From NCBI GenBank assembly GCA_965645245.1, contig OZ287069.1, positions 2,790,001 to 2,854,000 of the forward strand: a stretch of 64,000 nucleotides of DNA, in the 5' to 3' direction. A program made the position numbers and the translations under genes. Position 1 is the stretch's first letter. Each line of letters starts with the position of its first letter. The notes beneath the pieces are model-generated. The model saw only the letters and a program-made list of their open reading frames with translations, was not told where the DNA came from and did no database searches. Positions 1 to 64,000 of this stretch are shown piece after piece. This stretch comes from Massalongia carnosa (Eukaryota).

Positions 1-3000
1 TCTGATAGGAAGACCTTGATTTTGTGCATAGGAAGGTTTGAGCTTTCCCCGCACTGCAGATTTTAGATATGAGGGAGATTCTAATAGACAAGTATTTGTC
101 GACTCCTGATCGTCTGTTTGTGAGCGATCCCCGTGGAATAATAGACTCTCAAGAAGAGCCGGGCAGTTCCGCTTCAAACGAATCATTTGCAGAGTGATCT
201 CCAAATCGGTATGACGAAACGAGCCATTCAAAAGAGCGACAACAGTGAAGAGGATAGCGGCTTTCACTAAAAGCTGTCGCTCTGGCTTTCGATGATTTGT
301 TGACAATACAGCTTGCTTAAAAAAGCGATGTTTGTCTTCTCCAAAGAGTACATTAACGTTCCACAGAACACCATACTCCTGCATGACTCTTTCGAAATGT
401 ATACCGATATGAAAGTTTGGCAGCTTATTGGCTTCGCCATTCCGAGCAGTCATTGACGCAGAAAGTCCCATGTTGGTATCTGATGCAAGATTATCAACGG
501 ACGCCTCTTCAAATGAAGTGTCCGTGTCACCATCAAGGAAGTTTATGGATGTTTCAGAAATCGATGCTCGTCTAGAACTGGAAGACAACCCTTCAGTGAC
601 AAAATCACTTTTCTCGTTGTCTTTCTTCTTTCCTTGTCCTTTTGGATTTTGTGCTGCATTCATCAGACCTAAAAAATATTGTCGAGCATTGATGATTTGA
701 CTGTGAAATTCTTGACGATCTTTAAGGGATAACTCGAAAGACGAGATTAACGTGTTACTCCATGCGAGTTTCCCAAAGCAAAACACTATCAAATCTTCAT
801 CTGAAGCGCAATGGCGACATTCTTTAGGAAACTGGATTTTTAATCCATTTCGAAAAGGCTGTCGTACATGATGGTTTCTTAACCAAGAGCGAAGAAGTAG
901 AGGTATTACGACTGAGGCACGAGCGCATTCGCTCATACTCCATGAGGCCATATGTATAGCCGGAGACTGTATTCGACCCCAGCCAGGTGGAAACGGAAAA
1001 CAGTGCAAGGCAGCTGTAAACTCTTCAGCAGCCCGTTTCGTGAGTATTTTCGTGTAAAGAAGAGGGTACAATCTTCGTACCAGTCCGTAATACTCGCTAT
1101 GAGCCGGATCCGGTGGACAACTCATGATAAGATCAAGCGCCGGGGTTAATGTCTGAAGCGCAGAAGATTCGAATTTGAGCCCATTTCGTGTAAGATATGC
1201 CAGTCTCTTTGTCTTTCGTTTTATTGCTAGGCTTTTTTTTCGTATAGCCAACACCTCATGATGATAACGACCATGAAGTAGAATATCCCGCTGCAAATCT
1301 CCTCGATTATGAAGGCCCGCATCACAAAAGCGACAACAATAGTTGGCACGAGGCCCAAGAAACCCTCCGGAGGCTTGCTGCTGCTTCATATCACCAAGAT
1401 ATGCTAGAATCGGGGCCCAAGCCGCTTGTTTCTGTCCATTGATTTCAAGAATGCAACCACGATCCATGTTTCCCAAACTGGTATGAAGACAGTTCATCAC
1501 ATCGTTAAAATCAGATCCGTGCGGGCCAAGAGCAATGGTGTAAGCATTAAAACTCTTTTGACGTTCCGAGGCGGGCAAGCCTGCTGGCATGGCATAAACA
1601 CCTGTGATGGAACGATACATGTTTCGATATAACCCGAAATCGTCGATGAAAATGACTAGAGGATATGACTGAACTCCTTTAATTAGCTGTGAGATTAGGT
1701 ACTCTCGACCAAAGACCTCCAATTCTAATTCCGCTCGAATCGGTGATGAAAGATTGATTGATCTAAGATCTCCTCGCGTGACATTGAATATCTGACGAAT
1801 TAAGACAGGCGTTGTAGACCGTAACTGATCATCCCTACAAACTGCAACATCGAAACGGCGAGCTAGAACATGCTCGGATAAGACATCTTGATCCGCGTCT
1901 TCTATCAAAAGCAACTGATCTTCGGGCCAGTCAAACGTGACTGGAACTGAATATTCGTCGACGTTCTTTCTACTTATCAAAGGACGAACCCTGACAAGAG
2001 TTTGACCTAGGGTCAGAGATCGCGATCTTTGATCACGTCCAAAAAATATGACCTGTCCGCAGTGATTATCATGAATAATTCCACATTTATCATTGCCACA
2101 GCGATACTGCACAATGTCAGAGGGGAAAATAGGGGATGAATCGGGAAATCTCGCAAAATCAGTGGAACATGTGCGAATAGAAGAACCCCAACTGTTTGAG
2201 TGCCAGTATTCCGAAGGACTATCAACGATCTCTGCCATACCGATATGAATGTTTCGTTGAGTCGTGGCTGAAAGTAAGATACTGATGACAGTTCGAGTAT
2301 CAAAGTAATAGACGTTCGCTTGAGCCGGTCTTGGTGTTCCGGTGGGTTGTTTTTCTCGTCGTACTGATATCGCTGCCTTCTGAATGGATGGAAGGGGAAG
2401 GCGCTTACGGCACCAGGAGTGCAAAGTTGATAGTCGCTTTGGCAAATTTCGCACTTCATGAATGTCTAACAGTTGCAAAACTTCGAGCAGGCCATCATAG
2501 GTGCGTCGCTTGATGCCTTCTTTATCACACCAGAGACCAAGAGCCAAGCAGAAATCCGATATTTCTCCTCGTACTGGGCGGGAGGGCACCCGGATATCAT
2601 CATCAATCGTGCTTTCAGAAGCAGAAGAGGCAAACTCGTTGAAAGACTCAGCGGTGTCTGTGCTTTCTATATCAAATTCCGCGAGTTGATTGGATGATAA
2701 TGTCATGATAGCATTTGAAGAAATTAAGCCGACAGCAAAGGCCGATGTATCAGCGATTGAAGTAGGTCGAGTATTAACCTTTTGAAGCTCTTCATCAGTT
2801 TCCCGCTCATAATCACTATTTTGATCGAATGCCGTCTCTATATCGGCTGGGAAATTGTCTTGAACGTGTTGTTCAGGAATTTGATTAGACGATGATTGAA
2901 TTTTATCGAGATTCTCTATGGTTCTCTTCTTATGCGTCATTGCTATTGGTTCTGAGCTCTGAGTCTGCTTTTGCTCCTCATGAATATGTGCAGAACTGTG

Positions 3001-3024
3001 TTGATATGAAGAACCGGCTTGCAT
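1..3024 (-). CDS. CMC/EnSpm(CACTA)-like DDE transposase, apparently intact, 3' end beyond window start
   Basis: Reading every codon of this minus frame found no stop between 3231 and 1; the first in-frame ATG is at 3024. The ORF track omits it because no stop lies inside the window. Motifs: LGLWCDKEG, WHSNSWGSSIRT, PIFPSD, RAELE, FIDDFGLYRNMYRS (D1), LGPHG, LGDMKQQQ (D2), CCRFC, DPAHSEYYG, PNFHIG, NVLFGEDKHRFFK (E). A short upstream exon from ATG 3317 is possible but unconfirmed. Confidence 0.8.
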   Translation of the reverse strand, partial: MQAGSSYQHSSAHIHEEQKQTQSSEPIAMTHKKRTIENLDKIQSSSNQIPEQHVQDNFPADIETAFDQNSDYERETDEELQKVNTRPTSIADTSAFAVGLISSNAIMTLSSNQLAEFDIESTDTAESFNEFASSASESTIDDDIRVPSRPVRGEISDFCLALGLWCDKEGIKRRTYDGLLEVLQLLDIHEVRNLPKRLSTLHSWCRKRLPLPSIQKAAISVRREKQPTGTPRPAQANVYYFDTRTVISILLSATTQRNIHIGMAEIVDSPSEYWHSNSWGSSIRTCSTDFARFPDSSPIFPSDIVQYRCGNDKCGIIHDNHCGQVIFFGRDQRSRSLTLGQTLVRVRPLISRKNVDEYSVPVTFDWPEDQLLLIEDADQDVLSEHVLARRFDVAVCRDDQLRSTTPVLIRQIFNVTRGDLRSINLSSPIRAELELEVFGREYLISQLIKGVQSYPLVIFIDDFGLYRNMYRSITGVYAMPAGLPASERQKSFNAYTIALGPHGSDFNDVMNCLHTSLGNMDRGCILEINGQKQAAWAPILAYLGDMKQQQASGGFLGPRANYCCRFCDAGLHNRGDLQRDILLHGRYHHEVLAIRKKSLAIKRKTKRLAYLTRNGLKFESSALQTLTPALDLIMSCPPDPAHSEYYGLVRRLYPLLYTKILTKRAAEEFTAALHCFPFPPGWGRIQSPAIHMASWSMSECARASVVIPLLLRSWLRNHHVRQPFRNGLKIQFPKECRHCASDEDLIVFCFGKLAWSNTLISSFELSLKDRQEFHSQIINARQYFLGLMNAAQNPKGQGKKKDNEKSDFVTEGLSSSSRRASISETSINFLDGDTDTSFEEASVDNLASDTNMGLSASMTARNGEANKLPNFHIGIHFERVMQEYGVLWNVNVLFGEDKHRFFKQAVLSTNHRKPERQLLVKAAILFTVVALLNGSFRHTDLEITLQMIRLKRNCPALLESLLFHGDRSQTDDQESTNTCLLESPSYLKSAVRGKLKPSYAQNQGLPIR

Positions 3025-3490
3025 AGACTCATGATCGGGGAAGTCTATCGGTTGACTTTTGAAAGGCTGTGGGTTGGCCTGTGGGACACTGCTTTGAACA
3101 GTGGATGCTGAAACAATCAATGCCTTTTCCACAAGAGGAGGACCCTGGAAACTTAATTCATCAAGGTCCGGTTTATTCAGACTGATATGAAGAAGGCTTA
3201 CTGCTGAGATGATTGAAGTAGTGTCAATGGTTTAGGCTTTCTTCTCTTCCTCAAAACATGACCTTCATCGATCATCATATTCTCCGTCACATCATCCTGA
3301 ATTACACGACGAGGCATCGTGCCTTATGGCTGAGTTCAATTCTGTGCGCAGGTGAGGTATTCTCATGAAGAACTGCTTGTGCGTTGATATTTTAGTTCTT
3401 AGGGCTTTAGCACACTGTTTCAGAACATTACCATTCTTCAGGCTTTCTTCCGATTGCACTATCGTTCATGCTGCTATCACAAATACAATC

Positions 3491-4401
3491 ATGAATATCT
3501 CATCCTCAAATGAAGAAGTCCTTGAACCTATGACACAATCCGAGATAGAATCAGGGCCAATAGCGGCAGAAATATCAACAAAAAAGAGGCGGAGAAGACA
3601 CGCCATTACGTCGGAATGGAAAATAATAGCGATGCGATTGGAGGCTGCTTTGCGGCCATTTGCGCTTCGTTATGGCAAGTTGGACGCAGATCAGATAGCG
3701 CATATCGCACGTACTGCAATCAAGGAAAATGTGGATGACGAAGATATATATTTCAGGAAAGGACTCACCAAAGCGCAGTCCAACGTTTTAACGTGGAAAC
3801 ATCGCTCTCTGACCTGTATGGAAGTATGTAGCTTGCTATTAGCGTTTATACTCGACTTCTGAATTTTGTTAGGACTATGTGAAGTCTGCGATGAGGAGAG
3901 ACAACCCAGGGCTGCTGGAATCCGAGCATGACTCGAGCAGATTATTCAAAGCTTTTGCACAGCAATACGATCCTCACGATGCTGAAACTGTTTTTCCATG
4001 GGCTGCAAAAGATTTGATGTTTCATGAGTCTTCAAAAAAGGGCGTAATGCCTCGAGGACCCTATTGGATTAAAGGTACGTGACAAGGCATGGGAGAACTG
4101 ATGATATTTACATACTGATATGAAACAAGTGTTTTTTCTTAATTTAGCGGTGAAGACGAAGTTGTTCTTGGATGCCCCCAGAGCAGAAGGGACAGATCGA
4201 ACCTTCCTGCTAGAGTTCTATGATACATTTCCCCAAATGGCGAAATACCAAAACATCAATCTACACCATTTCAAATTGAAACCAGCTCGGACAAAACGTC
4301 TGAGAAAGGAATCATCAGACAACCCAGAGACGGAGGAATTTGGTACCATCATGGATGAGATGGAGGTCAAGAACGAAGACGAGGATCAGTTTAGCTCGTG
4401 A
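3491..4401 (+). CDS. Hypothetical ~268-aa protein, putative transposon accessory (TnpA-like role) gene
   Basis: Three ORF pieces join in frame via introns 3824-3872 (GTATGT..TTAG) and 4075-4129 (GTACGT..CTGAT..AAG). It has basic NLS-like patches (KKRRRRH, KRLRKE) and an acidic tail, and lies between the transposase and the subterminal repeats. Confidence 0.65.
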
Positions 4402-4962
4402 ACGCTTTGCTTTTTTTGTACTAGTATGAAGAAAAGATGTTTTGCTTGAAGTTGTTGGTGCAATCCTATTAAGCTTCTCATAGCTTGACCGAAGAAAATG
4501 TTTTGCTTGCACTTGGCTCTAACACAAACTGAAACTTGAAATCTTGTCAACCAAATATCACACTGTTTCAAAGCACTCCTGATTCAAAAGAATCTTGAGC
4601 TAATCTGATGAAATTCTTCAAACGAAGATCGTCCTGAGATGATGTTGTTAGAAACATGCATTCCACGTCATAAGATATCTTACATATAACAAAGTCATGA
4701 GATTGTCTTGAAAACAAAATATCTGAACACTATTTGCTTTCTTGACTGACGTAATCACTATGTAGATAGACTAAGACAAGAACGTTCTAGTGGATAATAT
4801 CTTGAGACCATCTCAAGACCCCCAACCGCCCTTAAGGTAGATAACTAACGAAAGCTTGGCATCAGATTACCAACTTCGTATCACGTGCGTATTCAATCGA
4901 CTCCTTTCGAAAAATCGAAAACCTTCTACTCACTTGTCGTCCTTAAGGATTCAACAACTATA

Positions 4963-7034
4963 ATGGCATCAAAAGTGTGAGTTCACGACCTCTATTAGTC
5001 GCTAATGACCTGAAGTAATCTTTTCCCCTTCTCTCCTCATCTTGTTTCTGACTTTGCTTCTCGGATTTCTTGAAGTTTCCAGTTATTTTCATCCATCGTT
5101 TGCATCAAAATCAATGTCAATGTTGCCAATTCACGTCAGATCACCGCTCTATATATTACTTTCTGGGTGTTATGTTACACGCTGCTACTCAGAATCTTAT
5201 CACTCGCTTTTGAGAGTATATGAAAATTCCCTTAAACTCACTTCAACGTTGACCCCCTAAACGCTTTCCAACCTTCTAACTTTCGCCCAGAATCATCACC
5301 GGCTCAGTGCAGGGACAATTCCCAGCAGTCTTTGAAAAACTGTCAAAATTGCATGCAAAGAACCATTTTTCCCTTGCCATCGTCTTAGGGGATTTATTCG
5401 CGGATCCTACTGAAACTTCCTCTGAAGATAACGAAAACGTGCAAGCGCTCCTGTCCGGTAAAATCCCAGTTCCCTTACCCATCTACTTCACCCTGGGGAA
5501 ATATGCTCTTCCACTGCACATCTCCCAAAAGCTAGGAAACTCAAACGACGAAGTCTGTCCAAATCTCTACTTTCTAGGCAAACGCTCCACTACCAAAACG
5601 TCTGAAGGATTACGAATTGTGAACCTGGGAGGAAGCCTCGATCCCGCCATCACCGCTGGACTTTCCAAAGACCGGTTCCTCCCCTTCCACACCGAAGGTG
5701 ACGCTCATACCCTCCGAGGAGCCAACACCGCCGACATCCTCCTTACAACCCACTGGCCCCTTTCAATTCGCACAGGATCACACGTCGCTATCCCCGATGA
5801 AGCGAAACTGCCCCCCGCAGAGAATTGCGTTGCAGACCTATGCGCTGCCTTGAAACCTCGCTACCATTTCTCCACCTCGGCCCAAACCTTCTACGAGCGC
5901 GAACCTTTTTTTCATACTTCTCTCACGGGCCAGCCGGACACTAGCAGCGTGACCCGTTTTATCAGTCTTGGCGCTTACAATAACCCGGCGGAGCAAAAAT
6001 GGCTCTACGCGTTCTCCATCGACCCTACTGCCTCACAACCCATCAACCTCCCACCAAGAACCACGGCATCTCCCCTCACTTCCTCCAAGAAACGCCCCCA
6101 CCCCTCCCAGGAGGCTGCCTACTCCCGCTTCTCCACTACCACCCACCTGCCCCCATCAAAACGAGCCCGCTTGCCCCCACCAACCCCGCAAGAATGCTTC
6201 TTCTGCCTCTCAAACCCCAATCTAGCAACCCACCTCGTGGCCTCTATCGGCTCCGAATCCTACCTTACCACCGCAAAAGGCCCTCTCACAACCCCCACTA
6301 AATTCCCGAAACTCGCCTGCCCGGCCCACATCCTCATCATTCCCCTCGCCCACACCCCCACTCTATCCGCCATCCCAGACCCCGCGTCCCGCACCGCCAC
6401 GTTAAGAGAAATGCACCGTTACCGTCGCGCTCTACAGTCGTACGTGCACGCGCGTAGCATTCATCTCGATATCTCTCCGGACGCCACCGCCGCCACGACG
6501 GAGCCATTAGGAGCAATCACCTGGAGCGTAAGCCGCGCCAGCGGTGTACACGTGCACTGGCAATTCCTCCCTGTGCCCGCGTCCCTCGTGCACAACGGGC
6601 TCGTCGAAGCCGCCTTCCGCGTCGAGGCCGATAACCTCCACTATCCCACCTTTGCCCCCGCCCTCTCTCCTCCTTCCGCCAGGACGGCTCCTGACACTAA
6701 CGAGAAAACGCCGAAAGAGGAAGAACAGGAGGAGGAAGACACGGGCGATTTCTTCCGCGTCTGGATATGGGCCCCCCCCTCTCCCTCTCCTTCTCCCTCT
6801 CCTAGCGCCACCCCTCGCCCCCCATCAACAGGAACACACACGCTCACACTCACGCTCCCTCTCCTCCCCCACCTCCGCTTCGACGTCCAGTTCGGCCGGC
6901 GCGTTATGGCCAAGCTCCTGGGGCTAGAAGCGCGCCTGCAGTGGTGGGATTGCGCGCAGGAAGTGTGCGAGGAGGAGGCTGACGTCGCGGCGTTCAAGGC
7001 CGGATTTGCGGGGTGGGATTTTTCTAGCGCGTGA
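4963..7034 (+). CDS. CwfJ/CWF19L1 (Drn1-like) lariat-debranching-associated protein
   Basis: Exon 1 4963-4976 (MASKV), intron 4977-5290 (GTGAGT..CTAAC..CAG). N-terminal metallophosphoesterase-like region (GDLF, LKPRYHF, FYEREPF); CwfJ C-terminal region (CFFCLSNP, GVHVHWQ, QFGRRVMAKLLGL, FKAGFAGWDF). Confidence 0.9.
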
Positions 7035-7491
7035 TGGGGGAAGGGGTGAGGGGAGAAGGGAGAGAAAGGGAAATGGAAAGGGAAAGAGAACGAGAAAGAG
7101 AGCAGCAGGGAGTAGGAGGATTTAATATTTCACGCTCATGAGAAATTGGTGGGGGGGGGGTTTGCTTTTTAAGGCGGTGAAATGGTATGCTATGGTACGA
7201 GATGGTAGGGGATGCCAGCCAAAGTCTCCTCGTACATACTACTTAGATGGCATCGCCCAACTTCCGCCTTGAGAATGAACCACCCCCTCCCCCCTTCCCC
7301 CTAGGAATTTTCAATAACCCTCTGCAGAATTTCACAAAAAGTCCTCGGCGATGTAAATACATTGAGTAACCACCTATCCTCATGCCAAAAGGTTGAAGGG
7401 TTTTTAAACAACTAATACTGATACTACTACTACCACTACTAAAACTGTTGCTGTTGCTAACTAACCCACCTACACCCAATGTCTTCGGCGC

Positions 7492-7542
7492 ATCAATGCC
7501 TCCGCCTTATCAATGCCTCCGCCTTATCAATGCCTCCGCCTT
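7492..7542. repeat. Perfect 17-bp tandem repeat x3 (ATCAATGCCTCCGCCTT)
   Basis: Three exact consecutive copies in the gap between two convergent genes. Confidence 0.9.
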
Positions 7543-7845
7543 CTCCATCATCTTAGAAAATGAAAATCGAGTTAGGAAACCATTAGATATCCTCCCAATA
7601 AAGAACTATATCGCATACCCATGCCCATGCTTACCTCATGCCTAACCTTTCCGATTTCGCAATATTTCCCGCCCCATTTCCATCCCATCCCAGTCCCAAT
7701 CCAAATCCCAATCCCAATTATCTAGCACATGCGTTCCTCCCGCAAAGAATACTTTTCGGGTTAAATGTGTGAAATTGGATACGATAGATAGAAAACTTAG
7801 GTGCAAAAAAATCCTTTATGTAATCCTCGAGTTTGTAGGCAAGGT

Positions 7846-9054
7846 TCAAATCGCCCGGCCGGTCCTCTGCGACGGGGTCCGTTCTGGCTGTGGAGTAGCT
7901 GGAAGGTCTTTATCATCGATTGATGGTGGCGGTGGTGGCGAGGGGACCGGGGTGGATGCTGGTTGCCGGATATGTGGTATGATCGAGATAGGATTGGATT
8001 CTGTCAGAGAGCTTGATGCAGGTTTGGGGTCTATCGGGGCGGGTGACGCGCTTGTCATAGATTTAGCGTCTATCGAGGGAGGCTGGGAGCTCTGCTTAAA
8101 CGCTAGGGACTGGGGGCGCTTGTTGTACGGAGACGGTAGCTCGACGGGCTCGTTACCAATAGATGGCTCGTACTGCGTGTTGATGGAGGGAGAGTAGGCC
8201 CGATAAGGCTGCTGCGGCTCCACAAACATGGCGGACTCGTACTTGGTCGTGCTGGTGGCGTAGGGCGAGTATGGCGAGTATGGCGAGTATGGCGAGTAGG
8301 GCCGCGGGGGCGCATAAGGTGAGTAAGGTCGCTGAGATGTGAAAGGAGAATACGGTCGTTGGGCCGAGAAGGGTGAATAAGGTTGCGCTGGAGGAGACGT
8401 GTAACGGTGGTGATTATGAGGAGGCTCCGGGTCACAGAAAGGGTTTTGCCCGGGTAAGGAGCCTTGCGGAGCGTGCATCGAGGTGTGTGGGTTGCGAGTG
8501 GTGATTGGGGTCAACCTTGCCCTAGGCGATGGCTCCTGATGGGCCAGGATCGGAACACTGAGTGCTTGCGTAGGATCCAATCGGCCTAGCTCGACGTCCT
8601 CGTCGTGGCGGCCGTCTGGCACTTTACTCTCCCTGGCTGCGTCCCATATGGGGAGGGAATCGTTGGTTTCCTTCCCTTGCTGGCTGACCTCAAACTCGGC
8701 AGTTTTACGTGTGTCGTGTGGTGGCGGTTGGGGGGTCGGCTGATAGCCATGTGAGGAGGGGGGGTTCGAGGATTTAATACTCCTAGGATCACTTCTGCGC
8801 GAGCCACAGCAGCAGATAAGGCGCACACTGCACCAGATTATTGGGAGTAGCAAAAAACCGCCGACAGCAATGCCGGCAATCACTGGCCATCTGCAAGTGC
8901 TCTTTTAGCGTCTCTTCTTATGTCCAACACTTTGGGGGGTTCCCACAGGGGCGACAACATACTTGCAGTATCCTTTTGACATGCATACCTCCCAGCTGGA
9001 GGCCGTTTGATCTGTGGCATTGCCCATGTTACGTAGAAGAAGAACATGTTCCAT
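7846..9054 (-). CDS. Fungal 'fibroin-3 related' single-pass membrane protein
   Basis: Exon 1 9054-8963, intron 8962-8891 (GTATGT..CAG). Splicing gives SSWEVCMSKGYCKWPVIAGIAVG, then a TM helix, a Cys cluster (LICCCG), AEFE, DSLPIW and a Pro/Tyr-rich tail with PYSPY repeats. Confidence 0.7.
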
Positions 9055-10873
9055 TACAGCGATTTTTTAAAGCTTCAATGATCGTACCCTGACGAGGGAT
9101 GTTGTTGGTACACACGAGGTGAAAGATTGTAAAGACTGGGAGCTGAACTCGACAAGCACAGCTCCAATTAGGTAAAGCTCAAGAGCTTTCTCTTGCACGA
9201 GACATAAATGAGCGAGCAGTTTGCAAACGAAAGGCAATAGAAGAAGGTGAGGAAGGCAGAGAGAAGGAAGGAGGTATTTCGAGAGGGAAACCGCTCGAGT
9301 TTGTAGCCGGGGCTATTAAGCTCAATGTGATGTAGCGCCATCTTCTTCTCGCGCTCTCTCTCGCTCTCTCGCTCTCTCGCTCACGCTCATCGTTCCATTG
9401 AATTGCAGGAGGGCTGACTGCACGGCTGGTCGATTAAGGCTAAGCGGTGCTTGATGCATGAATGTACAAAGTAAGTACTCTGCAAAGGCGTAAACAAATG
9501 TCTATTATGGACGGTAGCCTTGCGACCGGAAGGGAAAGGTTTATTTATATGCAGGTACAGAGTACGGAGGAGTACAGAGTGCAGTGTACAGAGCACAGGC
9601 CAGTACTTAACGCCAGGAGGCGCCACCAAGGGTAAAGAGTACCCGAGTAGTATGTACCCTATATGTGTATAGAGTACAACTGGAGTAACAACAGGTGTAG
9701 GGGCTGGCCGTGGGGTGACGCCCAGTCAGTTCTACGCTGAACCCTTGGTGCTCTAATCATGAGTTTCTGCTGCCCCCAATCCCGGATTGGATCGCTTGTC
9801 CGCACTCATTTCCGGGCGGATGATAGGGCTGTGACCTCATTCATCAATTCACACAACAAAACATAAGAGATTGCCGCATGTCTCTTCGGTATACAACAGC
9901 CCCAAATCCCCGATTGCGTAAGGAAGAAACGATCTGGATAAGTCTATGCCTCCGTACAGAGTAGCTAAGAGAGAATCAATCATCCTCCAAGGGAGAGATT
10001 CTCAACCTGCTCCTCGCCAAGGCTAACAGGGCTGAGGGTGATACACGCTAGGGGTTAATGGATGCAGACGCGGGACACCACGTTGCGTCGGCCGACTTCA
10101 ACCCCAACTCGCCAACCCCTGATACACAGAGGTCAGTGACGCGATGACGTTCTCGTTCGCTCGGCCTTTCTCAACCGTTACCCATGGCGTACAAGCTACT
10201 CGAGGCGAATCTCTTGATAGGGCACGGCAGGTGATTTCACTAGTCCTTGTTCAATCGGGCACCATGCTCATCTGCAGGTGCCAGGTACCGTACTATGGGC
10301 CTTTCGCTTGGATCATGGACCGGTAGCCCTACAGAATCGCGCGCGGTACGGAGGGCGGTCTGAATTGCTCCGAAGACCATGAATAGAAACAACAAAGGGG
10401 TTTCTAATCAAACACCCTGTGCATGGAATATCAAAAACCTAGGAAATGGAGATAGAAGGGAACGTGGGAACAAGTAAAACCACTCAATTGCCGATGATTT
10501 CGGCCAGCTGAATGAGAGAAACTCAAAATCCCCGAAATCCCTAGTATTCAACGCTTTTCTAAAAGAAAATTAGTATATTATCACGAGATGGTGCTTCTAA
10601 TCTCAGAACAAAAATTCCACCGAGTTATTCTGCAGCCCTTCGATAAGGCTGGAACGAGGGTGGCATCGATGCAGGAGCGCAGCAGCGACAGATAATCTTA
10701 CTCGACTGGGCCGTCATCGAACCTCGCTCTTGTACCTAAGGGGATGTAGGGGACCAATGAGATGACTGTGCCTTCTAGGCTACGAATTGATGCTCAGAAG
10801 ATCCTACCTTTACCAGATGAGAGAACTCGCAAGAACTTAGAGCCATCCCATTCCATGATATTAGATAGGATAG

Positions 10874-12640
10874 TATAACAGTGGTGATTATTCTAGTGCC
10901 AGCGCTGTCGCTGGAAAATTTCACGTCGATTCGAGGACACTTCGTCGAAGGCTCAATGCAGGGGCTTCCAAATCAACTCGTTTACCAAGCAACAAAGCAA
11001 TTACAGATGCACAAGAAAAAGCTATTTGTGCTTATATTGAGCGATTGGATCATATGGAACAATCAGCTAAGCTCTCGATGGTTCGTGGAGCTGCTAATTA
11101 CCTGCTCGGTCGAGCATTAGTTGGACAAATTGATCTTGATCAAACCGGCACTCCACTTCGTACCGTAAGCGCCATGTGGACCAGACGATTTTTAAAACGT
11201 CATCCGGAGTACTTCAAATGTAAACAAAAAACCCTCGCTGTTGAAACATTCACATGATTCGGAGAGTATGATGAAGCATTTTGAGCAGTACAAGGTCCTT
11301 CGAGAATTGAGGGGAATCGTGGACGAGGACCCCTGGAACATGGATGAAACGGGCTTTCGAATTGGCTGTGGAAGAGCTCATTGGGTGATTTCGACTCATT
11401 CTCATAAGCCTCTTTTGATGACGGATCCAGACAACAGAGACTACATCACCTCGGTGGAAAGTATTAGTGGTGGAGGAAGGGATATTCCCCCCATGATCAT
11501 ACTTCCTGGCGTACAAATCAAAGAGTAATGGGTCTTGGAAAATGATTTGGATGATGACATTCTTTTCGCCGTCAGTTCAACTGGTTATTCGAATGATGAT
11601 CTCGCTATTGATTAGTTGAAACATTTTGATAAACATAGTGCAAAAGGGCAATTTGGTGCATGGAGGTTGTTGATTTTGGACAGATATGGATCTCATATGA
11701 CGTATGAATTTTTCGAGTATGCACAGAGCAAGCACATCGATTGTTCAGCTTACCTGCTCATTCCACTCATTTGACCCAACCACTGGACGTTGGATGCTTT
11801 CAGCCTTTTAAACACTATCATGCTGAGGCCATTGATGAGGCTATTCGTGCCGGAGGAGGGGAGTTCAACAAGATCAACTTTTTGTCGATTTTTCAGGATA
11901 TGCGCCTCAAAACATTCACCAAATCGACGATTTTAGCTGCATTCAGAAACACAGGACTAGTGCCTTATAATCCGAATGTGGTCATCTCGAAAATCGAGGC
12001 GCAAAGTCCGACTACCCCTCCACCCCCACCATCGGCCCCATTATTGGCCAGAACATCTCGCACTTCCACTGAGGTCATCATCTTTGGCACTAAACTTCAA
12101 AGAAGCATGTAGGCAAATGATGCTATCGACGGAAATTATAGGTTGCATGTCGAGCGCTTTTTCAAAGGTGCTATGGCTAGCGCTCATGCTCAGCAATTGG
12201 CTGAAAGGGACTTATTGACCTCAGCCAGAGCCTCAATTGCTAAGGCAGCGCGTAAAAAGCCTGCTGGAACTGTTGCTCAGTCAGGTGGGGTCATCGCCGT
12301 TCGAGATGTACGTGCTAAAGTCACCAAACGACATGAAGATGAGGTGGAAAAGGCACAGAAGGCCTTGGACCGAGCTAAAGCGGCCGCATTGAAAAAGCAA
12401 CAGGTCATCGACAACGCCGAAAAGAAGCTCTGGAAAGGACTGTTTCGTGAAGCCAATATCTTCCTCCGAGCACGTAAAAAATGGGAGGTTGAAAGGACCA
12501 AATGGTGGAAAGTTTTTCGTAGTCAAATTGAACATGCTAGTTAATTTGGTCTTTGAACCGTTTTGGACTTTGAGCCGTTGGGCACTAGTAAGCGAAAACG
12601 ATTACTGGTGGTGTGGCACGATTATCCGTGCCACCCACAT
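10874..12640 (+). mobile_element. Fot1/pogo-family DNA transposon, 5'-truncated, pseudogenised transposase
   Basis: HTH region (TLRRRLNAG..TDAQEKAICAYIERLD), WTRRFLKRHP, WNMDETGFRIG, LILDRYGSH, PAHSTHLTQPLDVGCFQPFKHY, AFRNTGLVPYNP. It has frameshifts near 11240 and 11740 and in-frame stops near 11526, 11613 and 12110. A likely right TIR with an internal GTGGCACG/CGTGCCAC hairpin lies at about 12613-12640; no left TIR is visible. Confidence 0.85.
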
Positions 12641-15243
12641 CGCTCGGTTCGTCTCGCTTACCCCAACGAGCCTGACGGACGGCTACAGCCACGCTGCATT
12701 TCTTCCCCCCTAGTAAAAGTCACTGGTGTGATTTTCAAGATGACATACCGGCCCTAGTCAGCCTATTCATTTTCCATCGTGTGAAAGATCCATGGTACGG
12801 AAGAGCTATGGATCCCCGAAGCTTGGGCAAGATATTTGGGCGGCACAACTAAAGGAATCAACCACCAAAGACTACAGATTCGCCACTTTTTTTGGAGGTA
12901 AAATCTTATTTCTTTAGGGTCCTCTTCGGCAGGAGCGTTGTCCATTCATAAGGCTGCCTTTAGCGGCATGCGTGATAAGCCATTTCAACTTCGTCAAAGC
13001 AGACCCGAAGCGCTGGATCCCATGCACTGATAATCCACAGGGAGATTGGTCCAAACTCGATAATAGGTATTTCGATCCGACGGTTGATCATCAGTCATTA
13101 GTACCGGGTATCTCGGAATTCTTGCATAGCGTCGTGAAAGAAACCTTGATTGTCGAAGCTGATCAAGGTTGGAGTGAAGGATCTCGATGTTGTATAATCG
13201 GCGAAGAATGTCACAACCTCGAAGCAAGAGGCTTCACTGGCTAGAAGGATGCTTTACGGGATGTGCTGCTTGCTGGAAGGAGGGCTGGTGAATTTTTATT
13301 CAGCTCTCTTTGATGATTTTCTTTGCCAGACCTATGTCTTGATCTTATTTGTCATCCCCACTAGCAGAAGATATAACAACGCTGATCTTTGAGCGTTGGG
13401 CTTCAAGGAATCGCAACAACGCTTGCAGCAGGCATACAAGAGGTAATGTCTTCATCAAGTCTCCCGAATCATCCGAGGGTTGTAGCATCAAGAGTTCCGT
13501 GCGGGTAAGCGTTGCATGAGATCTGACGACGCGCCTTTAGAAATGTGCATAAGCCTGTGCAACGATAGGTCTCGTAGGCTTTATCTAAGAAAAACAAGGT
13601 GATGCTGCAATATCTTCTATTCGTTACATCTGTGGATTAGTATATCAATCGTATGGCGTTCGAACAACCTTCGGGTCCTTAATGTGCTTGTGATGGACCT
13701 CTAATTCTACCGGTAAAGACGGTATCAGTTGGGAAAATGTAGCGGCTTGTCACATCTGGTTCTTGCGTGTGCCAGGATAGGCATAGACCTCTGGCCGGCT
13801 TAAACTTGGCAGAGAGATAGCTTCAACAGGAAAGAACACGACTACAAGGACGATGAAGCACGGCAAAACCTTACAACCGTTGAGCACAAATCTGCAACGA
13901 GATTGGCGCCACGTCATGGTCAAGATGTTTCTACAAGATAGACAGTTCTCGGTTAGCTTGATGAAGAGCATTATCCAGACTTAGCTTCTGCGTTAGAAGC
14001 TCGACGTGGTGCAATACCTCAGAGCAGTTACATACGTCTTGTTCTTGGTCTCCGCCAGTAGCGATTGATACAATGATCACTTCGACTGGATCTGCGCCTC
14101 ATTTTTTTCTCTGATAACTACCCAACGGCCTTCTAACTCCTGACATCGACATAATCATCGCATCTATAACTCGAAGGCTCAGATCGTACTCTTTCCTATA
14201 AGGTTAGTCGTCTTTCGCGTTACTTATTCTCAATTTCAGCCACAGCGTCCAGACTACTCCAGATAGTCTACTCCTTCTACTCCTTTCTATCAATAAATAT
14301 ATCATCTTCCCACGAGCCACGAGCGATGTTTCTGTAGCACAGCTTGCTATTAACTGCATCCTCTGCAGATTGCAAATCAGCTAAGCAGTTCTTTCCAACT
14401 TACTCCAATGCAACGAGAGGGAAACCTGGAAGAGAATGTCCTGCACAACATGATGCTCCAGAAACTAATTCCACGACTACTAGCCACTACTGGGTAGGAT
14501 AGCTAGGGCTAACAGAAGAATACTACCTGCGAACCTCAGAGCCCTAAATAAAATCGTCACAAATCTCTATCGAGGTTTCCTTCCTCCTTCTCCATATAGC
14601 CCTCAATGAGAAATCCCTCCTCCTAAGAACCTCCACCGAATCTCTGACCCACCCCATCTTCCCACATCTACAATCATCCACCCCCAACCCAGTTCCACCC
14701 TCTCATCCCACCTGCCCAACTCCGTAAAGGGAAAACGGAAGAAAGTAAAAAAGACCGAAAAAGAAATAAACGTGGGGGAAGTTCGTTAGTTGTTAGTCGC
14801 TGGTATCGGCGAGGGAGGAGGTGAATAAGAAAGAAATGATGTATGTGTTAGTAAGTATACCTCATAGATAATGGATTTGGTAACTGGATGGTTCGATTGA
14901 TTCGTGTAAGGGGGAAGTTAAAGAGAAGGTAGGAAATAACTTTCTAGCTAGCTAGCTGCACGGGTTCTCGTTTGCGATTTACCTACGTATTGACCTGTCT
15001 ATGCTTTTCTTGCGCACGATCCAGATCGACAGCAGTTGTGCTTTCTTCCTTTCCTCTCCCTTCGTAGCTCGTAGCTCATCGCCTTCTCTTCACTCTTTCC
15101 AAAACCAAGAAAGGAGAAGACAAAAGAGAGGAAGAAAGAAAGGGGAGCTTCTTCCTAAACAAAAACAAACTCAGGCATTGGTCAAGAAGAACCCAGCAAA
15201 TTTACTCGGAATTTTTCCCCCCAACAAATCCCAACATCCACAT

Positions 15244-17061
15244 TCACGGCTTCACGCTCGCCACCAACGCCACGACTTCCAGCGCCGCGAACATTGCCGA
15301 CGATGTCAAAAAATTGATCCGACGGGACCCGTCGCCCGCCTCGCTCCGGCCGACGGAGAATAGGCGGGCCATCAGCGGCCCGCCGATAAGTTTCGCCATC
15401 GTCTCGACGACAGCCATGGTGGTGAACATGCGGGCGTTGCGGGCGCGGTCGATTAGCGACGTGGCGAGCCCTTGCAGCGCGGGTTCAAGGCCTTCGGAGA
15501 GGCCGCAGGTGAAGAGCGCTGTTGGTTTTGTGCATAGTTAGCATGGTCCAATAGAGGATTTTGGGGCTTTGTGGTTGGTGTGGATGGGGGGCGGAGGAGA
15601 AGGGGAAAGGGGAAAAAGGTACACTTACCAACGACCAACATCCAGCTAGCTCTGGCCTGCCACAGCATCCCAAACCCCACAACCGCCACGCACAGGCTGC
15701 CACGGATGACCTCAAGATCTAGCTTCTGCGCGCGGTATCCTCGGCGAATCAAACGCGTAGACAACAGCGGGAGCAAAGCGACGGTCACGAGGGTAGAGCC
15801 AGCCGCTTGGGAGACGCGGAGCCAGGTGGTTTGGCGCATTTCCCAGCCAAAAGTCTCGCTGGCAAATTGGTAGGTGAAGGCTTTACTAATGAGAGCGATG
15901 GGCTTAAGGAAAAAGAGGAGGAAGACGAAGGGGAGGGTGGGAATGCGGAAGAGGGCGATGATTTCGCGGAGGGTGCTTGTCCAAGCAGAGGAAGACACTG
16001 CATGGGCTGGATATTGAGAGTTGTTGTGAGTGTGCAACAGGGCTTCATTTTCTGGTAAAGGGCGAGATTCGTTATTGTCGATGATGGGTACGGTTGTTTG
16101 GATAGGGGGGATGATTGCATCTCGATTTGTGGCTTCGCGTTTCAAGGATTCAGGCATGGCCCAGATGATGATGTATGACGTGGCCAGAAGCCCACAAGCA
16201 AATTCGTATGGGAGCCAAAGGCTAATCTTCATAAACACATTTGCAAAGGGTGGGGCGATCAAAGTGACCAGGTGAGGTATCGACGAGAGAAGATACATAT
16301 ATCGGGTGCTAAATCGGAGTTCAACAACGGCTCGGGCGTGGGAATTGTCATGCGTAACATGCTTACCGGTGTGATTGATCGACGGTATCTGCAACAATGG
16401 TGAAGAGCATGGACTTATGAACTCTTTGTCCACCCCCAATGAATATAAAGATGGATGAAGCCCACACCATTTCCACTGGCAACGTCCGATCAGAGTAGCA
16501 TACCAATACAATACAGATCAAGCTCGTAATCATGCCAGTAGTGAACAAAACTAGAACGGGTTTCCTGCCGAATTGATCGGCAAAGGATCCATAAAAGATT
16601 GCTGTCAATAGGCCTTCGTACTCTTTCGTTAGCATACCCAAAAAATGCGAAAAAAGGAACATCTCCTTACCCGGAAGCGCGTCGAAGGAGAATTTCCACC
16701 CAACAACATAGGCCAGCTTGTTTTGCACAGGAACCGCTTTGCACAGGTTTCCAGAAATCTCCTGGGCATCACGCAATGCACCATCGCCTCGAGAACGGTA
16801 ATACTGCCTGCAAATCGTCCTTTCTAGCAGCGCGATAAACGGGACTTCCACGACATGCTTCGCAAAACTCGCTAAGAAATACAGCGTAAATGTACACAAT
16901 AAGATGGGGGTTTCCTCTCGACGCCAGAAACCCCTCAACGAAGTCGTCTTGCGTGCCAACCATAGCCGTGTGCGCGACTGGCTTGGGGGTGGCGAAACCA
17001 CCGAATGGATCGACTTTGGTGACAACAGAGGCTGGCTCTCGTTCTCCACAGACGAAGTCAT
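15244..17061 (-). CDS. Major facilitator superfamily (MFS) transporter
   Basis: Multi-exon hydrophobic protein with ESQPLL, LLERTICRQYY, GSFADQFGRKPVL (MFS motif A-like), FIFIGGG and ETMAKLIGGPLM; GT-AG introns join the ORF pieces. Confidence 0.85.
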
Positions 17062-17321
17062 ACTAGAAAACCGCTATGAAGCCTGGAAGTCAGGGCGGAC
17101 GAAGCTTGCTTTCATCATTGTTCACATCTCCTTGAATGGAGCTCATTCGAGCCAACAGATGGCGAACCAACAGGTGGCAGTGCAGGCACCTTGTAGGCAG
17201 CAACTTTCTGATGTCGCTCTAAGCATAAAGATGAAACGCTGCATAGTTGGATCACAAGCGCATCTTACATCGTCGAATTATCCGTAGGTAAAATATTGCG
17301 TAGGGCGCAGGGCAGTACATA

Positions 17322-18660
17322 CAGTCCCGTGTCAAAGGTTTCCGACACTACCCGCGATTTTCGTGATTTCGCGTTTTAACCTACCAACCCATCAACTTTG
17401 ATCTCATCATTTCACCATGCCACGCACTCCGTTGACTTCAATTTCTGGTAATAAGCTTCGTAATATCGAATTGAATCAATGTCAAAGAGGTATGATTATT
17501 GGAGCCCAGGCTTTGGGGCATGCATCGGCCGAAATTGCAAAGACATTAAATGTGCCTCGAACCACCGTCATTTACACTCTTCAAAAGCACTCAGAACGCA
17601 ACAACGAAAAGTCCAAATCGCGATCGGGTCGGCCTGGAATATTCTCGGACCGCGACCGAAGACGTATCATCAAACTTGCACGAATCAATCCACGCATCAC
17701 CTACGCGCAGCTGCGTACGGAGGTTGGGGTGCAATGTAGTCGATCCACTCTCTATCGGACGCTCAAAGACTATGGTCTAACAAACTGGCTGGCTAAAAAG
17801 CGGCCTTTATTGACGCCCGAGGTGGCAAAGAAGAGACTGGACTGGTGCTTGCTTCGGCGTGAGTGGACTTTTTGAGCAGTGGTCAAAAATAATATGGTCA
17901 GACGAGTGCTCGGTGGAAAAGGGGTCGGGCAAACAGCGTCAATGGGTGTTCAGATTTCCGGACGAAAAATGGAAAAAACCTATGATACAACCGTACGGCA
18001 AAGGTAAAGAGGTCAAGGTCATGGTATGGGGGGCTTTTTGGGGGGGGGGAAGGTCGGATATCTACAAATTGGCCCGTGATTTCGAGGCAAAGAAGATGGG
18101 GTACTCCGCGAATTCATATTTGGAATTATTGAACGATAATCTGCTTGGAATTTGGGAACCAGGTCTCATTTTCATGCAGGATAATGCCCCCATTCACACT
18201 GCCAAAAAGGTGAAGAAATGCTTCGATGAAAACGGTATAACAGTCATCGATTGGCCCCCTTATTCTCCTGATTTGAATACCATCGAGTACGTTTGGTACG
18301 TGCTCAAAAAGCTCGTCTATCAGGTCAATCCGGACATCGACTCGGTGACTGGTAGTGATGATAGGGTCCGCGAGGTACTTTGGAAAGCTTTGGAAGAAGC
18401 ATGGGCCTTGATAAATGAGGAAATGCTGAAGAGTTTAGTAGACAGCATGAAAAGGAGGATTGAAGCTTGTATCCAGTCAAAAGGATAGTATACGAAATAT
18501 TAAAAATATATTTCTCAGCCCAATGTGCTTGCTATAATGTATGTAATCATCGTAGGAAGTTTCAAGACATCAAAATAACAACGTGATGGTTGATAATTCA
18601 AAGCAGTGGGGGGGTAAAAAGTTGATGGTGGGGCTGTCGGAAACTTTTGACCTAGTACTG
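17322..18660 (+). mobile_element. Tc1/mariner (DD34E) transposon, complete, 1339 bp
   Basis: 26-bp imperfect TIRs (CAGTCCCGTGTCAAAGGTTTCCGACA vs reverse complement CAGTACTAGGTCAAAAGTTTCCGACA, 21/26 identical). TA TSD at 17320-21 and 18661-62 within a palindromic TACA-TA-TGTA target. Confidence 0.95.
17417..18503 (+). pseudogene. Tc1 transposase split by a +1 frameshift and carrying a late TAG
   Basis: ORF1 is the paired-like HTH region (RSGRP, KKRPLLT). ORF2 has WSDE, VMVWG, FMQDNAPIH and WPPYSPDLNTIE, with 34 residues between D2 and E. The shift is at ACT TTT TGA G (17867-17876). GGA TAG TAT ACG AAA TAT TAA reads as an interrupted GWYTKY terminus. Confidence 0.9.
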
Positions 18661-18755
18661 TATGTAATCAAAATAACCTACCTGTTACCTAGCCTATTCC
18701 CATTGATTACGTCCATGACAATCCTTTCTACAGAGAGGCCTTGCAGAGTAATTAT

Positions 18756-20921
18756 CCCTCTCGCTGTCATTCTAGCACCCCCCCCCCAAGCTAATCTATA
18801 TTGGACTAGCTTCCGCACCGATGAGTCATCAGAACATTAGTTTTCTCTAGAGTGTTTGCGCGTTTGTTTACTTTTCAAAGAATACTATTCGGTCATTCAA
18901 TCAAAATAAATCACATAAATTACTATTCTTCTAGCTTCGGAATTGATATTATAAGTATGACGCTCAATGAAGAAGAAATCCCGAGTGTATCAGACAAATC
19001 TCCCATTTCAGCGAAGCAACATAAAATAAATCGCAAAAGAAGTGTTCGGGATATTTTAATCGACCTTCCCCCTATTTCCTCAAAATATCCCCCCATTCGG
19101 GTTGAAAACAGGCCTTTTGTTCCGCTCGTTGAAAACGATTCTCGAAATCCTTTGGGATTATTTCGGTTATTTATAACAAGGCAGCATTGTCGTATCATCG
19201 CAAATCATACCAATATCAAGGCAAATAACTACATGGAAAAGGAGAAGGAGAACAATCATCGGGTTTGGACTGACACTACTGACTCGGAAATTGAGATTTT
19301 TTTGGGCATATTAATTCTTATGGGACTCGATCATCTACCTGCTACAGAGGATTATTGGAATCAACGTCCTGACAAACCAGTTATCATGCCTATTCTGTCC
19401 GCGATGTCGCTTGGTCGATTTCAACAAATCAAACGATTTTTGAAAATCAATAATGGACAGACTGAGCCTATCGGACTTGGTCAAGGACCTGATTGGTGGA
19501 AGAAACTGGAACCGTTGGCTACTGATTTCCGAAAGACTTCATTGAAACATTGCAGACCAGGAAGTATGATATCTATAGATGAACAGCTGGTGTTATTCAA
19601 GGGCCGTTCTCGACATACCTTGCAGATTACTACAAAAAGTGCCCATAAAGGATTTAAAATCTACAGTCTCTGTCAGGATAATTATCTGTTGTCATTTATG
19701 TTTGCCTCGAAGAGTAGCAGAATAAGTTAATTGAAAACAGTCAGACAATTGGGATTTTTGCCAAAAGATAAACTAACTCCTAGTGCTTTGCTAGTGATTC
19801 AGTTATGTAAAGAACTTCCATCCTCACTGAATTATCATCTTTTCTGTGATAATTTCTTTACTAGTACGAAATTATTCAAGGCACTTCGATCAATCGGAAT
19901 AGCTGCCAGTGGAACTGCTAAAAAGGGCTCGGGCTTTCCAGAAGAATTGTTGGCCATACGGGACGTCACTTCAAAAGGAAAAGACTGGGGTCTTCAGGCC
20001 CATATGGTGGTCGACGATAAGGTGCTTTGTATGGGCTGGGTGGATAATAATGGTGTGCAGTACATGACCACCGGTCATTCTCCTCAGGACTTGTACGAAA
20101 TGCACTATATAAATCCGCACAAGAGATATGGAATTCCCGAGACCTCTCTTCAACCTATTGTATCGTATTTCCCATCAACTCTGGCTCACTCCATTCCCTT
20201 GCTCAATCAAGAGGTTCAACGGCCCTTAGGATTACCGATACCAGCCCCAATCAAAGAATATAATCTTCATATGGGGGGATCGGATGGAAACGCTCAGCAA
20301 CGAGCGATTTACTCATACAATCGTCGAACGGATCGTTACTGGTGGCCTTTGTTCATTTTTATTTTAGATGCAGCCGGATTGAATGCCTATAAACTTTACT
20401 CGCTGAACTCTTTCGATTCCGAGGAGATAAAATTTACTCGTTCTGAATTTCTTCGTCGGATTGCTCTTGAACTGATATCAAATCAAGCGGGCATCAGGCC
20501 CGGCTCATCAAAGATAAGCATCAATACCACGATTGATGCTTTAGTACCATCTCCCATTCATCATTACGTTCGTCTTGAAGGCAGAAAAAGATGTGTGCAA
20601 TGTAACGCCGAGAAAAAACGACCTTCAAAGCGGAAGGGAGAGCCACTGGCTGAAATAAGTGTCGATGGGCGTAAAAGAAGGCGAAGGGGTGCTCAGACTA
20701 TATGGGCTTGTGGAGGATGTAATCCAATCAGGCCCTGCTGTAAGAAAGCCAGCTGTTGGGAAGCTATTCATATGATAGGGGACGAGTAAATAGGTATCTG
20801 ATACTCCGTACAACTTCTTGTGAATAGGAATAACATTGATTGGTCAAAAGTTTAAGGTTTAGCGCTTTCTAACCAACAATGGTTTAGCTTGGGGGGGGGT
20901 GCTAGAATGACAGCGAGAGGG
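18756..20921 (+). mobile_element. piggyBac-like transposon, complete, 2166 bp, non-TTAA flanks
   Basis: About 39-bp TIRs CCCTCTCGCTGTCATTCTAGCA-Cn-AAGCTAA, identical except C10 vs G9. The left flank is TTAT (18752-55) and the right flank is ATAA (20922-25). Confidence 0.92.
18957..20789 (+). pseudogene. piggyBac (PGBD/DDE_Tnp_1_7) transposase with one in-frame TAA
   Basis: IDEQLVLFKGR (D1), KGFKIYSLC, FCDNFFTS (D2), YNLHMGGSD (D3), YWWPLF and a C-terminal Cys-rich domain (CVQC..CGGC..CC..C). The two ORFs are in the same frame, separated only by TAA at 19728-19730. Confidence 0.9.
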
Positions 20922-21299
20922 ATAAAAGATAAAGTACATATCAAGATTTTTGGAGTGAAAGACTTCAAACTAGGACGGATCCCCTAACGAATATTGACAT
21001 CTCATTCAGCCTCACGGCTTAAGAACATACTCTCTCCACACATTGCGTAAATTACTAGCCTTATGAGAATATCACTCAATCCAACCCCCTTTGAAGAGAA
21101 CCTAGAGATTCTCAGATCTTATGCATGTTGACCTATTAATCTTGCTGCGACGGGTCAACCGAGCCAGGAACAAAATATTTGTTCCTGAGGAACCTCCACA
21201 GGCACCTTATTCGCTCTGTATACGCTTGCGTGGCTTTCCTCCATCGAGGAAAAATCCGGAGCAAGGCCAGGGACCGGAGGTCTGCTTGGGCCGTAGTCT

Positions 21300-23576
21300 T
21301 CATATATTGGATTGGGTCTTTGAGTCGAGATCCACTCGGTCAAAATTAAGGATAGCGTCTGTTCGTATCGATAAGCATCTGAATTGTTCGTAGGACTAGA
21401 GATGGAGATGAAAGTTCCAGAACGATACCGTCCAACTCCAAGCAACGAACGCGGAAGAGATTCTATGTAACTAACCATAATAAAGCCTCATACCCTCCGC
21501 GTGTGCCATCATATCTACCCTTTCATCAGTGGTATGGATCCCCTTCCTCGTGCCTTCTCTGGCAGGCGAGAAGCGATAGATGTTCTGAGTGAGGTTCCAA
21601 TAATGGATCGTGTCGGTGTTGCCCTGCATGATATCTCCAACAGGAACCACGGTCTTACCGGTTAAAGTGCTAGTGTTTTCGAATACTTGGCGGACAGTGC
21701 CGCTAAAGAGACGCCAAACTGGATTTGCCGGGTTGGTAGGAGTGATAGGGGAAGGAGAGAGATCGTTGAGAGACTGAAGAACTAGAATTCCCGAGGAATT
21801 ATTGGCCGACGGCATAGTTGGCTTGTCGTGCTTGTCGACATCAAAGTTTTGGAAACGCAGGCAATGCTTCTGAGCGAGTGGACGAAGAATTTTCGAAATC
21901 CTGTGTTTTACAATTTTCAAAGAATCATGAGGAGCAATACGGTAGTTGACAATTGCAGTGACGGTTTCAGGTAATGCGTTGACTTTCTCGCCACCCCAAA
22001 TAATGTCCACTGCCTGCGATGTTTGCATCGAAAAGCGTACCGTAGGACCCCTCTCCTCCGAAAGCCTGCGTCCAGTCCCAGTGCTATTCTCATCATCGAA
22101 GAGAGCACGGCGAAGCCAGGGTTCGACTTCGTTTGGCGAAAACTTGGCTTGGCATTGGAGATAACCTTTGAGAGGGTTATGTGTGGCTAATTCCGGCGTA
22201 TATGGATGCTCTTCCAGGGCCATGATTAATTCAGCCATAATGCCGATACCGCTGTGAGCGGGCGGGCGAGAGCTGTGCCCCCCGTTCACCTCGAGAACAA
22301 CTTTAACATCCACATAGCCTTTCTCTGCAACCCCAAGACGAGCGTAGGCGACATCGCCGATGGTTGTTAAACCCATGCCACCTTCGTCAAGGACCATGGC
22401 GAATCCATCATGACCCCAAGTATATTCTAGCACTGTGATGAGAATGAGCGACGTTCGCATCAACTCAATCAAGTATAAGAGAGAGACTTTTATTTAAGAT
22501 TTTCCCTGGGCTGACTTGAATAAAACGCTTGGGTAAAGCTGTGCCTTCTTGATCAATCAAGCTCATAAGCATCGCCAGTTTTATTTGTCTTCGTGACTAT
22601 TAAATCATTGGAAAAATACAACTTACATTTGGCAATTTCAGCAGCACCCCGCACACCTCCAGTCTCTTCATCGAAGCCGAACGCTAGAACTAACGTTCGT
22701 TGTGGCCTCCATGCCTGTTCTAGAAGAGCTTCCACAGCCGACAACACCCCGATGAGATTGTTCTTGCAATCGCTAGAGCCACGACCCCACAAGTATTGGC
22801 CGTCATAAAACGGCTCAAAGGGAGGATGAGACCATCTCGATATGGATGCTGCAGGCACAACGTCTTGATGAGCAGCGAAAAGGATGGGCGGGGCCCTTGT
22901 TCATCATTTGTCAGCAAATATTGATTATTCCAGTAAGGGACCTTGGTGAATTGGATGGAAAGCCAAGTACAATCCCAACAGTTAAACGTTCAACTGAGCG
23001 TGCATGCAAATGGATTGGCATCTTTAAGGGCCCTCCAAACGGGGTCGTAGAAGAATCCGTTGACTCGATTTGCCCGTTCAGAGACAAGATGACTGACCTT
23101 TCCGAGGTGCCTTGTAGGGTGTAGACAAGATTATAACGATTCGGCTTTTCGATCTGAGCGACATTGTGACTGGTGAAAGAGATCAGAGCTTGCTAGACAG
23201 CTAGGAGCTCTCTTCTATCATACACGAGAGGGAAAAGACCCTTCAAGACTTGATGGAACTCGTCAAACGTTCCCCAGCGAGGGTCGACATCGACATTCCC
23301 GTTATCATCCCAACTCTCCGTTGCCACACGAACCGCCGAAGACAATCGCTCCACTTGTTTCTCAATCGCTTCAGTCTCTGTGAAAACCGTTGATGGCCTC
23401 AGACCGTCCCCACGAGCCTGCACCGGCTCAGGTATCAGGCACCAAGAATGGATATTTTCATCATTTTGCATCAAATTGTTCCTGGACTTTTCCCATGTGT
23501 TAACGGCTTGCCAAAGAAGAAAAACGGGTAAGAGCAGAAGAATTGCCGTCCACATGGACACTTTGCGGACACTCAT
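21300..23576 (-). CDS. Peptidase M20, vacuolar carboxypeptidase S (Gly-Xaa)/PM20D1-like
   Basis: N-terminal TM anchor, then AHQDVVP, GRGSSDCK, FGFDEE, VLDEGG, AEKG, GGHSSRPP, GGEKVNALPE, GNTDTIHYWNL and IHTTDE. The inferred last exon is DAILNFDRVDLDSKTQSNI* with its stop at 21300-21302. Confidence 0.9.
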
Positions 23577-24149
23577 TTCGGAACAATCACAATGACGCTA
23601 CAAGCCGACGACTTGCACACCAACTTTTAGGAGACTGACAACCACTTCAAGACACTAAGGGTTAATAACAATTGAATTGATAAAATGTTCATTCATCAGT
23701 GGGAAGGGGATTCCCCGCCCCTGCTCCCCGCCCGCGCCAATTCTAATGAACTTTACTCTGCTGTCTTCGGTATCGCACAAAGTTTCATGGCTTAAGAACA
23801 TGATCCTAACATTTTGAAGCATCCATGGTATGAAAGAATTAACATTACACCAATAAATAGTCGCAACAAAGATACGTGATCACCACTATTCCTAGTATAG
23901 ATGACTGAAAACCTGTTTCGAAACACCTCAATACCCTCGACTTCACATCATCAATGACTAGTATTTCTCACATGAAAAATCGTTTATTACTTAAACCAAT
24001 CAATCACGTACACTCACCCCACTATCATATTCCTTTCACTATTCATGTTGCGCTTCATGCAATTCAAGACGAAGAAAGACTATCCGCAATTACAGAAGAA
24101 TACCGATAGCCGAACCAAATGTTTCAGTCCCTGCGTAACACTTATGAAT

Positions 24150-24750
24150 ACCGAGTTGAATCCAGCAGACTCCGTAAATACGGTGGATCAACTTGGTACG
24201 GAGTACGGAGTACAGAATAGGGAGTAATTTCCGTTCCTCAAAGTTTTACCGCAAGTTGCATCTGCGTCTTAGCGACCATGACGAGTGCGATGGCCAATGA
24301 TTCATCATTACCCAAAGGTCACCGTACCGTTGCGTCTGGTCTGTGCCTCGGAAGATCCCCCTTCAACCCATGTCCCTGACCCCACAACACAGAAACCTAG
24401 TACAATACAGAGTAGGAGTAGTAGGTAATCACGGCGGAGTGTCAATGCTCCGTGCCATTGCTCCCTACACAACAGATCAGGTACAGAGTACTCTGTACCC
24501 GTACCATGTACCCTGTACCCTATATTTTGTACGGAGGACTCTTTCCAGAATAGAGAGTAACGTACAGAATACAGGGTATGCCGCAAGAGCGAAATGTTAG
24601 AGTACGCCCTGGTGTACTCTGTACTCTGTAGTCTGTACCCTGGTACTCTGTACTCTGTATTCTGTACTCTGTATTTTAATGCCCTGTGCTTTGGGGTGAG
24701 GCGGAACGTATCCGTCTGGTAAAAGACAAAGAATACAGAGTATCTAGATC
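24150..24750. repeat. Cluster of TAC(A/G)GAGTA / TACTCTGTA motifs with a 20-bp palindrome
   Basis: GTACGGAGTACGGAGTACAG (~24196), perfect palindrome GGTACAGAGTACTCTGTACC (24480-24499) and a tandem TACTCTG array (~24614-24673), all in the divergent promoter between the M20 gene and adenylate cyclase. Confidence 0.75.
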
Positions 24751-25121
24751 AAGGTCTGGTTGAGAAGCTTCCACGCAACGATCCTAACCGTAATGCCGAG
24801 CAGCATACTGCAGAGTTGCGGGAACAATGTCGCTGCTGCTCACGGGTTGACGCTTTCATTGTTTGATTGTTGGAAGAGAGAACTGGAAATATATCTACAC
24901 GAAAAGAAAAGAAAAGAGAGGTGGGAAGGGAAGGCAAGGGAGTCTTGGCTTTGTCCGGTGTGTGGCTTTCTCTGGCGTTCTCGCTTGAACCGGAACTGCG
25001 AACGCAACGCTACGCTTCTTCCCGCCCTGCCTGCCAAGGCCTTCCTCGTTGTCTGCGCGTATACACTTCAACGAACCCCTCCGTCGCTGGTCGTTGCGTC
25101 CAGCACCACTCCACGGCAACC

Positions 25122-28100
25122 ATGACGAAGAAGGACCATTTGTCCAAACATGTCATGGCCACCTCCAGCAAGCCATCTCGACGAACTAATGACCGGGCCG
25201 TGGCCTCATCCGAGCTAGGCTCCGCCCGGAGGACTCCTATACATGTGCTTACCGGGAAGAAAGACCTGTAAGTGTAGGAATGAGCTCCGATTCAGGTCAA
25301 CCGTATTTTCTATCCCGTCAGTGTCCTTGTACAGTCTGCCAGAGCATCTGTAACGTCTCGAGCGAGTGTGTGCCGTTCATTCGGGTTTGGAGTTAGGCAT
25401 GCGCAGTGTCCTGCTATCAAACTCGTGTAATGGCGCCTGCAAGGTCTACGCTGCTTTCAGCACCATCCGTTCAAGAATTATCAATGTGTGGTGCAGATAT
25501 TTGTTCAGCTCGACACTATTGGACACTTTGAGATGGTTTGATACCGCCCGGCTAACGCAATGAACTTTTTCGTATAGGGCCGGAGAAACTCTACACATCC
25601 CTCCCGATACAGGAACTCCTTCACACATGACATTTTTCTCGAGTTCTCCAGACGTGTCGCCAAAGGATTATGGAAGAAATAGCACAATCCGCGACTACCG
25701 CCAAGATCTGGAGTATATGGATACCTCGGGAGGAGCACCGCCATCGACCTCAAAGCGTCAGCTCTCTGCGGCTGGATTAAATGCGCAGATTGCGCCTTGG
25801 ACGAATAACGATGGGTCATCTCTTCCTGGAGGTCCATCGGTTGGAAGCTTCTTCGACGATGGACGCGGGAAACTCCCAATATCTCCTTCCTTTCGCCCCG
25901 ATACCGGTCGTACAGGGGCTAGCGATTCTCCAGACCCGATGTTTTGTGGGGAAGAAAGGCGACCTTCCATGGCGAGCGCAACCACAGTTAGCAGTTCCAA
26001 CTCCAATCGCAGGGCTAGCACAAGTAGGAGCACACGTCACAAGAAGTTGGCAAACTTTTTTGGGGAAGACGCTGGCCATGAGTCGTCACGAGGTTCCGAT
26101 ACCAGTGTTTTCACCACTGGCCGTGACCACTCAACATCCTCGCACTCTCATAGGGATCGGAATAACTCTGTCCACACCCTCAATACTGACGGGCGCGCCA
26201 TATCGCCAACCAACTCGAGACCTAGGAGTCCGCAACCTTCGAGTGAGGTCACCCCTTGGCTCTTTCAAGACTTCAAGGTGAGCTCATGTATTTGTTTTGG
26301 ACCTACGCAATCACACACTGTTTTGATATCGGATCATTTCTCCACCTTTTCCATCAGCAACTCCAAATACCAATCCGAATGCACCTGCTTCATCAGAAAT
26401 AAAGCAAACTTGTCTAGTCGCAATCTCTGGTTGTACTTTTAGGTAACGTGGCAGGTAGAACTGCATGTAGATGATAAGTGACCAAGTGTGACCTGATGGC
26501 CTGTTTTCTTTCTAATTGTTTTTTTGTCGCATTTCTTTGTAAAAAAGAATAATTATCGTTATGGAAAGACTCCTGAAATCGCCTTGTTATCAAGTCTCGG
26601 GAGTGGCGATTTACAGCTTCTCTCTTAAATACCACGCAGCTCTTTCTTGATCCAGTACTTTGGATCGGAAGCTAACGCAACTGTGGTGTAGGACCTTCAA
26701 CAATACGGCGATGCTCCAATTAGGCAGGCGCCAGCTAGTCTGGAGAAACAGCGTTACGCGGATGGCGATCCTCCGCCCGTGCATCACCATCATCACCATA
26801 GGCTTCATTTTCCTGGCCATCGACATACAAGAAGTAAAGAAGAGCCGCCCAGGCCTCCATCGAAGGACAATATCTACCCTCCTCGCCCTTTGACGAGTAG
26901 ACAAGACTCTTCCACCAGCGCACGATTTCTAAGAGACCAAATCTCCTCTCCGATGGCCTCGCGCACAACGCTTTCAACACGCGGAACAAGCCCAACGCCG
27001 AGTGCTCACAGCAGTTTCGGTCATGATATCTCCACAGGCCAACGATCACCAGCCGACGCCCCCACCGGGAAACGCTCGATTTTCGATAAGATCCGGAGGC
27101 ACAAGGGTGATCGGGGAGCCCATGAGTCCTTATCGCATCTGGCTGGATCTACTAGATCATTGCAAGACTCCAACGGTGACGCCTTGAAGAGTATTCAACC
27201 GGACCCTACCCAGCCCAAACGAGCTCGAGAGGGGAGTATCGCCACCTTCGACAGCAGCTCCACAGCCAGAGCCTCGGACTATGTTGACGGAGATTCCTCG
27301 GCTCAAAAGAAGGAGAGCGGCCCCAGGTTATTGCACAGCCATGCAAAATTCCCGAGACCGATGAGGCGGGGCTTTAGTTATGAGCATTCTGCGAAAGAGG
27401 TTGAGAAGGCTCGTAATGGTTCCATGCCGAACCCATCGTTATTATATCTAGACACAGACCTCAACAATATGGAGGGCATCTTGAATCCTGCTGCACCGCC
27501 ATCGAACGCCCCGCATCATGGGGGGATCTTCATCGGGGCGCCCATAGACGAAGAACCGCGTAAGGAGTCTGTTGATTTGGAAAGTGCCAACGGTCCCGGA
27601 ACATGGGATGCACCAGATTCCTGGGCTGTAAAGAGGGTTGGGGATGAGAACAGTGGACGACTTCGAGAGATGGACGAAAAGGGAGTCCCTCAGAAAGTAG
27701 AGGATGATGGTACACCCCATTGCGTCCGCGTTTTTCGAATTGATTCTACATTTGCAACTTTATCCACAAGTGTCAACACCACCGTAGCAGAGGTTTTACA
27801 AATGCTAGGCAAGAAGTCATTCTTACAAGATGAGCTCGATAATTACCAGATCATTATGCGAAAGCATGATCTACAGAGGCAGCTCGCACCAGGAGAGAGG
27901 CCCTTGGCGATACAGAAACGGTTGCTTGAGCAGGTTGGCTATCTTCCCATCGATCGCATCGAAGAGATTGGGCGAGAAGACAACAGCTATCTATGCCGCT
28001 TTACCTTTGTGCCGACCAAGCTGAGCGGTTTTTATAGTCTTGAAAAGGAGCACGGCCATGCCAAAATGTCCAAATTCAGCCATGTTGACCTCCAAGGCCG

Positions 28101-31100
28101 GAACCTTGTTACTATACCAATCACCCTATACCAGAAAGCGAATGATATTATATCGCTTAATCTTTCGCGCAACCTGTCCCTCGACGTACCTAAAGACTTC
28201 ATCCAAGGGTGCATCAACCTTCGGGAGATAAAGTACATCAGCAATGAGGCTTGGCAGCTTCCGTCAAGTTTCAGCCTTGCCACGAGATTGACAGTGCTTG
28301 ATATCTCAAATAATCGGCTGGAACATCTCGAACACGCAGAACTAGAGAATTTGGTCAACCTGCTGAGCATTAAGATGTCTAACAATAAACTAAAACATTT
28401 ACCGTCGTATTTTGGTCGTTACAAATACCTCCGAAGTCTTAATGTATCATCGAACTATCTGGAAACCTTCCCGGAGTTTCTCTGTGATCTAAGATCCCTC
28501 GTCGATTTGGATATTAGCTTTAATTCCATCAGCGCTCTGCCCAACATTGGGCAGCTCACGACGCTAGAGAGGCTGTGGGCAACAAACAACAATCTCTCGG
28601 GACACTTCGCCGAGAGTTTCAAGGAGCTTGCTAGCTTGAAAGAGATCGATCTACGGTTCAACAGTATCACTAGCATTGACGTCTTTAGCAAATTGCCTCG
28701 TCTCGAACAGCTCATGGTAGGGCACAATGCAATCTCAAAATTTGAAGGCAGCTTTGCCAAAATTCGGATCTTGCATCTTGATCACAATCCAGTCACTCGC
28801 TTTGATTTCACTTCGTCCGTCAACAGCCTAACGTCTTTAAATATTGCCTCAGCCAAAATCGCCCAGATAGATGATTGCATGTTTGAAAAGATGCCAAACC
28901 TTTCGAAACTGAACATGGATAAGAACCATTTTGTCAACCTGTCGCACGAGGTTGGGAGACTCCGGAGACTGGAATATCTTAGCATCGCCAAGAACCCTTT
29001 GAGCAGTTTACCGGCTTCGATTGGCCAACTCCAGGAGCTGCGCTTCCTCGATGTACGAGAATGCAATTTAACGGGCCTGCCAACGGAGATGTGGTTCTGC
29101 TTAAAGTTAGATACTTTAAATGTCTCGTCTAATGTTTTAGAGACCTTCCCAAAACCCCCCACCCCGACCCCACCAGGGCAAGGAGATAACAGCTCGAACG
29201 GAATTCATACCTCCACAGCAGCACAAGCAGCACTAACGTCTCCTAGCTACGAAGATCTTGGAAAGTTGGAACATTTTGGTCATCGGAGACCAAGTCAAGC
29301 CTCTGCAGGCCTATTGAGTGTTGGTAGCTCGCCGGGTGGGGGCCAAAGGAAAGGTTCCATAGTGTCTATCTACGGACCCGGAGGCAGAAAAGCTTCGGTG
29401 ATAGCCCGAACGCCTACTGACGGGAGCATGGTCATGGTGACACGAAAGGAGTCCAGTAGTGTTCAGCAACGCCTTGCTACAACATTCGCTGGATCCCTTC
29501 GAAATCTATACCTTGCGGATAATAGGCTTACTGACGACGTGTTTGATGAGATATCGATGCTGCCGGAGCTTCGGGTCCTAAACCTATCATATAATGAACT
29601 ATACGATATTCCTCCACGATCCCTGCGACGCTGGCAGTGTCTGAATGAGCTCTATTTATCGGGAAATGAATTGACGTCGCTCCCGTCTGATGACTTGGAA
29701 GAGATTACCTCGCTCAAGGTGCTTCATCTTAATGGCAACAAATTCCAGGTCCTTCCTGCCGAGCTTGGAAAGGTTCACAAACTGGCAATACTCGATGTTG
29801 GGAGCAACAGCTTGAAATATAACGTGTCGAATTGGCCATACGACTGGAATTGGAACTGGAATAGGAATCTAAAGTACCTTAACTTTTCAGGCAACAAACG
29901 TCTCGAGATCAAGCCAAGTCGTTCCTTTGCCGCGGGAGGAGGTCGAGAAGGCATGGATTTGACCAACTTCAGCACTTTGCAGCATCTTCGAGTGCTGGGT
30001 CTCATGGACGTTACGCTGACGATTCCTGCTGTTCCTGAACAGACTGAGGATCGTAGAGTGCGCACATCAGGCTCCATTGCTGGTGCAATGACGTACGGCA
30101 TGGCCGATAGCTTGGGCAGGCATGAGCATCTTTCAACCATTGACATGGTTGTACCCAAATTCCGGGGCCATGAGACAGAAACACTGTTGGGCTTGTTTGA
30201 CGGTCAAGCCTCGTCCACCGGAGGCTCAAAGCTAGCGAAATATCTCCACGAGAATTTTACGTATCACTTCACAGAAGAACTCAGCAAGCTCAAGTCGGCG
30301 GCAGAGACACCTGGTGATGCACTTCGACGAACCTTTCTCGCCCTCAACAAGGACCTAGCAACCACTGCGAGCTTGACAATGGATGAAAGGGAGCATAGGG
30401 CCCCGCAATATTCTCACCGGGGATCAACAGCAGCACAGACTCTAAGCGCCGACGATCTCAACTCGGGCGGAGTTGCTACCGTTATCTTTCTTGACAATTT
30501 AGAGCTTTATCTGGCAAATGTTGGGGATGCCCAAGCAATGCTCATGCACTCCGATGGTGGTTACAAAATACTGACCCGCAAACACGACCCCGCAATACCA
30601 CGTGAGAGAGAACGCATACGGGAAGCTGGCGGTTATGTGTCTCGGCATGGCAAGCTGAACGACGTACTGGATGTTTCACGGGCATTTGGATACATTCAGA
30701 TGATGCCGGCGGTGACCGCAGCGCCCAACATCACTCAGATCACCCTAAGGGAGCAAGATGAGATGATTCTGATCGCGTCGAGGGAGCTCTGGGAATATCT
30801 CACCCCGGACGTTGTGGTGGACGTAGCCCGTTCCGAGCGAGGAGATCTTATGCGAGCTGCGCAAAAGCTTCGTGACCTGGCGATGGCTTTTGGTGCCACT
30901 GGCAAGATCATGGTCATGATGATTGGCGTCAGCGATTTGAAGAAACGCGAGCGAAACCGCTACAGAGGCCAGAGCCTGTCGATGGGGCCATCCCAGATGC
31001 TCGACGATCAAGCCCTCCCATCCAAGCGTGGTAAACGTCGGGATGGGGATCGCCCAGATGACTCAACCCTTCAACGGTTAGACAAGGAGATTGACGCTCC

Positions 31101-32320
31101 CATCGGCGACGTTAGCATTATCTTCACCGATATCAAGAACTCCACGACCTTGTGGGAAAGCTATCCTGTAGCAATGAGATCCGCCATCAAAATTCATAAT
31201 GCTGTCATGAGACGGCAATTGCGGATCATCGGTGGGTACGAAGTCAAGACGGAAGGTGATGCGTTCATGGTGTCATTTCCTACCGCAACGTCAGCTCTAC
31301 TGTGGTGTTTTTCCGTTCAGAGTCATCTCCTCGATGCCCCCTGGCCTAGTGAGATTCTTAATAGCGTGCACTGCCAAGAAGTGCTGGACCCAGACCAGAA
31401 TGTCATCTATCGCGGTTTGTCCGTGCGCATGGGTATGCATTGGGGGAATCCGGTCTGCGAACGCGATCCTGTCACGCGACGCATGGATTACTTTGGGCCG
31501 ATGGTCAATAGAGCCTCTCGAATATCAGGGGCGGCAGATGGAGGCCAAATCTACGTATCATCCGATTTTATCGCTGAAATCCAACGCACATTGGAGACAT
31601 ATGCCGATACGGATCGTTCGAACTCTACAAGTTCGGAAGAGACGTTGAATGACGATATGATGGGACAAGCCATCAGGCGGGAGCTGAGATCTTTGAGCAG
31701 CCAAGGCTTCGAAGTCAAAGATCTTGGGACTCTCAAGCTGAAAGGGCTCGAGAATCCTGAGTATGTTTACCAGATGTATGCACACTCGCTCGCAGGCAGA
31801 TTGGCTGCCCAACAGCAGCGGACAGAGACTGTGATAGCCATCACCTCTGCTGAGCCGGGAAGCATGGTAAGGGATAGCAAACTCTCGATGGAAACAGAGG
31901 TCGTATGGGATCTTTGGGATGTCTCTCTTAGGATGGAAATGCTTTGCAGCGCTCTTGAAACCCCTGGGCTGACAAGCTTGAGACCACCCGAGACTGCCAT
32001 GTTGGAGCAGATGAAAGCCCGAGCCGGAGAGGTGACCGATCGGGTTCTACTGAACATCATGGAGCAGCAGGTTACTAGAATTGAGGTCAGTTCGTACCTT
32101 CAACCTTTTTGTGACAGATTTCGCTAACAACATACTATTTTAGTGCTGCATCGCTTCGCTTTCCCTACGGAACTTGGTCCGCCCCTTTGCCAAAAATCGT
32201 GGGCTTCTGGAGCAAGCCTGCCCTATGACGAATATCATCCGTGAGCTCTCCGTGCAACTTGTCGAGTTCACGGCATTGAAGGAAAAACACGGGCCTACAA
32301 CTCGGCCTTTGAAGCGATGA
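25122..32320 (+). CDS. cyaA: Adenylate cyclase
   Basis: Exons 25122-25267, 25578-26277, 26692-32085 and 32144-32320, all frame-consistent with GT-AG sites and CTAAC branch points. Domains: Ras-association (WDAPDSWAV, VRVFRIDSTFATLS), LRRs, NWPYDWNWNWN, PP2C-like, and cyclase (IIFTDIKNST, YEVKTEGDAFM, RMDYFGPMVNRASRI). Ortholog of CYR1/MAC1. Confidence 0.97.
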
Positions 32321-33883
32321 CAAGCTACCGGAAATGTACAGCTTCCGTGATATCTCAACTAAAAGTCTAACGAGCGTTTAACTGCACATTACAAGATCAA
32401 GGATCTAGCTACCGATTTGGTTTTCTTATCATGATACCTATATCTTTAAGCCTTATTTTTATATTAAATTCGTTGGATTAATTCGCAGGTGGTAATCTTA
32501 TGGAGACATATTCTGTATTTATTCCCAGTCTCTATTTTTTGGGAAGGAGGGAAAAGCAAGGTGTCACGGAGTTGTTTAATTTCGGTGGTTACGCACGCCA
32601 CGAAGGATATTTTGGGAAGGCAAATGTGGCGTTTTTGGTCCGCCTTGCAATCTGTAACTTCTGGTGGCGCAGTTGCTTTCTTTGAAGAATCTCAGGGACG
32701 AAACGAAATGACGCTGGATTCTCATGAATTGGAAAGAGGTTAGGTTGGGAAAGGCTAGGAAGGCTTTTAGGGGCATGTCAGAAGTTCTACCTGCATGTCT
32801 GGTCTGGTCGGGTTTTCTTGCATCATGGCTTGGCCTGGCTTTCCCTTTTTTCCGCCGGTATTTTATCGGACCCGATTTTGAGGCGTTTGCCCAGGGCCTG
32901 AACTGCGCTTTGCGCAGGCTCGGGGTACTTTTTTGGCCTTTGGGATTTAGTACGAAGTGGTGGGCGGAAATCCACGATTATTGTTTTTTTTGCGAAGCGC
33001 TGTTTGATTCATGAACATTTCAGTTTGGCAGCCATTGGAAGCCAGCACGGGGTTACAGCAGCCGGTGTATTCTCTCCCCATAGGTTACGTGCATAATAAA
33101 GAACATTCTGTTCGCTTCCCGTACCGTTGCCGTCCTTGTCTTTCTATCTGTCTACGTGTCTATCTATTTGTCCGTCTATCATTCCAACCAGCTGATTTTT
33201 CCTCGATGAGTTCTGCGATGAACAAACGAACACTCGATGAAACATAGATAGATTGAAGATCCGAAAGTTTGGCTGCTTTCTCGATTCCTCGACTGCTTTA
33301 TACTGCCTACATACTACCGGCTCCAGATAACTTGGGTATGTATAACTGAGGCGAAATATATATATATATTTTTTGAAAAAGAAACAGGGACCGATCGCTT
33401 TCCTTCCGCTCATCGTCTACCTCTTCGCGTTTTTTCCTTTTTTCTTTCTTCGGTGTCTTCTTCTCTTTCTTTAGCATCGACCTGAATTCTCTTTCTTGGC
33501 GTCGACCTGCATCTTTTTCTAGACGAGAAAAGAAAGAAAAAAACCGTCTCCTTTACTCGGCGTAGGGGACGAGTGAGGGGAGAGGAAAGACGATTTATCT
33601 ATTTTGCTCTATCTACCTACTTTCTTATTTATTTATTAATTTGTTTATTTAGCTAAAGCTCTCGCGGTCTTCGTCTGATCTAATTCGTTCATCCATCCAA
33701 CTACTTTATCCCACCCACCCTTATCCTATCCCATCCTATCCTTCAATCCCCCTCCACCCTACCGAATCCAGCATACCTTAATCCTTCCCTTCCCTCGTTC
33801 CCCGTCTCTAGTCCGTCCCAGATCGCATCTCGTCAAATCAATAAATACCTAACCAGGCAGGCGGATAGGGGGACGGAATACCT

Positions 33884-33970
33884 GGGGTTTGGGGGTTTGG
33901 GGGTTTAGGGGCACGCAGGTGACAAAATGTGAGGGGTTAGGGTTTAAGGTTAAGGGTTAAGGTTTAAGGG
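33884..33970. repeat. Degenerate telomere-like (TTAGGG/TTAAGG/TTTGGGG) tract
   Basis: GGGGTTTGGGGGTTTGGGGGTTTAGGGG...GGGGTTAGGGTTTAAGGTTAAGGGTTAAGGTTTAAGGG. Confidence 0.5.
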
Positions 33971-34490
33971 GATGTAACACAAGTGGTGGATTTTGAGTTT
34001 GATTTTGGGGGAAAGGGGGATTGAGATTTTGGATGGAATTTTAGATGGAGATGGAGAGTTTTGAGAAAAATACTTCATGTATTAGCCATTAGGTGCTTAC
34101 CCACCTATCTACATCTACGAGGATACCTACCTATCCTGTCTCTTTTCGGGTGATTAACGGTCATGTAGATGATAAACATTAGGTAACTTTGTTGGTAGTA
34201 GCGATCTACTACTGATTGTGTGGGTTGTGGTATATGAACGAGGGGACCGAACAACCACCCCCATATTTACGAGGTAGGTACATGGACAGTTTTTAGACGC
34301 GGGTGGGTTGGAGCAAAGCACCGAGAACAAGCATCGAGAACACAATGAGAGCAGGGTGCAGCAGTATTCCGAGAAGAAACCGACAAACCCCTCCCTCCCA
34401 ATTTCCCGGGTTCATCGTGACAGAACGTAGGCTGCAATATTCAGTGCTTCGTGATAACGGAAGAATCTCAGACTAAGGGGGGCACAAAAA

Positions 34491-35969
34491 TCAGCTTCGC
34501 CACGCTTCCGACGAGGAAATTTCCACTTCGCGCGTGACGCTGATGGCATGCGGCGATAGGACCGTTTCCACGTCCGGGTGCGCGGGCCCTTCTACCACCG
34601 TGTTGATGCGGCCGTTCGGTCCGTCGGCGGCGGCGTCCTTCCACCGATTGTAAGGCACCAGCTCAATTTTCGACCCGTTGGAGCCCGCCACCGAGGGGTC
34701 TTACCCATGATCGTCGAGCGCCTTGTAGGCGTCAGCGGCTTTGGACCAGGGCTGGCTGGCCAACGCCGGCAGGTTGGACTTGGCTGTGAAGGCGAACCCC
34801 ATGTTCTTGAAGAGCGGCCGATAGCAGGGTAGGCAGGCGCTGATGATGCCGATACACGTGCTTGCCTGGGCCCAGATGGCTGCGTTCTTGTTGGTCCCTG
34901 AGGGAAGATGCGTTTAAGATGGTCCCCTCTAAATTCATGGCCTCGTCTTCCACCATGGTGACATCGCGTGTGGGGAAACTCACATGTGAAGTCGTCTTCG
35001 GGAATGCTGATGGTGTTTGGAAGGCGTATCAGGTTGGTGAAACAGACGCTGTGCCCAAAAGTTAGCTGCGCCATTCTTTCTTCATACGTGCGAGCATGTT
35101 GGCGGTACAGCATGCATACAAACTACCTAATAAAAAAATGCTGGCCAGAGCCTTCTTCGCCCTCAAAGTCATTTGATGGTTCCAGATCACAGGGATAGGA
35201 ACCACAAATATGACGATGTCCGTCACGAGGTTCAAAAGAAGGCCGACGAGGTAGACGGTATGGAATTGGTAGCAATGGCCGTGGATGGTTTTGTTCCAGG
35301 CGTAATTGAACGGGACACAGTACGCCATGACCGTCAGAATAATGGTAATATTCTGGGTGAGGCTGAAGAGCCTTAGTGCGTAAAGAGTATACCTAAAACA
35401 GTGCTTCTGGACCGTGAAAAGGCGTCTGTACAGGAAAAGAAATGATAACTGTATTAGAAGAACACTGAGATGAAACCCTGGCTCCGCAAAGAGCAAAGCC
35501 TGGTAGGAAAGTAGGACGTCCAATTAGTTCCTGATCCAGAGTGATTTCTTCGCCATCGTCGGATCTCTCACCTTGACGAGTTGATATGGCTTGACAGCTA
35601 TCTAATGCCGGCCGAGTCCGTTTGTTTGTTTGGCTCTCATGAGCTCATCTTTTCGACACGGGGGTGCGTGAAGGGCTACTTTACCGTAGTGAGTTGCGAC
35701 AAACACTCCCCAAGCAATGAACTGTTTTTTTTTTTTGAGACTGAATATCAAGGCTTGAGGACGCAGGTAGGGACGCTTACCCCAGCAGCGAATATCGTAT
35801 ACTCATCTGGGCCGAATCCAGCTCGGATGTTCCATCGGACGTGAATCCGGAGCAAAATTGCCAAAGCTGCCAACACAAAAAACACCGATACGGCACCGAT
35901 AGTGTTTGGGCCTTTATCCTCGTGGATATGGGCCATTTGATAGGCTATCTGCTTGTCCGTCATTGCCAT
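34491..35969 (-). pseudogene. PTH11-like (fungal rhodopsin-domain, no CFEM) integral membrane protein, probably pseudogene
   Basis: LRIHVR..GFGPDEY, GLGRH, LFLYRRLF, CVPFNYAWNKTIHGHC, TDIVIFVVPIPVIW, SIFLLG, IGIISACLPT. There is an in-frame TAG right after GLGRH (~35594), an apparent frameshift after CLPTL (~34825) and a TAA at ~34701. Confidence 0.75.
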
Positions 35970-36702
35970 ATTGAGTGAGAGCTTTGAAGTTCGGGTGATT
36001 TGGATCTTGACAAGTTAAGCCGAGTATTTAAGAACTTGACTCTTAACTTCACCCACCCCTTTCGGCCGGACTTGGGATCCGTGAACAGAAGGATATGGGC
36101 CTTTCCTGGCGCTTCTCACGTTTTAGCGCGTTCTTGGACTCCATCTGTTCCTCTGTTGCTCAAACTACCACTCTCCGGCGGTATGAAAGGCTTAGGTAAA
36201 GCTTCTCTAGACACCCTAAATAGATTCATGCTCTAAGTGTGGAAGTTTAGGTTCGGGTCCAGAGGAGCAATCGGTATCCATGCTAAGTCTCATCATGGTT
36301 CCTTGCGTCAAATGAGACTGGCTTCACTAGGCTTGACAGAATCCCGATGATATTTTTCAATCGCTAATGACATGCTTTTCACACAAACCTAAGAAAAGGT
36401 GGTTATGCATAACAAGGTAGGTAGGTACCTTGCTTTCTATCATCCTTTTGTCTTGTCTTCGTCTTCAATAAGCCTACTTAAGGTTCACAGTTCACAATCC
36501 ATCTTACCTAATCTCCTCTCATCACACGTGATTACGTAGCTGCCTGTTCGTCCAGAAAAGCTGGCTGCGAGGGAAAGAGAAGTACAAGAAAAGTAAGACA
36601 AGTTAACTGGAATGTAGATAGAGATGGAGATGGAGATAATTCGTTACGATGCGCATGAAATTCGTTTATTTCATAACTCAAGCCTATCACAAAGCTTTCG
36701 GC

Positions 36703-38526
36703 TTACGCTTTGCCAGAGCTCGCCTCCCAAAGCCCAACTTTGACGCCGTTGGCGGGCGACAGCACGATTTCCGACTTGAGCTTCTGCTGGCTATCCTCAA
36801 AGTAGCGGTCGATGCGCTCGAAATGCTGCAGGATTCGCACGATCGTGTAGCCCATCTCTGTCAGCGCGAAGTTCTGCCCGATGCAGATTCTTGGGCCCGC
36901 GTTCTGGTCGGATTTTGGTGTTTAGCCGAATAGGTTCAGATGATAACCTTATGCATACTCTACGCAGAAATAGCTTGAACGGGAAGACTTACGAAGGGGA
37001 TATAGTGCCAGCTCTTGGGAATCCAATGATCCCATCGGTCGGGGCAAAAGGTCGAAATGTCCGGGAACTCGGCCGACGCGGGAGGGAACAAGACTGGGTC
37101 CCGTTGCATATAGATGGGCGAATAAGCAATCACGGTGTCTTTGAGGATTCCCACTGGGGAGAGGCCATCAGGGCCACCGCCGCGCGGTAACGTAGTGTCA
37201 TGTAGGGCCATCCGCATGTTGGCCGAAACTGAAGGATACATGCGCAAGGTCTCGTTGATGGTGTGCTGAAGGTAAGGCATGTTTTTCAGATCTTCGTATG
37301 TCGGGCGATGGTGAGGCCCGACGCGCTCAAAGATTTCGCGGCGAAGCTTGACTACAATTGTGGGATTGCGGGAAAGCTCTTGAAAGGTGAAGGAGAGCGT
37401 GCCCGCTGTTGTATCTCGTGAAGCTAGGAGAACTATAGCAACCTGTTAACGGAAAATATTCCTGCAGGTCATTGAAAAGGACCATCACCAACCAGCAACT
37501 AATTGGTCTCTAATTGATTTTCGATCACGGGTAAAGCTGGCGACTGCGTGAAGAAAGGTGTACCCGTGGCTCGATTTTGTCTTTTCCTCGAGTTCTGCCG
37601 GATCAAGAAGGAGCGCACGCTCGATGAAGGGGTTTACAAACTCATCGATCACTTTCAGGCCAGCCCGGAAGGTGCCACGAGGTATCAACCGCGAGAACGG
37701 TCCCAAGCGAGCAATCATATTCTGAACCCTCTGGACTTCGGCAAATGCTTTGGTGAACTCGTCCTGAGGGTTTTCTAGACTATGCACGCTCTGCCCGAGG
37801 AGAAATTCCGTACTAGCATCCAAAGTGTATCTTACAACACCTGTCAGCAATGCCTTGAAACAACCATTTGAGAATGCTACACGTTCAGAAGTAGTACCGA
37901 TAAAAAAGGGCCGATATATCGACCTCTTGCCCTTGGCCGCCTAGCATGGTAATCAGCTTGTTCACATGCTTTTCGAAAATGTCCAGATCGCTAATCCGGG
38001 TTTTGATAAATTGCGGTCTGAACAGACTCCTGCTATTATGCCATTCTTCACCGTCGGTGGTGAAGATCGAATCTCCTAAGAACTCCTTCCAATCTTCATG
38101 AAAGGGCTTTCCCTTGCCATAGTCTTGGAACTGCGTGGCAAGAATTGCCTTCGTGTTCTCCGGGTCAGCGGTGAAGATGAAGCGTTGACGTGCAAGTCTC
38201 AGTTCGATGGTCGGAGGTCTTCCCGGCGGAGCATGAGAGAAAAGACCTGTCCAAAACTCCAAGTCTCGGTCCTCACTCGAACAACGATGACTGTGGTAAG
38301 CAATGCCAATCCCTACAGGCCGCTGTTAAAGAAGCACGTTCTCCACCAGCACACGGGCCACCACGGCATACATACCCAACGGAAGCTTTCCTCTGACTTG
38401 AGGGGCCCGGCCCCCAAGACGACGAATCTGCACGTTTTCGTGGATCACGGATACCGTAAAATAGACCACCAAGGCCGTGAAGACCAGCCCGACCAGGAAC
38501 GTCCGATCCGTCAAATAATCAATCAT
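36703..38526 (-). CDS. Cytochrome P450, CYP52-like (alkane/fatty-acid hydroxylase clan)
   Basis: FTADPENTKAILATQFQDYGKG, FLGDSIFTTDG, LFRPQF, YTLD, LLASRDTTA (I-helix), ETLRMYP, DTTLPRGGGPDG, FNGGPRICIGQNFA (heme Cys); multi-exon. Confidence 0.93.
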
Positions 38527-39123
38527 CTTAACATCAGTCGTCGGGGAGTTGATGATGGAATAGACGTTGGGGGCATGCAAGAATTCTCTTCGTCGCAGTT
38601 GAAACCGATTACCGACAGAGATGCCAAGAATCTTGATGGAATACACGAACTCGATGAATGACGCGGAGGGGCGAGTGACATATGTTATATGTAGGGAAGG
38701 CTACGCCAACTGTTTTAAAATACTAAATTCCGGTCAAAGCTCTAGATTCCCGCATGAAATTTTACACACTCGGTTTTACCCCCCGTTTGCGACGCGCTAG
38801 ACGTACCTAGTACTTTTACGCTGGTCTATCCAGGACCTTGCATATGCAGAGAACTCCTCCGCCAATCGACGATTCGGTTGATCCACAAGTAGTGTGAAAT
38901 TGTGAAGTGGACTACTCTGTATGTCATGTCTATGAACTCCCCCATCTCTCTTTCCTAGAGAAACTCTTGTTTGAACCCTGTTCGTCAAGTGTTATCATAT
39001 GCCCAATATCCCATGATTTCCAAATCCCCCAATGCCGCCAAAACAAAGATGAAGTCTCCTCCAAACCGTAAAATGCCAAAAACTCCGACATGTCAACTTG
39101 CTCGGTGGACCACGGCCTATGGC

Positions 39124-40747
39124 TTATATCACTAGAGTACCACCCAAAAATATTGCGCAGGCAGCGGTGAGAATCCAATTAATCTTCCTCACCTCTGCCG
39201 TAGCCATGGTGGCCGAATTTTTTTTAGCGTTTACGTGTGATCCAGCGCTTTCGGCAAGCACCGGCACTTTGGTCGGTGATGGTGTGTTAGGCACGAGTGC
39301 TGGGGAGTTGGTGACAAGAAAGCCCTGCTCATTGTAGTGTTTCACGGCTGTGGCCGTCGCGCCTACTTGGATGATGGTGATGGGAAACCCCTTTTCGTCA
39401 TACTGTGTAATGGCCTCAGGACCACCGTCCACCAAAGGCAAGTCCTGTGGCGATACTGATGGTGACGAGGTATATAAAGCGGGTGGGGATGTTGGCTGCG
39501 AGATATGTGATCAGCAATACGTCTCCACGAAGCGCCCAAAGCACAAGAACACGAGGGTAGCTCACTCACAGGCGCCGCGCTTGGCGGGAGGACTTTGCCA
39601 TTGTTGGTGACGGTCCATCCACTTGGTAGACCCGGGTACGTCGTGACCGTGGCTACCGGGCTTTTTTGAAGAGTGGTTGCTACCCAAGGATAGATATCGG
39701 GCGTAACATATGTGGAACTTGAGTCGCGGTGAGTGCCCTCGAATGGCATTGGCGCGCTGTTCAAAGCGGTCACCACGGGCGGAGCGACGCCTGCTGGAGC
39801 TACGACCTTGCCTCCGCCCGAGTTCACCTTGCCTCCTACCACTTGAATGGAGTCCCAAGTCCCCGTGGTGCCAGAATAGGTGTATTGTGTGCCGGTCGAA
39901 TAATCCGTTACAGAAACGGACTTTACGTGCATCGAGTACGGTCCGTTGGCATAATTGGTTGGGCCGCCCGCCCAAGCTGGAGCCGAGGGAGAATAGGTTA
40001 GCGGCTTTCAGTGGGGATGAGATACCCGAAGGGACTTACCAATTGTCCCTGGAGCGTTCGCTGAGTCACCTCCGCTCCAGGCTCCCATTTTAAGCATCAT
40101 GGGTGTTTGCGGGTATTGGCCTCCAGCAGCCTCGGGAGTCAAGGTACGAACGGTGGTTCCATCAATTTGCCAAGAAATTGCATTTGCTGTCCAATCAATA
40201 GAATATTTCTTGAAGGATCCTTGATTGCTTGGGTCTGGGTGGAACGCCCCCCGATTGTAGGTTGTGGTCTGTCCCTTTCCAAAATAGTTGCTTTGGACTT
40301 GGTTGTTGTCTGCTCCAAGCCACTCCCAATCGATTTCGTCAAGGTCATCTGACTGTAGCACAGCGCTGCTCACGATGCCCGGCCCCGAGGCTGGCTTCAC
40401 CACGAAGTCAACATGACCGAACATGATGTACCATTTCGACGTGAGTTGGGGTGAGTCGCCGGATTTAGCGACAGTAAAGGAGGCCCCGTTGGAGTCGTAT
40501 GAGGGACTCCCTTGCGAAGTGAAAGAGTCAGAAGCTCCAGAGGTGAAGTCGATCGTAACGGATTTTCCGAGTGCGGTATCCGGTGGACAGCTACCTATCA
40601 TGGGATCAGCCAGTTTCTGTGTGATATGCTTATCGGTACAAGCAACTTACCGCTCGTGAGAGGATTGCAGTTACTGTAGGTCTGGGCTACCACTTGTATA
40701 GCTAGAACACCAAATATTACGGCTGAGGACAAAGTGGAGGATCTCAT
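39124..40747 (-). CDS. GH16 Crh/Crf chitin-glucan transglycosylase, GPI-anchored
   Basis: Signal peptide followed by QTYSNCNPL, YIMFG, DDLDEIDWEWLG (catalytic EIDxE), NYFGKG, YPQTPM and a Ser/Thr/Pro stalk with a hydrophobic C-terminus. An alternative short end at 39416 is described under findings. Confidence 0.93.
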
Positions 40748-41486
40748 CTCCGGAGAATTGAAGCTTGTAGAGGAGGCGAAAGAAGGAAGGGGCGAGCAGC
40801 CGCTGCTGCTGCTGGCGGAGTGAAGCCGAGAGTCCGAGTACTCCAACCTATGATTTAATGATAGCCAGTGATTACGAGAAATATACTTGATTTAGACAAT
40901 GTGTGTTTGCACGAAGTAGTTGCTGAAGCTTTAAATGCAGGAAAACGTGTGGAACGGGATAGTCTGCAGTTGGGGAACACTTATGCGTATCTGGGGTGTT
41001 TACAGCTTTGAGATTGCTCTAACCACCTTAATATCTGCCAGCCACCGCGAAGAATATTCCAGTGTCCGTTTTCGGTGTAGCAATGGAGTGACTTGTGGAT
41101 ATGATCCGATAGTTGGAATCTGATTTGAAGCAATATTCAATGGCTGGAAACGATGATGAATTCTTTCTTTTTTTCAGATGATTAAACTTGGAGGGAAAAA
41201 TTGAAGGCTGAAAGCTCTCTCTCTCTATCGTTTCAATCCAGGGTTGTCGGGACAATCCTCTTTGTTTGGCCCGGCAAGACGGCTTGCATTCCCGCTGCAG
41301 GTTAGCTAAGCGAGAGCCACGTTGGAACCCTTAGCTCCCGAGATAAAAAAGCTTGGCATGTTTGAATCTTGGCTCTTGGCATCTCACCATCTCACCATCT
41401 CGAATTTGTCAACGTCACGAACGGGTACGGAGCATCGCACATGTCTGTTGGGCTTCTCTTGGTGCAATTCTCACGTATCGATTGTC

Positions 41487-43034
41487 ATGGCGGACTCGTT
41501 GACTGCAGAAGAAAAAATCGCGTTGATCAACGAGAACTTACAAGAAGTCCTCAAACCCGAAATCATTGAAGATGTGATCAAGAAGCAAGACAGATCCCTC
41601 GTCATCTACTGGGGTACCAACACAATCCCCCCCTCTCCAGTTTTGCTGCCCATTTGGTAACAGACATGGAAATCTCACAGGCACGGCAACCACCGGGCGG
41701 CCGCATTGCGGCTACTTCGTCCCCATGCTCAAGATCGCCCATTTCCTGCGCGCCGGCTGCACTGTCAAGATCCTCCTCGCCGACATCCATGGCTTCCTCG
41801 ACAACCTCAAAGCGCCCATCGAGCTGGTCAAGTTCCGCGCCGAATACTACCGCTTCGTCATCACCACGCTGCTCCAATCCATCCAGGTGCCCATCGATAA
41901 GCTCGAGTTCGTGCTCGGCAGCTCCTACCAGCTCTCGGCCAACTACATCATGGACCTGTTCCGGCTGAGCGCGGTGGTGACGGAGCACGACACCAAGAAA
42001 GCCGGGGCGGAGGTGGTCAAGCAGGTGGCCAACCCTACGCTCAGCGGACTCATCTACCCGCTCATGCAAGCGCTGGACGAAGAGCACCTAGCAGTCGACG
42101 CGCAGTTCGGCGGCATGGACCAGCGCAAGATCTTCGCGCTAGCCGGCGAGCAGCTGCCCAAGCTCGGCTACAAGGAACGCGCCCATCTGATGAACCCCAT
42201 GGTGCCCGGCCTGCACGGGGGCAAGATGTCCGCCTCCGACCCTGACTCGAAGATCGACCTGCTCGACGAACCTGACGTGACACGGCGGAAGCTGAAAAAA
42301 GCCCCCGCCGTTCCGCGGGAGGTCGATGGCAACGGCATCGTCAGTTTCGTCGAATACGTCCTGCTGCCCGCGAGCGCGCTCCAGAACGGGGGGACTAAGG
42401 CCCGGTTCGTGGTCGAGCAGCGGGAAGGCCCGCCGCTGGTGTACGAAAAAATCGAGCACCTGAAGGCCGATTACAGCCAAGACATCGCACGTCTCTCCCC
42501 CTCTCTCCCCATCCCCTAGCTCCACCTCCCTTAATAAACTAACCCGTCCTTCCATTCCCCCCAATTTAGCTTTCCCCCCAAACCCTCAAACCCGCCGTCA
42601 CCGCCGCCCTGATCGCCCTCCTCGCCCCCATCCAGGCCGCCTTCGCTGCCTCGCCCGCCTGGCAAGCCGTCGCCCTACAAGCCTACCCGCCCCCCGCCGA
42701 AGCCCAGAAGAAGGACAAGAAAAAGGTCAAGGACAAGGGGAGTCGGCACCCTGGCGTGGGTACGGGTACGGGTACGGGTGCGGGCGTGGAGGCGGGGTCA
42801 GCGCTGGGGAAGGCGGACAAAGGACCAAGGGACGAGGATAAAGCGCAGGGCGCCGACGGCGATGGCAATGGCGATGGCGAAGCGGTGGTCGCGCAACCGG
42901 ACGGCAGCGTGGCGGGAAGCAGCGGAAAGGCGGACGAGGTCAGCCTGGGGATCGGCAAGGGCATAGACCGGCTGGTGCAGAGCCTAGATTTGGGCAAGGA
43001 TGTCAAGAGCCCCCCAGCCCCCGCGAAATCGTAA
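41487..43034 (+). CDS. TYS1: Cytosolic tyrosyl-tRNA synthetase
   Basis: NLQEVL, YWGTATTGRPHCGY (HIGH motif), LLADIHGFLDN, YPLMQALDEE, QFGGMDQRKIF, KMSAS. Introns are 41614-41680 and a GC-AG intron at 42487-42569. Confidence 0.95.
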
Positions 43035-43949
43035 AATAAAATAAATCAATGAATAACCTCATCACTTAGCTGCTGCTACTGCTGCTTGTTTGGGGGGTGG
43101 GGAGAGGATACGTTCGGCTCGATCCGGGTTGGGGGGGGGGGGGGGGTTGACGGCTTCATGGGGGTCAGTTTCGTTCTTTCTCTCTTTCTCTCTTTTTTCC
43201 TATCTGGAGGAGAAGATAGGAGAGGAGAGGGTAGGTAGGGAGGTAGAGTCGATAATGAAACGACGGAGGCGTCAAGAAGTCGGAATGTCCCGACCTAACC
43301 AACCAACCACCAACCTGCACGAAGTCGCTAAGTCGCTCAATCAAGCTTATCCATCCATCCGTCCAGTCGTCTCCCCTCCTCCCCCTCCCTTCCTACTCAC
43401 TGCATACCCAAATGGCCTGTCCCCCGCCTCTACCTGTTAGAATCCAGTCAGAAAGCCCTCTCGCTCTCTTTGCAAAAACTTCACCCCCTCGCCACACTGT
43501 CAGCTACCGCCCCCAGCAGCAGCACCTTACATCCTCTCATTCACCACCATCATATCTCCTCCCTCCCCACCTGTACATACAACCTGCCGGCGCCGGCGTC
43601 CACTCAAAACGGCCACTGCACGCGTATTTGTTTCCACGCCTTATGGGGCGAGGGCGATGTTATCAGTTGGGGAGGTAGACCGGGGGGAGGGTGAAGGTTT
43701 GGGTGTTGCGCGGTGGGGAGGAAATTAGTGGTTAAGGCTGGGGAGGCGTGGGGAGGTGAGTTGTTCCTCTTCTTCCTCATGGAGGCTTGTAGCGTTGGTG
43801 AGGGATAGCAAGGAGGTTGTAAGTTGAGGGTCTTCGGGCGCATTCGGAGGAGGAGGTTGCATACGAAACTTCTATACATAAATGGTTTCTAGGGGGCATA
43901 AGGGGCATCAGAGGCAAAGCACGCTGTCGTTAGGAGTCTCCGAAAATAC

Positions 43950-46702
43950 TCACACGCACAGCACGTGCGCAATCCAATCCGTCTGCACGGCGCTCACACT
44001 TCGCGCATAGCTGCGGTTCGTGAAGACAAACTCGTTATACATGATCGCCTCAACCTTCTTGCCGAAAAGGCCGCTAGAAGGGTGGATGGCGACAGTTTGA
44101 TTGCCGACGAGGGTCCTGTAGCTGCCGTCCGGGATCAGCCGTGCCGTGTTGGTCGCGAACCCGGTCAGGAAGCACTTTAGGATCGAGCTTGCCGTGTCGC
44201 TAGTCACGGCCGGAGTTGTTAAGGGTTGCGGTTCTGGGGGAAGACGCAGCGAGTTAGAGCGTTGGCAATGGGCGCGGAGCTGTTTGCGCACGTCCTGGGC
44301 GGTTCAGTATAAGTGCAAAGGGTCCACTTATGGCCAAGATTACATACCATGACAGCCTGCATGGCTCTGTGCGACACGAAATGCCGCTCTGCCCATGCCT
44401 TTCGGTCCGCGGCTTCTGCAGCAAAGGCTTGCACTGTGGTAAGTAGTATCAAATGATCGCCTTCCCGCCGGTAGAGCTCCCGCCGGGCAGCTTCCGCCTC
44501 TTCCTTTTTTTCTTCCGAGTTGAGGCTCAAGAAGATGTTCTCCACGCTTAAGCATGATATTATATCGATCACTTCCGGAATGCAATTCATCTCTGGATCT
44601 GCGGCCGCCAACAAGACCCTGGCCAGTGAAACAGAGAGGGGAAGTTTGGCCATCCGCACACCAACGTCACTGATTTCCCCAGATTCCTTGAGGGCTTGCA
44701 GTTGATACAATTGCATCAGCGCCTTTTCCAAAGCTTCGCGGGGCGGTGGGTCAAGGAAGGGAAACCCGACTATGTCGTTTACACTTCTCGCCTTCATGGT
44801 CAAGATAGCTTGACTCAGATCACAGCGGAGAATCTCCGGAGTGTTTGATGGCTGCAGTGTAAGATAGTCTCGCTCTGTATACAACCTATAACACTGGCCT
44901 GCGGCTTCTCGACCCGCCCGCCCTTTACGCTGAATGGCGGCCGATTTGGAAATGGGTTTTACGAGCAGCGAATCTAGACCAATTCGGGATCGAAACTGCT
45001 TGATCTTTGCTTTCCCACAATCAATCACGAACCGCACGCCGGAAACCGTGACGGAAGTCTCGGCGATGTTGGTAGCCAGAATGATTTTTCTCGTTTTTGG
45101 CGGCGCGGGTTGGAACACTCGCTGCTGAGCGGCCTGTGGCAATGCGGCAAACAGGGGCAAGACTAGCAGTTTTGGCACGTCCAGGCTCATACCCAACGCG
45201 TACTCTCTGACTAAATTCTCTAGGGACTCGACCGTCTCTTGCCCTGTGAGAAAGACTAGAATATCCCCCGGCATTGGTTCCTTGTAGTGTATCTGGAAAA
45301 TTGTGCGCAGGCTTGCATCGACAAAGTCTTGCAATGGCTCAGGCGAATATAGGATCTTAACAGGAAACTGGCGCCCCTCAATGTAACAGGTTGCTACACG
45401 GGAAGACTTCTGATTTTGTTGTCTCTCACTTCCTGGGTCCGTTTGACCTGGCCCGGTAGTTGATTTTGGGTTGGCGTTTACGTTTTTCTTTTGGCCGGTT
45501 GCCGCAGTTCCCTCATCCTTCCGCTTGCTTTTATCCATGATATTATGGCCACTAACGACGATTGGTGCGAGTGATTTGGCTTCGTCATCCGAAGATGATA
45601 TCCCTGACCATTCCGACTCCTCTTCCGGTTCCTGGTTGGCTTGAATCGCTGAATCATGCTTCTCCCCGTCCGACTGTTCAATCCCATTTGATTGCTTGGC
45701 TCCAACCCCTCCATCAAAAAAATTCAATAGATTTTCCATGTTCACAGTCGCGCTCATAACCGCCACCTTAAGCGCTACCCCCCCCCTTCCCTCCTTTTTA
45801 CCATCATTCATATTCCTTAAAAAGCCCATTACCAAATCGACATTGACGCCTCTTTCATGAACCTCATCTACAATCACTGCACTATACTGCCGTAGCCAAG
45901 GATCGCTCAGCATCTCCTGAAGAAGCATTCCATCCGTTAGGAACTTTATTTGGGTACTTGGGGACGTCGAATTGTCGAATCGTACGGAATATCCAACCTT
46001 GCTAGTTGGTGACGATGATCCCAAGGGGGTGCTCATTTCCTCAGCCACACGTCGCGCGAGGGAGATTGCCGCCACTCTTCTTGGTTCTGTAATGGCAATG
46101 CAGCCTCCAACCTTGATGGTTTGAGTAACTCCCTCGACTGTGGCAGAAATGAACTGTGATTTACACCACGGTTCATTGATAAGTATCTGCGGAACCTGGG
46201 TACTTTTGCCGCTCCCAGTTTCCCCCACCAAAAGCATGACATCCTTCTGACGAAGTCCTTCACGGATTTCCCTTTCATGCGACCAGATCGGTAGATTCTT
46301 CCGCAGTTTCCAGAGAGCCTTGGCTTTTTCACTTAGACGGCCATGAATAGTATCCGTTCTGTAGGTCGCCGATTGCCTTGACGGGGTATTCGACTTTGAG
46401 TGGGCTGCGCGGTCAGGAGCCTTTGGGGACGTTTTCAGACCGTCTTCTTTTCTTGATATTCTCCCAAGTAGGGGGATGTCCAGGCGGCTGGCATCGCCAT
46501 TTCGAGGCCTTTCAATGGCATCCGATGAAACCCCATTCAGCTCCGCTGGTTGAAACCTAGAGCCATTTGGAGCATGCGTTTCGCGCTTTCGCTTCATGCT
46601 AGGAAACAACGCACTGCGCGCAGCAACATCGACTTCGCTATTCTTTAGGGTTTTCGCTTGAGAATCCTCGTTGCCAAAGTGCTTGTGTACTCGCTCTGGC
46701 AT
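43950..46702 (-). CDS. DHR2: DEAH-box RNA helicase DHR2/DHX33-like (ribosome biogenesis)
   Basis: GETGSGKSTQ, EPRRVAA, DEVHER, MSAT, FLTGQE, ATNIAETSVT, QRKGRAGR, HA2 and OB-fold (IHPSS..YNEFVFT); one intron near 44296-44348. Confidence 0.88.
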
Positions 46703-47062
46703 CTTTAGGAAGTTTCGAGGACCATGGCTCGGTCAATCAAGTTGAAAACTTGCGTAAATTTTTTTTTTGAGTATTCGATACCCTGGATGTGGATGGGTTT
46801 TCTTGATCACCATTGCATTGACCGACATGTCATTCTTCGTACAAAGATTTGTACAGAGCACATATGTCTGTGTTTCGCCTGAAGTACAGAGTAACTTAAT
46901 ACTTCTCAGAACAGAAAGCATAAAATACTCAGCCCTACAGTCCCTCAGCAAACCCCCCTGCAACCTCCCTTCTTCCGGAATCCTTCCGCACACTCCCTAT
47001 CAAACCCAGTGCTCAACCCCTCTTCCCCTCCCTCCTCACCATTCCCCCGAAAAAAACCCACA

Positions 47063-47882
47063 ATGTCCAACCCCGCCCCACGCGCCCGCTCCCCAACCGC
47101 CGGCCCTGCAAGTAGTCCCCCCTCTCCCTTCCCTATCAAAATCTCCGGCCCAATCATCAAAGGTTTCGGGCGTGGCAGTAAAGAAGTTTGTCCCCCTAAC
47201 ACTGTCCTTCGCCACTCGCCACTCGCCACTCGCCAATCTCGAAGCTGAGCTAAGCTAACCTTTCTTTTACCCCCAACCGACAGCTCGGCATCCCCACAGC
47301 CAATATCCCGGTCTCGGGCCTTAGCGTGGGCGGCCACGATGACCTGCCCAGCGGGGTGTATTTTGGCTGGGCGGGCGTGGATATTGATGATGAGGGGCGG
47401 CGCTTGGAAGAGAGTGCGGGCGGGAAGGAGGTGAGCGATGCTGGTGGGGGAAGAGGAGCGGATAAGGTGGGGGGGGGGCGGAAAGGGGGCGTGTGGCCCA
47501 TGGTGATGAGTATAGGGTGGAACCCATTCTACAAAAACACCGTTCGCTCCGTTGTATGTCCCCTTTCCTTATCCTCCTCCTCCTCCTCCCCCTCTCCCTC
47601 TCTTCCCCTTCTCTCCTAAAAGAAAAAAAAAACTCGACACAGGAAGTCCATCTCATCCCCGCCCGCCCCTTCAAGCACGATTTCTATGGCGCGTACATGA
47701 ACCTGTTGATCCTCGGCTTCGTGCGTGCGGAACTGGACTACGTATCAAGGGAGGCTCTGGTGGCGGACATCCAAACGGACATCCAGGTGGCCAGGCGGAG
47801 TTTGGAGAGGGATGGGTATGCGGTGTGGAGAAGGAGGGAAGAGGGGTGGTTGTTGGGGTTCGGAGAAGCGCAAGGTGGGTAG
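47063..47882 (+). CDS. FMN1: Riboflavin kinase
   Basis: Spliced product has [46 protein letters not shown] and [12 protein letters not shown]; two GT-AG introns. Confidence 0.95.
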
Positions 47883-48482
47883 GGGAGAGGAAAAGGACAA
47901 AGAAAGTGGGAAATGGGCGTGAAAAGGCGCCAGGGGATAACAGGGTCGAGGGATACCGAAAAGGGGGGTTTGATACCCAAGCGCAGCAGATCTGGAGTCT
48001 TTAGGCGCGATATATGGCGAGCATAGAAACAGGTAAAAAGGGTCATGTTTAATTCAAGGCTAGGCTACCCATCCACACCCACACACGAAGCCCTTGTTGC
48101 GCCTCGCTCCTATACATAAAGAAGCTATGTTTCGCTTCAAGGACCAACGGGAAGGCAACATGAAGCAAAAAGGCAACCTTCTAATCAAAACTAGAACCAA
48201 AGCTAGAACGAGAAATGCACGCTAGGGATATTTTATGTTGAACAAACCCAGAGTTTTGAGACTGGGAAAGAGACAAAGGCAAAGACAAAGAGAAACGCGT
48301 GTAAATTTGCACGAAGTCCGCCGTACCGTCCCATGCGACACCGTTATCACCGCCGCCCCTCCTTCTCCTTCTCTATGGATCCGGATCCAATTCTTGTAAA
48401 TCACCCAATTCCCCACGCTATGCAACTGCGCTAAAGATCAAGGTTCCATGTCGTTGGAATTCAAAATTCATCATGAACGTAG

Positions 48483-50903
48483 TTATATACAGGGTAAGAA
48501 CTGTCGGTACAGTTAGCCAAGAAAAGGTCAAGGGAAGAGGGAATACGCGGATGCTTTGGCAAAACGGCGATGGATAATGGAGTAAGGTACTAACGTTCAT
48601 TACAATCAGCATCGGGATATCAAACACGTCTCGCTTAACCGTCCAGCAATAGCTACACTCCACCTTCCCGTCCTTGTCGCCGAGCCGAGTGACGGCGGCC
48701 TCGCCGCCGATACCGCTCATGCTGTGGGGGCTAATACGTCGTTTCTTGACCTGAAATCGCGACGACCCGATATCTCCATCGAGGCCTGGATCGGCAGCCT
48801 CGGCAGCCTCGGCAGCGAAATCGATGGCGGTTTTGTACTTCAAAAGTTTGCATTGCGTAGTAACGCTCCCTCTCGAATCACCAAACGCAAGCCGAGCAAA
48901 ATCCTCATAAAAATCAATGGCACTTTCGTCATCGAGAAGTTCCGCAACAAAGACGGGTTGCGGTCGAAAGTCTTCGGCAGCCTCAACTTTGGTCCCGTCG
49001 GGCATTCTGGGGGCAGTGAAATCCCCTCTAGACGATATACCTGTACTTGATGAACTGTAGGGTCCACCGGTGTTAACATTGAGGTTAGGTTCTTTGCCAA
49101 GGAGGATGTCTTTTTTCCACCCAGTGAGGATGCTGAACTCCTTTCCCACGGCCGCCACTTCTCCCGTTCGTCGACATACTATGGTAGGCGTGCCGCAAGC
49201 ATTAATGAAATCTTCATACTCCCACAGGGTGCGTTGGAAGCACTTTTCCATGAAGATGAGGTCGTCACGGTTCAAGGTCTTGGTGCAGGAGATGAAAGAA
49301 GGCCGGATGGATGCAAGCGCTTTGGCAATGCGAAGTGTCTTTTGCGGAGAGAATCGTCGTTGAAGAAAGGCTGTCAGGCTGTGGAAACCGCTGGTGTATG
49401 AGTAAGGCTGCTTGACGCTCTCATAAATAGTGGAAGGGTCTCGAGTTCGACGAGCGGGCAGCCCTTGGGCTTCCAAGTTTGGCGAAGAAATCCTCGACTG
49501 GGGTTTCCGCTGCTGAGTGGAACAGTCTTGCATTGTTGGAAGCGATCCATTATTTGGGTAAAGTGTTGCAGGGCTATCGTCGTACCCACCGATCACATTC
49601 TGGGGACTGGATGCCGAACTCGGGGTGGTGAAATTACTCGAACTCGCCCCAATTGCGTATGCAAGAGGAGTCTCCTGCTTCATCAGGCTGTTCATAGGAT
49701 CTGGATTCCGCCCATTAACATTGTAAGCTTGAGGGCCGCTACCCTGCCTGATGTTTATTTGAGAGTCGTTCCGCCACTCCCCGAGGCTTTGATCTTGGGG
49801 ATAGATGTAAGGCTGGGCATTCACAGGGCTGCCACTATAGCCTGTCGAGAGGGTTCCTGGCGTAGCGAAGTCCGCGCTATTGGCTTGATTCAAGTGCCCA
49901 GCAGTATCACTGGGAGGAGTCTCGGCAACACCAGAAGACATGTGGCCCAGCATACCAAATTCCAAAGCCCCATAATGGTTCCCAAAGTTAAAGCTTGCTG
50001 GATCAAAACTGTATTGCATTGGATCATGAGGATCGAAAATGTTAGGGGTAAAAGAATGGTGCATTGGAGTCGGTGGGCCTTGGGGATTGGGATGCAAAAC
50101 CCCAGCCATGTTCTGCATGGACGGTTCCTGATGACCGGAGCCAGGATTGAAGTGTGGTGAGATGGGGGGTTGCTGGTTGCTAAATACGTGGGCATTTATC
50201 ATGGTGTCGGTTAGCGGAGGAGGCATCTGGCCTTGCGGTCCGCTGGTGGGATACACAGAGAATGCTGTATTGGGTGCTTGTTGGTGGGCATAAACGTTCC
50301 CTGCGGATGGTACTGGATATCCGGTGTCCGGCGGTAGCTGTTGACCTTGTCCAAGGTTGGGCATGTAATGGAACCGACTGCCAGCACCGCCTCTGACTCC
50401 AACCCCTGGCATTAAAGCTTCATTTGGAGCATCATGCAAATACTTGGCCTTCTTTCGTACCCCGTCATGACACGCATCCTGTAAACCACGTTTTATACAC
50501 CTTTGACAAGGCCGCTCATCACCTACGACCGTCATCAGCCAAACAGTTCAAACCGATCTCCTCGATCGCCTTATCTTCAGTTGCAGTACACAGTTGAATG
50601 AAAAGCCATCGAAGAGGAGCAAAAGCAATACTCACCACAGGTCAAGTGAGCTCGCTGGCATGCATAACAAGCCCGCCTGGCCTTTTTCCTACGTGGCCGC
50701 AGCGGATCCTTCGTATTCAATGCGCTCTTTGTCTGCCCATTACTCGCCAAGGATTGAGAGTCTGCCCTTCCGCTAGGCTCGGAATGCTCCGCCATCTCGA
50801 CAGTCTCCTGGTCTCCACTATCTTCCGGGGACTGAGACTGAGATTGAGAAGGCGACTGTGAATGTGGCTGCGAAGCTCCATTGTCGCCAACTTCTAAGGT
50901 CAT
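48483..50903 (-). CDS. acuK: Zn(II)2Cys6 gluconeogenesis transcription activator AcuK (ERT1 ortholog) with C-terminal PAS-like domain
   Basis: [108 protein letters not shown]. Confidence 0.92.
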
Positions 50904-53900
50904 ATTATAGGGGAGGGGGGAAAGGGGTGGGAGTTGGTGTTCGAACGGAGCTCGAGGCACACAAGCCCGTATCCGCCAAAGTACCGCTACTGGACCACCC
51001 ACGCGTACCTCAATGCACGTACCCGTTGGCGCCCAGGACCAAAAGCTTCCCAAGAACCCCCTCGAGACCCAGGCACGCAACGATCACAATCAATTGTCCA
51101 ATCTTCAAGGCGCATTCATCCCAGAGTCGATGCGAGCGTCGTACCATGCGAGAGGAGTTCGCAGATAGTGTCCACGCGGATATGGCAAGTTCGAAGAGAA
51201 ATCAGTGGTGCAACGTTTGATATGTTATGCTTTTGGGGGGGGGGGGGGGGTCAATGACGCTTGGGTCAATCGTTGATGCAGTGGGGGATCTGTCCTCGAC
51301 TTGCAGAGTGCTTTTGCTTTTCGGTAGGAGGGAATATATATTGGGACGATGGGAAGCGTTTATCAGCAAAATGAATATTTTGCAACTGTGGGAAGACGAT
51401 TAAGATAGGGCAAAATATTTGTTTGGATAAAGACCCAGTTGAGGTTAGTCTTTTCCAACAGGATCAGTTAGGTTTAGGGTTAGGGGGGTGAATGGTGAGG
51501 AGTTGGCTATACCAAGTGCAGGGTAGGTAAGAATATTGGCAAATGGCTTGTCGATCGCGTCGTAACATTATTGAATGGCGGTAATGCCAGGTGAATGCCA
51601 GGAATGCCAGGAATGTTAAGACGCCCGTTCTGATGCCAGCTGATGGCTAGCAGATGCACCCTAGGAGATGCGTGATGAATGATTGCATACTCTCTGTACA
51701 GGACGTCAAACCGATGCGTCGGGTACACTCTTTGGGACAAGCTCATCCAGCAACGACTGAGACCAACCGTCTCAGATACCATTGATGTTGTTAACGTGAT
51801 TTGCAAACTCTTGATGTTGGGGGTTCACTTAAGTTCCTGCGAATGACGACGTCAAGATAAGTGCTTTTCAGCTCAGATGAAACCCGAAAGTGAAGTCGTA
51901 GGATGCGAGAAATCATCTCATCATCCTGAATTCTGGAGGATGATGGAGATGCTGATGATGCTTTCTAATGCCCCTCTTCAAACGACCTCGGTTGACCTAA
52001 ACTCCCTGCTTACTTAATGATTCAATGTCTTGATTTATAACACCACGCTATTGGGGGTGCCTTTACCGTACAAAGTACTTAACAGAGTTCTTACAGAGTT
52101 CTTACAGAGTAGTCCGTAATAGTTCTAGCACTTAACCCATCGCGGGCGTGACAAGCGAGTTGGGGGCTCCTGGATGATTCGTTACTTTAGAAATGTTACG
52201 CGATGTGGATCTAACGTGGTCTGTACCCTGTAACATTTCACTAGATAGGTCTGAACCTATCATCAGCGCGTCAAAACGATCGAGAGCATCTAGTGTACTC
52301 TAACTCTCTCGGTGCTAAATATGACTCGCGAGTCGCGAATCACCCGACGGGAGAGGATCGAATAAGTGTTCGAATGTTCAACGTCCCGAACGGCCCGCAG
52401 CTAAAAAATCCAACAGGAAAAAGAAAAGTCTACAACTGCAGCCGGACTTGCTGCACGATCCAATAGGGTCAACACACGACGAGTGATCTTCAAAGGTCTT
52501 CATTTCGCAAGAATTTTTTTCATTCTATTAATGTTATCAATTGCTGACCTGTGGATGGCCTCGTGGTGAAAATAGATAGGAGAGTTTTGGGGGGAGGGAT
52601 GAAGGCTTGCAGGCATGTAGGCTGAAGAGTTGAAAGCCTAAGAAAGTCAATAGTGACGCTGGTACAGATTACAAAGTTATTGTGTATGGTACGACAAAGA
52701 TAGGGCCAAAACAAGGCTTTACAAACCAACGTTACCTATCTACCTGCTCGTATCAATGACCTACCTGCGAACGCAGGCAGCAGTGGACCCAAAGGTATAG
52801 TGATCGAGGTCCTCGCTACGGGAGGGAAGGTAAGATCAAATATTATATATAAGAGGAAAGGAAGCCGTGGTGATCAAGAGAAAAGCAATGGAGACAAGAC
52901 CAGACCAGACCATCTGAGCGAGACCAGAGTACAGCAGAAGTATTCTGTACACAGACAAACCAGACCAGGCCAAGGTATCTGATGTGGTTTATTATTACAA
53001 AGATATTAGGTGCATTGCAGAATGCAGGACATCCAAGGATCCCTCCAAGGCTCGCTCCTACCAACAGAGCATCCATCTATCATTCTAATTAAGCTTCACC
53101 ACGTACCTTATGCCTGCACACTGGACCATTCTCCGTTGCAGAAAGACGCTGGTAACCGCACTAACGTACAGAGTACATACCTCCCCATCTCCCTACCTAA
53201 GCGAAACCGCCTGACAGACTAACTATCCTGCCGCGTTTCTACCAAAGGATCTCGTATTCAACTTCGTTACAGAGTGCTACTGCAGGAAATGTAACTCCAA
53301 AGCCTATGTTGAAAGCTGCTTCTCCCCAGTCCTTGATCTATCACCCAACCAGAGAGATAGCGGGGACATGACGGGAGGCAATCAAGGAAGAGGCGCCGCT
53401 GCCCGGGCTAGACATACCGAACGATGTCAATTAGTCGGGAGCAGGAGTATGGCTAGCCGAGCGTATTTTTCCAATGCCCTTAGCCGGGTGTGTTAATGGC
53501 GTGGATGACCGAATAAGATAGGTTAATAGTCTCAAGCTCACGTGGCGCTTGGCAGCGCATGTCTCAAACTCAACTGTTTACCCTGTCGCTGCATTGGGCA
53601 AAATTCACCAATGCGATTCTCATTGTGAGCGCGTCCAGCTCCAAGTCAATTTCGAAAACGGAACCAAAACTTGGCTATTCACGTACCTTGGTTCATCGCT
53701 GCAAGGGTTGTATGCTCGCTGCATTCAGTTCTTCTGAGCAGAGCCCCACAATAAACTTTCACATCTTCGTTCGAATCAACCACCACTCTGGGCTTTGAAA
53801 CCTTCGTCCTTCCAAATCCATCTACATCGGCGCTCACGATCAGTATTGCAATTTAATTCAATTGCCGGATCAGTTCTTCCCTGGCCACGGTAAGACTAAG

Positions 53901-56900
53901 AGCATCCTTGAGAAAGAAAGTATAATTCGCTGAATCTCGAGTTATAAGTTAATTCATAGCTCATAACGAAAAGAGGGTCTTGTACCTCAACTAGATATCT
54001 CTAAACTTCAGTCTTGATCGGCGGTGTGCGATATTCTGGCTCGGCCCTTCCGTCTCCCCGGCCCTCGTAGACCGGATTCTCTAAGAGTCAGAATGGTGCA
54101 CTATCTATGCCAGCGCCCGTTCTACACTATATTAACTAGCATTATCAATAGCAAGCACTTAGAGCGTATCGTTGTGCCGCCATTGTTTAGCCTAGGGTTA
54201 TGGGTGAATACGAGCTAGACATCTGTACATACATAAACCCAGTATGCACTTTGGTGCGGCGAAGCAGACGATGGCGAAGATGCAGACATGCAGGCATTAC
54301 GCAGAAGGAATACGAGAAACATAGCGTATGGAGTAATCTAATACTCCTCATTGCTGGTGGACCGGCCCAGTCGTAGATTAGCGATTTATAACGATCTCCG
54401 TATACGAATCTTTTCGATAATGGAATATTCTTCCATCGCCTCCCCAGTGGAGGATAGATTTCGTCCATATAGGGGCAGATAGCAGAAAGAGGTTCAGGGT
54501 CGTACGATGTAGGGGGTCCACATTCTTTCTTGCAGCACGCGTCTCCTATCCATGGGAGACTGCCTGGATATCATAGGGTCTTACGTATTGTGGCGTAAAT
54601 GTTAAATGCCCTCGGAAACGCTTGTATAAGAGAGCCGGTACCGGCAAACGGGAGATGATCAGAAAGAGGTTTATGTTGACACCACCATCATTTGACCGAT
54701 CCTTGACTGATCCTACCACTAGCATTATCGCTGCACTTAGGCGTACGCGGCTCGATCAACGTATACATATGGAAATAAAAGAACATCTACATCCATCACA
54801 AGTAGGGGGCGAGTTTTCAAGGGCTGATATGCTGATTCTCCGGGACTGGGCTCCCTATGTTCCTTCCTTGCTAAGCTCTAGATGGGTGAACCTGATCAAA
54901 CCTATGCCACGTCCCCTCGCCACATGCCTTGAAGCAGGAATAATAAGTAGCAAAAGGCTCTTCTTCTCAATCCTATCATTTCCGAAGTAGGTAGTCGAGG
55001 CTGAAAGACAAGTACATGGAACGAAACGCAAGCATTGTAGTCGTCCCCTACTTGCAAGTTGTTTTTATTCTCCGGAATGAAAACTCAGAGCCCCGGCAAG
55101 CCTAACCTCAAGCAGGCACGAGCACCAGTCGCCAGTTTGACTTCCATACATCAAACCCACCAAGGCAAATTAATCACTTCTCGCAAAAGTCCATTGGTAT
55201 CGTGTTCATGAGACATTAGAATATCCTGTGCCTCCCTCTCTGTGCGTTTGGGTCTCGGAGGACCACGACCTCCCCCCCGTCCATGGTACTTCTCCTTGGA
55301 AGCATGAATGGATGGCTTATTAGGATCGGCATTTCAACTGGTTTGGAGCGATTTTTTCTTGTGGGAAAAAGCATATTAAACAGAGAAAGTTGGTCATTAG
55401 AGCATGAGGAACGTTAGCAGAGCACTTGAAGCCCATTTGTGTGTTCTGGGGACAATTGAAGAAGGTATGCCAAGCTTGTCTCTTCTCTCTCAAGCCGCAG
55501 GTATCGGCATTACAATATCAATGACGTGGTGCCCCCATTGAACCGTTGCCGTCGAGGTGCGTCTCCCATTCAACATTTAATATGCATACCATGACTCCGC
55601 AAAGAAGAATCTTCGACGGCCTTGAATTCACCTTGATAAGAGCCATAAAAAAAACTTCGGTGAATGGCCTCGCTCTTTGACTCCGTGAAACGACAAATGG
55701 TTGGGGGCCGTTGGACGGTTATTAAGTCAACATCCTTGAGAATTGTCAGCTTTGGAACCAACGCTTCGACTGCTGACCGATCACTAACAGAGCACAGACA
55801 ATCCTCGTCCTTCCTATGAATACATCCGACTACAAACAACTGTAGAATCCCTTATGATCGTGGACTTGCTCAGAGCGTCAACGGAGATGCTTTTCAGGCA
55901 CCGGATACCTCTCCGACGAGTTTCACGTCATTCTTTGACGTGTTCTCGGACAGTGAATGATTAAATTTCATCCTTCTGCCGCTTTAAGACCAAGACACAT
56001 TTATAGTAGACTGTACTATTGACCTCTTCGAACAGGTTTTGCTCCCTTCCACTTACAACTTTCCAGAAGCTTGATAATGCAGGTCCAACAGCTTCAACCA
56101 ACGACCAAGGATCATCTCAACTGCAAGTCAGGAAGTCACCTTATTTCACCGAGTGCCTGATGGACACATAAACGAGATTGGAGCACCCCACGGATGCATG
56201 CCATAGACGGCATGAAGCGAAAGGGAATGAGCGGCAGGAGCAGTCAAGCGGGGGTAAAAATCTTCAGGAACTACATTTGCTTCTGCCACCCCATTCTCCA
56301 TCTTTCTGGAAATCATCATATGATCACCTTTGCTTCATTTCTGGAATAAGATCATTGGTGATCTGCCTTATTTACATCTCGTTGGGATTGAGAAATGCCA
56401 ACGAAAAAGGCCGGATGGTTCCCCTCCGAATTCGAATTACGCCATGTTGGGAAACTTGCATCATTACGCAGAGTAGAACAGCTTGGAAGACTTACATAAT
56501 GGTTAGCTCTGCCGTTAGTGGAACTCGTTAACGCAGCCAAAAAAAATGGCTTAATGTCGGATTACTTCAAAGAATGTATGACGCAGGAAATTCTGCTCAC
56601 AACCCCGTTTCGCTACCGTGGCTGCTGAACCGCAACCTTATCGCGTCTTCCTTTCAGATCTTGTTCCCGATGCGCAAGCTACTCCGTGAAGTAGGCAGGT
56701 GCTTGGACACAAGAAATTCTTTCCTTTCAGATTCGTTAAATCTCTGCACGTCTTCTTTTTTAAACTTTGCATGAACGGAGCGAGTTGACCGAAGTAGTCC
56801 TCAGTACAATCTTTTATTTTTGTTCTTTGAGGAGTTCCTCTGCCCAACAAAACCCAAACTCCCTCGAATCTTCAGGTGTGAATGCACCACATGGTCCCAA

Positions 56901-58281
56901 GAGAGAATTGTATGATGTATTATTGCAATTGCTCTCATGATATCATTTGGGATACTAATCATAGGCTGTCGCTTCGTAATAACTCTTCTTCCTCCTCCGG
57001 AGTAGGAGCATAATCCATTTTGACCAACCCTTCATTGCCTGAGATTCCCTTTTGCTCTTTCATTCTCAACTCTTTTATTGCGAGATGTTTGTTGATTATC
57101 TCGCAGAGTATGGCATGACCCTACGACCTGGTTCAAAATGGCCAAAATCGGTCCACAGCGGAGGCATCAATGCTAGCACCACACGCTCCCGCACTTTGTC
57201 CATACTATTCGTATCTTCCACGAGTGCGTGCGCACCTTCATCAATAACGTTCCCCACCTCTTCGCCTTTCACCTTCCAATTTCCAACCGCAAGAATTATC
57301 AGCTTGGGTTACGCGGGAGCAGAAAGTCTGCCACCATTTTCCCATTCCTGAGCAACATGCACAATCTCCTAGCACTTCTAGGCACTAGTCAGGATGCTGG
57401 AAGTATTCTTGAAGTTGATGCGCATAGATCTGGGCAGATCGGAGTGAATCTAAAAGAATCAGATTCAAGGGCATCATAGCGAGTCAATTTCAAGCACATA
57501 TGCACCTCCGTACTGCGTAAGTTTCCTTTAGCTATGAATCTGAACGTATTGCTGCGTCACGAATCAATTGATCGACAAGATCGTATGGAGATCCGTGGTG
57601 CATGGTTTCACTTTCGCAGGGATCTCCCCTGAGCTTGCATCTTTGTGGGTGGGATGCTGGTCTGGCAACGGACATACACGGCCAAGTTCGGTTACGCTGA
57701 CAATGGAGAAGTTTCTTGCCGCGCAAATCAGCATTCTTCCAAATGGTCAAACCAAAACCACCACAGAGTACCGATACCAAATAAGTTCAGCCAGCCACCG
57801 TTGTTTATCGGTTTGAGATCCTGCAGTTAGAAATTACTGAAGGGTTGATGGAGATCCGCTCTGCGATGCGATACCATGCGATACCATGCGTGAAGCCCAG
57901 CCTGCTGCGTTAGTCATTGCTTTGGGTAAATATCATTCTTGGCTGGGCTAAGATGACTCGAGTACCGCAGGCGCCAAGGGGCTTGCTTCAGCCATGGGAC
58001 TTGCTCCGCTGAGTGTGAATGTCGGAGGCTTACGGACTTGTTTCCGCGCGACTCGAACAGGTCACAACTGATCCCCATGCGCTTGCAGTGGTGGAGTAAT
58101 TCTTAGAAGCGATTGGCTTGATCAAAACGGAAGGAGAGTTCTGTATACTCTGTTCGCAGTATTAGTCTTGTCCACGCCACTAAACGCCTCTTCATCAGTT
58201 AGAGGAGCTCTTGTCGCTCAAAAGAATCGATCGCTTGTACAGAGTACCGTATTAATTGGCAAATAAGAATGCAGTCTCATA

Positions 58282-58990
58282 GGGGGGGGTGCTCAACACA
58301 ATGGTCATTTTGAACGGGGTCTTATGAGGGGGTAGAACTTAGTCAGCAGAGAAAAAACACGAAAACGCGCACCCTTCCTAAGCATCTTTTTTATCATCCA
58401 TTTACCTATTCATCATTTCATCCATCTTTGTCTTTAATTTGATTAATTCTTCCCATTGGCTCCTCCACATGTTCAGAATCCTATGCAGGCTCAAAATCAA
58501 CCTCGTCCTGAGTCTATTTCGAAGCTCACCAGTCTTCGCAGCTTGCATTCAGCCCGACTTCCTAAAACAATGTATATGCTGCTCAACATGCCCGATTGCT
58601 CCAATGATAATGCTCCCACCATTAAACTAAAGACATCATTGAGAATAGAAAGTATGTTTTGAATGATGAATCTGAGGCCGTTTTGGATGATGATTTGAAG
58701 AACAATAGCGATAACGAAATGAGTGTCGATTGACGATTGATTTTCAAAAGATTTTCAGAAGACTTTTACTGCTGCTTAGAGAATTTTTACTACTGTTTTG
58801 CATACAGAATTGCTCTGTTATTGATTTGTCAACCTAAAATCTCCAAAATATGATCTTATAATCCAAGACCCCCTATGTTCGAAAATAAGCAATTTGAACG
58901 GAGTCTTATATCCAGAAGGTGTCTTACCCAAAAGTAGGATTTTATTTGCCAGTTAATATGGTAGTCTAGTACAGCTTGCTAATGGGGGTC
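58282..58990. mobile_element. Possible non-autonomous/deleted DNA transposon relic
   Basis: Begins with a G-run. A 17-bp direct repeat TTTGAACGG(G/A)GTCTTAT occurs at 58309 and 58893, with further GGGGTCTT/AAGACCCC motifs and an AT-rich interior. No TIR pair or TSD was confirmed. Confidence 0.3.
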
Positions 58991-61900
58991 TTAGTCGATT
59001 GGCTCCGAAATCCAGAGCCTCTTCGTCTTGCAAAACTTTGACAGTAATGCAAAGTAAAATAGAGAATCAGTTGATTAAGTAAAATCTTCCTTACTCCTAC
59101 TTCTATTCTCAAATCCATAGAATGATTCAAACTTGAACGACAATAGAGAGCAAAAATCATTTAGGCACGAGTTCGAGCAGCATTAGATTTACAAAGGCAA
59201 ACCGACGGCCAATGAGAGATACTCATGCGTGTTCTTGTATCTCCGTCCAGTCCTTTCGTTATCACCCTAACCTCACTTGGTCCATCCGTTAGATTTTCTT
59301 CTCGCCTTATTTTCCCTCTCTATGAAGAACCGCTCTTCGTCTTCCATTCCCTCCCTGTCCACTTCTTTACACAGATGATGCTCTGAGAATTCTTAGCATC
59401 CGGGGACTGGCAATATTCGCTGATTTCGTTTTGCTTATGTGTTGTTTGCTCGACCTCAGAGTTTTGTGAGAAACCCGCACGTCTTCTTTTGTGAATCTGT
59501 TCGTTGCGCTTGCTACTTGGTTCTTGCGCATTTTTCCTGGAGGGTTGAAAGTTTGCTTCTTTCAAGAAGGGTTGCCACCGTTATTCTTGGAGGTCGCAAA
59601 TAGATGTGGGAAGATCAAGGAGGGTGATACATCGGCGCGGGATTGAGTTTTTCTTGTCAAGTCTCACACTTGGAGTGTGGGATTTTTTATGTAATTATTA
59701 GGGACGTTTCTTTTCTTGCTACTAAAAATTCTCTTATTTTGCTAATGGTGTTGATTTTGTTCACTTATAACGACATGTCCATTGAAGAGAACGTGATATT
59801 TAACAATAAGTAAAATAGCAGATTAGGAAACAATAAAGTGGCATCTATAGGCTTACTTAATACTGCTCCATATGCTACTTTATCTGCTCTCCTCATACTA
59901 CGCCGATTGCTACTCCATCTACTTCCCTCCTCCTTTATCTGCAACATGCAGAAGTGTATACACACATCTCCTTCCTCTAAAATCTCGCCTACTCGCAGAG
60001 AGAAAGGAGTTTCCAAGGCACCGCCTATCGGCACCTGCTTCTCGTGCCTCCTAGCCCCCTTCATCTACTTATGCTAGCATTCATACTCTCTTCCCGAGAA
60101 AAACAAGGTTATTAAAGAACCAAAACAATAGGACTAACAAAGGCATTCCACATGTATACTTTTTTCGGCTACCTGCCTACTATTATCGGTGTGAATGACA
60201 ATATACCGCTCCGATTGCTCGGGTGACGCTTGAGCTCGTCGTCATTTTGTTATATTCATTTATAGCACCAGTTCTCTCGTTGCAGCCTTGGGTATTGCTC
60301 TCGTCTCGTTCATTTGACCCTCCCCCCCAGTTTTTTATTTTAACTAGAGGGTAGTGTTCACTACTTCCTTTTATCGTCACGTCAATCTCACACTGTTACG
60401 GAGGGAGGCTTTACTTGTCCATCATGACCGGAAATGACAGCTAAAAGAAACCGTGTTTTCGAGAAAGCAATCCCGGGGAAGGGAAAACGCCGCTGATGGA
60501 AACCCCGATTCGAGGAGGCTGGAGTGTGGGAGTAGATACATAGTAGGTACGCAGATAGGTTGAGATATATATTGGCGTTTGGTTTGCTAGCTAGGTAGCG
60601 TTGTTTTTTGTTGCTTGCTGATGATGCTGATAAAAGTGAAAATTGATAGTGGAAGGGAAAAGGGAAACTCTAACAACTGATTACAAAACCTCCAGGAATT
60701 TCAATTGCAAAACCCCGCTTTGCTTCGAGACGAACTGCTAGAACGCTCGCACTTTTTTCTTAGGAAATCAGGTCTTTGCGCTGCTTTCCATAGAGGGAAA
60801 ATACTTGGAGGGAGGGGGGAGGAATCTCTCTCTCTCTCTCGCTTTTCCTCGCCCCTATCTTTGATCCTCCCTTGTGCCAAAAATAAACACACAAAACACC
60901 ATAACAAGCTATAATGAGTCCCAAACCCCACACCATTTGACCCTTTGCCGGTCCCTCTTCCGGGTTTCATCCCCGCCGTTGCCCTGTCCCCATACTACGC
61001 TCTCCTTCAGAGTCTGAGAAGCTATATGGAGTTTCCATTTTCATTCCTGCTTTGACGCTGAGTTTATGATGAAGGAGGGGCAGGGAATGAATAGACAGAT
61101 AAATAAAACCTCTCGGTCGTGTCCAGATGGATACTCGTGACAACCAAAAAGTTTTTCCCTTTCCTTCCCTTCCTCTATTTTTCTTTCTTTCCCTTTTGGT
61201 TTCGATGATCGATTTTCGTCGAGACCGAGACCGAGAAAAAAAAATAATCAAGAGATGAAATATCAAACCAAAGCAGAACAAGCGAGTAAAGAAACCCCCC
61301 CCCCCCCCCGCGGATTCCATGGAGAGAGAGGGGGATATTTTCTTGAAACCCACGTTGTGAAAGGACGAAGGAGGGGGGGGGGGGTGGAGGCCCGTTGTAA
61401 GATATAATACGAGCAAGAAAGCAACGGATGTGAACGGGACAATTTGGAGACGAAGAGACCGAAAAGAACGGATTCTGATTCCATCTTTGGTCCTTTCATT
61501 CCAGAAACTCGTTCATCCATCCATCCATCAACAAACACACACACTCATCGTTCGCTTTCATGCTCGTTTTCCCCTCTTCATGGAGCTTTAGAGAATTTCT
61601 AAACTCGAATTTCTTCCCCCAAAAATATGCAGTAAAGGCGTCTTTCTCAACCTCCTTTTCCAAACCCCGCCATCAAAGGAGAACGGAAACGAAGGGGAGA
61701 ACCGAATCCCTCCCTTTCCCCAAACCGCACGCAACTCCTCGTACACATTACAACGATCGTCAAGCTATACTTACTCACGTTATTTTAACAACAATCGTAG
61801 ATACTGTTGCCCGGCTTCAGCCTCCTACAACCTAGATTCAACCTCACCAGAAGTCTACTGTCGATTTTTTAGGGTTCCTTCACAAGCTAGATTCACGACG

Positions 61901-62167
61901 CCAACTTACAAAATCTCGTTCTCCTTCAGGATTTCTAACACACTGAGATCATAATTAAATTTGCGGGTACGCTCTGGGCCTAAGGACGCAAGGACCTTCT
62001 GTCAGGCCCGGCACCCTGCCGGCGCTCAGGATTCGCAGTAGCGTGAGACGTAGTAGGTCCTATGGGTAGGTACGCTAAGAAGTAGTCATAGCATACCACG
62101 AGTTTAATAATCATTATACGTCAGATAAACGCTATGAACTCGAAATCAATCTTGTTATTTTAATTTG

Positions 62168-63299
62168 CTAAGGAGTGTAATCTCTATCGTTAACGTTGTG
62201 ATTACGCCTGGCAAGGTCTAGAAGCATTTTACAACAACGTTCCACTGCGAGCTCCTTACGAGCTGTTTCCAAATGAAGCCTCAACCGATCGAAGGTCAAT
62301 GGAAACCTTATGTTTCCCCCGTTTGTAGCATCGAGAGGGTAGAAGTCGCTCAACTTGAGGTCAAGTTCCGTAGTTGCATTATCCGGAACAAAAAACCATT
62401 AAAACCCCGAGTTAGCGTACATTAGCTGAATAAAAGAAAAGAAGTACAGCTCACTAATCGAGTTCCCTGCTGCTTCGCCTCTCCATTCACTGTATCTCTC
62501 TTCCATATCTCGAGAAACACGCACTTGTTACTAACCTAAACCAAATTGTTTATCTGGAGCGGGCCAAAGCTGTCGTTCGGATCTTTAAGAGTGACCATAG
62601 AAGTATCAAGATCTTTAGGATTAGGGAACCCAAGGTCCTCGAACTCATCATCTTCCAGTTTGCTGGTAGGGGAATAGTATCGTGGATTCTCCTCCACTTT
62701 GATTAGGATCACAGTCCTCATATCCCTGTTTCCTTCTATCCATAACTTGACGTCGTCAATAAGTTCTTCTTATGTTTCTGTGAAACAGATTTCAACCACA
62801 GCGGTGTATAAGACTTTATGATCTTGTCCTTTTTACTTGAACAGCACGTCTGGTTCCTTCGTACTACCCTCGTAAGCCCCTGTAAAGGCTTCTACTCTTT
62901 GAATCCCTACAACATCGATTTGCCTCGCTATTTCAGACCGAAAGTCCTGTATAGCAATAGTATCGCTTCTAATGAAGGGAGACGCAAGAATCTCGCGAAT
63001 AGGTGAGGGCATCCATTGGATAATCCCAGTGCAACTTCGGGAGCTGAAGGAGATAGATGGCCAACTATAACAAGTCATGTTAGCTATCATAATTTGCATA
63101 TTAGGGTCTAAAGAGTATACCGAAGATCAAGTCCATCATAACCAATGGCTTCATCCAGCTTTCGAAAATAATTTGCTGGCATTTGTACTCGTTCTACACT
63201 ATGCAAAGGTATGAACTTCTGTTTTCTGCGTTCCTTGTTGGCGAGGACACTCTCTTTAAGTCTTGCCTTGTATATTGTAAGGTCTGAAGGCGTAAACAT
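62168..63299 (-). pseudogene. Decayed fungal PD-(D/E)xK (Uma2/restriction-endonuclease-like) gene
   Basis: Fragments [18 protein letters not shown] and [30 protein letters not shown] match the PD...E-x-x-x-S/T-E pattern of this fungal family; there are several in-frame stops. Confidence 0.55.
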
Positions 63300-63627
63300 C
63301 TCGAGTGGGCTTTCAGGAGGGGTTGCTGGATGATTCGACCCGATAGGAGGACTGGTAGTTGGTAAGACATTGTGCTTCAGAAGAGGTGCACGCTGGACGT
63401 CTTCTGGTGGCGTTATCTTTCATTGCGACGGCATTTTCCAGAATGGCGATGCAGTAGAATAAGAGGCTCTGGAGAGTGACTGAAAGGCTGGACCTTGGCC
63501 AGAAGGCTGACGAGGGTTTGAGCCTTCATACCCACTGTGTTACGGGAAGTCCATCGCTTCTGACAAGACCAAAGCTAGATCGAAGGACCTTTGTCTTTAA
63601 GTAAGGAAGCACATAAAACCTGCGTAT

Positions 63628-63688
63628 TGTCAAAACACTAAACCCGAACCGAGTCAGGGTATACCCGTTGGGGTTTAGTGTTTTGACA
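63628..63688. repeat. 61-bp hairpin with 18-bp perfect inverted arms (TGTCAAAACACTAAACCC)
   Basis: Arms at 63628-63645 and 63671-63688 are exact reverse complements separated by 25 bp. Confidence 0.85.
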
Positions 63689-64000
63689 CGATTACTCGCT
63701 ATCCCGGAGAATTTACTAAGAGAAAAGTAATATCCATCCTTGATTAATTATTATTATTCGGGTAGGACTTTTTAAAAAGAAAATTCCCTCGTTCTTTTTA
63801 TTGCTTGAATTTTTCAACCTTAGTTTTTAGTATGATATTTTATTCATGAAGCGTTTTTCCCCCCTATGAAGCCGTAATCGAAAGTACTGTAGGGTTGGGG
63901 CTGCTACTACACCACCTGGCCAAAAAAGACCTGCAGTGATTTGGATGAAATGCCTCCTTGTAAGCCAGAGCAAGAGCATTCTCCTCCGTAATTGGGTTCT

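Follow-up and report, generated by a model that had tools for sequence, protein, structure and literature searches.

We describe here a pair of tandem 5' splice sites in the last intron of a gene for a Crh-type transglycosylase in the fungus Massalongia carnosa, and we consider it likely that they form a conserved and selected alternative splice-site pair of filamentous ascomycetes. The two donors lie 4 nt apart and are joined to one acceptor, which is the GYNNGY geometry, and the choice between them would place the last exon in one of two reading frames, each closing with a hydrophobic, anchor-like tail. Comparison of orthologous sequences indicates that this exon is dual-coding with both of its frames under constraint, and the combination of a splice switch with double constraint is well supported and very probably correct. 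The gene lies on the minus strand of the window, the whole 64,000-nt stretch that was analysed (contig OZ287069.1, positions 2,790,001 to 2,854,000), in a genome of 52 Mb, and its features are collected in Table 1.

Table 1. Features of the Crh-type gene, in window coordinates
Feature	Position	Strand	Basis
Exon 1: ATG and predicted signal peptide	40651..40747	-	translation; signal peptide by eye
Intron 1: GTAAGT, branch-like site at 40610, TAG	40595..40650	-	motifs and frame
Exon 2: GH16 catalytic domain, EIDWE at 40337-40323	40040..40594	-	PF00722, 6IBU
Intron 2: splits the GTIxWxGG motif	39977..40039	-	sequence
Exon 3 (ends at 39566 with donor 2): GH16 end, S/T/P linker, PxGWTVxxxGKVxPP motif	39570..39976	-	sequence, relatives
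Candidate omega site of the short isoform, S-A-A, in exon 3	39581-39573	-	
Tandem 5' splice sites GTGAGTGAG	39561..39569	-	sequence; kept in orthologous loci
Donor 1 (GTGAGT), long form	39569	-	
Donor 2 (GTGAGC), short form	39565	-	
Intron 3: 74 nt (donor 1) or 70 nt (donor 2)	39496..39569	-	sequence
Branch-like GCTGAT of intron 3	39515	-	
Acceptor CAG, common to both donors	39498-39496	-	
Dual-coding part of exon 4: one frame encodes the hydrophobic short tail, the second an S/P/T-rich stalk	39416..39495	-	
Exon 4, long frame, 123 aa: stalk, repeats, KKNSA, hydrophobic end	39124..39495	-	
YDxxGF-type repeat 1 (YDEKGFP), long frame	39402-39382	-	
YDxxGF-type repeat 2 (YNEQGFL), long frame	39336-39316	-	
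KKNSA, long frame	39225-39211	-	

The donor, acceptor and stop coordinates proposed in an earlier sequence-only reading of this DNA were all confirmed on the minus strand. Use of donor 2 extends exon 3 by GTGA and gives a product of 380 aa that stops at 39416 and has a KD15 of 2.04 at its hydrophobic end, in agreement with the short GPI-type-looking tail claimed in that reading. The 123-aa extension with its duplicated YDEKGFP / YNEQGFL motif was likewise found as proposed, in a donor 1 product of 476 aa with its stop at 39124 and a KD15 of 2.21 at the hydrophobic end. Retention of intron 3 yields 421 aa without a hydrophobic end (KD15 0.73), and retention was rejected as a third functional isoform in this genome for that reason; in a few relatives (P0111, P0100, and P0329) a retained intron is in frame and reaches the short tail. 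We also note that intron 1 ends in two TAG trinucleotides 4 nt apart (40597-40591, minus strand), and use of the downstream one would cause an early frameshift. The gene is flanked directly downstream by a cytochrome P450 gene (PF00067, ~38700-36700, minus strand), and ~730 nt upstream by a divergent class I W/Y tRNA synthetase gene (PF00579, from 41481, plus strand) that is probably TyrRS. Six Teloschistales gene models (P0021, P0025, P0026, P0028, P0034, and P0038) fuse GH16 with P450, which points to conserved synteny and mis-annotation.

By its sequence marks the product is a Crh-type GH16 enzyme, for which chitin-glucan transglycosylase activity is predicted. A Pfam profile search of the exon 2 domain matches PF00722 (E 4.8e-43), the best PDB match is A. 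fumigatus Crf1 (6IBU, E 3.8e-57), and the two Crh motifs E-I-D-[WFL]-E and GTIxWxGG, as given in the relevant passages of PMC7389268, are both present, the second assembled across intron 2. The encoded protein begins with a hydrophobic stretch, read by eye, and resembles the Crh/Crf enzymes (GH16_18/19; S. cerevisiae Crh1/Crh2 and A. fumigatus Crh1-5) in having a putative signal peptide, a GH16 domain, an S/T-rich linker, and a hydrophobic C-terminus. The nearest database protein among the best 120 matches is from Peltigera leucophlebia, at 89% over exon 2. Judged by the C-terminal motif, the closest named relative is A. fumigatus Crh4 of 450 aa, the 'Crh-like protein 4' that is named CRH4 in passages of PMC3627985. 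That protein (P0417) is a long form, and comparison of its stalk with Aspergillus short tails shows two-frame compatibility at 17-22 of 23 positions. Aspergillus long tails differ from that of this gene in having no YDxxGF repeats. A GH16 tree of 38 rows requires five label changes, one of them forced by supported branches, and gives no proof of Crh4 orthology; the grouping with Crh4, which rests on the common exon-3 region and on two-frame compatibility, is provisional. Motif and length give no A. niger Crh name for this gene.

Several further observations concern the family. AFUA_6G08510 is crf1 in the passages concerned of PMC2721682 but CRH4 in those of PMC3627985. A second A. fumigatus model (P0416, 400 aa) skips 50 residues of the long stalk of P0417 by means of a different acceptor, and in several models from Aspergillus and Penicillium the intron is translated in frame and leads on to the long tail. 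In the M. carnosa genome one other Crh-like paralogue was found (L129, G000:C4:338001-346000, 35% identity), with a seemingly single open last exon that closes with a GPI-like tail. Exon 3 used alone as a query against longer proteins found no homologue and has no Pfam family, the YDxxGF repeat region gave no usable match in the ESM Atlas, and Baseplate_J was rejected for the long tail because its Pfam score is sub-threshold.

The sequence-only reading had asked whether the donors and both frames persist in orthologs, and they do. A pattern scan of metagenome contigs, whose pattern favours close relatives of the motif, returned at least 110 stretches; with the M. carnosa locus these make at least 111, of which 85 passed an upstream-motif filter, 26 being dropped as unrelated, and 63 are distinct. 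Among the matches listed, the distinct loci comprise 54 with the intron, six without an intron here, and three spliced copies, and 50 of the 54 intron-bearing loci carry tandem donors, with GTNAGT placed directly after PPS[SA]A[PT]-type codons and with a second donor that reads GT[AG]AG in 47 of the 50, GTACG in two, and GTATG in one. The remaining four are L013, L018, L062, and L100, the last of which is incomplete. Our acceptor rule scored 48 of the 50 tandem loci, missing L048 and L053, in which both frames were seen by eye. The same intron architecture (59-83 nt) recurs in all 48 scored loci among these matches, and the base at donor position +3 is G in 24, C in 17, A in five, and T in two of 48, a variability expected of the third base of a Val codon in the short form. 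The arrangement recurs in several classes of filamentous ascomycetes. As a control, 262 kb of the same genome contain 29 intron-like GTNAGT elements, and RAG follows next only at this site; it follows none of the 28 control introns, and the raw background is 14 of 346.

In at least seven complete loci that lack tandem donors, a short hydrophobic tail persists and the long frame is broken; five of these loci are intron-free and two have a single donor. The no-intron or single-donor lineages with the short tail only are L037, L046, L088, L090, L106, L111 (incomplete), L018, and L062, and the position of L046 in a 149-kb contig shows it to be genomic. At L013 the first donor is absent and the retained intron is in frame with the short hydrophobic tail, while a long frame with two repeats is still found downstream. 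In the Teloschistaceae, the long models P0011, P0017, and P0295 join the last exon ~15 codons earlier than the short models P0018 and P0294, and that exon is two-frame compatible at 24 of 25 positions; from these protein models, the donors may have moved apart there with both products kept.

Constraint on the short frame is seen in the tail itself, which among the matches listed is 22-29 aa long with a KD13 of at least 1.5 in 48 of 48 scored loci, and in all 29 loci that remain after collapsing at 85% identity. When the long protein was held fixed and its codons were resampled synonymously 2000 times per locus, such a tail appeared in 7.2% of cases, which corresponds to 2.1 of 29 loci expected. 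Such a tail was seen in 0 of 131 windows further downstream in the same frame and, in the third frame, in one of 48 loci, again among the matches listed. A comparison of wobble positions in 16 disjoint pairs of loci showed that third positions of the long frame vary at 91 of 403 overlap codons (22.6%), against 213 of 520 (41%) downstream (P 4e-9) and 296 of 850 (34.8%) upstream (P 1e-5), with P values that are optimistic in that the loci are related and kinship is ignored. The short frame's own wobble positions differ at only 60 of 403 (14.9%), so that the long frame constrains the short one too.

The long frame is conserved as well. Among the matches listed, 47 of 48 loci show no stop in it over 59 codons or more, and 47 of 48 have at least one YDxxGF-type repeat, 28 having two. 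L091 has a stop at codon 7 with the remainder intact, which is either a variant or an assembly error, and in L017, L058, and L070 the long frame ends without a hydrophobic tail. In each of seven pairs of long and short proteins, every position of the short tail, including the stop, is encodable by the DNA of the long stalk, compared with a mean of 39% and a maximum of 82% two-frame compatibility in 40 mismatched pairs. The earlier proposal that both frames look functional thus gains support, since both are conserved and the resampling and wobble results place both under constraint.

Both donors are used in relatives. L074 matches the genomic locus L024 at 100% over 2057 nt except for a 62-nt intron that has been removed at donor 1, L043 corresponds in the same way to L021 and L082, and in L007, a 95% match to L104, the intron has been cut out at donor 2; we infer that these three are cDNA contigs. 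The organism of L074 shows both forms, the long one in L074 and the short one in P0305, whose tail is identical to the donor-2 product of L009. P0305 and P0304 have the same first 347 residues, after which P0305 carries exactly the donor-2 tail; P0304 is the unspliced read-through of genomic contigs, which points to an intron-blind gene caller. At least four clusters of proteins from Logan or JGI hold long and short proteins with N-terminal parts 99.7-100% identical. Three of these consist of protein records from short contigs, namely P0073/P0302 (343/343 identical), P0101/P0306 (342/342), and P0338/P0344 (333/333), the last identical also to a Cenococcum geophilum model before the junction. 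In this last cluster the long form is on 57 contigs and the short form on one, and the short form may be minor there. Pairs of gene models, as distinct from transcripts, are found in Lasallia pustulata (385 and 483 aa, 351/351 identical before the junction) and in Aspergillus wentii (371 and 452 aa, 348/348). The best 120 protein matches show three kinds of ending, namely a YDxxGF-type long end in 47 (by a crude rule), a VSK/VSE read-through in 36, and others in 37, the last a mix of short hydrophobic tails, other read-throughs, fusions, and fragments. By analogy with these relatives, both junctions would be used in M. carnosa as well. A search for sequencing runs listed no RNA of this organism, and the four runs aligned with the gene are contigs that retain its introns and show no splice joints; some of them (X1-X3) may be the source of this DNA, and they bear neither way on expression.

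The proposed mechanism is as follows. The spliceosome would cut at either GT and join it to the one AG, as it does in relatives, and the 4-nt shift would decide in which frame the last exon is read. As that exon contains both stops, neither mRNA should be a target of junction-dependent NMD. With donor 2, the protein would end in a hydrophobic tail 27 residues after the shared PPSAAP; with donor 1, it would continue through ~95-150 residues of S/T/A/P stalk, with one or two YDxxGF hairpins, to a second hydrophobic tail. Both tails would most likely be GPI-addition signals, with the omega site of the short form situated in the shared exon. The predicted outcome is a single catalytic domain tethered at two lengths, either close to the membrane or reaching further into the wall.

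The change in stalk length put forward in the sequence-only reading was confirmed and amounts to ~96 residues between the isoforms. Among the matches listed, 29 of 30 complete long exons encode a stalk of 94-155 residues, with a median of 28% S/T, and on these alignments it is the stalk that constitutes the conserved difference between the isoforms. The same reading had also invoked a dibasic motif before the putative omega site as a sorting rule, which did not hold up: among the matches listed the motif is present in one of 30 complete long tails, that of this genome, and dibasic-omega sorting was rejected as a conserved difference. An AlphaFold model of the long form of a relative (P0001) folds the repeats as hairpins (pLDDT ~65-75) amid disorder, and the GWTVxxxGKV motif of the shared exon (39620-39588, minus strand) is modelled as a hairpin resembling them; a module of three hairpins is possible. 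A further reading, which we hold tentatively and at somewhat short of even chances, is that of an old regulated switch, present in several classes, that would place the same enzyme in two compartments, with the YDxxGF and GWTVxxxGKV hairpins as a glycan-contact module. The short form would then be membrane-proximal, through GPI or a transmembrane segment, and the long-stalk form would carry the hairpin module.

The nature of the short tail bears on how the two products would be anchored. GPI status was judged by a sequence pattern (omega triplet, spacer, and uncharged hydrophobic end), in strict and relaxed versions. The long tail of this gene passes the strict version, and the short tail, which has an Arg near its end, fails the strict and passes the relaxed one. 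Among the matches listed, long tails of relatives pass in 19 (strict) and 23 (relaxed) of 30, and short tails in 16 (strict) and 48 (relaxed) of 48, the last being a weak test. The alternative that both isoforms are real and the short one keeps its tail, uncleaved, as a single-pass membrane anchor, so that the switch picks between transmembrane and GPI attachment, seems to us unlikely, if worth taking seriously. It draws on the charged residues in the last five positions, present in 29 of 48 short tails versus five of 30 long tails among the matches listed, on short-tail endings rich in W, F, and R, and on the prediction of one TM helix and no GPI for A. niger CrhF and CrhG in passages of PMC7389268. 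However, among the matches listed the uncharged run is short (median 17 residues), a small-residue triplet lies 23-31 residues from the end at nearly all loci, and the relaxed GPI pattern is passed throughout, weak as that test is. In the relevant passages of Fang et al. 2019 (PMC6458159), the PredGPI-positive Crh proteins are AfCrh1, 2, and 5, with AfCrh4 absent from them.

Two other explanations would deny that a switch is maintained. If the second donor were splicing noise and the genetic code alone accounted for the short tail, only the long form would matter; the GTRAGT consensus itself contains a second GT, a stalk rich in Ser(TCN) and Pro becomes hydrophobic when its frame is shifted, the passages of PMC4267661 on mammalian GYNNGY splicing describe it as mostly noise, and one cluster has the long form on 57 contigs and the short on one. 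This explanation is nevertheless largely refuted and very improbable, given that resampling of the same stalks yields the tail at 7% and it is observed in 29 of 29 loci among the matches listed, that RAG at +7..+9 is conserved here and absent from all 28 controls, that long-frame wobble is suppressed in the overlap, that the short tail survives alone where the tandem donor has been lost, and that short spliced products exist (L007, P0302, P0305, P0306, P0309, P0096, and P0344). It could also be that each species uses one donor, with long-only and short-only users and the other frame a slowly decaying relic, perhaps in M. carnosa too, and public gene models with one form per assembly and the short-only lineages fit such a division. 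We think it improbable in view of the nearly identical long and short products (N-terminal parts 99.7-100% identical) in at least four clusters, and of both frames being intact in 29 diverged loci among the matches listed as well as in this gene.

To our knowledge, conserved protein-coding alternative splicing has rarely been demonstrated in fungi, and 4-nt tandem donors have mostly been deemed noise; the present case combines constraint on both frames with spliced products of both kinds. The Crh family has so far been studied by deletion in Aspergillus and Neurospora on the assumption of one protein per gene. The two isoforms account for orthologues annotated at ~370 or ~470 aa, a difference seen even inside one species, as in Lasallia pustulata and Aspergillus wentii. 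They offer a natural pair, identical up to the anchor, in which tether length and omega-site context can be set against the site of action of a wall enzyme, and the switch is easily testable in that substituting a single base at either donor fixes which isoform is made. If the interpretation is correct, overlapping-frame coding would select the anchor of a protein and its reach in the fungal wall, and the annotation of a single form per genome in databases would explain why the switch has gone unnoticed.

The literature consulted, which includes four Crh papers (PMC6458159, PMC7389268, PMC3627985, and PMC8777122) and a minority of subscription journals, contains no account of the switch; the passages of those four treat each Crh gene as encoding one protein and do not contain 'splic'. 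A precedent, in passages of PMC2721682 and PMC6443627, is A. fumigatus crf1 (Crh5), which like this gene is a Crh gene giving transcripts with differing C-termini (Crf1, Crf2, and Asp f9). By the same passages the variants of crf1, a different paralogue, lose the GPI signal, and Crf2 is weakly expressed and lacks recognised splice sites. In the present gene, by contrast, two canonical donors in tandem give rise to a pair of anchor-like tails read from overlapping frames, an arrangement that is conserved between fungal classes. The tandem donors treated by Wang et al. 2014 (PMC4267661) share the GYNNGY geometry and the frameshift outcome, and the passages on mammalian examples report mostly noise or NMD coupling, with 72-74% introducing early stops; in contrast, the M. 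carnosa pair is in the last intron, both frames are constrained, and both products have a targeting-type tail. Crh enzymes and GYNNGY donors are already known, and what would be new is a conserved dual-coding last exon with two anchor-like tails. The animal proteins NCAM and CD58 occur as GPI and transmembrane isoforms through alternative splicing of separate exons. They resemble this gene in presenting one ectodomain on alternative membrane anchors, but where they use separate exons, the Crh-type gene would use one exon read in two frames.
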